A DNA stretch of 64,000 bases from Rebecca billardiae RCC1528. Taxonomy: Eukaryota > Protista > Haptophyta. Shown one piece after another: positions 1-64,000 of the stretch (positions are counted from its first letter, which is position 1; each line of letters begins with the position of its first letter). The stretch is taken from assembly GCA_965240325.2 (NCBI GenBank), contig OZ251252.1:62001-126000 (forward strand), read 5' to 3'. The notes under the pieces are model-generated. The model was not told the DNA's origin and made no database searches. It was given only the letters and a program-made list of their open reading frames with translations. A program made the translations under genes and the position numbers.

Positions 1-356
1 GCGCGCCGCGCGGGCGTGCAGCGCAAGGCGCTGTACGAGCAGGCCAAGGCCGCGCTCGCAGACGACCAGACCGCCGCCGGGCTCGAGGCGCTCGAGCAGA
101 AGCTGCGCCACTACGAGAGCACCGTGTTCATGCTGCAGGAGTACGTGCACGCAAAGGTGCGCAGCGCCGCGCGGCGGGGTGGTGCGCGGCGCGGCGCGCG
201 GCGCGGCCTCGCTCACGCGCGCGCGTCCCGGTGGTGGCCTGCTCGGCGGCGCGCGCGCAGGGCCGCGAGTCCGACTTTGCGACCCTCAAGGGTGACTGCG
301 AGAACATGCTTGGCACCATCAACCGCACCGCGCTGCTCGTCATGCGCGACCGCTAG
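1..356 (+). CDS. IFT74: 3' end of intraflagellar transport protein 74/72 (partial; exons <1-156 and 261-356)
   Basis: Spliced translation ...LEALEQKLRHYESTVFMLQEYVHAK|GRESDFATLKGDCENMLGTINRTALL* resembles the IFT74 C-terminal coiled coil (LERK..H.E.N.F.M.EFI.TK..ESDY). GT-AG intron 157-260; TAG at 354-356. Confidence 0.75.
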   Translation, partial: APRGRAAQGAVRAGQGRARRRPDRRRARGARAEAAPLREHRVHAAGVRARKGAQRRAAGWCAARRAARPRSRARVPVVACSAARAQGRESDFATLKGDCENMLGTINRTALLVMRDR

Positions 357-1514
357 CCGCGCCCGGACGCGTGCCACAGGCATCGCCGCCTGTCACGGCG
401 CGGCGGCCTCGTTGGTCGAGCGAGTGGAGCGACCCGCGTCCCTCGCGTCGGCGTGGGCAGAGCCGGCGGCATGATGAGATGGGCAGGCTGCAGAGTGCAG
501 TCGGGTCCCCTCACGGTAATACTCCTGCTTCGGCACACATCTTTAATGAACTACTATGGTGTCAGCCCAATGACTCAAATGAGGCCTACTCCTCATCCCA
601 CCGGTATCATATATATATGGGCGTGCAGGGGTAAGGTGGTTCCCTAAAATCCCCTAGCTGTATGTGAGCCTGCCCCTGCACAGGTACAATTTTGACGGGC
701 ACATCCAATAAGGTCTGGCGCTCTGCAGTGGCGGATGCCAGCTGAAACTGGGGCTTTTGGCCCAGTTTGCGATGGCACAGTGGGGGGCTTCGCGGGTCAG
801 TAAACTGGGGAAAAGCCTCAGTTTCAGATGGCACGCGCCCACTGCGGCCGTGCCATCGCAAACTGGGCCGAATCGCCCAGTTTGCGTGTGCACGGGGACG
901 CACTGCGGCCGGCTGCAACTTGGCTCAGCATGGGGCAGCTGTCCACAGCCCAGGCGGGGCGTCACCGCCTGCGGGCCGCCGGTGGGCAGGGCCGACGGCG
1001 TCGCAGAGCTCATGCGTGGGAGCGGCGCGTTGAGAAGGCAACCAAGGTCGAGAAGGAGGGGGCAAGGCCGGCAAGCAGCAGGGGCCACCGGTACGTTCGT
1101 ACATGCCTCCACACCGGTGCACATCACCCTTGCTCGCGGCCGTGACCTGTGCTGGCACTCACCTCATCATCGCCCACCATGCAGTGGCGGCCGAGCTAAG
1201 GCGAATACTCACAGGCACCGAACACGCATCGGCGGTGCCCACTGGTGCTGGCATGCTGTCCTCTACTTGCTGTCGGACAGCAAGCGGAGACGGCACCGCC
1301 GCAGCTGCGAGCGGGTGAGGTGCTGCTCTGCTCAGCGAGGCTGAGAGGCTGAGCACGGATCACGGATGGTGAGCCCTGGTCTCTCAACGCATCCAGGAGA
1401 GCAGTTGGTGCATAACTGTGCTCAGGCGTGCAGGACCAACCATCCGGTGCTGCTTCAAGCACCCGCGCCAACAGCGGCGGTACTCAACTCCACGCTGCTC
1501 ATGCGGCCACACAG

Positions 1515-4480
1515 CTGCAGGGATGGTGCCACGGCGGGCGGCGGCGGTCGACGCAGCTGTCAGCTCGGCGGTGCGCGCCCGAGGGGCCTAGGCGACGAAC
1601 GCGCCGAGCGCGGTGTGGCTGCTCGCTTCGCCCAGCGCGCGCGAGCCGCTGCCATCGGGCGCTGCTGCGCCCGCGCCCAGCCGGGGCAGCAGCAGCTGCG
1701 CTCGACTCCGCGCCGAGTGCGGCGGCAGCAGCGGGGATGGTGCCACGGCGGGCGGCGGCGGTCGCTGGAGCTGGCAGCTCGGTGGTCTGCGCCCGAGGAG
1801 CCTGGGCGCTGGGCGCACCGAGCGCGGTGACGCTGCTCGCCTCGCCCAACGCGCTGGAGCCGCTGCCACCGGGCGCCGCTGCGCCCGCGCCCAGCTTGGG
1901 CAGCAGCAGCTGCGCTCGACTCCGCGCCGAGTGCGGCGGCAGCAGCAGGGATGGTGACACGGCGGGCGGCGGCGGTCGCTGGAGCTGGCAGCTCGGTGGT
2001 GCGCGCCCGAGGAGCCTGGGCGCTGGGCGCACCGAGCGCGGTGACGCTGCTCGCCTCGCCCAACGCGCTGGAGCCGCTGCCATCGGGCGCTGCTGCGCCC
2101 GCGCCCAGCCGGGGCAGCAGCAGCTGCGCTCGACTCCGCGCCGAGTGCGGCGGCAGCAGCGGGGATGGTGCCACGGCGGGCGGCGGCGGTCGCTGGAGCT
2201 GGCAGCTCGGTGGTGTGCGCCCGAGGAGCCTGGGCGCTGGGCGCACCGAGCGCGGTGACGCTGCTCGCCTCGCCCAACGCGCTGGAGCCGCTGCCACCGG
2301 GCGCCGCTGCGCCCGCGCCCAGCTTGGGCAGCAGCAGCTGCGCTCGACTCCGCGCCGAGTGCGGCGGCAGCAGCAGGGATGGTGACACGGCGGGCGGCGG
2401 CGGTCGCTGGAGCTGGCAGCTCGGTGGTGCGCGCCCGTGGAGCCTGGGCGCTGGGCGCACCGAGCGCGGTGACGCTGCTCGCCTCGCCCAACGCGCTGGA
2501 GCCGCTGCCATCGGGCGCTGCGCTGCCCGCGCCCAGCTTGGGCAGCAGCAGCTGCGCTCGACTCCGCGCCGAGTGCGGCGGCAGCAGCAGGGATGGTGCC
2601 ACGGCGGGCGGCGGCGGTCGCTGGAGCTGGCAGCTCGGTGGTGTGCGCCCGAGGAGCCTGGGCGCTGGGCGCACCGAGCGCGGTGACGCTGCTCGCCTCG
2701 CCCAACGCGCTGGAGCCGCTGCCATCGGGCGCTGCGCTGCCCGCGCCCAGCTTGGGCAGCAGCAGCTGCGCTCGACTCCGCGCCGAGTGCGGCGGCAGCA
2801 GCAGGGATGGTGCCACGGCGGGCGGCGGCGGTCGCTGGAGCTGGCAGCTCGGTGGTGTGCGCCCGAGGAGCCTGGGCGCTGGGCGCACCGAGCGCGGTGA
2901 CGCTGCTCGCCTCGCCCAGCGCGCTCGAGCCGCTGCCACCGGGCGCGGCTGCGCCCGCGCCCAGCTTGGGCAGCAGCAGCTGCGCTCGACTCCGCGCCGA
3001 GTGCGGCGGCAGCAGCAGGGATGGTGCCACGGCGGGCGGCGGCGGTCGCTGGAGCTGGCAGCTCGGTGGTGCGCGCCCGAGGAGCCTGGGCGCTGGGCGC
3101 ACCGAGCGCGGTGACGCTGCTCGCCTCGCCCAGCGCGCTGGAGCCGCTGCCATCGGGCGCTGCTGCGCCCGCGCCCAGCCGGGGCAGCAGCAGCTGCGCT
3201 CGACTCCGCGCCGAGTGCGGCGGCAGCAGCAGGGATGGTGCCACGGCGGGCGGCGGGGGTCGCTGCAGCTGAAAGCTCGTTGGTGCCTGCCCGATGGGCC
3301 TGGGCGCTGGGCGCACCGAGCGCGGTGACGCTGCTCGCCTCGCCCAGCGCGCTCGAGCCGCTGCCACCGGGCGCCGCTGCGCCCGCGCCCAGCCGGGGCA
3401 GCAGCAGCTGCGCTCGACTCCGCGCCGCGTGCGGCGGCAGCAGCAGGGATGGTGCCACGGCGGGCGGCGGCGGTCGCTGGAGCTGGCAGCTCGGTGGTGC
3501 GCGCCCGAGGAGCCTGGGCGCTGGGCGCACCGAGCGCGGTGACGCTGCTCGCCTCGCCCAGCGCGCTCGAGCCGCTGCCACCGGGCGCTGCTGCGCCCGC
3601 GCCCAGCCGGGGCAGCAGCAGCTGCGCTCGACTCCGCGCCGCGTGCGGCGGCAGCAGCAGGGATGGTGCCACGGCGGGCGGCGGCGGTCGCTGCAGCTGA
3701 AAGCTCGTTGGTGCCTGCCCGATGGGCCTGGGCGCTGGGCGCACCGAGCGCGGTGACGCTGCTCGCCTCGCCCAGCGCGCTCGAGCCGCTGCCACCGGGC
3801 GCCGCTGCGCCCGCGCCCAGCCGGGGCAGCAGCAGCTGCGCTCGACTCCGCGCCGCGTGCGGCGGCAGCAGCAGGGATGGTGCCACGGCGGGCGGCGGCG
3901 GTCGCTGCAGCTGAAAGCTCGTTGGTGCCTGCCCGATGGGCCTGGGCGCTGGGCGCACCGAGCGCGGTGACGCTGCTCGCCTCGCCCAGCGCGCTCGAGC
4001 CGCTGTCACCAGGCGCTGCTGCGCCCGCGCCCAGCCGGGGCAGCTGCAGCTGCGCTCGACTCCGCGCCGAGTGCGGCGGCAGCAGCAGGGATGGTGCCAC
4101 GGCGGGCTGTGGCAGTCGCTGGAGCTGGCAGCTCGGTGGTGCGCGCCCGAGGAGCCTGGGCGCTGGGCGCACCGAGCGCGGTGACGCTGCTCGCCTCGCC
4201 CAGCGCGCTCGAGCCGCTGCCATCGGGCGCTGCTGCGCCCGCGCCCAGCTTGGGCAGCAGCAGCTGCGCTCGACTCCGCGCCGAGTGCGGCGGCAGCAGC
4301 AGGGATGGTGACACGGCGGGCGGCGGCGGTCGCTGCAGCTGGCAGCTCGGTGGTGCGCGCCCGAGGAGCCTGGGCGCTGGGCGCACCGAGCGCGGTGACG
4401 CTGCTCGCCTCGCCCAGCGCGCTGGTGAGTCGCTGCCACCCGGCGCTGCGCTGTCTGCGCCCAGCCGGAGCAGCTGCAGC
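1515..4480 (+). repeat. 214-bp tandem array, ~14 copies (left arm of the foldback)
   Basis: GGGATGGTG(C/A)CACGGCGGG recurs every 214 bp (ORF starts 1951, 2165, 2379 ... 4305). Confidence 0.95.
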
Positions 4481-5329
4481 AGCTCAGATCGTCAGCACCG
4501 TCGCGACTGCTCGGTCGATGCGTATGATGAACTAGATGAGTGACCCGCTGACTCGCTGTCAGCAGTCGCAGCCTCGCAGCGCGGCCGGCCGCCGCGTTAA
4601 CCCGCCGCGGTAAACGACCGCGCGCGGTCGGTTATTGCGGGGGCGGGGCAGCCGGTCAGAGCCGCGAGCCGAGCGGCTACTGAGTACTGTGTCATCACCG
4701 TCCGGTCTCCGACTCCGGAGTCGCGTCCCGCCGTCCGATCGGGGATATTCGGGCGATCCGGTTACGCGGACCCGATCTCCGAGGAGTTGGTCATAATGTA
4801 CTATATATATATGCAGCAGACCGACAACTGGTATAGAGGGCTCATGGCACTGCATGCGCAGCCGCAGCAGCTATATATATATATATATATATAATGCGCG
4901 CCGCTCGGTCATCGGAGCAGAGTGATGAATTCGTCTGGCGTCATCTGCGCTACTATACTTATTATAAATTCTTAGCTGCTGCGCTCAAATTCGCGCCGTC
5001 ATATTCGGAGCAGACTACGGTATTCGATGCTGATGATGATGCTGATGATGCCGATGTATCGCGCGACGACGATATAGCAGTCGTCCATATCCGCCAATAC
5101 CGGCCGGGCTGTGCTCGGCACTCCGCGACTCGCGAGTCCGGATCACCTACGGGCACGGCACTACTCCGCCCCGAGTACGACCACTGACCGTACGCCATCC
5201 GAGGCATCGGCACGGCTGGGCTGCTGCCTGCGGCCCGGCACAAGCGACTCGCTCATCTACTTCATACGCAGCGACCGAGCAGCAGTCGCAGTAATCTGCT
5301 GAGCAGCAGCAGTTAATCACCAGCCTGCT

Positions 5330-8122
5330 GCTGCTGCTGCCTGCCACGACACGGCACGCGGCGTGGAGTCGAGCGCAGAGTCTGCAGCTGCCCGGGCGGT
5401 GCAGCAGCATCAGATGGCAGCGGCTCGAGCGCGGTGGGCGAGGCGAGCAGCGTCACCGCGCTCAGTGCGTCCACCGCCCAGGCCCCTGAAGCACGAACCG
5501 CCGGGGTGTCAGCTCCAGCGACCGCCGCCGGCCGCCGTGGCACCATCCCCGCTGCTGCCGCCGCACGCGGTGGGAAGTCGAGCGCAGCTGCTGCTGCCCA
5601 AGCGGGGCGCAGGCGCAGCAGCATCGGATGGCAGCGGCTCCAGCGCGCTGCGGGAAGCGAGCTACGTCACCGCGCTCGGTGCGCCAAATGCCTAGCCCCC
5701 TCGGGCGCGCACCACCGGGCTTTGAGCTCCAGCGACCGCCGCCGCCAGACGTGGCACCATCCCTGCTGCTGCTGCCGCACGCGGCGCGGAGTTGAGCGCA
5801 GCTGCTGCTGCCCCGGCTGGGCGCGGGCGCAGCAGCGCCCGATGACAGCGGCTCGAGCGCGCTGGGCGAGGCGAGCAGCGTCACCGCGCTCGGTGCGCCC
5901 AGCGCCCAGGCTCCTCGGGCGCGCACCACCGAGCTGCCAGCTCCAGCACCTGCCACAGCCCGCCGTGGCACCATCCCCGCTGCTGCCGCCGCACTCGGCG
6001 CGGAGTCGAGCGCAGCTGCTGCTGCCCAAGCTGGGCGCGGGCGCAGCAGCGCCCGATGGCAGCGGCTCGAGCGCGCTGGGCGAGGCGAGCAGCGTCACCG
6101 CGCTCGGTGCGCCCAGCGCCCAGGCTCCTCGGGCGCGCACCACCGAGCTGCCAGCTCCAGCGACTGCCACAGCCCGCCGTGGCACCATCCCTGCTGCTGC
6201 CGCCGCACTCGGCGCGGAGTCGAGCGCAGCTGCTGCTGCCCCGGCTGGGCGCGGGCGCAGCAGCGCCCGATGGCAGCGGCTCCAGCGCGTTGGGCGAGGC
6301 GAGCAGCGTCACCGCGCTCGGTGCGCCCAGCGCCCAGGCTCCTCGGGCGCGCACCACCGAGCTGCCAGCTCCAGCGACCGCCGCCGCCCGCCGTGTCACC
6401 ATCCCTGCTGCTGCCGCCGCACTCGGCGCGGAGTCGAGCGCAGCTGCTGCTGCCCAAGCTGGGCGCGGGCAGCGCAGCGCCCGATGGCAGCGGCTCCAGC
6501 GCGTTGGGCGAGGCGAGCAGCGTCACCGCGCTCGGTGCGCCCAGCGCCCAGGCCCATCGGGCAGGCACCAACGAGCTTTCAGCTGCAGCGACCGCCGCCG
6601 CCCGCCGTGGCACCATCCCTGCTGCTGCCGCCGCACGCGGCGCGGAGTCGAGCGCAGCTGCTGCTGCCCCGGCTGGGCGCGGGCGCAGCAGCGCCCGGTG
6701 GCAGCGGCTCGAGCGCGCTGGGCGAGGCGAGCAGCGTCACCGCGCTCGGTGCGCCCAGCGCCCAGGCTCCTCGGGCGCGCACCACCGAGCTGCCAGCTCC
6801 AGCAACCGCCGCCGCCCGCCGTGGCACCATCCCTGCTGCTACCGCCGCACTCGGCGCGGAGTCGAGCGCAGCTGCTGCTGCCCAAGCTGGGCGCGGGCAG
6901 CGCAGCGCCCGATGGCAGCGGCTCCAGCGCGTTGGGCGAGGCGAGCAGCGTCACCGCGCTCGGTGCGCCCAGCGCCCAGGCTCCTCGGGCGCGCACCACC
7001 GAGCTGCCAGCTCCAGCGACTGCCACCGCCCGCCGTGGCACCATCCCTGCTGCTGCCGCCGCACTCGGCGCGGAGTCGAGCGCAGCTGCAGCTGCCCCGG
7101 CTGGGCGCGGGCGCAGCAGCGCCTGGTGACAGCGGCTCGAGCGCGCTGGGCGAGGCGAGCAGCGTCACCGCGCTCGGTGCGCCCAGCGCCCAGGCCCATC
7201 GGGCAGGCACTAACGAGCTTTCAGCTGCAGCGACCGCCGCCGCCCGCCGTGGCACCATCCCTGCTGCTGCCGCCGCACGCGGCGCGGAGTCGAGCGCAGC
7301 TGCTGCTGCCCAAGCTGGGCGCGGGCGCAGCGGCGCCCGGTGGCAGCGGCTCCAGCGCGCTGGGCGAGGCGAGCAGCGTCACCGCGCTCGGTGCGCCCAG
7401 CGCCCAGGCTCCTCGGGCGCACACCACCGAGCTGCCAGCTCCAGCGACCGCCGCCGCCCGCCGTGTCACCATCCCTGCTGCTGCCGCCGCACTCGGCGCG
7501 GAGTCGAGCGCAGCTGCTGCTGCCCAAGCTGGGCGCGGGCAGCGCAGCGCCCGATGGCAGCGGCTCGAGCGCGTTGGGCGAGGCGAGCAGCGTCACCGCG
7601 CTCGGTGCGCCCAGCGCCCAGGCCCATCGGGCAGGCACCAACGAGCTGCCAGCTCCAGCGACCGCCGCCGCCCGCCGTGGCACCATCCCCGCTGCTGCCG
7701 CCGCACTCGGCGCGGAGTCGAGCGCAGCTGCTGCTGCCCCGGCTGGGCGCGGGCGCAGCGGCGCCCGGTGGCAGCGGCTCCAGCGCGCTGGGCGAGGCGA
7801 GCAGCGTCACCGCGCTCGGTGCGCCCAGCGCCCAGGCTCCTCGGGCGCGCACCACCGAGCTGCCAGCTGCAGCGACTGCCGCAGCCCGCCGTGGCACCAT
7901 CCCTGCTGCTGCCGCCGCACTCGGCGAGGAGTTGAGTACAGCTGCTGCTGCCCGCGCTGGGCGCGGGCGCAGCGGCACCCGATGGCAGCGGCTCGCGCGC
8001 GCTGGGCGAAGCGAGCAGCCACACCGCGCTCGGCGCGTTCGTCGCCTAGGCCCCTCGGGCGCGCACCGCCGAGCTGACAGCTGCGTCGACCGCCGCCGCC
8101 CGCCGTGGCACCATCCCTGCAG
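5330..8122 (-). repeat. 214-bp tandem array, ~13 copies, inverted (right arm)
   Basis: Same unit on the minus strand with 214-bp period (5974, 6188, 6402 ... 7686); innermost copies are more diverged. Confidence 0.95.
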
Positions 8123-9584
8123 CTGTGTGGCCGCATGAGCAGCGTGGAGTTGAGTACCGCCGCTGTTGGCGCGGGTGCTTGAAGCAGCACCGGATGGTTG
8201 GTCCTGCACGCCTGAGCACAGTTATGCACCAACTGCTCTCCTGGATGCGTTGAGAGACCAGGGCTCACCATCCGTGATCCGTGCTCAGCCTCTCAGCCTC
8301 GCTGAGCAGAGCAGCACCTCACCCGCTCGCAGCTGCGGCGGTGCCGTCTCCGCTTGCTGTCCGACAGCAAGTAGAGGACAGCATGCCAGCACCAGTGGGC
8401 ACCGCCGATGCGTGTTCGGTGCCTGTGAGTATTCGCCTTAGCTCGGCCGCCACTGCATGGTGGGCGATGATGAGGTGAGTGCCAGCACAGGTCACGGCCG
8501 CGAGCAAGGGTGATGTGCACCGGTGTGGAGGCATGTACGAACGTACCGGTGGCCCCTGCTGCTTGCCGGCCTTGCCCCCTCCTTCTCGACCTTGGTTGCC
8601 TTCTCAACGCGCTGCTCCCACGCATGAGCTCTGCGACGCCGTCGGCCCTGCCCACCGGCGGCCCGCAGGCGGTGACGCCCCGCCTGGGCTGTGGACAGCT
8701 GCCCTGTTGCCCCATGCTGAGCCAAGTTGCAGCCGGCCGCAGTGCGTCCCCGTGCACACGCAAACTGGGCGATTCGGCCCAGTTTGCGATGGCACGGCCG
8801 CAGTGGGCGCATGCCATCTGAAACTGAGGCTTTTCCCCAGTTTACTGACCCGCGAAGCCCCCCACTGTGCCATCGCAAACTGGGCCAAAAGCCCCAGTTT
8901 CAGCTGGCATCCGCCACTGCAGAGCGCCAAACCTGGCTGGCACATCCCCAGGATTACCGCCTCGCATAATGAGCTTAATGAGCCTCCCCTCTGATATGAC
9001 TTGCCCCAGCTGAACGAACATGGCTCGAGATCCTGTTCAAATTTTATTGATGAAAAACACCGGCTCGCCGGGACTTCACGAGCCTCCCGCTCGCCAATTG
9101 ATGACTCTTCAAGTGATGGCCCACTCTGATATGGCTCCTTCGAAAAGGGGCCTACAGGCGAGCACGGCGGGTAAATCGGGCTCAATCAGTGCATCAAGAG
9201 TGATGGCCTCAAGCCTGCGTAGCGATTGGCCGACCGATCCGCGCACTCGCCCGAAGATGCGGAGCAAAGGCAAAGATACCCGCCTTGCTCCGCGCCGGAA
9301 CGCGGTTGTGCAAAAGCTTTGGCGACCTTCGACCCGCAGCGAACATCGCGACACAGCGCACTGCCGGCTGCTCACAACACTGCTGCCAGCTGCACCCTCT
9401 GCTCTGCGCATCCGAGCGCTACCGCTCGGCCCGCGCCGCACTCAGACACATGCCCACAGCGACTATACGCGCGCCCTGCGCGCCGCCGTCCGGTGTGGAC
9501 GGCCCGCCCGAGCCGTCGCCACCCGTCGACGACCTCGAGGCCGCGCTGCCGCCCTCGCTCCCGCCCTCGCCGCCGCCGCCGCGG

Positions 9585-11806
9585 ATGGCGCACGGCGGCG
9601 GCGGCGCGCTGGCTCACTACCAGCACAGCCACCACTACGCGCACGCCGGGCGCGGCGCGTCGTTCCGCGTCGCGGGCGCGGCCGCGCCGACGCAGCCGCG
9701 CCGGATCAGCGTCTCCGCGCGGCACGCCGTCCGCGCCGCCGCGCAGCAGCACGAGCCGCCGTCGCCGCGCGCCGGCGGCGGCGGCGGCGCCGGGCAGCCA
9801 GGCTCGTGCTCCGACGTGCGCTGCCTCGTGACGTTCCTCTCGGCGCTGCAGCTGGCGTGCGCGAGCACGGTGCTCGCGCTCGCCTCGTGGGACGAGGTCA
9901 GCCCGCTCGGCGTCGCCGTCATCTGCGCGCTCCTGCTCTGCGGCCTGCTCGGCCTTCTGACGGCGCTGCTCGAGCGCTCGGTGGTCGGCCGGCTGCACCT
10001 GGGGAGCTGCGTGCTGCTGCTGCTGCTGAACGGCGCGGGGCACCTGGCGGCGATGGCGGCGGAGGCGGGGCGGTGCGACGAGCTCGGCGGCTCGCGCGGC
10101 GCGTGCCGCACCTCGATCTACACGAGCTACGCGCTCGCCCTCGTGATGGTGACGGGCGTGGGGCTGGCGCTGCTGCGGTGCGCGCGCTCGCGGCACGCGG
10201 CCCGCGCGCGCCCGCGCCGCCGTGCGCGCGCGCCCGGCGGCCCGCTCACCACCCCGCCGCCACCGCCCGTCCTCCCACCGCGCATCCCCGCCCCCTCCGC
10301 AGCTGGGTGGTCATCGCGTACGTCTGCCACCTGCTGGCGCGCGAGCAGCCGCACAGCCCGCCGCCGCCCGGCCACCAGGTGGCGGCGGCGTTTGGGCTGG
10401 GCGGCTGGCGCGCGGCGGCGCGCGCGCTGTGCGCGCGGCTGGGGTGGCACGTGCCGGCGGCGGCGCACGGCGTGCCCGTGCACCCGGCGGTGGCGGCGCT
10501 GCCGCTCGCCGCCTACCGCCCGGGCCACACCGCGCCGCACCCGCCGCCGCCGCCGCCCGACGGCGGCGGCCGGCCGCGCAGCCGGCTGCGCGCGCGCGCC
10601 GCGCAGCGCGCGCAGCTGGTGGCCGATGCGCCGATGCGCGCCAAGGCGCTGCTGGAGCGGCGCGCGAAGGGCGAGGACGCGCTCGCCGCGGCGGAGGACG
10701 CGGCGGACGCGGAGCTCTGCGTCGTCTGCCTCGCGCCGCTCCTGCTGGGCGAGCTGGTACGCGTGCTGCCGCGCTGCGGGCACACGTTCCACCGCCGCTG
10801 CATTGACCGATGGCTCAACACCGCGGGCGCGCAGGCGCCGGACGAGCCGCTGCTGTGCCCCGTGTGCAAGCAGGAGGTGTGCGAGGGGCACGAGGCCGGG
10901 GAGCCCGCGTCGCCCGCGATGCAGGCGTTCTGGCGCCGCGCGCGCCGACACCGCCGGCGCGAGCGCCGCGAGCGCCGGCAGGGCGGCGCGGCCGCGGCGC
11001 GCGCCGTCGGCAGCCCTGGCGGCGGGTGCGCGTGCGGGCACAGCAGCGCGGGGAGCAGCTCGTGCGCGTCGGGCCCGTCCAGCCTCGCGCCCTCGCCGCT
11101 GCAGCAGCCGCACGCGCGCGGCGAGGGCGCCTCGCGCACGCAGCCGCTCGCCACGCGCGCGTACGCCTTCTCCTCGCAGGCCACCTCGCCGCGCTCCCGC
11201 CCGGACTCTCGCGGCAGCAGCTGCCTCGACGGCTCCGCGGCCACGGCCAGCTGGCGCGCGGACGCGGAGGAGGGCTCGGCGTACTCGCACCGCGGCGCGG
11301 CGGCGGCGGGTGGCGGCGGCGGCGGCTCGTCGCGCGAGGGCTCGCAGCGCGCGCGCACGCCGACGCGCGCGCACCGCGCGCGCAGCGCGCGCAGTGCGCG
11401 CAGCCACGCGCGCCGCCACTCGGAGCGCGGCGGCGGCGGCGGCGGCGGCTTTGGCTTGAGCGGCTCGCCCGCGGCCCCCGCGCCGCACCGCTGCTACGTG
11501 CCGCTGGCGGAGCGGCTGGCGGTCGCGGCCGCGTGCAACAGCGCCAGCCCGTCGTTCAACTACAGCGCGAGCCTCGTCGCGCCGATGACGATGGCCGGGC
11601 CGCCGCCGGGCGGCGCGCTCGCCCTCGCGCGCTCCGACTCGACCTCGTCGCGCGGCTCGGCCTCCGCCGTGCCGACGGTGCCGCTGGGCGCGGCGGTGGC
11701 GGCCGCGCGGCAGCGGCCGCGCGCGCCCTCGCCGCTCGGACCGCCCACGACCGCGTGGGAGCAGGAGGCGCCGCACCCGCTGCCGGACCGCCGCTACAGC
11801 TGCTGA
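9585..11806 (+). CDS. Membrane-anchored RING-H2 E3 ubiquitin ligase-like protein
   Basis: Hydrophobic segments in exon 1, intron 10178-10302, then CVVC...CGHTFHRRCIDRWL...CPVC (RING-H2). The start could instead be ATG 9450. Confidence 0.8.
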
Positions 11807-12249
11807 TGCTGATCGATGGGCCGATGGCTCGCCATGGGCATGCAATGATGCTGACGGCCGCCATCGCGCGACGGATCGCGGATCCGACTGCGCGCGCCGT
11901 ATACGCAGCCCGTACTACTATACGACTGCGTCCAGTAATATTATATAATATATTATAAACGTCGTACGAACAACAGTCGTATAGTTAACTACGACTGTTA
12001 TTCGTTGGTAGTGCTGCGCCAAGACATCACCGCGTACTCTCCGCCCGTGGCTCGGGCGGAGGCGCGCACCTGGCACTCGCAGTCGCTGCGTCGGCCACGC
12101 GCGCCGCCGTCGCGCCGCAGGAATATGCGCTCGGCCCGTCCGAGCTCGGACGACCGTACCCAGCAGCCGGCGGCGGCCGACCCAGCTGCGGGCGGCGGGC
12201 GGTGCGCGCGCCCGCACGCCTCGCGCGCCCCCTGGCGCACGCGCGGCTC

Positions 12250-13516
12250 TCAGCCCGCCTCGAGCGCGGGCTCGGCCGCGCCGCTCGCGCTGAAGCCGAG
12301 CGCGCCGAGCAGCAGCGCCATCGCGCGCGAGACGGCGAACGAGGCGGCGCCCGCGAGTGCGGCGTTGAGCGTCATGCGCAGCCCGCCGGGCAGCATGCCG
12401 CCGCCGGTGACGGCGGCCTTGCACACGCCGAGGAGGAAGGTGGCGGCGGAGGTGGCGACGCAGCACGCGCAAAAGTGCAGCCCGCGCACCGCCTCCGCCG
12501 CGCCCGGCGCGCCGCCGCCCGCCGCCTGCGCCGCCGCCTGCAGCGCGCAGAAGACGACGATGGGCGTGCAGCCGCACAGCAGGAAGGACACGAACGTCAC
12601 CGCCGCGCCGCGCGCCGCCTGCCCGCCGGACTCGTCGGGCGGCAGGATGCCGAGCTCGTGCGTGAGCATGAAGTCGACGAAGAAGCCGCGGTGCCTGCAC
12701 GCGCGCACACGCCGCGCGCGCGCGCGCGTGAGCGGCGCGCGCGGTGCGCGGTGGCGTGCGCGCGTGCGGCCGCGCGCGACCGTGCGCGGCCTGCCTCACT
12801 TTGCCAGCACGCTGATCACGCCCTCCGCCTCGGCCTTGGGCACGCCCCGCGCGGTGAGCACCTGCACCATCTCCTCCTCCTCCCCCTGCCGGTTGTTGTC
12901 GTACTCCCACTCCTCGCGCGCGCGCTCGTTGGCCGCCTGCTCGCTCTCCGCGCTCGAGCTGAAGTAGTCGCCCAGCCCCATAGAGATGGCCTCGGCGAGG
13001 AGGGAGGCGCAGCCCATCACGAGGCAGACGGTCCAGGGGAGGCCCGAGCCGTAGACGGCGGAGACGATCGCGAACGTGGCGAGCGTGCCGTCCAGCCCAC
13101 CGTACACCTGGCACGCCGCCGCCGACGACCAGCGGGCCGGGGAAGGGGAGCGCGGGCGCACGCGCGAGTGCACCCGGGGCGCGGGCGCCGCCGGGGCACG
13201 GCGGTGAGCGCGGTCGAGCAACGCGGGCTCGGCGTCGTGCGCGCGCGCCTACAGCCATCGCGGCCTCCACCCAGCCGTGCGCCACGCCCACACGCGCCCA
13301 CACGCGCACACACGCGCACACACGCGCACACACCAGGTTCTTCACGTGCGGCGCTCCCTCGATGCGGCTCAGGTCGCACGCGCGCCGGCGGCAGAGCGAG
13401 CTGGCGGCAAAGTCGGTCGAATGCGCGCGCGCGAGCGCGGCTGTGTCGCGCGTCTTGTACGCCAGGCGCGACGCCGAGAGCGAGCGCGTGAGCAGCGGCG
13501 CGCCGTCCGCCACCAT
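12250..13516 (-). CDS. VIT1/CCC1 family vacuolar iron/manganese transporter
   Basis: Exons 13516-13334, 13107-12800, 12694-12250; motifs VYGGLDG, AISMGLGDYFS, ERAREEWE...EEEEM, FVDFMLTHELG. Confidence 0.9.
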
Positions 13517-13908
13517 CGCGGCACCACGCGCGGCTCGAAAGCCGTGGGACCGCCGACGCTCGAGCTGTTGACGGCACCACGTGGCCGGATTGGACCAAAT
13601 TGCATGCGCGTGCGCCCCGCTGCCGCATGCCGGCTGAATAGAGATCGAATGGCTGAATGCTGATCGACAGGCTGATGGCGGATTTTACTGCCTGACGACT
13701 GACGTGAATTTTGACGACACGGGCCGCCGCTGCAGGATAGAGGATACGATGAAGCCTATACTCGCGACAGCGTTGCGTGCCTATAGCGCAGCTGCTGATC
13801 CTGATGAAGCCAACGCGCGGTTGCCACTCGCCGCGGCGGCAGACGTGGTCCACTGGCACTCCGCGTGACCGTCACGCCGGCCCGACGGGCGACAGGCGAC
13901 ACCGTAGT

Positions 13909-15625
13909 TAGGGGGGCCAAACCGCCCATTTAAAAATGAAAAGCAAAGTCGCGTCGCATTTTCGCTCCGCCCTCGGCCTTTTAGGGTGGCGCGGAGCCTT
14001 TTTCTCGGACCCCGCTCGAAAATCGAGCTTCACGCCTTCGGACGCTCAGAGCTCGGTTCCGCTCCAGCGCGAGCGGCCGGAGGCAGTGGACCGCCGCGCG
14101 CTCGCGACCTTTGAGACGCCGAGATGGTCTCGGGTGCGCGCGCGCGTGACGCTGGTGGGCGCTACTGACCCGTGCCTTTGCGCCACCAGCGGCTCACCAC
14201 CCGCTTCTTGGCCATCTCGCGCCGTGCGCGGCGCGCGTCGGCCGGCTTGAATTGGCGCGCTGCGTGCGCCCGTCACGCTACCGCACGGTGTGGCTCATGA
14301 TCAACTCGCACAGTTGAGATCGATGCTCGCACCAAGTGCCCATGTATGTATGTGGATGCCCAGCTCGCCTAACCTGCCCTGCTGCGCCGGAATCGCCGTC
14401 AGCAGACCGGCGCGAGCTCGCGCGCAACACCTCCGCGGAGCTCGCAACTGTCATGTTCCGCTTGTAGGGCCCGTGTTTGCACCTGCCGTGGCACTTGCGA
14501 TGGTCAGTACGTTGGGTATGGGTCACGTGTGCCCTCTGATGGCGTCTGGGCGCCTCCCATTCGCCTCTCAGGACGTCGCGGACGTGCTCACAGGCAGCGG
14601 TTGGCTCATTCGACAGGTCCGACGTGCACTCGACCGTGCCTGCAAGCGCGCCCCTGTGACGCTCATGCCTGCAGAAGCAGATGCAGATGGGCCCTCATGC
14701 ACCCTGGTGCGCCCAAGACCGGCGGGAGCGTCAGAGACCGTCTCAATCTTGACACCTTGCACACGCCGGCGCTTGCCGTTGGGCTCCGCGCAGCCAGCCA
14801 GGAGCGCCGAACAGCGCCGGATCAGCCTCTGTAGGCCGAATATCCGCCCCTAAGCCCAGAAATAGCGCGGAACAGGGTAGTGCGTACCTATATGGACCAA
14901 TCCCATCCAGCCTGGTTTGGTGCAGACACGCCAGCCACCGCCTGGAGCAGACGTTTGCTGCCGAATCGCATGCTCGGCACTGTGCCGCACTGCGACGACG
15001 ACAGATTTGACCTGCCTCGTAGGTCTCGGCCAGGGAGCGGTGACGGTTGGCTCGAGTCACTTTAAACCTTGACTATGACCGAGAGCACTCCCGGGCTAAG
15101 GACGTGGGGCCGGTGCTTTGGGTCTACTATGTCTGCAATACGCCGTACGCGTGGCCGTATACACAGTCTGAAAACGTATCTCGCAGCTCGAGATCAGACG
15201 AGGCTGTATTCATCAGCATGGCGCCTATATACACAGTGGGTATGTAACGATCGGTGGCTTCTAGGAAACTACATATTTGACAGCCTGCCAGTACACAGCC
15301 TATATCGCATGTTGGGACCTGCTGCTGCTGGGGACTCAGAACGATCTCGCTGAGATGCTCTATCAAAGTGAGGTCGACATGGTCTATATGTCACATATAG
15401 GACGACCGTTACATACCGTTTCCAATAAGTTCAGGCTCATTCTAATAAGTAAATATGCTAGCCGTTACGCCCTATATTCAGGGTATGTGCACCTGATTTT
15501 TTTACATGGCCGGACCAGACCCTCCAGAGGGCAAATGATCCAGCCCGAAATCAGCTCTAAACACTCGCTAGGACCCGCGCTCGTGGCCGTCAGTAACGCT
15601 ACAGTGCCACTTTGGCCCCGCCCTA
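13909..15625. mobile_element. Putative hAT-like non-autonomous element
   Basis: Ends TAGGGGGGCCAAA and TTTGGCCCCGCCCTA (imperfect TIR), flanked by direct repeat CCGTAGT on both sides; interior has lower GC and no credible ORF. Confidence 0.6.
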
Positions 15626-16092
15626 CCGTAGTGACACTGACAGGTCACAGGGCGACAGGCGGACCGTATACAGTACGCCTGCGTGAGACCGGCTCAGGCG
15701 GCTGGCAGCACGCTGCACGCAGCGTGCCTGCGTGGCACGGCACCTCCGCGCGGCTGGTAGCGGCACGGGCCCCAACTGCCAGCAGCAGGCAGCCGCGCGC
15801 TGATCGGCTGACGATGACGATGGTGCGCGCGCGCTGCAGCCATGACGCGCCGTGCCCCTGAAGACGGTGCCGCCAGCCCGCGGAGACGACAGAGCGCAGT
15901 GCGCGCGCCACAGCAGCAGCCCGCCGGAGCCACCGCCCACCACCCAGCACGAGCACGCGCGCGGGCGGCATGCCTCCGCCTGGCCGATGATCCGGCCCGG
16001 CCGGCGGTCACGCTGCAGGGCGCGCGCGGCCGAGCAGCAGCCGCCGGCCGCCGCGCGCCCGCGTCCGAACGGCTCCGCGCGGCGCGGTTGGC

Positions 16093-18929
16093 TCAGAGCG
16101 CCGCGGCCGCGGCGGCGGGTGCGCCCTTGCGCGCCGCGACGCGGCAGAGCAGCCCCTTGGAGGTGTGGATGGTGGCGGCCGCCTTCATCCCAGGGAACTC
16201 GTCCGGCCGCTCCAGCCGCACGTCGATCCGCGGCAGCAGCACCGCGAGCACCGCCAACGACTCCAGCGTGGCGAACTGATCGCCCACACATTTGCGCTCG
16301 CCGCCGCCAAACGGGATGAAGGCGAAGTCCGCGGCCGCCTCGGAGGGGTAGAGGCCGGCGCGCTTGGACGGGTCGTACCCGGCCCAGCCCAGGATCTCGG
16401 GGTTGGTGCGCACGCGCTCCCACCGCGACGGGTCGAACGTGTCTGCGCCAGGCACGCACCCACGCGCGCGCGCAGCACCGCGCGCGCACACCGCGCGCGC
16501 GCGATATCGAGCGAGGTAGCCGCTCGGTCAGACTCGCGACGCCGCGCCGGGCGGCGCGCAGCGCGCGCGGTGGCGGGCGGCGGCGGCGGCGGGGGCAGGG
16601 CGTGCGCCGCGCGCACCCGGCTCGTCCCAGATCATGGGCGACCTGCCCATGTTGTACAGCGAGATGAACAGGTCGGACGCCTTGTCCACCTGCACCCCGC
16701 CCTTCACACCGGTGCCGCCCTCTGGCCACACGTCCGGCACGAGCGCGCGCCGGATCAGGAGCGGCGGCGCGGGGTACATGCGCAGCGTCTCGGCGATCAC
16801 GTTCTGCGTGTAGCGCAGGCCCTTGAGCTGCTCAAAGTCGATCGCGCCGCCGTCGCCGCACACGTCCGCGATCTCCTCCCGGACTTTCGCCAGGATGTCC
16901 GGGTGTTTGCACAGCTCGTACACCGCCCACGTCAGGACCGCGGCCGTCGTCTCGTGTCCGGCAATCAGCAGGGTGATCAGGTCGTCGCGCATCTGCGTGC
17001 TGGAGACCTCCTCGCCGCGCAGGTCGACGAGGAAGCGCAGCATCGACGGGTCCTTCACGTTCGAGTAGTCCTTCGCCTGCAGCGCCTCCAGGTCCGCCTC
17101 GGAGCTGAGGGCGCACGGTGGGGGGCGCGCGCGTGTGCGCGTGCGCGCGTGTGAGCGCGCGTGCGCACGAGCGCGCCAGCAGCGCGCGCGCGCCAGCGCG
17201 CGTGCCCGCTCCGCCGCGCGCGTGCCCCCGCTCCCCACGCCTCGCTCCTCGCTCCGCGTGCACTCCCCGCCCCGTCCCCGTCCCTCACGCACCGCGTGGC
17301 CATGGTGTTCTCGATGAGCCCGTACAGCACGTCGTTGAGCAGCCCCATGTCTCTCTCAAACTCTTGCAGCCTCGGCAGCAGCTGCTTGGCGCCCGGCACC
17401 TTCCAGTAGGCGAGCGGGGTGAGCGCGCGGTGCTCGACCTCGCCGAGGGTGCGGATGGCGGCCTTCACGACGGGGGACTCCTCGCTCGTCGACTCGAAGT
17501 CGAAGTTGAACACCGCCTTCCCCACGATGTCCAGCGCCACCGAGCCGAAGCGCTCCTCCAAGTCCACCGGCGGGCCCTCGGCGCTGCCGTGCGCGGCGCC
17601 GCGCGCCTCGAGGTCGGCGGCGAGCCGCTCGGCGCAGTCGGTGAACTCGCGCACCTGGGCGCGGAGGCGCGCGCGGCGTGCGGGCGCGGAGGGCGGAGCT
17701 GGGGCGTGGGCCGGGGCAGGCCGGGCGTGCGCGCGAGCCGAGCGGCGGGGCGGCGGAGCGGCGGGCAGCGCGGCGCGCGCGCGCTCGCGCCGCGCGCCGC
17801 GCAGTGGAAGCGCGCGCGGCCGCCGGCGCGGTGCGCGCCGCGCCGCACCATGCGCTCGAGGTAGAGCTTGTGGAAGGCGGGCGCGATCGCGCGGCGGCGC
17901 TTGGCCCACGTCTGCGGGTCCGCCGGGATCAGCCCCTTGCCCATGATGTCCTCGAGCACCACCGCCAGCGCGCCCTTGTCGTAGGCGCGCGTGTTCTCGC
18001 GCAGGATGTGGCGGGTGACCACGGGGTCTGAGACGACGAGGAAGGACTTGGGGCCGAAGCACATCTTGAAGACGGCGCCGTAGCGGTCGAAGTACGCCTT
18101 CATGCCTGCCCGCGCCGCGCGGCCGCGCGAGGGCCGCGCGCGCACCACCCAGCGCGGGCGGGCCGGCGGCGGCGGCGTGGCGCGCGTCAGCGCGCGCGTG
18201 CGCGCGCGCCGCGCTCGGCGCGGCGCGCGCTCGCGGGCCCGCCCCGACACCCAGCCGCTCGCGCTCGCCCGGGCCTCGTCGACCGTCCCCGCGCCACGCT
18301 GCCCGCCTCTTCCTCCCCGCCCGGACGCTCCCCCGGACTCACCCCCCGGACAGCTCCCCCGGACTGCCTGTGCGCGCACCGAGGAAGAGCGCCTCAAAGT
18401 CGAGGCCCGCCACGTCCGCGGCGGCGAGCGGCGCGCCGTCGCGCGAGGGGTAGCCGGCGAAGAGCTGCTCGATGTTGGCCTTGAAGGTGCGCGCGGTGTC
18501 GCCGAACGTGAGCTCGTCGCCCTCCCCCGCCTTGAGGAAGGGCAGCGTCTCCCACGCCCAGTCCCACACCTTGGGCATCGGAGTCATCGGCTTGGGCGCA
18601 GACTGGCGCGCGAGCGTCTTGGAGATGGCGAGGGGCGTGTTGGTGAACCACTCGAGGAACTCGGGCGGGTCGGGCAGCTCGTCCGCGCGCGTCACGTCCC
18701 GCGCCTCCTTCTCCTCCTCCGGCGTCGCCATCGAAGGGCGCGCGCGCACGGCGCGCGCCGACGCGCCGTGCGCGCCGCGCCGCGCCGCCGGGGCGGCGGC
18801 GGCGGCGGCGCGCGCCGCGGCGAGCGGGCGCGCCGAGGGCGCGCGTGCGAGCACGGACGCGCCCGCCCCCGAGCACAGCGCCGCGCACGCGAGCGCCAGC
18901 CCCAGCCACGCCGTCGCGCGCGTCGTCAT
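16093..18929 (-). CDS. Cytochrome P450 CYP97 family (carotenoid ring hydroxylase), probably plastid-targeted; multi-exon
   Basis: [58 protein letters not shown] (I helix), [21 protein letters not shown] (heme Cys); hydrophobic signal peptide plus Ala/Arg-rich transit-like region. Confidence 0.92.
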
Positions 18930-19215
18930 CAAGCCTCTCGCTCGAAACGGGGCCGCTCGGCCGGCGACGATGACGTCTCGGGCTCGCCAGCGCGGAGGAG
19001 CGGGCGGGTAAAAATTAATAACTCGAGGAAAAAGATCCGCGGCCCCGGCCGTGCTACGCAAACGATATCCGCCTCGATGACCCCTTGCTGGCACTACGGT
19101 GGCAAGTGGCAGACTGACTGGCTACCACTCTCACAACTCACTGTCTGAAACCGACACGGTGACGGTAACCATTTAGACCAACTTAGCCGACCGGGCATCT
19201 GTTGAGGAGACTGAG

Positions 19216-19458
19216 TGACGACCAGCCGGGGTCATCGTGCGGCGCTGAAGGCGAGTGAAGCCTGGCCAGACCTGTGACTGGCAGTGACTGAGTGGTCACT
19301 GCACCTGACCACCCGTACGGCGGCCCGCCTCACCAGCACGGCCGATGACGACCAGCCGGGGTCATCGTGCGGCGCTGAAGCCTGGCCCGAGACCTGTGAC
19401 TGAGTGGTCACGGCACCTGACCACCTAGTGACCTACGGCCCCCTCACCAGCACGGCCG
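19216..19458 (+). repeat. Two-copy imperfect direct repeat (~115-130 bp)
   Basis: TGACGACCAGCCGGGGTCATCGTGCGGCGCTGAAG...CTCACCAGCACGGCCG occurs at 19216 and 19346. Confidence 0.85.
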
Positions 19459-20755
19459 TAACGGGCGTCTGTACAGAGTAGTGCGTCCGACCGGGCCGCC
19501 CTCCAGCACGAGCCGCACGCTAGGTGGCGCGCTCCTTCCGCTTCCCTGCCGATTCAGATTTGACACCTGGCATCATTGGTCCCGTGAGCTGCGGCTGCTG
19601 CAGCCGCAACGTGCTGGCGCGGCGAGACAGCCTGGAGTGAGTGCGGACCAAGACCGTGACACTAAGCACCGTGGCTTACTCGTGCAGCATCCGCACCGTG
19701 CGCGCACAAAGAGTTCATAGCGTAACGCAGGGCGACGCGCGCGCGCGGCGAGCGAGCCGGACAACCACCGCCCGCCTCCACATGCAGCCCCCGCGCGCGC
19801 GGCGCGCACCATGACCATCCGCCCCAGAGTGCCGCATAGCGCGCAGCGTGCGCGGTCGCACCTGGGTCGTTGGACGTATGCCGTGGCGCGGGCACGGCGC
19901 GGCGATGCCGCGCTTGCTTCTCCCGGGGGCCTGAGGCCCCCACGCGCGGCGGACTCCGTGCGCGCGCCCCGCCTGATGAGCGCGCGGCGCGCGGCCATCG
20001 AGCCTCCATGTGCTGGGCCGTTGCGCGTGCCGCCTGGTGCGTATTCGGTCTCGTCAGATGCGTGCTCGGTCTCGTCAATCGTTACCCGCGTCGCTTGCGG
20101 CAGGCGGCAGGCAGCCCCCCTTCTAGCGGTTCTCGAGGCCAAACCATCGACGCTTGGACGCCTACGGCCGCGCGAAGCGACGGCGCCGAGCGGGCGCGCG
20201 CGCCCGGTACGAGAGGTAGACTCCCACATCGTGCCTCCACACCCCGCCCGCGCCAGCGCACCCGCCCCTGGAGCTCTTCCCGCTCGTCGACGGCGCTCGG
20301 CACCCGAGCCGAAGCGAACGCGTGCACGGTGCACGCCGCAGCGCGGCGCGACGGGCGCGCCGCGGCGCGCTCGGAATTTTCCGAAAGAGGGCTCCGAGCG
20401 TACGGGCCGACGCGCCCACTCGCGGCGCGCTCCGCGCGCGCCCCGCCAAATGCGCGTGTACAGACGAGGCGCGGGTCGACACGCTCGGGTGCTCGGCGCG
20501 GCCGTCAACAGGCCCCCCCCGCGAGTTGAAGAGCGTCCCCGGATTCCATTTTCCGGACTCTCCTTGATGCTACGCAAAGCCGCGGGGGCGGCCGTCCGTC
20601 GAAACGGCGGACGTGCCCCCCCCGCGGAAAAACCCTTTCGTCATCGGCCTTTGCGGTCGGCGAAGAATTCGCACGACTCATTTTTCCGATTTTTCGGAAG
20701 GGCCGCGATCGAGTCGCCGAGATCTCGATCTGATCTGATCTTGTCAGCGACCACG

Positions 20756-21392
20756 ATGAGCTCCTTATCAGTACAATCAGTACGCGGTACTGATAGCGTT
20801 TACTCCTGCAGACGCGCTAGAATGATGCTCACATGAAGCTACGAACGCTTGCGTCGTCGCAAATGGACCCAGGAAGGGCATGGACCTCTTCCCAACCCGA
20901 CGTCACCCGGTGTGGTGGCGTCGCGCGCGCGCGCGCGCACACGCGTACGTGTACTGATAACTTACTGATAACGTCCATAGGTACGGTCGCCGCGGGTGCA
21001 ATGCACGCGTGCACACGCTCACAACGGGGTCGCTGACGGCTCTGCGCGTGCACAGGGCGGCTCCTACCTTCGGCAGGGCTGGCTCACAGCACCATGCCGC
21101 GAAATCCGCTCTGTTTTGACTTGTGCACGCCATCGCGGGCGACAGCTCCGCCAGCCGAGGCGACCGCCATGCTGAAATCCGGCTGCTGTCAGTACCGCTT
21201 CTGAGCGCGCCAAAAACCGCCCTCGGCCGGCAATGATGGCGCCGGATGGTGCCCACGCCCGTCCCTGCACGCCCCAGCGTCAAGGCCGCTCGACGCCCGA
21301 CCACAAGGGCTCGCCGCGAGCGATCGCCGTGGACGACAGCGCTTATCAGTACGAGGTACTTATAAGAGTACTTATAGTACTGATAAGCTCAT
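20756..21392. repeat. MITE-like segment bounded by inverted TTATCAGTAC motifs
   Basis: ATGAGCTCCTTATCAGTAC at the left end versus GTACTGATAAGCTCAT at the right end; more copies of the motif at ~20775-20795, 20951-20971 and 21342-21353. Confidence 0.45.
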
Positions 21393-22527
21393 AGCCGTCA
21401 GCACTCATTCGCGACATGGGCTCCACGCCCGGTGACGACAAGTCGACAAGCGACGCGCACGACCCTGCCCCGCGCTTCAGCGCGGCTGCCGCATGAGTCA
21501 GCCCAGCCGCGATGCTGCTGCCCTCCCGTCCGACGCGTCAACTCGCCGCTCTGTCAGCGGGCGTTCCCAAGTCCGTGAGCTCACGCAACGCCGGTGAGCT
21601 TCGGTCGCCACTCCCACGGCGTGCACCTCTGACCTCAGAGTGACTCAGTGCCGTGAGTCTGGCTCGGACTGTCTGAGCCCGGCCACCCCGCGTGCCCGTG
21701 CATGGCCTCCACGCGCCACGCCCATGCGCCTGGAGTGCAGGTGGGGCCACTCGCAAGTGTCACGTGCGGGCCACGGCGCGGGGCTAGCGGGCGGGCCTGC
21801 CGTGGCTACCCGAGGGGCCGGCGCCGACTGCCGTCGCACGATGCCCGTGGCGCCCGGCGACAACGAATCAATTGTCTGCCGTCCGCACCAGTCGGGCAAC
21901 GGCGCCCCGCACGCAGCCTGGCCTTGGCGCTGTTGGCTGCATGATCCCGAGTGGCACGAACTGCTGCACAGGTCCGAGACGGGGCGAGCGCGGGAGCGCT
22001 CTGCCCCTCGGGCGCACAACCTTGTGCGCCATAGTCGCGTACCGTAAGGCATGACGGAATCAAAGTTCGAATAAGTGGACGTTCCTCGACGAATCATCGC
22101 CGTTTTGTTTTTTTAACAGCGCAGTACAGCTCGTTTGGACCCAGCTGTGGATCCAGCGAACCTCAGCAATTTCAAATTAGTTAGATCAAGGGTGTCCGTT
22201 AGATAAGGATCAACGGCTTTTAGGATGGAAGCTTTCTGCCCCTACGGGGGCCACAAACCTTCCATCTACTCAACGACTTTTGAGTTCTGATGTGAGTGAT
22301 TTGGCGATGCGCCCAATATGAGCCAATACATCATGTTGCATCAACATTGGCCAAAGCGCATCCATTCGCCGAGCTTCCGCGTTCGCGATTGATGAGGCCA
22401 ATTCGAAGCGCGCCCGGTGCCCGTGCGCTGACTGCGCTCGCCGCTTCTTGGCCTTCGAGCGCTGCCGCCCTGGGCGTTGGTCCTGGGCCGCGCCGCGCAG
22501 CCGACGTTCGAGAAGAGGCCGCCCCGC

Positions 22528-25176
22528 ATGTGGCCGCTGAGCGTGTCGGGCGCCAACGTGCCCGAAGTGGTGCTCATCACCGACCCGGTACGCGCACGCG
22601 CGCTCGCCCCGCACGCCGCCATCACCCGCGGCGCGCGCGCCGGCGCGAGGCCGCCCGCTCGCGCGGCCTCACGGCGATGCGTCGCGCCGCGCCGCGCCGC
22701 GCGCCGGCACGGGCACAGGGGCCCGACCCGGACGATGTGAAGGTGCAGGTGAGTGAGCTCGCGCTCCTTGCGCGCGCCTCTTTGCCGCTGCGCGCTCGGC
22801 ACGTGCTTTGGCGCGCGCGCCCATGCCAGCGGCGCCTTGGGCGAGCGCCTCTGCGCGCGCGTTCAAACGCTCCACCGCGCCGCACACCGCGCGCCCGCCG
22901 CGCGCGGCGGTGCTCACACGCGTGCGCGTGCGCGTGCGTGTGCGGGCTCGCAGGCGTGCCCCCGCCGCTCGCACCACGCCAGCGGCCCCGTCCGCGCGCC
23001 GTCCGGCCGCGCGCGCGTGCCGCGTGTCGCGTGCCTGCGCGCGCGAGCGCCGATGCGGCCCCCGCGATGCGACGCACCGCCCCGTGCGCCCAGCCCGCCG
23101 GGGATGCCGCGTGCCGACGTGGCGCGCGCACAGCGCCACGCCAGCCGGGCCCAACCGCACGCCCCGCCCCGGCCCTCCCCGCGCAGGCGCTGCTCGTGAG
23201 CGCCATCCTTCACAAGCACGGCCGCATCGCCCTGCGCGCCGTGCTTGCCAACGGCGGCGGGGAGCCGCTGGCGCGCGCGCGGCTGGCGCGGTGCGTGCTG
23301 GACCACGTGGGCGAGACGCGCGTGCCGGTGGGCGTGGGCTCGGCGGGCACGGCCGCGCCCGCCCAGCCGCACGAGTTCGACCTCGCCGGCTACGACGCTG
23401 TCGACGACGCGCGCATTGAGCTGGACGGCGGCGCGCTGCTGCTGCGCGCGCTGCGGCGCGCGCGCGCCGGCTCGGTGACCGTGGTCGCCATCTCGAGCCT
23501 GCGCGACCTGGCGGACGCGGTGGAGGCGGCGCCCGAGCTGGTGCGCGCGAAGGTGCGCACGATCGGCGTGATGGGCGGCCTCCGGCGCGACGCGCGCGCG
23601 CCGCACGGCTGGGCGCCCGACTCCTCTCAGAACAACGCGTTTGACGAAACCGCGGCGGGCGCCGTGTACGCGTGGGCGATGGGCGCCGGCGTGCGGCTGG
23701 TCGTGCTCGGGCGGGAGGCGGTGCCGCTGCTGCCGATGCAGCTGGCGAAGAGCTTCGCGGACCGCACCGAGTGCCCGGTGCGCGCAGGCCGTGCCGCGTG
23801 CGGGGCCGCGCACCCAGCGCGCGCCTCCTGAGCGCGCGCTGCGCTGTCGCTGCGCTGCTGGCTGGCTGGTAGCGGCCAACCGTCATCCCCGCCCCTGCGC
23901 GCGCCCTGGCGGCGGTGTGCTGCGCGGCGGTGCCGCGCGCGCGTGCGCGCGCTGCCTGCGCCAGGTGATGCGCTACCTCGCGAGCGCGCAGTTCCGCGGC
24001 CTGCAGGGCCTGTGGCGCAAGCTGTGCGCGGGCCAGCTGCCGGCGCGCTGCACCAAGCAGTGGTACTTTGAGACCTTCTGCGGGCTCTCGCCCATGCAGT
24101 TTGGGTCGAGGCCGTGGCTGGCGCAGCTGGGCGCGGACGCGGACATCGCGGCGCACCTGAACGGATTCGTCAAGCCGTGCGCGCGCCGCGCGCGCGTGGG
24201 TGCTGGCGCCCGCGCGGCCCAATCGCGCCCGCGCGCGCGCCCGCGCGCGCGCGCCCACGCCCAGTGCGCTCGCGCCTCGCCCCCGCGCACGGCCGCCGCC
24301 GCCGCCGCCGCCGCGCGCGCGCCCGCGGCTGCCGCCGCCACCGCAGGTACGACGTGATCGCGCTGATGGCCGCGCTGCCGCTCACGCGCGGCCCCTTTGG
24401 CACCGCCTTCGAGCAGCCGCTCTCCGACGCGCCGCCCCCGGACCGCCCCCTGCCCGCCGCCCTCGACCACCCCGGCCGCGAGCCGCCGCCGCCGCCGCCG
24501 GCGGGCGGCGTCGTGGTCGTGAACGGCGTGCGGCACGTGCTGCTGCTCACGCGCGCGCACGCGCCGCCGCTCGCGCCCGTGCTCAAGCTGCTGCGGGACA
24601 CGTTCGCCGAGGTGGTGCTCGCCACGCGGACGGCGGGCGCGCCGCCCGCCGCCACCTCGCCCACCCGCCGCCGGCTGCGGGGCGCTTACGGCGCGGACGC
24701 GCTCGGCGGCGGCGGCGGCGGCGGCGGCTCGCCGCTGGGCGGCGCGCCCGAGCGGCTGCGCTCGGCCGGGCGCGGGCGTGGGCGTGGCGGCGAGGATGGC
24801 GGCGAGAAGGAGGGCGTGCCGCCGCGCGCGCCGACCGCCGCGTGCGCCGCCGCGGCCAACGGCTCGGGGTGCCGCCGCTCGGCCGCGGCAGACGCGCCGC
24901 CGCGCGCGCGGCCGCGCGCCGCCGCGGCCGCGGCCGCGACGGTGGCGCCTGCGCCGCTCTCGCGTCGGCTGGTGCTCGCGGCGGCGGCGGCGGCGCCGGG
25001 CGGCGGGCGGGCGGCGTGCGCGGCGCTCGCGCCCGCCGCGCCCGCGCCGTGCTCGCCGCGCCGCGCGCCCTCGCTGCCCTCCGCCGCCGTGTGCGCGCTG
25101 CCGCCGCCGCCGGCGCGCGCGCGCTCGGCGCGCGGCGCGCTGCAAAGTGCGGCCACTACTCCGCTGCTAGCGCACC

Positions 25177-25207
<31 letters not shown>

Positions 25208-25744
25208 TGCCGCGCGGCGGCGCGTGCCCGCGGCCGGGCGCGCGCGGCTGCCCCCGCCCGCGCGCGACCCCGCCGAGCCGCTCAGCCCGGACGCCACCGT
25301 CGCCATCCTCGAGCGCGCCCTTAGCCTTGCGCGCGGGCAGCGGCTGCGCGTGGCGTGGCCGATGCGCGCGGCCGCGGCCGCGCTCGCGGCCGGCGCGGCG
25401 GGCGCGGCGCTGGCGGAGGGCGCGCTGATCGGCGGCGGCGGCGGCGGCGGGGCGGGCGGCGGCGGCGCGTGGGCCGACGCGGCGCGCGCCGCGCGCGTGC
25501 ACGCCTACCTCTGCGTCGGCGCGGCCGCAGTCCCGCCGCTGCTGCTGAGCGTGCAGCCATCGGAGGCGGGCGCGGGCGCGGCGCGCGCGGCCGTGGCCGC
25601 GCTGGCGTGCGCGCTGCTCGCGCTCGGCGGGGCGCGTGGGCGGGACGCGGCGGTGCTCGTGGCGCGCGGCGCGCCCGCAGGCGCGATCGCGCCCGCCGCC
25701 GCGCACACCGCCGCCGCCCTCGCCGCCGCCGCGTGGCTTGCGCT

Positions 25745-25801
<57 letters not shown>

Positions 25802-28800
25802 GCGCGAGCGCGCGCCGCGCCCGCGGCGGCGCGCGAGCGCGCTGCTGCGCGCCGCGTGGCGCGGCTTTGGCGGCTGGGCGCTCGCGCACTTTGGTGCGCG
25901 CGCGCGGCGCGCGGCCCGATCCCCGCGCTCGCGCGCGCTCGCCTGCTCCCACACCGCGCGCCACCCGGCCGCGCCGGTCCGCTGCGGCCGCGCGCGCGCG
26001 CGCTCACGCGCCGCGCCGCGCCGCGCCGCCGCCGCCGCCGCCGCCGCCGCCTCGCGCGCGCGGCCGCAGCGGTGGAGCTGGCGGCGTGCGGCGCGCTGCT
26101 CGTGACGGGCGGCGCGCGTGAGCTGCCCGCCTGGCTCCCCGCCACGCGCTGCCTCGCCGCCGCGCTCGGCATGGCGCTCGGCGCCGCCGCCCTCTCGGCG
26201 CGCGCGCGCGGCGCCGTGCGCGCGTGGCTCTCACGGCCGGCGCGCGGCGCCGACACGGCCGCGGCCGCGATCGCTCCGCTGCTCGGCTTCGGCGCGGCGC
26301 ACGAGTACGAGCCGGCGGCGCTGGTGGCGGAGGGCGTGCGCTCGTTCGCCGGCGTGCCGCTCGACCTCCCCGCCCTCGTCCGCTTCCGCCGCCTCGGCGC
26401 CGCCGCGCGCGCCGCCCGGCGCTCCTCTGACGCCTCCACCGTCTCGGCAGCATGGCTGACGCAGCGGCTGGGCGGCGCCTCGTCCGCGGCGCTGCTCGCG
26501 CTCGGCGGCGGCGCCGCGCCGGCGGCGTCGCGCTCGGCGTCGGGGGCCTCGGGCGGGGCGGGCAGCGGGGCGGCGTGGGCGTGCGCCGCCGCCGCCGCCG
26601 CCGCCGCTGGCTGCGCCAACAGCACCGCGCCGCCGCCCACGCCGTCCGCGCGCGCCGCCGCCGGTGGCTCGGCGCTCGGCTCGGCCGCACCGTCCGGGCC
26701 GCCCTCGGGCCGTGCGAGCCCGGAGCGCAGCGTGAGCCCGTGCGCCACGCCGGAGGAGGCGCCAAGCCCGGAGCTCGAGCGGCCGGACGCGCGCGGCCGC
26801 GCTCTCGGCGCCGTCAGCTTTGCGCCGCCGCCCGCGCGTACGCTGCCCAGCCTGCTGCTCTGCTCGCTGCCGCGCGCGCGCGCGCCCTCGCCGCGCGCGC
26901 GCGCCGCCGCGGCCGAGCCGGGCGGCGGCGGCGCCGGCTGGCGGCAGCACCTGCCGCCAATCAGCCTGGCCGCGGTGGCGCGCGCCGCGCGCGGCAGCCG
27001 CGTGCCGCGCCCGTCCTCGTGCAGCGGCGGCGGCGGCGACGACGCGCAACGCGCAGAGGGCAGTGACGGCAGCCCGAGTCCGGACGGGGCAGCAGCAGCA
27101 GCAGCAGCCGAGGCCGCGGACGACGTGCACCGTGCAGAGGGCAGTGACGGCAGCCCGAGTCCGGACGGGGCAGCAGCAGCAGCAGCAGCCGAGGCCGCGG
27201 ACGACGTGCACCGTGCAGAGGGCAGTGACGGCAGCCCGAGTCCGGACGGGGCAGCAGCAGCAGCAGCAGCCGAGGCCGCGGACGACGTGCACCGTGCAGA
27301 GGGCAGTGACGGCAGCCCGAGTCCGGACGGGGCAGCAGCAGCAGCAGCAGCCGAGGCCGCGGACGACGTGCACCGTGCAGAGGGCAGTGACGGCAGCCCG
27401 AGTCCGGACGGGGCAGCAGCAGCAGCAGCAGCCGAGGCCGCGGACGCCGCTGCGGCTGAGCGCGCAGTCGCAGTGCCCGCCGCCGCCGCCGCCGCCGCCG
27501 CGCGCGGCGCGCGGCCGCGCGGCGCGGGCGCGGACGCGCCCACCACCAGCGGCCCCGTGAGCAGCGGCCCCACGAGCAGCCTCACGTGCAGCGGCCCCGC
27601 CACCAGCCTCACGAGCTCGCAGGCGTCCTCGCAGCGCACCTCCTGCCGGTACGAGCCGGACGCGTCCTGCCGCTGGTACCAGGGGCGAGAGGGAGACCCG
27701 GACACAGCCGCCTGCCCACTGGAGGGCGCCTGCCCGCACGGTTCGGGCTGCTGCGTTGGCTGCGGCTGCTGCGCGGGCGCGGGCTGCGCGCCGCCGCCCG
27801 TGCAGCGGTCGGTGCAGCCGTTGGGTGCGGCGTGCGCGGCCGCATGCGCCGCCGCGGCCGCGAGCGCGGCGGCCGAGGAGGCCGGCGGCGACCGTGGTGA
27901 CGGCGGCGGCGCGGCCGCGCAGACGCCGCCCTCGCCCTCGCTGGCGGGCGCGCGCGCGGCAGGCAAGCGCGCCGCCGCGGACGCCGCGCCCGCCGCGCGG
28001 CGCGCCGCTGCTGACGGCGACGACGACGACGACGGCGCGGCGGCGGGCGCGCGCGCGCTTGGCGGCGAGGCCACCGCCGACGCGGCAGTCGCCGACGGGG
28101 CCGGCGTCACCCTCGCCCCCGCCGCGAGCGCTGCCGCGCTGTGCCCGAGCGGCGGCGCCTCCGCCACCTCGTCCGCACCCTCGTCCCGCCGCGGCTCGTT
28201 CCGCGCCCTGGCGCCCGCGCACGCGGCGGGCGGGCGCGTGGGCGTGCTCAGACTGCCGCCGCCCGACTGTGCAGCCGGCTGCGGCGTCGGCGGTGGCGCC
28301 AACCCACAGCGGGGCGCGGAGGACGAGGCGGCGCCGCCCGACGCGCACCCCGCTGGCGGCGGTCCGGGCGCAGCCGGCGGTCCGGTAGACTACTTTGTGC
28401 TGCACGCCGCGTCGGAGGCGCCCGAGGCGCTGGCGGAGGCGCTAACCGGCTGGACCCGACGCTTCCACGCTGCGCACGGCCGCGCGCCCGTCGTCTGGCT
28501 GCGCGGCCTGTGCCTCGACCCGTCGCTCACGCCCCTCGACCGGCTGGCGCACCTGCCCGTGTACCTCGCGCGCTCCCGCCGGCTGCTCGTCCTCTGGGGC
28601 GAGGGCTTTGCGGACGAGCTCGCTGCGGTGCTCACGCTCGTGCTGTGGGGCGCGCTGGGCGGCGCGCGCGCGGACGTGGAAGTGGTGCCCGTGCTGCCAC
28701 CCGCCGTCCCCGCCACGCCCACGGGCGGCGGCGGCGCAGCAGCAGCCGCCGCCGCCGAGCGTGGCGGCGGCGGGCAGCCCGCGGGGCCGGACGCGGCCGC

Positions 28801-29164
28801 CCCGGCGTCCGCTGCCGCCGCGCGCGCCGCCATCGTCGCGTCGGTCGACACGTTCCACGTGATGTGGGCGCGGCACGCCGGCCACCCGGCGGAGAAGGAG
28901 CGGCTGGTGCACGCGGCCGCGCTCGCCACCGTGAGCCGCGTGAACGAGGCGGTGCGCGCGTACCTGCCCGCCGTGCAGCGCGCACTCGCCGAGCAGCCAG
29001 AAGCCGCCACCGCGCACGCGCACGCGCCGCCGAGCGCGGCCGACGGCGCGCACGCCGATGACGCGCCATGCACGCCGCCGCCGCCGGCTCCGCCCGCGGA
29101 GCGGCCGGCGCGCGCGGACGGCGCCAGTAGTGATGGACGCGTATCGGCGTCGGAAGACGGCTGA
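22528..29164 (+). CDS. Nucleoside hydrolase (IU-NH-like) domain + transmembrane region + C-terminal TIR-like domain; multi-exon
   Basis: Spliced VLITDP|GPDPDDVK, VVAISSLRD, IGVMGG, PDSSQNNAFD, KP|YD (NH-fold motifs); hydrophobic helices at ~25360-26220; C-terminal DYFVLHA...W...F...HGRAPVVWLRGLCLD...LPVYLARSRRLLVLWG. Start codon uncertain. Confidence 0.7.
27053..27447 (+). repeat. 81-bp coding tandem repeat, ~5 identical copies
   Basis: Encodes (AEGSDGSPSPDGAAAAAAAEAADDVHR)x~5 in frame. Confidence 0.95.
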
Positions 29165-29731
29165 TGCAGTCGTGATGAGCGTGTCCTCTGCTGAGCCGAG
29201 CAGCGCGGCTGCACGGGACGCCGCGGCGGCACTGCGGCGGACGCGGCGCGGTCCGGTGCGACGTAATGCTGCCGCATCATAGCAGTCGGACTTAGTCGAA
29301 TAGTCCGCGTCGGCCGTGACTTTATTATATATATATATATATCCTCATCCTCATCCTCATCCAGGCGCCCACGCGGGCGCACGGGGGCGACAGCCGCGGC
29401 TGCCGCTTGCCGGAGCTGCTCGCCGCTAGGTCGGCGGGCGGCGACATCGACTACGACCTCACCCTCATCCAAGTGCTCCGGAAGGCGCTCGGCCGCGGCG
29501 GCATCTGCCGTCGCCGCCGCGTGCCCCAGGCCGAGGCGGTGCTCCATCCCGGCCCCGCTCCCGTAGGGGGGCAGGGCTGCGGGTGGCGCACTGTCTGACC
29601 TGGACGGAAGGCGCGGACGCATTCTATGTAGTATGTGTCTGTTGCACTCTGAGCCTAATGACGCTTGTCCGATGCTGCCACGTCGTTAAATATATATATA
29701 TACTGACGCCTGCCCGTTGCATACCACGTCG

Positions 29732-29733
<2 letters not shown>

Positions 29734-29797
<64 letters not shown>
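29734..29797. repeat. (TA)n microsatellite
   Basis: Pure AT dinucleotide run. Confidence 0.95.
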
Positions 29798-29800
<3 letters not shown>

Positions 29801-29952
29801 ATTACGATTTCGGCCCGGCGTATAATTATATATATATTAATATTATTGATAAGTGCCGCGCGTCAGCAGCAGCAGCTGCCAGTAAGTCTAGCACTCAGTA
29901 AGTGGCGCCGCGCCGCGCATCATTAAGCCGGCTGACCGTGGCTTATATATAT

Positions 29953-31995
29953 CACAGTAAAGAAATCGATTTTCGGCGTTACCGTAACCCGTCCGCACTT
30001 CCGCCCAGTGGGGATGCGGGGGAATTTTTTTCATGCCGCGTTCGCGGCACTTCGCGCCGCCACAGTGGAGAAAGATCGGGCCGAAGCCGTTCGAGCATGG
30101 TCGGTCGTGCGCACGCCCATTCGAATCGATGGCGCGCTCCGAGCGGCGGGCATGCGCGCATGTGTGCCGCGAGGGGGGCTGCGAGGCGTCGGCCGGCTTG
30201 TCAAGGCGGTTCCCCGGGGCGGCGTCACCCTCGCCCGCCCCTCCTCGCCCACCCTCGCCCCACGGGCGGCCACACGTGACCTGTTAAGATGAGGTCACGG
30301 TAGCCGCGCGGCGCGCGCGCGGAGAGGCGAGGAAGTGGTGTTTCGCGGAAAAACGCAACGTCGCATTGTGCTCAACCCATGTGGGCACCCGCTCCACAAG
30401 TTTGCGGTACGCCAAACCGCACACAGCGGCCTGAGCAGCTCCCAGACTGACTTTCGCTCTTGAAGCCTGTTTTTGGGCCAGATCTTGGTGTGGATGTAGC
30501 GCGGCAAGGAGGCGCCGGGCGCGCGCCCGAGCTGCGTGCTGCCACTCGCCATGGCCCATAGGCATCGTCCGTCGCGAACGACCCGGCTCGCCTCGACCTC
30601 TCCGACCCGCCGGGCAGCCACGACCGAGCGCGCAGCCAACGGTGTCCAAACAGAGGCTTCTCAGACCGCGTGGGATGGGCATAGGCGCGAGAGAGGGCGC
30701 CCAGCGCGCTCTTGAGATGCACAGGAGCACGCACTGATGCGTATGGAACCATCCCATCACGATCGCCCCGACCTGGCGCGCCCTATCTGGCCCGTCAGGC
30801 TGCCCGCGCCGCCGCCGCCGCGCCATGCCGCCGCCACGGGCGCCGCCGCACCGCGGGCACGTGGGTAAGTATGTATTCAACAAATACAGAATTTCTGGTG
30901 CGGCCCTCTTTTGGGCGGCAAGGTCGGTCTGGTCGACACCTGCCGCGCGGCATGGGCCACGGCGCGGCGAGGTGGCGGCTGGCGCACCGCGGCGCGGGCG
31001 GGATGGCTCGAGGACACCACCGCCCCGCCTCCCACGCCGCGCCGTGCGCGTGCGCCGTGCTCTCGTCGCGTACCGAATTTCCTGCGGCGAGCGACGCCAC
31101 ACAGCGCGACCATGCCATCGCGCGACGAGTGGCGTTCGGCTCGGCGATTTGTCGTATTTGTTGAATACATGCGGGTACGAATCGACCGCAAGGAGCGGCA
31201 AGGACGCCCTCGACGCACACGTCGAGAGCCACGCGCGCGGCGTGGACTGGCACGCGACGCGGAGATGGCGGGCGCGGTGCCGCGGGTGCGCGACTGGTCT
31301 AGAACAGCACAATGAAGCGTGGGACGGCGCCGCGCGCGTGGGCTCGCTGCCGTCTCCTCGCAGTCGAATATTTCTGTGCACCCTCCTACCAGGTCAGTCG
31401 ACCGACTTGCACGCGGCATGCGAGCACAGCGTGCGGGGAGGAGTGTGACATGGCAGGCTGTGGCGAGGTGGATGGCCGTGCAGGAGTATGCTAGGAAGGG
31501 CCGCTCCCGCGCTCGCGCGGTGCCTCGCGCACGCCTCGTCGAGGACGAGCGTGTTTGAATGGCTCCGGGGAGGCCTGAGACTTCGCTTGTTCACAGCAGC
31601 GCGCGACAGGTGCACACAACGAAGGTGACGACCAGGCACTCCGGCGAGGGCGGCTGTGCTGGCAGCAGACTGCATTTGGAGTAAGATGCGCCATCTTACG
31701 CGCCGCTTCGCCTCGCTGCATCGCCGCACTGAGCAGCAGGGCTCCACGCTCACGAATGGCTCACCACGAGCTACGTGACCGGCCAGCCGCGTGCAACCCG
31801 GCGAGGCAGAGAGGGGCGGAGGGATGGGGAGGCTGGGTGGGATGTTGCAGTCCCATGCCCGGGGCACTCGCCAGGCGCCTGCGCGACCACCGTAGCGTCG
31901 TCTGTGCGCTCGTGCGGCCCGCGCGAGAATTTCCCCGAAAATCGGCTCGTGTCGGACGGGTTACGGTAACGATAATCCCGTTTTTGTTCACTGTG
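29953..31995. mobile_element. Non-autonomous CACAG...CTGTG DNA transposon (CMC/Chapaev/Transib-like ends) in a TA run
   Basis: 43-bp ends: CACAGT-N18-CGTTACCGTAACCCGTCCG at both termini in inverted orientation; ATATAT flanks on both sides. Confidence 0.8.
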
Positions 31996-32544
31996 ATATA
32001 TATATTATATATTACGACTATATACTCTGCTGATGAGGACGCCGCCTCTCCGCGCGGTCCGCGCAGCGGGCTAGCGTGCGGGCGCCTATATAGCGGCGCC
32101 ATGAGCCAGTCACGGACCGAGTCGTGCCGATGATTTATATTCGGCTAGAGCCCGCGCGCGCCCCGGGGGCGGGTCGCCCGACGCCGGTAGCCGGCACTGC
32201 TCAGTGACGTCCGACGCGTCAGGCTGCGCCGCCTGACGCGCGATTGTACAGCGATTTAGCCATATCAAGTACGCTCGGTCCGTCAGTAGGGCCGCCCCGT
32301 AGTACGGGCCGGGCGCGTGCGAATCGACCGGCCACGCGGGCACTCGCCGGAGTCAGGCGCGGGTGCCCGGAGCTGGCGGGCGGTCACCCGCGTGCGGCGG
32401 CTGCGGGCTGGCGCTGCCGGCGGGCGCCCCAGGTCAGCGACGCGCGCATGCTCGCGTTGCTGGCTGGCGAGAGGGAGCGAGGGCATGCAGAAGGCGGGAA
32501 TGATGCGAGAAATAAATAATGCGCGGCGGCGCGGCCGGCAGCCG

Positions 32545-32669
32545 TCACGTGGCGGCGGCGGGCGCGCTCGGCGCGGCAGCGCCGTCCGCGCCGGGCGCCG
32601 CGCCGTTGTGCGCGGTCTGCGCCGCGCGCGGCGCGATCGGCGGCGGCTCGGCCGCCTCGGCGCCGAGCA

Positions 32670-32700
<31 letters not shown>

Positions 32701-35700
32701 CAGCAGCAGCTCGGCGGGCGTGCCCACGGCGGGCGAGGGCGCGCGGTTGAGCCGCGCCACGCCCGCCGCCAGCGTCGCATCCAGCTCGTCCGCGGTGCGC
32801 GCGTACCGCGTGGTGTGGCGCAGGTGCCACAGCAGGACCTGCCGCGCGGCGGCGCGGGCGCGGGCGGGTGGGCGGGTGCGGCGTCAGCCGATCGTGCGTG
32901 GCGGTGCGCGCGCGCACGCACGCGCGCACGGGTGCGCGCGCGCACACGGGCGCGCGGCAGGCGGGGTCCGCCCTATGGCGGGTGGCGCGCTCACCCGCGT
33001 GGCGTAGTGCGCGTGTCTGAGGTCTGAGAACTGCCAGTGCTGCGCCTGGCACTGGCCGAGGAAGACGGCGCGCGAGTCCACCAGCGCGTTGGAGCGGTAC
33101 GGGTACGCGTCGCCGTCCAGACCGGCAGACTCGAGCACCGAGTCCGGCTCGGGCGCCGCGTCGGGCGCGGGCGGCGGCGCGGCGGCGGGCGGCGGCGCCG
33201 CCGCGTCGGCGGCGGCCGGCGGCGCGCCCGCGGGCGCGCCGCCCGCCGCCGCCGCCGGGCTGCCGACGGGCGGCGCCTCCGCCCCGGCGGGCGCGCCTGC
33301 GCCGTCGCCCAGCGGCGCGAGCTCCGCGACCAGAAACTGCTTCCGCTGCTTCTTGAGCTGCTGCCGCACGTCCGCCACCACGCGCATAGACTCCTGCCGT
33401 GCGACCGAGGCCGAGAGGACGAGCGGAGGCGGGGCGTCCACGGCGCACAGCGGCGGCGGGGCGAGGGCGGGCGGCGGCGCCGCCGAGCCGGGCGCGCCGC
33501 CGCCCTGCTCCGCCGCGGGCGCGCCGGCTGCTGCCCCGCCGCCGCCGCCGCCGAGGAGCGGCGGCGGCGCGAGCGGCGGCGGCGCGAGCGGCGGCGGCTC
33601 GGCGCGGCGCTCTGGCCGCGAGGGGCCGGCGGGCGGGCGCGCGGCGCAGAGCGGCGGCGGCCCTGCGCCGTCCGGCTCGGCGGCGGGCGCGGCGCCCGCG
33701 CCCTCCGCGCCGCCGCCCTCCCCGCCCACGCCGCCGCCGCCCCCGCCGCCCGCCGCCGCGCCGCCAGGCTTGGCCCTGCTCACGAGCGCGCGCATCCGCT
33801 CTGGCCAAAAGTCGCCTTCGAACATCGGGAAGGCGCGCACCGACTGCAGCGCGGCCACGTCCTCGTACAGCTCGCGCACGCAGCGCACCACGCCCGCGCG
33901 CGAGCCCTTGGCGAGCATCGCCTCGTACCTGCACGGGGGCGGAGGGGGCGCGCCGGCTGAGAGCGCGCGGCGGGGCGGGGCGGAGGCGCGCGTGCGCGCG
34001 TGGGGCGCGCGCGCGCCGGGCGGGGCCGGGGGCGGGGGCGGCGCGCGCGCGCACCACGCGCGCAGCTTGGCCGCCGCCATCGGCCTCGGGTGCGCGGGGT
34101 CTGCGGGCTTGGCGTGGAAGATGTAGTCGTCGCCCGCCTGGCGAGCGGCGGCGGCCGCGCACAGCGGCAGCGCACGCGGCGGCAGCGCGCGAGCAGTGAG
34201 CGCGCGCGCACGGACCTCCGCCTCCGCCGGGCGCGCAGCGCCGCGCAGCGCGGCGCACCCACCTGCGGCGGCGCCACCCAGATGTGCACCCAGCGGAAGC
34301 CGCGCCCCCGCCCCCAGCGCAGGTACCCGACGAGCAGCGCGTGGTACAGCGCCGTGCGCGCGCCCTCGAGCGGCGTGGCGGCGAGCAGCCGCGTGCTGTC
34401 CAGGTACGACACGTAAATGCGGCGCGTGTTGGGCGCCGGGCAGTCAGCACCGTACTCCTGCAGGTACATGCAGAAGAGCGCCACGTCGCCGCCCAGCTGG
34501 CGCTGGAACGCCATCACGCAGCGCGAGTCGTACGGGAAGCCTGACGGGTACGCGGTGCCGTAGCTGGGTGCACGCGGGCACACGCGGGGGAGCGGCTCAG
34601 GGCGGTTGCGCGTGCCGCGCGCGCACGGCCGCGCGCGCGCGCGCGCGAGCGCTGCCGGCGCGAGCGCGCGCGCGCGCAGCCCCTCACCGCTGCCGCAGAA
34701 AGTCGTGCGGCCGGTAGACCTCGCGCCTGCAGCTGACGACGCGCACGCACAGCGAGCCCTGCAAAGCGATGCCCGCGTCCGCGAGCGCGCGCGCGACGCT
34801 CGCCTGCGCGCGCGGCGCGCGTGGGCGCGGGCGCGCGGCACGGCTCAGGGCGCCGCGCGCGCGCGCCGCGCGCGGCCGGCCGCGGCCGCCCACGCCGCGC
34901 GCCGCGGCGCGTTGGTGCGGCGGCGCACCTCGACGGCGCGGCTGAGCGAGCAGCTCGGCAGGTCGGCCGCGCGCACGGGCTCGGGGCGGGGCAGCGCGCC
35001 GCCCACGTCCGCGCGCTGGCACCGGCCGCACGCGAACGGGATGGACTCGACTGCGCGCGCAGGGGCGGAGGCGGAGGCGGAGGCGGGGGCGCGGGCGCGG
35101 GCGGAGGCGGAGGCGCGGTGTCAGGGCGGAAGGGGGGCGAGCACGCGCGGCTGCGGCTGCGGGGCCCAGCAGGCGTGCGCGCCGCGCGCTTCGCGGGTGC
35201 AGCGGCCGCCGCCGCCGCCGCAGCGCGCACCGGTGGTGTGCAGGTCCGCCAGACTCGAGAAGTAGCCCGCGCACTGCCAGTGGAACCAGCGCGCGCACGG
35301 GCCGTCGCACTGCACCATGTTGTCTACGTCTTGCTGCTCCGACACCGAGTTGAGCTCGCGCTCAAAGTCGGAGGGCTCGAGCGCGAGCTCGGCGCACACG
35401 GCGGGCGCGTGCGCCGCGCCGCGCCGCGCCCAGTCCTCGAAGCAGCGCGCGTGCAGCTTCACGCGCCCCTTGTGCGCGCCGCTGCTGTCCGCGTAGAAGT
35501 GCAGGTTGCGCTTGATGCGCTCGCCGCACGCTGAGCAGTACAGCAAGGGCACGACAAAGGGCAGCTGCTCGTCCTTGCACTCGCCGCAGACGACGCGGAG
35601 GCACGAGGGATCGACGCTCTCCACAGGCCCCGCCGAGTCCGCCGCGTCCACGCCGCCGCCGTCCGCGCCCGCCGCGCCGCCGCCGCCGCCGCCGCCGGCC

Positions 35701-38700
35701 GCCGGCAGCGCGGCCGCGCCGTCGGCGCCCGGCGGCGGCGGCGGGTGCTGCGGGTGCGGCAGCGCGCTCTCGTCGTCGTCGTCGCCGCAGAGCTGGCACC
35801 ACTCGTACGCGGCGGCGAGCGCGCCGAGCGCCGCCGCGTCGCGCACGAGCGCCGCCGCCGCGCCCGCCGCGCGCGCGTCCGCCGCCGCGCGCGCCGCCGC
35901 GCGCCTCGCCAGCCGCTGGGCGTAGGGCAGTGGCTCGGCCATGCGCCGGATGTCGACAAGCGAAGCTGACGGCGGCGGCGCGCCCGGCGCGCGCGGCGCG
36001 GACGCGGACGCGGGGGTGGCGAGCACGACGGCGAGGGTGGAGGCGGAGGCGGAAGGCACGCGCGCGACGGCGCCGCACGCGCCGCCGCCCGCGCCCGAGC
36101 GCGCCGCCGACGCCGACGGCGACGCCGCCGCCGAGCACTCCGAGGCGCTGGCGCCGCCGCCGCCGCCGCCGCCGGGCGAGCCGAGCGCGGCGGCGACGGC
36201 GGCGGGCGAGGGCGCGGGCTTGCCCGCGTGCGGCGGCAGCGAGGAGCCCTTGCCGCGGCCGAGGCCGTGGGCGTGCTTGCCGCCGCCCTTGCCGCCGCCC
36301 TTGCCGCCGCCCTTGCCGCCGCCGCCGCGCGCCGCCCCCACCTCCGCGCCGCCGCCGCCTTGGCCTTGGCCTTGGCCGTCAGCCAGGCCGACTCGCACGT
36401 CGTAGCCAGGCAGCAGGGCCTCCGACTCGAGGGGCAAAGCCTCCGCCTCGTCCGCCGTGCGGAACGCCGGGCGCAGCGCGGAGGCGGAGGCGGAGAGCAG
36501 GTGCTCCCCCAGCGTCGACTCGTAGGACGTCGCCGCCACCGCCTCGTCGAAGGCGTCGAGCAGCTGGTCGCCTGCGCAAGCACCGCCGCGCGCGCACCGC
36601 CGCGCGCGCACCGCCGCGCGCGCGGGCGCGCGTGCGCGGGCGCGCGTGCGCGGGCGGGGAGGGGCGGGGTGGACACACACGGTGGACACGCGACGCACGG
36701 GGAGGGGCAGGGGTGCAGGCGGCACGGGGAGAAGGCGCAGCCATGGGGCAGGGCGGGGCAGTGAGGCGGAGCATCGGCCAAGCGCGTCCGGTGCCGCGGC
36801 GCGCGGGACGGAGGCGGCGCGGGGCGCGCGGCGCGCGGCGCGCGGCGGCACACCCGAGGCGCCGCGCGCGAGCAGCGGGCGCGTCGGCCGCGGCGGCAGC
36901 GGCTGCGTGCCGCCGGTGACGCAGCGCCGCGCGCCGCGCCCGCGCCCGCCCGCGCCGCCGTCCGTGCGCCGCCGCTTGGGCGGCGGCGGCGGCATCGCCG
37001 CGCCGGGCGGCGGCTTGCCCAGCGCGCGCGCGCGCGCCGCCGCGCCCTTGCGCCCCTTGGGGTGTGGCGGGTGCGCGCCTCCGCCGCGCTCCGCCGCCGC
37101 CTCCGCCTCGGCGGCGACGCCGCGCAGCCGCAGCCACACGAACGCGTGGCCGCTCGCGTCCGCGCCCATCACGAGCCCGTCGCCGCCGCCCACGAACCAG
37201 CGGTCTGCGGCGCGTGCCGGGCGCGTGCCGGCCGCGCGCGGGGCGTGCGCGGTGCGCGGTGCGCGGTGCGCGGTGCGCGGTGCGCGGTGCGGTGCGGTGC
37301 GGTGCGCGCAGCCGGGGCGGTCGGAGGTCAGTTGGCGCGCGGCGCGGCGGCGGCCAGCGGCGCGCGGCGCGGGGCGCACGCGGCGCGGTCGCTTGCGAGG
37401 TCGGTGCCGCCCCGGGCGGCACACGCCGGGGTGCCGCCGCGAGTGCTGCGCCGCGCCGCGCCGCGGCGCGCAGTGCGCCGTGCACCGTGCGAGCGCGCAG
37501 CGCGCACCCTTGAACAGATCGAGGTCGGCGTCTGCAGAGTCCGGGTCTGCAGAGTCCGGCTCCGCGCCGTCCGAGGGGTCGGCAGCGCCGCCCTCGGCCT
37601 CGGCCTCCTCCGCCGCACCCGCGCCCGCGCCAAAGGGGAAGCCGCCGCCGCCAGAGCCCGCGGACGGCGGCGGCGAGCGCGGCGGCGGCTTGCGGCCAGT
37701 CGGCAGCGGCGGCGGCGCGCTCGCGCCCGCGCCGCCACCGCGCGCGTCGGCGGCGGCCGGCGGCATCGGCTCGTCAGCGTCGGCGCACGTGACCGCGCCG
37801 CCGCCGCCGCCGCTGATGGCAGCAGCGGCGGCGGCGATGGCCGCCGCCCGCTGGCCGCCCTTGCCGCCGCCGCTGCCCTTGCCGCCGCCCCCCTTGCCTC
37901 GCGCGCCGCCCGCCGCGCCGCCGGCCGGCGCCGCGCGGCCGGCGCTCGCGCCGGCGGCGGCACCGGCCGGCGGCTTGGCATCCGGCGCGCCGCCGCCGCC
38001 GCCGTCGCCGCCGCACTTGGCGACGAGCTCCGCCCACGGGTCGTCGGCGCCGCCGCCCTCGTCCCCGCCCGTCGCCGAGTCGAAGATGCGCGAGAGCGCC
38101 GCCTCGAGGAAGTCATCGTCGTCGTCCGCCGCGGCGCCGTGCGGCGGCGCGGCTGCGGAGGCGGCCGCACGGGCGGCCGCGGCGTCGGCGGCGGCGGCGG
38201 TGGCGGCAGAGGCGGCGGCGGCGGTGGCTGCGGCGGCTGCGGCGGACTGCGCGGGCGGCGGCTGCGGCGGCCTGGGCTGGCGCGGCTGCTGCTGCGGCGA
38301 GGGCGGCTGCGGCGCGGCGGACGCGGCGGGCGCCGCCGGGCTGCGCCCGGGGGCGGCCGGGGCGACGGTGGCGCGCGCGCGCGGCGCGGCGGGCTGCGCG
38401 CGCGCCGCCGGCGCGACGCTCGGCTGCGGGCGCGGCGCGTGGTGCTGCTGCTGCCGCCGCTGCTGCGCGTGGTGCTGCTGCGCGTGCTGCTGCTGCAGCA
38501 TCGCCACCGCCGCGTCCACGCACGAGTTGCCCGTCACCCCGATCCCGGCCAGTCCAGGGGCCAGCCCCGGGGCGGCCGGCGCCACGCCTGGCGGCGCCGG
38601 CCCACCGCCCACCACGCAGCCCGGCGCCGGCGCCGCGCCGCCGCGCGGCGAGTGGCCCGAGAGGGCGGCGACGAGGGCGTTGGGGTCGAGGCTGCCGCCG

Positions 38701-38751
38701 CGGGAGAGCGGCGCGCCGCCGCCGCCACCGAGCAGCGAGGGCGACCCGAGC

Positions 38752-38790
<39 letters not shown>

Positions 38791-38983
38791 GCGGCTGCGT
38801 GCTGCTGCAGCAGCCGCTGCAGCTGCTGCTGCTGCGCCTGCTGCTGCTGCTGCTGCTGCTGCGCGCTCAGCACGCCCGCGTACCCGCAGCCCACGCCGCC
38901 CATGTGCGGCGAGCCCAGCCCGAGCGCCGCCATGAACGCGCCGGCGTCGAGGCTGCCGCCGCGCGACAGCGGCGCGCCGCCTC

Positions 38984-39060
<77 letters not shown>

Positions 39061-39201
39061 AGTGGAAGCGGCGGCGAGGTGGGCGGCGGCTGCGGCGTCG
39101 GCCCCGCTGAGCCCGGCGAGGGCGCGGGCAGCAGCGGCGGCAGCGCGCGCCCGCTGCCCTGGCTGGGCGAGCGCTGCGCCTTGGGCGGCGGCTGCTGCTG
39201 C

Positions 39202-39255
<54 letters not shown>

Positions 39256-39581
39256 AGGGCGAGCAGCTGCGCCACCAGCGCCGGGCTGGGCGGCAGCCCG
39301 CCCGCCTTGGCCGCCGCGAGCGCGCGCTGCGCCTGCGCGAGCAGGTGCGCGTGCGCGACCGAGCCAGCGCCGCCGCCGCCGCCGCCCTGCGCACCCGCCG
39401 CCGCATAGGGCTGCGGCTGCGGCGGCGGCTGCGGCTGCGGCGGCGGCTGCGGCTGCGGCGAGGGCTGCGCCGGCGACGCGCCCCAGCACGGCGCGCCGCC
39501 GCCCGGCCCCTGCTGCGGCTGCGGCTGCTGCGCCCGCTGGTGGGGCGGCAGCCCGCCCGCGAGCCTCGGGCTGCCCAGCGG

Positions 39582-39618
<37 letters not shown>

Positions 39619-40928
39619 GCGCCGCCCTCGGCACCGCCGCACCCGCCGCCGCACGCGCCGCTGCGCACGCCCACCGTGACGGCCTCCGGCCCGCAGCCGA
39701 GGAAGGCGGCGCGCGCGGCCGCGCCCGCGCCGCCGCCGCCCGCGCCGCCCGCGCCGCCCTGCGCCGCCCCGCCCAGCGCGCCGCCGCCCTGCGCACCCGC
39801 CGCGCCGCCGCCCTTGCCGCGCGCGCGCATCGCCAGCAGGTGCTTCCGGTACCGCTCCCGAATCATGCACATCTGCGCCCACTTGTCGCAGTGCGCGCAG
39901 CCGCTGCCGCCCGCGGGCGCGGCGTGCTCGGCCGCGCCGCCGGGCAGGTTGCTCGCGCGCCGGTGCGGGCACGCCGCCGCGTGGCTCTGCATCGTCCCGA
40001 TGAACGCCCGCATCGGGCCGCAGTCGGCGACGGCGCACCGCCCCTCCGCCTTGGAGCAGAGGAGCGCGTGTATCAGAATCTTCATGTTGTCGGGGATGTC
40101 GGACGCGCGCACGCCCATCGCGCCCTCCGCGGCGGCGTCGGCCGCGGCGGCGGCGTCGCCGCCGCACGCCGCGCACCCCGCGCCGCCGCACGCGCCGCAC
40201 GCGCCGCCGGCCGCGACCGGCGGCGGCGGCGGCGGCGCGGCGGCGCGCGCGCCCGCCGGCTGCGCGCCCGGCGCCGGCGGCGGACCCATGGCACCCCCGG
40301 CGGCGGCGGCGCCGGGCCCGCCACCCGCCGCCCGCGCGGTCGCGTGGCGCGCCTGCGCCACGGCGTGCCGCGCGCCGCACCGCGCCGCGCGAGCCGCCGT
40401 GAGTGCGCGCGCGCGCGCGCGCCGCGCCGCGCGCCGCGCGCCGCGCGCCGCCGCCGCCGCGCGCGCCGCCGCGCTGCGCCGCGCGCCCGCACCTGCAGCG
40501 CCTTGACGGTTGCGTGCAGCACGTCGGGCCCCCGCTCGCCGAGCAGCATCCGCGCCTGCCGGCAGAAGGCCTTGAGGTCGAGCCGCTTGGCGCGCAGGTC
40601 GGCGATGATGCCCGTCAGCACTGGTGCGCGGCAACGCGAGCGGCGCGCGCGTCGGGCGCGCGCGGCGGCGCGTGAGGCCGGGGGAGGCGGCGGCGGGCAG
40701 GGCGGCGCTCGGCGTGGCGGCCGGTGCCCCGCGCTGCGCGGTGCGTGCGCGCGGGCGTGCTCGCCGCCGCCGCGGCGCCGGGCGCACACGGCGGCGCGGC
40801 GGCGCGGCGCGCGCGCTCGGGCGCGCTCGGGCGCGGCGGCGCGCGCGCGCACCTTTGTTGGGGTCGAAGCACGAGATCTCGGCGATGAGCTCATCGATGG
40901 TGATGTACGCGCCACTCGCCGTCTGCAT
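32545..40928 (-). CDS. CBP/p300 (HAC/KAT3)-type histone acetyltransferase with RST-like, TAZ-like, PHD and HAT domains; multi-exon
   Basis: LIHALLC...C....C..M......H...C...C..C (TAZ-like); MVQCDGPCARWFHWQC (PHD); FPY...AFQ...G.[78 protein letters not shown] (p300 HAT); polyQ/polyG tracts. Confidence 0.9.
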
Positions 40929-41585
40929 CGGCCACTCGCGCGGCGCCCCGCGCGCCGCGCCGTGCGCGCTGCCCTCTCGGCGGCGCCTCCCGCCGCCCTC
41001 GTGTTTGGGCGCCCCGGCGGCGCCACCCTTCAAAGCCGCTGGCGCCGCTGCGCTGCTGCGCGAAGCTGAGAGGGCGCGCACGGGCAAGGGCTTCTTCCGC
41101 TGGGGGGGTCCGGGCGGGTGAGCAGCCCGCACGGACGCCGCAGGCCGCAGAGTACACCCGGGTACGTGCTCGCCGAGCGCTGAGCCGACGAGATTCCACA
41201 CGTATGGTATGATGATAAGCTTGGCGCATGATGATTCACCGTTATTCGGTGCTTACGACTACGGGTATTCCCCCATACAGACCGTCCCGCGTAGATATTA
41301 TTGTTCACGCGAATACTGTCCACTGCTCAGAACATGAATGATATGGCCCGAGCTGATGATGATTGATGATTAAAAAGGGGTGCCCGCGCGGCGGGCGCGG
41401 GCTCGGCGCCGCCATCGCTCCCCGGACTTGCCCCCCTTACGTTACCGGACCGCCTCGCCAGCAGCGCGGCTGCTTGCAGCCAGCGCGCGAGCGGCCCGCT
41501 CTCCCCTGCTTGCGCCGCCGGGCTCGACGGTCGCGCGCGCCGCGCCGCTCGGCCGCGGGCACGTCCCCCGCGCACGGCGGCGGCG

Positions 41586-44500
41586 ATGATCGCCGCGAGC
41601 AACACCAAGGCGCTACAGGCGTGCCGCATAGGCCCCGGCATCTCCGTCCAGGCACGCGCCTGCGCGGCGCGCGGCGCGCGGCGCGCGCCCGCGGCGCGGG
41701 CGCGCGGCGCCGAGCCGCGCCGCGCGCCGCGCGCGCCGCGCCCGCCCCGTCTCGCCACGCGCGGCGCAGCCCGCCCGCGCCGCGTCCGCGCGACCCCACG
41801 GCCGCGCCCGCCCGCCGCCGCCCGCCGCCGCCGCGCGCGCCCCGCTCACCCGCGCGCCCCCCTGCGCGCCCGCCCCTCGGCGCCGCGCGCGCTGCCGCCG
41901 TCGCCGCCGCGCGCGCGCCGCTGCTCGCGCGGCTGGCCGGCCGCCCCGCCCGCCGCCGCGGCGCGCGCGCGCGCGCAGATCGAGGACTCGGAGACCGAGC
42001 TCTCCTTCGCCGGCGTCGCGCCCTTCTCCATCGAGGCGCACTTCTACATCGAGCCTTCCTCCGAACCGATCCTGCCGCCGGGCCATCAGCAGGGCCCCGC
42101 GCAGTGGCACGGGCACCAGGTGCGCGCGGTGCGCGAGGCGGGGGCGGAGGAGCGCGCGGCGGAGATGGGGGCGCTGCCGCGCGCCGACGCCGGCGCCGCG
42201 CGCGCGCGCGGCTGCGCCCGACCTGCGCGCGCGCGCCCGCCGCCCGCCGCCCCGGTCTGGCGCGCGCCGGCGGCGCGGCGCGCGCGGCCGCGCGGCGGCG
42301 TGGCGCGCGCCGCGCCGCGCCGCGCCGCCGACCCCCCGTCGCGCCGTGCGCCCCCTCCGCCCGCTGCACACGCCCCCGCAGGTGCTCATCTCGAAGTTCA
42401 ACGGCTGCGTGTGCGGCGAGTACCGCCTGGGCCTGGACGCGCAGCGGCGCGTGATCTTCCAGCGGGAGGTGGAGCCTTGGATCGTGAGCGCGCGCACGCC
42501 CGGACTGCGCGCAGCCGGACTGCGCAGCGCACAGCGCGCAGCACAGCGCGGCGCAGCACCGCACAGCGCACGGCACCGCACAGCGCACCGCACCGCGCCG
42601 GGCAGCACCGCCGCTGGGCGGTGGGCCCGGCTGTGGCGGGCGCGCGGCGGTGGGCGGCGGGGCGGCGGCGGGGCGGCGGTGGCGCGCGTGGCGGCGAGGG
42701 CTACACCGCGCGCAGCCGCCGCCGCGCGCGCGCACGCACGCCCGCGCCGCGCGCACACACGCGCCCGCGCCGCGCCGCCCCCTCCCCCCGCGCGCAGGTC
42801 ACCACCCCGGACCCGATCCCCACGCACGAGTGGCACTCCGTGGTCGCCACTTACGACGGGCGCACCATGCGCATTTATGTCGACTCTCGGCTGGCCGTGC
42901 ACGTGGCGTGCGGCGCGCAGAAGGCCGACACGACGTCGCCGGTGATCCTGGGCGCGGACCTGTGCGGGTACGCCACCGCGCACCACTTCGAGGGCTACCT
43001 CTCCGAGGTGAGCGTCTGGCGCCGCTGCCTCGACGCCGCAGACGTGCGGCTGCTCGCGCAGCACGGCCCCACCGGTCACCCGACTCTCACGCGCGAGCTG
43101 ACGGCTTACTGGTGTCTGTACCAGCGCACGGAGACGGCGGGGGGCGGCGGGCGCGCGGCGGGCTCGGCGGCGCTCGTGTACAACGGCGCGCGGCCGCACG
43201 GCGGCGCGGGCGGCGCGGGCGCGCTCAACGGCGGCGCTGCGCGGTACCGCGGCCGAGTCGTCAGCGAGGGTGCGCGCACACGCACGCGCGCGCGCACACG
43301 CACTGCACGCGGCCGCGCGCGCCGCCGCAGCCGCCGGCCGCGCCCGCCGCCGCCCGCCGCCCGCCGCGCGTGTGCCCACCCGCCGCCCCGCCCTCGCGCC
43401 CGCCCCGCCCCCTCGCCCGCCCCGCCGCGCGCAGGCGTGTGGGCGGTCGGCCGGTATCGCTCGTGGCTCTACAGCGCGTGTGCTACGGATGCGCTCGACA
43501 ACGACGATGGCGGCATCGCGCCGCCGCTGGCGGAGCCGCCGCCTGCGCTGGGCGGCGAGAACGGCGGCGGCGAGGGCGCGGGCGGCGGGCGCACCACCGG
43601 TGTGCTCTTCTCCGCCGCCAGCCGCAGCCACATGCGCATCTGCGGCTCCGCGTCCGCGCTGTCCTTTGGCGATGTTGCGCCCTACACGCTGGCTGTGCAA
43701 TTTTACCCGCGCGCGCCGCCCGCTGACACGCCCGCGCTCGCGGGCGGCGGCGGCGGCGGCGGGGCGGACGGGGGCGGCGGCGGCGGCGAGCAGACGCTGC
43801 TGAGCAAGTTCAACAGAGGGCTGCGGGGAGAGTACCGCCTCGGGCTGGACGCGTCCGGGCGGCCGTTCACGTCGCGGGAGGCGGAGCCCTGGGCACTGCT
43901 GGCGCCTGAGCCCGTGGCCGCTCACCGCTGGCACTCTGTCGTCGCCGCGTACGACGGCGCGACGCTGAGGTGCGTGCGCGCGCGAGCGGGGGAGGCGGAG
44001 GGGGGTGGTGGGGGCGTGCCGTCGCCCCCGCCTGCGCGCACCGCCCGCCCTTGGCTCGGGCGCGTGTGCCCGCGCGTGTGACTGTGCGCGTGTGTCGCGC
44101 GCGCGCGCGGACCGTGCGCGTGTGGACCGCGCGTGTAACGTCCGTGTAACGTCCGCGTCACGTCCGTGTAACGTCCGCGCAGACTGTTCGTCGACTACGT
44201 GGAGGTGGCGTCCGCCCCCTCGGGCGCGCAGTTCTCCGACCAAGTCACGCCCGTGCTGATTGGCTGCGACATGGAGCGCGACCGTTACGTGCGCCACTTC
44301 GAAGGCTTCGTGGCGGAGGCGTGCGTGTGGGCGCGCGCGCTGCAGCCGGCGGAGGTGGCGGAGCTCGCGACGACGGCGCCCGCGCCGGGCACGCCGCTGC
44401 AGCGGGGCCTGCTCGGTGCGCGCCGCGGCGCACCGCGCGCCGCGCGCCGCGCGCCGCGCGCCGCGCGCCGCGCGCCGCGCGCCGCGCGCGCGCGTGGCCG

Positions 44501-46242
44501 GCCGCGCGCGCACACGCACGCGCACACGCTCACGCGCACAGCACCGCACCGCACCGCACCGCGCCGCACCGCACCGCCGCCGCAGGGTGCTGGCGGCTGC
44601 TCGAGTCGAAGCAGCTGCGGCTGCACTCGGCGGGGCGCGTGGTCGTGCCCAACGCGGCGAGCGCGCGCGCGCCCGCGGGCGCCGCCGCCGGCGCGCGGCT
44701 GCCCGGCGCCGACGCCAACGGCGGGCATGTGGGCGCGGCCGCGCCCGGCGGCGGCGGCGGCGGCGGCGCGGACGGCGGCGCGGACGGCGGCGGCGGGCCG
44801 CGGCCGCCGGGCGGCGTGGCGGTGGGCGCGCGCGAGGCGACGCACGCCGTGCTGCGCACCGCGGTGCACACGCACACGCTCGGCGTGGTCATGCGCCCGG
44901 GCGTGCAGGCGCTCGTCGTCGAGCTGGGCGCCGTCGGCCACGACCTCTCGCGCCATTGGGTCGGGGCGGTCTCGAGGTTGGGCACTCAGTCGATGCGGCT
45001 GCGGCGCGAGCAGCTGGCGCAGCAGGGGCTGCAGGGCGGGGGAGGGCCGGCGGGCGCGGCGCGCGCCGCGGCCGCGCGCCTCCGCGCCGCCGCCTCCCCC
45101 ACCGCACCCGCCGCCACACCCGCCCCGGCGCCGGGCGGCGGCGGCCCGCACGCGCCCGCGTGCGTTGACATCGAGCGACGCTACTGCTACGTGGGGATGA
45201 GCGTGGCGCTGCAGAAGAACCTGACGCAGGCGCTCGACCTGCACGCGAACGAGGTGCTGGTGACGCGGCTGAGCCACAGGCACGCCGGGCCCGACGAGCA
45301 CGCGCTCCGCCGGCTGCACGCCGAGTACAAGCAGAAGCTCGTGCGCGCACGCCAGCGCACGCGCGCGCACACGCACGCACGCGCGCGCGCAGCGGTCACG
45401 CGCGGATGCGCGGATGCGTGCGCCGGGCCGTGCGCGCGCGGAGCGGCCGGCGGCGCACACGCCACCGCGCACACGCCCACACACGCCCACCCCCCCCCGC
45501 GCGCGCGCCGCGCAGCTCGACGTGCGCGGCCGCGCGTGGTCTTTGTTCCGCGATTGGTTCTTTGACAACCCCGTGCACGCGCTGCGCGAGTGCGACGGCG
45601 ACCGCTGCGAGTTCTGGCGGTTCAAGTTCCCCGCGCGGCGGGTGCGCGCGTGCCAGGTGCTGGTGGAGCACGCGGTGCGCGCGTTCCCGCCCAAGGCGCA
45701 CTGCCCGCTCGTCGTCGCCTCCTTCGGCTCCGGACTCCTCTTCCAGGACTTTTGCACCACGCAGGTGTGCGCGCGCCCACTGCGGCACCCGGCGCGCGCG
45801 CCCACTGCGGCACCGCGCGCGCGCCGCGCGCGCACCGCGGCGCACGCCCGCCCGGCGCACACACGCGCGCGCCCCCGCTCCGCGGCCGCACCCCGCGCCG
45901 TGCGCAGATGCTCCTCGACGCGGGCTTCCGCCACATCCGCCTCGCGCTCGTGGACACTGCGTACCGGCCGTGGAAGGAGCGCTACCTGGGACGGGACGCG
46001 ACCTGCCGCGCGCACGTGGTGCCGGCGGCCATGCTGGACGAGGGCGCGCTGCTGCCCGAGCCGGTGGCGGTGGGGCCGGCGGACTCGGAGGAGACGATCT
46101 CGAACGCGGCGGCGACCTCGTGCAACAACGCCATCTCCTTCGTGCTGTACAACGAGGCGCTCCACCAGTTCGTCCAGGTGTGTGCGCGTGTGTGCGCTGT
46201 GCGCGCGCGCGGCCCGTGTGTGTGTGTGTGTGTGTGTGCGTA

Positions 46243-46283
<41 letters not shown>

Positions 46284-47516
46284 GTGTGTGTGCGTGTGCG
46301 TGTGTGTGTGTGTGTGTGCGTGTGTGTGCGTGTGCGTGTGCGTGTGCGTGTGCGTGTACGTGTGCGTGTGTGTGTGTGCGTGTGCGTGTGTGTGCGTGTG
46401 TGTGCGTGTGCGTGTGTGTGCGTGTGCGTGTGTGCGTGTGCGTGTGTGTGTGTGTGTGTGCGTGTGTGTGCGTGTGTGTGTGTGTGCGTGTGTGTGTGCG
46501 TGTGTGTGTGTGCGTGTGCGTGTGTGTGCGTGTGTGTGCGTGTGCGTGTGTGTGCGTGTGTGTGTGTGCGTGTGTGTGCGTGTGTGTGTGCGTGTGTGTG
46601 TGTGTGCGTGTGTGTGCGTGTGCGTGTGTGTGCGTGTGCGTGTGTGTGTGTGCGTGTGTGCGTGCGTGTGTGCGCGTGTGCGTGTGTGCGCGCGCGTGTG
46701 TGCGTGTGTGCGTGTGCGCGCGCGCGTGTGTGCGTGTGTGCGTGTGCGCGCGCGCGTGTGTGCGTGTGTGCGTGTGCGCGCGCGTGTGTGCGCGTGTGCG
46801 TGTGTGCGCGCGCGTGTGTGCGTGTGTGCGTGTGCGCGCGCGCGTGTGTGCGTGTGTGCGTGTGCGCGCGCGCGTGTGTGCGTGTGTGCGTGTGCGCGCG
46901 CGTGTGTGCGTGTGTGCGTGTGCGCGCGCGCGTGTGTGCGTGTGTGCGTGTGCGCGCGCGCGTGTGTGCGTGTGTGCGTGTGCGCGCGCGTGTGTGCGCG
47001 TGTGCGTGTGTGCGCGCGCGTGTGTGCGTGTGTGCGTGTGTGCGCGCGCGTGTGTGCGCGTGCCGCCCCCCTGGCCCTGACCCCCCCCCCCCCGCCACCC
47101 CCACCACCCCGTGCGCGCGCAGTGGTTCTCGTGCGTGCCGGACGCGGACGTGCAGGTGCTCGTGTACGACAGCGTCGAGGCGTACGCGGCAGACTGCCGC
47201 ATGGTGCGCGCACCGCGCACACCCTGCACACCCTGCACACACGCACACACGCACACACTGCACACACACACGCACGCACCCCACCCCCCGCCCCCAGGCC
47301 CCGGACGAGATGGAGGCGATGGTGTGCAGTGCGATGGACTACAAAGACAACGAGACCCTGCTCGAGGAGGCCGTCAACCAGATGCTCACCACCTGCCTCT
47401 CGCACAAGGGGTTCGGGGTCAAGCTCGTGACCAAGCCGAGCGAGTCCGTGCCCGGCGTGTACGTGGTCGACCGGCAGCTGCGCGAGCTGTACCACGAGCA
47501 GCTGCCCTCGGGCTGA
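41586..47516 (+). CDS. Two LamG/concanavalin-like domains plus C-terminal Rossmann/SAM-methyltransferase-like domain; multi-exon
   Basis: Two copies of SKFN....GEYRLGLD...RE.EPW...WHSVVA.YDG.T.R..VD...P V..G.D...HFEG...E..VW.R.L (Laminin_G_3-like); C-terminal VVASFGSGLLFQD...LLDAGFRHIRLALVD..Y; TGA at 47514-47516. Confidence 0.75.
46178..47062. repeat. ~0.9-kb intronic (GT/GC)n alternating purine-pyrimidine tract
   Basis: Near-continuous GTGTGTGCGT.../GCGCGCGTGT inside the intron ending at ~47122. Confidence 0.95.
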
Positions 47517-49789
47517 GCGCGCCGGCCAGCGCGCGGCGGAGCGCGGCGGAGCGCGGCGGCGGCGGGCTGCGCATAGGCGCGCGATGGCGGGGCGCGCGCG
47601 GTTGGCTGGGCCCCCAGGGCTGCTGGCTGGCTGCGACCGCCGCCGCGCCCGAGCGTGCCGCCGTGGCAGCAGCGGCTGCAGGGCCGCCACAGACACTCGG
47701 GGCGGGGCTGCGGGTGCCGCGCCGCACCCGCCCCCTGCCGGCCGGCCGCGCTGGCCCGGCAGCGGCGTCGGCGCGGGGCTGAGCCGGGAGCGGCGTGATG
47801 CCGCTTCGCACGGCAGTGCGAGTGAGTGCGGCCCGAGCTTGCCCGACGACTGCCGCCGGGCCATGGCGTCGGCTGCTGGCTAGGAGCTGCCGCTGCTGTG
47901 GCGTGACTACGACATTCGCGCGTACGCGCTGCGCCAAGTAGGCGTATGCACTTGCACAGCACCGCCGCCATGGGCATCACTAGCGTGCCATAGGCCCATA
48001 GCCGTAGCCGAGCCATGTCACAGCATTGATGACAGTACAGCATCAGCAGCTGTATTACGACGATTGCTGAATCGAATCGGCGCGGCGCCCAGGCGGCAAT
48101 TGACAATGATGATACCGCCAATAAATAACGCCAATAACGCCGCCAGCAGATTCCGGCTCCGCGAATGATGATGACGCGATGAAAAATGCGCGCAGAATGA
48201 CCGTTTGACACCGCCCGGGCCGGACTGCCGGGGCGGGGCGTGTGGAGCACGCCTCATCAGGCGTTATCCGTTTCTACCAAGCCCCGTGGCGGAAGGCCCT
48301 TCCGCTGCGAGGTCGCTGCGACGCGAGCGGACTCCGGAACGCCTCGTGGCGACCGGAAAGCCCGCCCAAAAAGGCCGGAAAACCCGCCGCGATTTTCCGA
48401 GCTCCGCTCTCCATTTCCGAGAGCTCCGCTCGACGGATTTCCTCGCCTTGAACCGCCGCGTTTATTCGCGCACTTCCGGACGACGCCTCGTCAAACGGAC
48501 GTACAGTACCTGTCCGACTCCGTCTGAGTCGTCAGGCAGGAGGGCGGCGCGCGCCGTGCGGCGGCGGAACGGCGCGGTGTCGCGCCGCCGCGGAGCCCTC
48601 GTGGCTGGCGCGCCTGTCTTCCGGACCTCGTGCCTGCGGCTGTGCTTCCGAGGGCGTCACTGAGCGTCTAGTAACTGCAGAGTGCTCGGTGTCTCATGTG
48701 GCCGGCGGCTCGCGCCGCCCGCCGCGCGCGCGCAGCGCGAGGCGCGCCGCGCCGCGCACGGTGTCCACCCCGAGAGGGAACGGGACGGACGTACTTGTAG
48801 CTCACTCGTGCAGACGCGAGGCGTGCGCCTCGATCGGCATCCCCGCCGCCGCGCACGGATCCGTCGAAGTCCTCTGAGCAGAGGCGCCGACGAGCGTCCT
48901 CGGGCGGTACCCCGGCGCCACGACTTGGTCCGTCCCGGGGCTCCAGCCGTCACCCCGCCATCGCCGCTTGTACTCCCGCCATCGCCGCTTGTACTGCGCG
49001 TGCGGCGCACTCCTCGCCGCCTCGATGTCGACACGCACGCGCCCGGCCGCCTGAGTGACATTTCCAATGCTGGCCGGCGTCGCTCCGGCGGCCGACGCGC
49101 GTCGCGCGACCCGCGCCGGCCAGCAGGCCGTGCGTCGCAGTGGGTAGGGTCAGGATCGCGTAGCCACCGTGCTGCTGAAGTCGAGAGAGCATCTGTCCGG
49201 GATCTCGCGCGTGACGGACGTCGCGGGCGAGCGCTTGAGCGGGTGTAGCACCAGCGCGTGCATCTCGCGCGCGAGCTCCGCCGGAACTTGACGGGCGAGT
49301 CGCGCGCGTCGGCCGGATTTCAGACCGATTTCAGATTGCTCTGGCTGCCACCGCCGGGCGCCGGCGGCAGGCGACATTCATTTGGCCGGAACGGTCGCCG
49401 TTTCCGAATCGGAATTCATTTCATGTCGGGCCGGGACGCACGCCGAGCACTTCGCCGCCGCCGAGGGCAGAACGGACGGCGCCGATCGCGGCGGCCGAGC
49501 AACTCCGGACGGCGTGCGCGGAGCTCGGCCTCGACGATGACGCCGCGTTCGTCGAGGCCGCGGACAAGGGCACTGCCACGCCGCGGACAAGGAGCTATGC
49601 CGTGCTGCTTTGGTAAGGTGACACCCGACGACTGCGCCACCTGCCTCAGCCTCGACTCGAGCCACCCGGAGCTCGTGGCGCACTACCTCGAGGCGGACTC
49701 GATTGGCGGCGTGTAGCTCAGCGTGCGCAGCCGCGCAGCCGCCTTGGTGGAGGCGGTGGGCGCGCGGCACACGGCGGCGGTGCACGGCG

Positions 49790-52700
49790 TTGACGGCAGT
49801 CGCGCGCGCGCGGAGACGATGGCGGAGGCTGCCTCGGCCGAGTGCGCTCGCGTGCACCGCCGCCGCCGCCGAGCACGCGTGTCAGCTCGATGCCGCGCGC
49901 CGCGGCCGGGCGCGCGGCCGCGGCCGCGGCCGCGTGCGGCGCCGCGCCGTGCCGCGCCGCCGCCTCGCCGGAAGCGGCGGGCGCGCGGCGCGCGGCGGCG
50001 GCGCGCGGCGATGACGGCAGTCGCGCGCGCGCGGAGACGATGGCGGAGGCTGCCTCGGCCGAGTGCGCTCGCGTGCACCGCCGCCGCCGCCGAGCACGCG
50101 TGTCAGCTCGATGCCGCGCGCCGCGGCCGGGCGCGCGGCCGCGGCCGCGGCCGCGTGCGGCGCCGCGCCGTGCCGCGCCGCCGCCTCGCCGGAAGCGGCG
50201 GGCGCGCGGCGCGCGGCGGCGGCGCGCGGCGATGACGGCAGTCGCGCGCGCGTGGAGTCGATGGCGGAGGCTGCCTCGGCCGAGTGCGCTCGCGTGCACC
50301 GCCGCCGCCGCCGAGCACGCGTGTCAGCTCGATGCCGCGCGCCGCGGCCGGGCGCGCGGCCGCGGCAGCGGCCGCGTGCGGCGCCGCGCCGTGCCGCGCC
50401 GCCGCCTCGCCGGAAGCGGCGGGCGCGCGGCGCGCGGCGGCGGCACGCGGCGATGACGGCAGTCGCGCGCGCGTGGAGTCGATGGCGGAGGCTGCCTCGG
50501 CCGAGTGCGCTCGCGTGCACCGCCGCCGCCGCTGAGCACGCGTGTCAGCTCGATGCCGCGCGCCGCGGCCGACCGCGCGCGGCCGCGACCGCGGCCGCGT
50601 GCGGCCAACGCGGCCGCGCGGCCGCGCCGCGCCGCGCCGCCTCCTCGCCGGAGGCGGCGGGCGCGCGGCACGCGGCGGCGGCACGCGGCGATGACGGCAG
50701 TCGCGCGCGCGCGGAGACGATGGCGGAGGCTGCCTCGGCCGAGTGCGCTCGCGTGCACCGCCGCCGCCGCCGAGCACGCGTGTCAGCTCGATGCCGCGCG
50801 CCGCGGCCGGGCGCGCGGCCGCGGCAGCGGCCGCGTGCGGCGCCGCGCCGTGCCGCGCCGCCGCCTCGCCGGGGGCGGCGGGCGCGCGGCGCGCGGCGGC
50901 GGCACCCCGCGATGACGGCAGTCGCGCGCGCGCGGAGTCAATGGCGGAGGCTGCCTCGGCCGAGTGCGCTCGCTTGCACCGCCGCCGCCGCCGAGCACGC
51001 GTGTCAGCTCGATGCCGCGCGCCGCGGCTGGGCGCGCGGCCGCGGCCGCGGCCGCGTGCGGCGCCGCGCCGCGCCGCGCCGCCGCCTCGCCGGGGGCGGC
51101 GGGCGCGCGGCGCGCGGCGGCGGCACGCGGCGATGACGGCAGTCGCGCGCGCGTGGAGTCGATGGCGGAGGCTGCCTCGGCCGAGTGCGCTCGCGTGCAC
51201 CGCCGCCGCCGCCGAGCACGCGTGTCAGCTCGATGCCGCGCGCCGCGGCCGGGCGCGCGGCCGCGGCCGCGGCCGCGTGCGGCGCCGCGCCGCGCCGCGC
51301 CGCCGCCTCGCCGGGGGCGGCGGGCGCGCGGCGCGCGGCGGCGGCACGCGGCGATGACGGCAGTCGCGCGCGCGTGGAGTCGATGGTGGAGACTGCATCG
51401 GCCGAGTGCGCTCGCGTGCACCGCCGCCGCCGCCGAGCACGCGTGTCAGCTCGATGCCGCGCGCCGCGGCCGGGCGCGCGGCCGCGGCAGCGGCCGCGTG
51501 CGGCGCCGCGCCGTGCCGCGCCGCCGCCTCGCCGGGGGCGGCGGGCGCGCGGCGCGCGGCGGCGGCACCCCGCGATGACGGCAGTCGCGCGCGCGCGGAG
51601 TCAATGGCGGAGGCTGCCTCGGCCGAGTGCGCTCGCTTGCACCGCCGCCGCCGCCGAGCACGCGTGTCAGCTCGATGTCGCGCGCCGCGGTTGGGCGCGC
51701 GGACGCGGCCGCGTGCGGCGCGCCGCCGCCTCGCCGGGGGCGGCGGGCGCGCGGCGCGCGGCGGCGGCACGCGGCGATGACGGCAGTCGCGCGCGCGTGG
51801 AGTCGATGGTGGAGACTGCATCGGCCGAGTGCGCTCGCTTGCACCGCCGCCGCCGCCGAGCACGCGTGTCAGCTCGATGCCGCGCGCCGCGGCCGGGCGC
51901 GCGGCCGCGGCAGCGGCCGCGTGCGGCGCCGCGCCGTGCCGCGCCGCCGCCTCGCCGGGGGCGGCGGGCGCGCGGCGCGCGGCGGCGGCACCCCGCGATG
52001 ACGGCAGTCGCGCGCGCGCGGAGTCAATGGCGGAGGCTGCCTCGGCCGAGTGCGCTCGCTTGCACCGCCGCCGCCGCCGAGCACGCGTGTCAGCTCGATG
52101 CCGCGCGCCGCGGCCGGGCGCGCGGCCGCGGCCGCGGCCGCGTGCGGCCAACGCGGCCGCGCGGCCGCGCCGCGCCGCGCCGCCTCGCCAGGGGCGGCGG
52201 GCGCGCGGCGCGCGGCGGCGGCACCCGGCGATGACGGCAGTCGCGCGCGCACGGAGTCAATGGCGGAGACTGCATCGGCCGAGTGCGCTCGCGTGCACCG
52301 CCGCCGCCGCCGAGCACGCGTGTCAGCTCGATGCCGCGCGCCGCGGCCGGGCGCGCGGCCGCGGCAGCGGCCGCGTGCGGCGCCGCGCCGCGCCGCGCCG
52401 CTGCCTCGCCGGGGGCGGCGGGCGCGCGGCGCGCGGCGGCGGCACGCGGCGATAACGGCAGTCGCGCGCGCGTGGAGTCGATGGCGGAGGCTGCCTCGGC
52501 CGAGTGCGCTCGCGTGCACCGCCGCCGCCGCCGAGCACGCGTGTCAGCTCGATGTCGCGCGCCGCGGTTGGGCGCGCGGACGCGGCCGCGTGCGGCGCGC
52601 CGCCGCCTCGCCGGGGGCGGCGGGCGCGCGGCGCGCGGCAGCGGCACGCGGCGATGACGGCAGTCGCGCGCGCGTGGAGTCGATGGCGGAGATTGCATCG

Positions 52701-53000
52701 GCCGAGTGCGCTCGCGCGCGCCGCTGCTGTCATCGAGCACGCATGTCAGCTCGATGTCGCGCGCCGCGGTCGAGCGCGCGCTGGCCGCGCGCAGCGAACG
52801 CGACCGCGTGTTTGCGCGCCTCCAGCTTGGCGGAGGCGGCGGGCGCGCGGCGCGCGGCGCGCGGCGGCGGCACGCGGCGGTGATGGCAGTCGTTGGTTGC
52901 CTTGCCCGAGTGCGCTCGCGCGCGCCGCCGTCGAGCACGCGTGTTAGCTCGATGCCGCGGCCATGCGCCCATGCGCGGCCGCCCCCGCGCGCGGCCAACA
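49790..53000 (+). repeat. ~221-bp tandem satellite array, ~15 copies
   Basis: GATGACGGCAGTCGCGCGCGC...GGCCGAGTGCGCTCGC...GAGCACGCGTGTCAGCTCGATG recurs at ~221-bp spacing (variants ~202 and ~233-238 bp) and decays at both edges. Confidence 0.95.
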
Positions 53001-55035
53001 CGGCCGCGCCGCCGCACCGCCGCGCCGCGGCCTCGGCGAAGGCGGCAGGCGCGCGGCGCGGCGCGTGGCGGTGGCGCGTGTCGACTGTGGCAGACTGACG
53101 CGTAGAGACGATGGTGGAGGTGGCCCCGGCTGAGCGTGCTCGCGCGCACCGCTGCCTCTGCCGAGGCGTCGGTGCGCACGCATGCGCAGTCGCGGCCTCG
53201 GCCGCTTGTGCACGCGCGCTCGGCCGCGGCGCACTGCATTGAGCTGACATGCTCGCTCGGCAGCGTTGGCGGTGCATACGAGCTTAGCGTCGACGCCGTG
53301 CCCGCGCGCCCCACTCGTCTAGCGCTCACGCCACCGACATGATGTCTGCTGCGTGGGCGCGGCACATTGGCCGAGGCTAAGGTGGAATCGCGCGGCGCGG
53401 CGCGGCGCGGCGCGGCGCGGTGGCGCTGACACTGCTGAGCACTCGATGGCGGGCGCGGGCGCTCGGATGCGCAGCCCAGCGGCCGCGCCTGATGCCATGC
53501 TCGGCGGCACACAGGCCGAGGCTGTGGAATCGCGCGGCGCGGCGCGGCGCGGCGGCGCCGCTGTAGGTGGCGCCGTATACAATGACGATGATGACGATAT
53601 ATACTTATATAATATATGTCGTCGTCAGCAAACAGCCCGCGCGTCGCGCGGCGGGGCGTCATGAGTTCTTCGATCATTGCGCCCGTGCCGCCGGCGTCTG
53701 TCTGGACCGCCGGGCGGGTCACACGGACCGGAGTGGCTCCCGAGTCGGGCCGAGATGGCACTCGTAGTTGAGTGTATAGTGTCAGTGTGACGCCTGTCGT
53801 CGTACGTCAGTGAGTGACGTGACCGTTGATGAGTCCATCCACGTCGCGATCGATCCGACTGCAAGCTCAGATACTTATAGGTGGCGGATGCCGGCAGCCC
53901 GACGATCAGCGCCTGGCGGGCGGCGAATCAAGTAAGTATCAGCCGCAGACTCTACTGCGCTGTAGTACGCGTATATATATACGACGAGGTGATGACGTCA
54001 CTGACGCCAGGCGGTGTCGCTCGGGCACAGTCTGCAGATGAGACTGCACTGCTGTCTCCGACTCCGACGACCAGTCACAGACAGTCGTCATACTGCCCAC
54101 TCACGGCCACGCCCGCCTGACTGGCCCGGCCCGGCCGAGTGACGCCACTTATATTATCATCAGCAATCATCAGTGCCAGTCACGGGCCAGTCCGGGCTCG
54201 CGGTCTGTTCAGTGTGAGTGTGACGGCGCTCAGGGTTCATCATCGTCAGCATCGTCATCATCACCGGGCCATATCTCACTCATCAGCTTCAGCGCGGCCG
54301 CTGTGGCCCGCCTGTCCGGGCGCCGTGCCAGTCAGCCATCGCAAGTTTGGCTCGGGCCCGGCGGTGGCGGCGCCTGCAGGCGGCTCCGACGGCAGTTAGG
54401 CACTTAGGCCGGCAGCGTGCTCGGCCTGAGTGGCGGCACGCCACTGGTTGACGCGGTCATCACGCCGTGAGTCGGCCGCGCAGGCAGCGGGCGGGGCTGG
54501 CATGGACGTTGCCACTGCCTTGCGGGCTCACGCTGTGCGCGACCGTTCAGTGCCGAAGTGGCACCGCCGCAGGACAGCGCCGGCATACGTGCAGCGCTCG
54601 AAGCCTGTCTGGTCATCACGAGCGCGTGACAGTGCGGCGTGCTGCCACGAACGAGGCATCGGTCTAGACAGATCTCATTCAAGGGCGCGCGCCGGCGCTT
54701 GCCGCCTGTGCATCGACGTCGATCTCTATCCACGCCAGCGCCGTGGTGCAGGCGTCGTGCGTGACTGCACGGCGTTGGTTGTGGCAAAGAGCTGCTCATT
54801 ACAGAGGCTTGTGGCTAGGCGCGACGCCGCTTGAGCAGCCTCATCGCCGCCATTATGAAGCTCGACGATAGATGGCGGCGCCGGGCGCCATCATGACGGC
54901 GGTACTACTACTACTATGGATTCATTTGCTCCGGAACCAGACGGAGCTCTCGTCCGGTCGAAGGACACGGAATTCAAGCTGAACGAACAGCTGTCCGTTG
55001 CACGGAGGCCTTCCGGCCGTGAACGGCCCGGCGAG

Positions 55036-55466
55036 GTCGCCACGACGTCGTGGCGACATCCGGATGTCGCCACGACGTCGCCACGATCTCGTGGCGACAT
55101 TCGGACGTCGCCACGAGATCGTGGCGACGTCGTGGCGACATCGGACAGTGTCGCCACGATCTCGTGGCGACATCCGGATGTCGCCACGACGTCGTGGCGA
55201 CGTCGTGGCGACATCCGGATGTCGCCACGAGATCGTGGCGACGTCGTGGCGACATCGGACAGTGTCGCCACGATCTCGTGGCGACATCCGGATGTCGCCA
55301 CGAGATCGTGGCGATCTCGTGGCGACATCCGGATGTCGCCACGAGATCGTGGCGAAGTCGCCACGATCTCGTGGCGACGGCTGCGAGGTCGCTACGAGGT
55401 CGCCACGAAAGCTTAGACTCCAACACTGATTTCTTTTTATTCTCGCAGCGACCTCGTGGCGACATC
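55036..55466. repeat. Palindromic array of GTCGCCACGA / TCGTGGCGAC half-sites with CATCCGGATG linkers
   Basis: About 25 copies of a 9-10-bp motif in both orientations; 114-bp higher-order repeat (TCGGACAGTG at 55141 and 55255). Confidence 0.9.
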
Positions 55467-57415
55467 ACCCCTTTGCACCCTCCGCCCACGCTACACGCTA
55501 CGAGGCTTGGTAGAGACACAGTATCCAGCCGCAAGTATGCCGCCCGCGGCCGCCCGGCTCGCCGTCGTTGGCGCCGCGCGTCCGCTGCTCTGGTTGGCTT
55601 CGCGCGGCGTGTCGTCTCTCGCTGTCAGCCACCGGCTGGCACTTGGATCGGCTGGGGTCAAGACAGCCGCCCCCGGCGTGCTCTCCCGCCGGTCCGTGCC
55701 AGCTCCGGCCATCTTCCTCGACTTCAAGCGGTCCAAGCGAAACTCAGGAGGTGGAGTTCCGAACTGGCACGCCGACATTAATAACCCGAACAACCCAAAC
55801 TACCGGTTTGGTTTTGCACCCTGCTTCCCTCTCATTCACGAAGACCACCCGACCAAGCACGAGTTGGCCGACGAGCAGTCCCCAGCATCCGAGCGCCCAG
55901 ACAGCGCGGTCGACAACGACGCGCCGACCGGCTCTCAAGACTCCACGCCGAAGTCGTCGACATAGGCGCCGGCCATCGACCTCCCGAGGGGGCAGCGCGT
56001 CCTAAGCAGCTCACACGCATCAGTGCTGAACGATACAACCGGCGGCGCTCTGCCGCACTTCAAGCGTCTGCACGGCTCCGGCCCTCCTGCTCTGTCAGTG
56101 TGACGTGACTGATGAGCAAGTCGACATCGTCGGGCCTGCTCACGTAAGCTGGACGACCACCGAGATCCATGCTCCGTGGATTGAAACGCCGGCAAACGGT
56201 CAATACAGTAGTGTAGTCATCCTGCCAATCAGGCGATGTCTGCTTTACAGTCGCTGTGTGCGCTACGGAGCGGATCAGAGCTCGGCCGCCCTCAGCCTCG
56301 CGGGACCGTCAGAGCGCCGGAGCTCGGCTCAGTTATGTCAAGGAGGATACTAGGGCGTGGCGAGAACGCAGCAACTACAATGCACCGACGAGGTGCCTGC
56401 CACGCTCGATGGGATGGCCACACGCCTCGGTGCCGCTGCCGCCGCCGAAGCGCAGCAGCACGACGGGGCGTAGGGCGATGAATACATAATCGGGCGAGCG
56501 TCAGCCATGCCGCCACTGTGCTCGCCGGGTACTGGCGCCCCTGCCGCGTCCCCACGCCACCGTCAGTCCGCTGGCCAGACACCACGAGGGTGACCTGCCC
56601 GACCAGCATGAGCAGCCGCCACCACCCGGGACGGACCCCTGCCTCGCCAGACGCCCGCGCGCAAGTATCCGCAGGCGGGCTGGCGCGTGATGACGCTGGT
56701 GCCGTACTGCCGGGCCGTGTGCCGGCGTGCTGGGCCCGGCAGCGAGCAGCGGACGACCGGTGGCGCCGCAGGCGCCCGCAGCTAGCGGGGCGCCGCGCGC
56801 GGCAGCGGTGCCGCTCGACCTGACCACTCGCTCGGTGGCCCGGATATCCGGGCCACCGAGCGGGTGGTCAGTCACCGACCGGCTGCCTCCGTGCTCGCGG
56901 CCCGCGTGCTGACGCAGGCGCGGCCCGCGGCCCGCCGCCGCGCCCGCCGCGCCTCCGGCGCGCAATTTCGTCGCAGCATATCATAGCAGCAGGCATGCCT
57001 AGGCTTCAGCGCGCGGCGGCGAGTGTCCAGGCGGTGCGGCCAGAGGCGACTCGCGCGCCGCATCGCACGGCGGAGTGCTGCTCGTATCCTAAGCGCGATC
57101 GGTGCTGATGACGACGCCATCGTCTACTGCTCGGCTGCCAGCAGGTGATCACCGCGCGCGACAACTACACGACTAGCGCGCTATATTCATCGCGCTACGT
57201 AGTCGTACTCGATCGACTCCAAATTGCTGATGCGCTGACGAATAACAGGTGCTGCTGATGAAAAACTGCGCTGCTACATCATCACGGCGGCGCGCGCTCG
57301 ACATATCGTCCGCGACGCGACGTGGCGTCCCTGACTCCCTGGCGACGGGCTGACGTCGTGACTCAGCGTTGTGACTGCTGGCGTGGACTATGGTTCATCA
57401 CTGCTATATATATAT

Positions 57416-60400
57416 CACAGCAACGACTTCTTTTTTAAAGCGGCCGTTAGCGTGTCCAGCGGCCAGATTAATTTTCGAAAAATTACTATGCGCTGCGCGC
57501 GCGCCCCTAGGGGGCGGCGCGCGCGCGCGGCTGGTCCCCCCTGCATGCCCGCACCGTCAGCTGCCTGATTGCCGCTACCCAGCCCCGCTACCGTCGCGCG
57601 CGACATCCGCGCCGTAAATCACCGTCACCGAGCGGTCCGGCGAGCGCGCCGCCATCAATTTGCTCCTGAGTGCCGAAAACTCCTTCTCCGGAAGCCCAGC
57701 CTCCTCGCGCAGGAGCTTGCGCGCCGTCATGCACTCCGCGATCAGGTCGATCGCGTCGGTCTCCGCCCTGCGCTGCCATTCGCGCTGCCGCTTGGCGTAC
57801 TTCTTCAGCCAGAGCCGCCGCACCTTGTCGCCGAACTCCTCTGCCCACGTCGCAAGCGACACGCGGCGCACGAGCTGCGCGACCGTCGAGATGTGCGGCT
57901 CCGCCGTCGACTTCTTCCCCTCGGCGTACTCGCGGACGAATGAGTCGAGTGACTTGCGCGCGTGCACGAGCGGCATCGCACGCTTGGTCACCTGCACGAA
58001 ATGCCCCTGCACCTGCTCGTCCGCGAGCTGCACGAGGCGCCCCCGCCGCCTGAGGCGAGACGCCGTCTGCGCCCGCCTCCGTGACCGCCCAGACGTTGAA
58101 GCGGAGCGGTGGGACGTTGTGCGAGCCCTGGCCGGCGAGGCTGGCGAGGCTGACGTAAGCGCCGGTGCACGCCACGATGGCCTTCTGCTCCTCCGCGTAG
58201 TCGGCCGCCTCGGCGCCGCCGCCAAAACCGCCGCCGGCCGCGCTGCCGCCTGCCGAGGCAGTGCTGCCACCGAGGCCGCGCTGCTGCGCGCCGCCGCCGG
58301 CCGCGCCGCCGCCGGCCGCGCCGCCACCAGCCGCACCACCACCCGCACTGTCAGCCGCGCGGCTGGCCGCGCCACATGCCGCGCCACCGGCCACGCGGAC
58401 GCCAGCACCGGCTGTGCCGCTAGCCACGCCGCTGCCACTGCCGGCCGCGCCGCCCACGCCGCCGCCCGCGCCCGCGCCCGCGCCCACGTTGCCAGCCGCG
58501 CCCCCGGCCGCGCCCCCGGCCGCGCCGCCGGCCGCGCCACCGGCCGCGCGGACGCCAGCGCCAGCGGTGCCGCCAGCCACGCAGCTGCCGCTGCTGCTGC
58601 CACCAGTGCTGCTGCTGCCGCCCGCACCGGCCGCGCCGCCGCCGGCCGCGCCACCGCCGGCCGCGCCGCCGCCGGCCGCGCCGCCGCCGGCCGCGCGATC
58701 GCGAGCGCTGTCAGCCGCGCCGCTGTCCGCGCCGCCGGCCGCACCTCCGGCCGCGCCTCCAGCCGCGCGGACGCCAACGCCAGCTGTGCCGCCAGCCACG
58801 CCACTGCAGCTGCCGCCCGCGCCGCCCGCGCCGCCGCCAGCACCCGCGCCCGCGTTGCCAGCCGCGCCGCCGGCCGCGTCCGGCCGCGTCGCCGGGCGCA
58901 CCGCCGCCTGGCGCGCAGTTGTCGGGCGTGCCGCCGTCGGGCGCGCCGCCACCGGGCCCGCCATCGCCCGCGCTGTCAGCCGCGCCGCCGGCCGCGCCGC
59001 AGGCCGCGCCACCGGCCGCGCGGACGCCAACGCCGGCTGTGTCGCCAGTCACGCCGCTGTCGCTGCAGCTGCCGCCGCTGCTGCCGGCCGCGCCGGCCGC
59101 GCGCGGCCGCGCCGCCGGCCGCGCCGCCGCCGGCAGTGCCGCCGCCGGCCGCGCCACCGCCCGCGCTGTCAGCCGCGCCGCTGGCCGCGCCGCCGGCCGC
59201 GCCACCGGCCGCACGGACGCCAGCGCCGACTGTGCCGCCAGCCACGCCGCTGCCGCTGCCGCTCGCGCCGGCCGCGCCGCCGCCAGTGCCCGCGGACGCG
59301 CCCGCGTTGCCAGCCGCGCCGCCCGCCGCGCCGCCGGCCGCGCCGCCGACCGCGCAACCGGCCGCGCGGACTCCAGCGCCGGCGGCACCGCCAGCTACGC
59401 CGCTACCGCTGCCGCTGCCGCCGCTGCCGCCGGCCGCGCCGCCGGCCGCGTCGCCGGCCGCGCCGCCTGCAGCGCCGCCAGCCGCGCCGCCCTGCCGCGC
59501 TGGCCACGTGCAGCGGCGGCAGCTGGCGGCGCCGGTCGCGGTGGGAGCCGGCCGCTCCGGATCACGTCATTGATCCCGTCGGCGTCCGCACTCCATAGCT
59601 CGGGCATGTCCGAGTCCGGCCGCTCCGAGATGGCGATCGCCTCCGACGACGCGAGCGCAACACCCTCATAGTTGCGCACGATGGCGATCGTGGCCGCGCG
59701 CGAGTGCGCTGCGTTTGGCCCGTGTCCGCCGAGAGGAGGAGGACATGCGGCTGCCCGCGCGGGCGCGCGGACTTGCCGTAGTGCTCCAAGCGATCCAGCA
59801 CGGCGCCCACGGCCTGCGCCCACGGCCGCGCCGCCGACTCGCTGCCGATCATCATCACGCCCGCGCCCGCGTGCTCGCGATTGCGCAGCGCGCTCTCACG
59901 TGAGCCAGCCACCGGCGGCGGGATCGGGTGGCGCATGCCCAGGTTGAGCCACGTCGAGAACTCTCGGGCTGGCGCGAGCCCACGATGCTCAGTGTGCGGT
60001 CCTTCTCGCGCGCCTAGTGCACGACGCCCTCGTCGTCGAGCGAGGTGAAGGCATGCAAGACGAGCGCGTCTCACGAGAAGAGCCGCAGCTTGGCTACACG
60101 CAGCAGGTTGTTCTTCTTCCGCTGGGCCTTGATGGCGACGAGGCTGTTGACGCTGCGCTTGACCTCCGCCAGGTAGTTCTCGTTCGGCATGATCGAGTGG
60201 TCCACCTCGCTCGCGGCCTCGCGCGCGCGCAGCTTGAGCATCTCGTGCGGCTGAGCGCCGCGGCCATGCGCAGCCATGCAGATGCGGCAGAGACGTGGCG
60301 CCCGATGCGTTAGGCACCTTTGCGATGCAGCTTGGGCTTCCTAGGCTTCGCGCAGGAACGCTTGCCCTTGCCCACGGTGAGCACAGCCGTCGCCATTGCT

Positions 60401-60950
60401 GCGCGCGGCGAGCGCGGTCTCGCGCGGCCGTGCCGGGCGCAGCCGCAGCAAGTTAGTCTGATGCAAATTCCCGGTCACCCATGCAAAAGTAAGCGTTCCC
60501 GCTGCGCATGTGCGTGCATCACGAGTAACCCGCCGCCTGAATAACAACTCCGCGCCCCTCCATACACTTCCTGCATCCCCGCGCGCAGCGGCGTGCGGGC
60601 GGGCGCGAATTCGCACCGTGTTACGAACAGACCTAGCAAAGTAGATCGGTGTGGCGCGTCGGGACGCGGAGCGGGTGCGGGGCAGGCGGGGGATAGGTTG
60701 GGGAACACCCGCGATTAGAGCACCGGTGGCGCAGCGGCGACGTGGACGCCGCCACACGCGCACGCACGGCGCGCGCTCGCACCGCGAGTCGAACGTCCGC
60801 TCGCCAAGCCCTGCGACGGCGTCCGTGCGACGCCGAGCGACGAACGCTCTCGGGATTTGGCCCGGACCACCAGATTCAGCCGTTAACGGCCGAAAATTCA
60901 TTTGTTGGAGTTTCCTTAACGGCCGCTTTAAAAAAGAAATCGTTGCTGTG
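57416..60950. mobile_element. CACAG...CTGTG DNA transposon (3.5 kb) with 34-bp TIRs in a TA run
   Basis: TIR CACAGCAACGA(C/T)TTCTTTTTTAAAGCGGCCGTTA at 57416-57449 and 60917-60950 (1 mismatch); ATATAT flanks on both sides. Confidence 0.9.
57575..60277 (-). pseudogene. Disrupted ORF of unknown family inside the CACAG element
   Basis: Protein-like blocks (EMLKLRAREAASEVDHSIMPNENYLAEVKRSVNSL..., IVRNYEGVALASSE..., RLVQLADEQVQGHFVQV...RKLLREEAGL) are separated by in-frame TGA/TAG, frameshifts and a Gly/Ala low-complexity repeat. Confidence 0.5.
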
Positions 60951-61055
60951 ATATATATACCATATTGCTGCGCACTGCACTACTAATGCTGCGCGCGTCG
61001 TCATCTAATATGATGCGCTGATGACGATCGCCACGACGCGACGACGCGCGACTGC

Positions 61056-61245
<190 letters not shown>

Positions 61246-64000
61246 TGAAAAATCCTTTGAGCGGCAGATCAGGCGCGGAAGTCGTTGCAAAACGATCCCG
61301 CAATAAGTATTCGCGATCCCGTATTGGCCATTGCTATCAGCGGACCGCGGTTGGCTCGCCTTCTTATTGCGCCGCGCTTCGCTCCCGGTCGAAACGCTCG
61401 CCAACCGGCAAGAGCGCGCTGGAGCCGCATCGACGAGCTCGTCGCGTCGCGAGCCGAGGGCGCACCACAACGATTCCCCGGTGGGGTGGGCGGTCATTTT
61501 CGAGAACTTCCAAATAGGGGGTCCAGCACACCAAAATAAAATCGAAAAAATGCCTCGACGGGTTTTCAAGTGGAGTGAGCGCGAGTTTCGCCATAAATTC
61601 GAGCGCCGCGAGCGTACGCGGCGAGCTGCCGGGTCGGGCTGTTCAGTGGGCTGGCGGCGACGGAGATGCACGACTGGACGGTCACCACCACCGTCGCCTC
61701 GGCGCGACAGAGCGCGTACGAGCGTCGAGAGCGCCCGATCGAGCGAGTCTACGTGACCACCATGAAGTCCCCGGACATATCGGTCGCCGGCGTCGGACAT
61801 TGAAACCGCGAGGTTGCACGCGTGCCAGTGCGTTCAAGCTGGCTCATGCGCTCGAGATGGAGGAGGGTGCTCCCCTTGCAGGTGATGCGCGCGCGCCGCG
61901 CACGCATACGGTGCGCATACGCGGTCCCCAACACATACTCCTTCCATGTGTAGCGTTCCTGCGCACGTACCTGCCCCCCTGATGGCCCCGCGGTACTCCC
62001 GCGCGCATGCTTTCCACTGCCGCATTCACTCATGCAGGCGTTGGCGAGCGCGCGCCGTCGCGTGTGCTGCCTCTCTCCGACGCCGATACGCTGAATGTAA
62101 TCATCATGATGCCTGCCGCTAGTTTCTTACCGGTGCCGGCTGCGCGAGCGCATCAACCTCCTCTCGCTGGGCGATGTCCGCGCGCTCTAGCAACAACTCA
62201 AGGCACACGAGAACGCCACGGTGCTCAGGATGGACCCAGCTCGGCAAGGATGGCCTGTTGAACAAGAAGGTGGTGCACTACTGGTTTGAATCTCTCGCGT
62301 TCCGCCTCGAGTGGCCGCTTCCTTGGCCCTGCCTGTTCTCTGTGCACGGCCGAGGCGCACGCCTGGATAGTGGGGCTGCAGCACGGATGTGCGAAGCAAA
62401 GAACGCGCACGGACGTCACGCTCACCGCGGAGCAGGCGCGCGACGCCGAGCCCGCCGGCGCCATCACGGCCGCCAACAGCCGCGCAGGCACATCCGAGGC
62501 CAAGGCGCGGCGTGAGGATCTGGCGGCGATCACAGCGGAGCAGCGCGCGGACCGCACTATGGTCAAGGCGGTGAGCACGGCGGGCGTGGCAGCAGAGTCA
62601 GAGAGCGCGAAGCTCGCCGCCGAGCAGCTCGCCGAGCCGGAGGCCGCCTCGGTGGCTGGCCGCTGCAGCCGCGGTAATCGTAGACCGGTGGTGGCCTCGC
62701 ATGGGCTCATGGGCTGGGGTAGGACGACTGGCGACGCGGCGCCGGTGCCGGCTGAGTCGCCAGTGTTGCGACCGAGCCCGCATATTCATCTCCGGCGCCC
62801 GTATTCGAACGTACCCACATATATAGACATTGATTTGAATACATATGGACTCGCATCGACCGTTAGTATGTACGGGTACACACATGCTCATATTTACGGG
62901 TATCTATCTGTATTTAAATGGGTAACATGCTCGATCTTGCTGCTGTTTCTCCTGAATTTCTACGCGCCCAGCATGGTGCGCCAAATATTCAGTCGCTGCA
63001 TCATAAATTCATTCGACTGAGTGGCAACGGTTGTCAATAAGTACTACCGACCGCATTCCGTCATCTAGCCGCCATCACGGGTGGGTACCACTTCGCTGAA
63101 TCTCTATGTGACACTAAGTGGCCGGCAGCGCGCCCGCACGACGGCGCGACGGCACGCGGAGTCGGTTTTGAGTGCTTCTGACGGCTGGGCTGGGCTGGGG
63201 GGCATACTAGAGGGCACTTCAACAGGCGACAGCCTCGACAGACACCTACATGGCAGGCCTGTCGAATACCCCCAACCGCTAGGCTGAGGGCCTGGACCCC
63301 CTATTCCAAACCGGCGTTTCCGTCCCGAACTCTAAGCCAGTAAGTTACTTGGGGTACCCCAAGTAATCGGAGTACTTTAATTCTTTCAGGCTCCCGCCAA
63401 GCGCTTTGATTAGGAGTTCCAAGCTGGCTCAAAGCTTTGCCAGCGCTCCACTGCGCGAAGCCAGGGCGAACCGCGAGCCCCGAGCTTTCGGGGGAGCTCG
63501 GAAGGTGGGCGGCTGGCAGGCGCACGGCGGTAAGCCTGCGAGCGAGGGGGGGGCGGCATTGCCCTGCGCGGTGCGCGCTGGTGTAGCTGCCGACGTGCCC
63601 GTGTAGGCGGCCTGCCAGCCTCAGATTGATTGGTTGCGTCCCACTGCGCCGTGCCCCCCGTCACCCAGCGTCGCTTGGGTACAGTCTCGGCCTCTCGCGG
63701 GAAAGCGGCGCCGCCCTGTGGCGGCGGGCCGCAAGATGAGATCGTGGTGCACTGCTGGGCTGACGCGCGGCGCGCTGTGCAGCTTGGCGTGGCTATGTAC
63801 ACATGCAATCGCGATGTGCTGTCCCCCGTAGTCACGACAAGTACGCCACCAGTCCAAGCACGCACGTCCAGGAGGCCGCCTGCGCCATACAGCTTCAGCG
63901 CGGAACCGCCGCACCCGCGACGCGATGGCGACACAGATGGACAATGCCTCAAACGTCTGCATGCTCATGCGACATTGCTGGTTGCAGGATGTGCGCATGG

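What the first reader, a model, noticed from the sequence alone, without database searches (positions are those of the whole stretch)
22528..29164. Nucleoside-hydrolase / transmembrane / TIR-like fusion protein
Seen: an N-terminal NH-fold with the acidic metal-binding loop (TDPGPDPDD), several hydrophobic helices, a long low-complexity linker and a TIR-like C-terminus. The usual LWC..E segment appears as LAAVLTL, so the catalytic Glu looks lost. Known: TIR domains are NAD+ glycosidases or signalling scaffolds in immunity, and nucleoside hydrolases cleave N-glycosidic bonds. Inference: a membrane receptor or enzyme pairing a pseudo-TIR with a different N-glycosidase, i.e. a candidate undescribed algal nucleotide-signalling or defence module.
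Basis: partly seen in the sequence, partly recalled or inferred. Interest (0 to 1): 0.75.

Follow-up and report, generated by a model that had tools for sequence, protein, structure and literature searches.

The report
XopQ-like hydrolase–membrane–TIR fusion gene
This GC-rich haptophyte alga has one six-exon gene for a membrane protein that joins an enzyme domain like bacterial XopQ (reported in a 2026 preprint to destroy a TIR-made immune signal) to a TIR-fold domain, which in this copy lacks the usual catalytic glutamate.

Summary
Window 22528-29164 (+) is best read as one six-exon gene. It has an N-terminal nucleoside-hydrolase domain, about six hydrophobic helices, long low-complexity linkers and a C-terminal TIR-fold domain.

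The hydrolase is not a canonical nucleoside hydrolase. It belongs to the HopQ1/XopQ-like clan: it carries the motif DPGPDPDD (DXXXDXDD), and the family profile matches XopQ structures at E 9e-40 against 2e-10 for canonical enzymes.

The C-terminal domain gives a confident model (pLDDT 89.5). Its best structural matches are all TIR domains (Z up to 10.9).

The family's conserved Glu (117 of 156 representatives) is Thr in this copy, and three other conserved residues are also changed. The domain as a whole is not decayed.

The fusion is conserved. At least 14 full-length relatives carry it, including an MMETSP transcript and annotated Diacronema and Pavlovales proteins, and two foreign contigs carry it in single ORFs.

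A June 2026 preprint reports that XopQ cleaves the TIR product 2'cADPR. The likely reading is therefore a membrane-anchored breaker of a TIR signal tied to a TIR domain that acts here as a scaffold.

No RNA run was listed for this locus. The exons were never joined.

The scan has already found paralogues of this family on other DNA of this genome. I found no paper that describes the fusion.

The parts
22528..22587 (+). Exon 1: start codon and first beta-strand, MWPLSVSGANVPEVVLITDP. It ends with the first Asp-Pro of the metal-binding motif. Donor GTACGC.
   Evidence: Aligns with the N-termini of family members.
22719..22748 (+). Exon 2: GPDPDDVKVQ, the rest of the non-canonical Ca-binding motif D-P-G-P-D-P-D-D (DXXXDXDD). 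Acceptor CAG, donor GTGAGT.
   Evidence: (tblastn to L003/L001). Motif definition from PMC11685791.
23187..23777 (+). Exon 3: core of the HopQ1/XopQ-like nucleoside-hydrolase domain (..ANGGGEP..VMGGL..PDSSQNNAFD..).
   Evidence: Pfam PF01156 35.2 bits against cut-off 34.2. phmmer against PDB finds only XopQ chains, E 1e-7. 51% identical to L003. GC3 0.96.
23965..24176 (+). Exon 4: hydrolase domain continued (VMRYLASAQFRGLQGLWRKLCAGQLPARCTKQWYFETFC..NGFVKP).
   Evidence: tblastn to L001-L003, E 1e-22 to 1e-24. Weak XopQ match E 0.044. GC3 0.96.
24347..25893 (+). Exon 5: end of the hydrolase domain (YDVIALMAALP.., the conserved Asp), low-complexity linker A (24642-25253), a conserved pre-membrane helix (DATVAILERAL) and hydrophobic helices 1-4/5. 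Donor GTGCGC at 25894.
   Evidence: homology. (hydropathy). (family HMM aligns frame 0 from ~25255 to ~25895). (splice site).
26070..29164 (+). Exon 6: last hydrophobic helices, the conserved post-membrane motif LLGFGAAHEYEPAALVAEGVRSFAGVPLD (26279-26365), linker B, the TIR-fold domain and the stop codon.
   Evidence: Frame 2 is open from 25355 to 29164. The motif is homologous to L003/L004. Acceptor CAG at 26067-26069.
27038..27446 (+). In-frame tandem repeat inside linker B: 81 bp x 5.0 copies, 99% identical, encoding DDVHRAEGSDGSPSPDGAAAAAAAEAA. Its codon use is atypical (GC3 0.63).
28376..29002 (+). C-terminal TIR-fold domain. The family Glu column holds Thr (window residue 87 of this piece, LAAVL-T-LVLW). 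Also D43->R, W83->A and C84->A. A low-complexity insertion (about residues 107-145) lies between the fourth strand (residues 101-105) and the following helix.
   Evidence: AF2 with 56-sequence alignment: pLDDT 89.5, pTM 0.83. Foldseek top 50 nearly all TIR. VIA Z 10.9-8.2. Wide search top 11 all TIR. Residue columns.

Best explanation
One six-exon gene encodes a multi-pass membrane protein. An N-terminal HopQ1/XopQ-type (HLP) nucleoside-hydrolase-fold domain and a C-terminal TIR-fold domain are separated by about six transmembrane helices, so both probably lie on the same, cytosolic, side.

Shown here: the domain identities, the gene structure, the conservation of the fusion, and the residue substitutions.

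Inferred, by analogy with XopQ: the hydrolase domain keeps the DXXXDXDD metal motif, the NN-x-D ribose-binding stretch and the C-terminal YD Asp, so it would bind and cleave a TIR-made ADP-ribose-derived signal such as 2'cADPR or a related isomer.

In most family members the TIR domain keeps the catalytic Glu and would make such a signal from NAD+, giving a maker and a breaker in one polypeptide. In this copy the Glu is Thr and three other conserved residues are changed, yet the fold-wide conservation is average for the family. Its TIR domain most likely acts as a non-catalytic assembly or scaffold domain, pairing with other TIRs and so bringing the hydrolase to the place where the signal is made. 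On that reading this copy is a signal terminator or regulator.
For: One gene:
- Five GT..CAG introns have lengths (131, 438, 187, 170, 176) that each fit the required frame change.
- GC3 is 0.91-0.99 in exons and flat in introns.
- L003 and L004 carry the hydrolase end, membrane block and TIR in single ORFs of 799 and 1212 aa.
- At least 14 full-length representatives carry both domains, including MMETSP transcript P0029, Pavlovales KAJ1636960.1 and Diacronema KAG8460936.1.

XopQ type:
- Profile A2 against PDB gives XopQ 4p5f/4kl0/7jlu at E 9e-40 over 305 positions, against 2e-10 for canonical nucleoside hydrolases.
- Exon 3 alone finds only XopQ.
- The DXXXDXDD motif is present.
- XopQ activity on 2'cADPR is reported in bioRxiv 10.64898/2026.06.15.732069.

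TIR fold. Sub-threshold in-register sequence matches to TLR15 and SIGIRR TIR at box 1 and WC..E. TIR_2 is the only recurrent Pfam family, in 6 of 56 members.

Glu loss in this copy. Family Glu: 117 of 156. Domain not decayed: leave-one-out HMM score ranks 33 of 56. Six conserved hydrophobic blocks.
Against: - No RNA run could be listed for this locus, so the splice model and single transcript rest on homology.
- No enzyme activity is known for any algal member.
- The XopQ activity itself comes from one preprint.
- The window's TIR-like domain hits no Pfam TIR model.
- The transmembrane count comes from crude hydropathy, so the topology is not established.
- The predicted protein (up to 1844 aa) is far longer than its relatives (926-1283 aa). 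The linkers may therefore hide further introns, and the repeat has atypical codon use.
- In DNA this GC-rich, the absence of stop codons is weak evidence of function.
Confidence: 0.6

Rival explanations
1. The hydrolase-fold domain is a ligand sensor rather than an enzyme. It binds a TIR-derived nucleotide (ADPR or a cADPR isomer) and controls the six-helix membrane block, which would act as a channel or transporter. The TIR is then the upstream partner or the oligomerisation module.
For: XopQ was crystallised with ADPR bound (4p5f, as described). The membrane block is conserved in number of helices and has conserved flanking motifs. TIR signals commonly act on effectors that open membranes or channels (general knowledge).
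Against: All metal-binding and ribose-binding motifs of the active XopQ enzymes are retained. The membrane block matches no known channel family.
Confidence: 0.15
2. This particular copy is a decaying or non-functional paralogue of an expanded gene family. It stays open only because stop codons are rare at 80-88% GC.
For: The catalytic Glu and three other conserved TIR residues are lost. The linkers are greatly expanded and contain a 99%-identical 5x repeat of odd codon use. No RNA evidence is available. All six frames are open.
Against: The leave-one-out HMM score of the TIR domain is mid-range, 33 of 56. The hydrolase motifs are intact at 51-58% identity to relatives. All five introns have canonical sites and correct phases. 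The strong GC3 periodicity is confined to the exons. A quarter of all family representatives also lack the Glu, so the loss is a recurrent state rather than a one-off lesion.
Confidence: 0.13
3. There are two separate genes: a membrane-anchored hydrolase, and an independent TIR-like gene starting somewhere in 26500-28380.
For: About 600 codons of low-complexity sequence separate the last conserved motif from the TIR domain. No transcript data are available.
Against: The same order is found in single ORFs of L003 and L004, in an MMETSP transcript-derived protein and in NCBI gene models. The frame is uninterrupted from 26070 to 29164.
Confidence: 0.05
4. The N-terminal domain is an ordinary inosine-uridine nucleoside hydrolase of purine/pyrimidine salvage that happens to be fused to a membrane anchor.
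For: The Pfam match is to PF01156.
Against: The motif is DXXXDXDD, not DXDXXXDD. The profile match to XopQ is about 30 orders of magnitude better than to canonical enzymes and covers 305 positions against about 175. XopQ and HopQ1 do not hydrolyse nucleosides.
Confidence: 0.04

Closest known systems
XopQ / HopQ1 type III effectors of Xanthomonas, Pseudomonas and Ralstonia (PDB 4p5f, 4kl0, 7jlu chain B), and the wider HopQ1-like protein (HLP) clan
   Same: Nucleoside-hydrolase fold. Non-canonical DXXXDXDD calcium motif (XopQ TDPNKDPDD, here TDP|GPDPDD). Conserved PDT/S-x-NN-x-D and YD stretches. Profile match E 9e-40 over 305 positions. Algal HLPs, including those of haptophytes, were already listed in PMC6019455.
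   Different: This is a eukaryotic, intron-containing, chromosomal gene. It is not secreted or injected. It is fused to a six-helix membrane block and a TIR-fold domain, whereas the bacterial proteins are soluble with an N-terminal secretion region. No activity has been tested for any algal member.
Enzymatic TIR domains (plant RUN1/RPP1, bacterial AbTir and ThsB, SPARTA TIR-APAZ, animal SARM1, MyD88-type adaptors)
   Same: Same fold: VIA Z 10.9 to AbTir, with 118 residues aligned at rmsd 3.0; 10.7 to RPP1, with 140 residues aligned at rmsd 3.6; and 10.7 to MyD88. In the family, box-1-like D-x-[YF]-V-x-H-S and alpha-C L-W-C-x-x-E motifs align in register with TLR15 and SIGIRR TIR.
   Different: No Pfam TIR model is reached at its curated cut-off. 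A longer helical C-terminal part. This copy has Thr in place of the catalytic Glu. It is membrane-tethered behind a hydrolase, not part of an NLR, TLR or Thoeris arrangement.
Fungal HET domain (PF06985), a remote TIR relative that induces cell death
   Same: An ESM Atlas neighbour cluster is auto-named 'Heterokaryon incompatibility domain'. The motif pattern looks similar from memory (Y-x-x-S-H-x-W / W-x-D-x-x-C-x-x / conserved acidic residue). HET is reported as a remote homologue of TIR (PMC10890737).
   Different: No member of the 56-sequence alignment hits PF06985, even at E 1. Structural matches are to TIR proper.
Phage and bacterial enzymes that cleave or sequester TIR-derived signals as counter-defence (function as summarised in the XopQ preprint's discussion)
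   Same: The proposed logic is the same: degradation of a TIR-made nucleotide signal.
   Different: Here the putative degrader is encoded by the host itself and is covalently linked to a TIR domain. That points to self-regulation rather than counter-defence.

Membership tests
HopQ1/XopQ-like (HLP) clan of the nucleoside hydrolase superfamily | Nucleoside-hydrolase fold / PF01156 match | tested here: met
   Exon 3 scores 35.2 bits against a cut-off of 34.2. Full-length relatives score up to 56 bits.
HopQ1/XopQ-like (HLP) clan of the nucleoside hydrolase superfamily | Modified calcium-binding motif DXXXDXDD instead of DXDXXXDD (PMC11685791) | tested here: met
   D-P|G-P-D-P-D-D across exons 1 and 2. 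12 of 14 full-length relatives carry it.
HopQ1/XopQ-like (HLP) clan of the nucleoside hydrolase superfamily | Closer in sequence to XopQ/HopQ1 than to canonical nucleoside hydrolases | tested here: met
   Profile E 9e-40 (XopQ) against 2e-10 for the best canonical enzyme. Exon 3 alone finds only XopQ chains.
HopQ1/XopQ-like (HLP) clan of the nucleoside hydrolase superfamily | Hydrolysis of 2'cADPR to ADPR, and no activity on nucleosides | not testable with these tools
   Needs purified protein. Reported so far only for bacterial XopQ homologues.
TIR domain superfamily | Flavodoxin-like TIR fold | tested here: met
   pLDDT 89.5. VIA Z 8.2-10.9 to 50 TIR entries. The unbiased search of 48,161 chains puts only TIR domains in its top 11.
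TIR domain superfamily | Match to a Pfam TIR model (PF01582, PF13676, PF08937) at the curated cut-off | tested here: not met
   No hit for the window's domain. TIR_2 appears only below threshold in 6 of 56 relatives, best E 0.0022.
TIR domain superfamily | Catalytic glutamate in helix alpha-C (needed for NADase/cyclase activity) | tested here: not met
   Thr in this copy. Glu in 38 of 56 aligned and 117 of 156 representative relatives. The column aligns with the E of TLR15's WCQYE segment. That this position corresponds to the catalytic Glu of enzymatic TIRs comes from my knowledge of the family, not from a test here.
TIR domain superfamily | NAD+ cleavage or cADPR-isomer synthesis | not testable with these tools
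   Biochemical assay required.
HET domain (PF06985) | Match to the HET profile | tested here: not met
   None of the 56 members hits PF06985 at E <= 1.
Canonical inosine-uridine nucleoside hydrolases | DXDXXXDD motif | tested here: not met
   The position of the first Asp of the canonical motif holds a hydrophobic residue (VVLI-T-D-P..).

The most novel reading that the evidence does not exclude
Haptophyte algae run an endogenous TIR second-messenger pathway. Production of the signal (TIR) and its destruction (XopQ-type O-glycosidase) are built into one membrane protein, and Glu-less copies such as this one act as dedicated terminators or decoys. If so, the plant-pathogen effector XopQ would be a borrowed version of an ancient eukaryotic or algal signal-off enzyme, and the fusion would be independent evidence for the enzyme-substrate link reported for XopQ.
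Probability: 0.3. Interest if true: 0.85.

Novelty: new variant of a known kind. Interest (0 to 1): 0.68.

Why it matters
TIR domains make NAD-derived signals in bacterial, plant and animal immunity. How those signals are switched off by the host itself is largely unknown.

A June 2026 preprint reports that the long-enigmatic effector XopQ destroys the plant TIR signal 2'cADPR. Here the same type of enzyme domain is covalently fused to a TIR-fold domain in a conserved family of algal membrane proteins.

That is classic fusion evidence that the two activities belong to one pathway. It points to an algal nucleotide-signalling system that nobody has studied, and it offers natural variants for dissecting it: both sites intact, hydrolase site lost, or TIR Glu lost as in this copy.

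It also bears on where the XopQ/HopQ1 effector family came from.

Tried and rejected
- RNA evidence: the look-up of sequencing runs listed no run, so read laying could not be used.
- Word-based protein search with the C-terminal piece found nothing. The exhaustive HMMER search was needed.
- The single-sequence AF2 model was poor, pLDDT 47, and was not used for fold search.
- Pfam on the linkers and membrane block of the window and of L003 gave nothing. ESM Atlas features for the membrane block gave only unnamed haptophyte clusters.
- HET-domain membership was considered, from an Atlas cluster name and from memory, and rejected.
- The top two hits of profile A1 against PDB were designed helical repeats. 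I dismissed them as composition artefacts of the Ala-rich C-terminal helices.
- The long minus-strand and alternative-frame ORFs (for example 25321-28302 minus, 993 aa) were treated as GC-content artefacts.
- I first mis-aligned the Glu to a Leu by eye. The MAFFT alignment and a residue-by-residue count put it at Thr.
- A joined, spliced protein was deliberately never built, searched or folded. All searches used single exons or natural full-length relatives.
Full report
**Setting**

The stretch 22.5-29.2 kb is 78-88% G+C. All six reading frames carry ORFs of hundreds of codons. An open frame is therefore no evidence here, and I relied on homology, splice-site logic and codon-position composition.

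**Gene model**

Translating the three forward frames and locating the conserved peptides shows that the hydrolase domain is split over several frames. The pieces are joined by five introns:
- Donors: GTACGC, GTGAGT and three GTGCGC.
- Acceptors: all CAG.
- Lengths: 131, 438, 187, 170 and 176 nt, each giving exactly the frame change needed.

The six exons are 22528-22587, 22719-22748, 23187-23777, 23965-24176, 24347-25893 and 26070-29164, with the stop TGA at 29162-29164.

The third-position GC is 0.91-0.99 in the exons and shows no third-position peak in the proposed introns. The fifth intron (25894-26069) is supported in two ways. A family HMM follows frame 0 up to ..WALAHF. Conserved frame-2 sequence then starts at VELAACGALL and includes the motif LLGFG..EP..L....SF.P..LD, which is shared with L003, L004 and L001.

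The model would encode up to 1844 residues, much more than relatives of 926-1283 residues. The excess is low-complexity linker at 24642-25253 and 26561-28375. Part of it could be unrecognised intron.

Every search used one exon by reference, or a natural full-length relative.

**Transcript evidence**

Whether this is one gene or two was therefore tested by comparison:
- Two foreign assembly contigs, L003 (63% GC) and L004 (70% GC), carry the end of the hydrolase domain, the hydrophobic block and the C-terminal domain in single ORFs of 799 and 1212 codons, directly after the hydrolase exons.
- An exhaustive HMMER search with the window's C-terminal piece found 646 cluster representatives at E <= 1e-3.
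- Among the 150 best, at least 14 full-length proteins have the hydrolase at the N-terminus and this domain at the C-terminus. About 15 more carry the hydrolase's C-terminal end.
- One of these is a protein from an MMETSP transcript (P0029, 1054 aa), which shows a single mRNA in a relative.
- Others are NCBI models from Pavlovales sp. CCMP2436 (KAJ1636960.1) and Diacronema lutheri (KAG8460936.1, and KAG8464703.1, which UniRef names 'TIR domain-containing protein').

The fusion is thus a conserved family trait. The two-gene reading is unlikely.

**N-terminal domain**

Exon 3 passes the Pfam gathering score for IU_nuc_hydro, but the domain is not a canonical nucleoside hydrolase. The evidence is as follows:
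- A profile of 13 relatives plus the window's exons as separate rows (A2) matches the XopQ structures 4p5f, 4kl0 and 7jlu_B at E 9e-40 over 305 positions. The best canonical enzyme reaches 2e-10 over about 175 positions.
- Exon 3 alone finds only XopQ chains, and exon 4 finds them weakly.
XopQ has TDPNKDPDD at the same place.
- The PD(S/T)-x-NN-x-D stretch and the C-terminal YD aspartate are also kept.

HopQ1-like proteins had been reported in algae, including haptophytes. That paper does not contain the words TIR or transmembrane (PMC6019455).

A June 2026 preprint reports that XopQ homologues hydrolyse the O-glycosidic bond of the TIR product 2'cADPR to give ADPR. It reports near diffusion-limited efficiency and no activity on nucleosides, 3'cADPR, cADPR or pRib-AMP (bioRxiv 10.64898/2026.06.15.732069).

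**C-terminal domain**

Pfam gives nothing for the window's piece, and a single-sequence model was poor. With a 56-sequence alignment (A1) AlphaFold2 gives pLDDT 89.5 and pTM 0.83. The fold searches agree:
- Foldseek's 50 best PDB matches are nearly all TIR domains, though with modest E-values from 1.5e-3.
- VIA-align gives Z 10.9 to AbTir (118 residues aligned, rmsd 3.0), 10.7 to RPP1 (140 aligned, rmsd 3.6) and 10.7 to MyD88. All 50 listed entries are TIR-domain proteins, including the Thoeris TIR protein ThsB.
- An unbiased comparison with 48,161 chains puts only TIR domains in the top 11 (Z 8.1-9.5). The related deoxyribosyltransferase, SEFIR and LOG folds follow.
- In the ESM Atlas the nearest models are the family's own haptophyte clusters, then plant TNL and bacterial ThsB TIR clusters.

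At sequence level, profile A1 aligns in register with TLR15 and SIGIRR TIR at box 1 and at the WC..E segment, but below significance. TIR_2 is the only Pfam family that recurs among members, in 6 of 56 with best E 0.0022. HET is never hit.

**Catalytic residues**

The family consensus is L-W-C-x-x-E-L-Y-x-W, and the window reads L-A-A-V-L-T-L-V-L-W. The Glu column therefore holds Thr, and the Trp and Cys columns hold Ala. The conserved Asp of V-W-x-D-x-L-C is Arg.

Across 156 representatives the column is Glu in 117 and something else in 39.

Among 14 full-length representatives:
- 10 keep both the hydrolase motif and the TIR Glu.
- 2 (one cluster) have a degenerate hydrolase motif but keep the Glu.
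- 2 keep the hydrolase motif but lack the Glu.

The window belongs to the last class. Its TIR domain is not generally decayed: in a leave-one-out test its HMM score ranks 33rd of 56.

**Membrane block**

Crude hydropathy finds four segments in exon 5 and one to two in exon 6. The family-averaged profile shows six conserved hydrophobic blocks.

An even number would put both soluble domains on the same side. No signal peptide is apparent at the N-terminus, where the first strand of the hydrolase starts at residue 13, so that side is probably the cytosol. This is inference.

The block matches no known family.

**Mechanism**

Shown: a XopQ-type hydrolase-fold domain and a TIR-fold domain are encoded in one conserved membrane protein.

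Inferred: in the majority form the TIR makes an NAD-derived cyclic ADPR-type signal, and the hydrolase domain linearises it. That would be a self-limiting signalling unit at a membrane.

For this copy the TIR most likely cannot catalyse. It would serve as an assembly domain that brings an intact hydrolase to active TIR partners, making this copy a terminator or regulator.

The rivals are:
- a ligand-sensing, non-catalytic hydrolase domain that gates the membrane block;
- a decaying paralogue;
- two genes;
- an ordinary salvage hydrolase.

I weigh these in the Rival explanations section.

**Novelty and earlier work**

I found no paper that describes the fusion. Its parts are known, and UniRef already labels one relative as TIR-containing.

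After reaching the reading above, I looked up this scan's own notes. Several paralogues on other DNA of the same genome had been read in the same way by other agents, as XopQ-like hydrolase-membrane-TIR fusions, some of them also Glu-less. This agrees with my result but is not independent support.

The XopQ enzymology rests on one preprint.

**Safety note**

XopQ and HopQ1 are injected effectors of crop pathogens. The gene here is an algal homologue, not a broken effector.

Noticed in passing
window 27038-27446: An 81-bp unit is repeated 5.0 times at 99% identity, in frame within linker B. Its third-position GC is only 0.63, against 0.91-0.99 in the rest of the gene (GCA, AGT and CGT codons). 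This suggests a recent minisatellite expansion or an unrecognised intron.
   Followed up: partly
window 29659-29797: Just downstream of the stop codon there is a 45-bp direct repeat (2 copies) ending in a perfect (AT)31 microsatellite. It sits in a sharply AT-richer patch (48% GC) within an otherwise 70-88% GC region.
   Followed up: no
L005 3284-3877, L006, L007 (metagenome contigs): A related HopQ1-like hydrolase fragment (46% identical to L003) is followed on the same strand by a DnaJ-domain ORF rather than by a membrane block and TIR. This may be a different architecture of the algal hydrolase clade.
   Followed up: no
P0049 / P0172 (Logan contigs, 1097 aa): A full-length family member whose hydrolase motif is degenerate (EAGGPDPDS instead of TDPGPDPDD) while its TIR keeps the Glu. 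This is the mirror image of the window's copy.
   Followed up: partly
window 22749-23186, 24177-24346, 25894-26069: The introns of this gene are even more GC-rich (0.81-0.91) than the exons and are full of GC-dinucleotide and GCC-type simple repeats. Three of the five donors are the same hexamer, GTGCGC.
   Followed up: partly
window 25321-28302 (minus strand) and other frames: Very long antisense and off-frame ORFs (up to 993 aa) overlap the gene. They are Arg/Ala/Pro-rich and are best explained by the scarcity of stop codons at this GC content, not by overlapping genes.
   Followed up: partly
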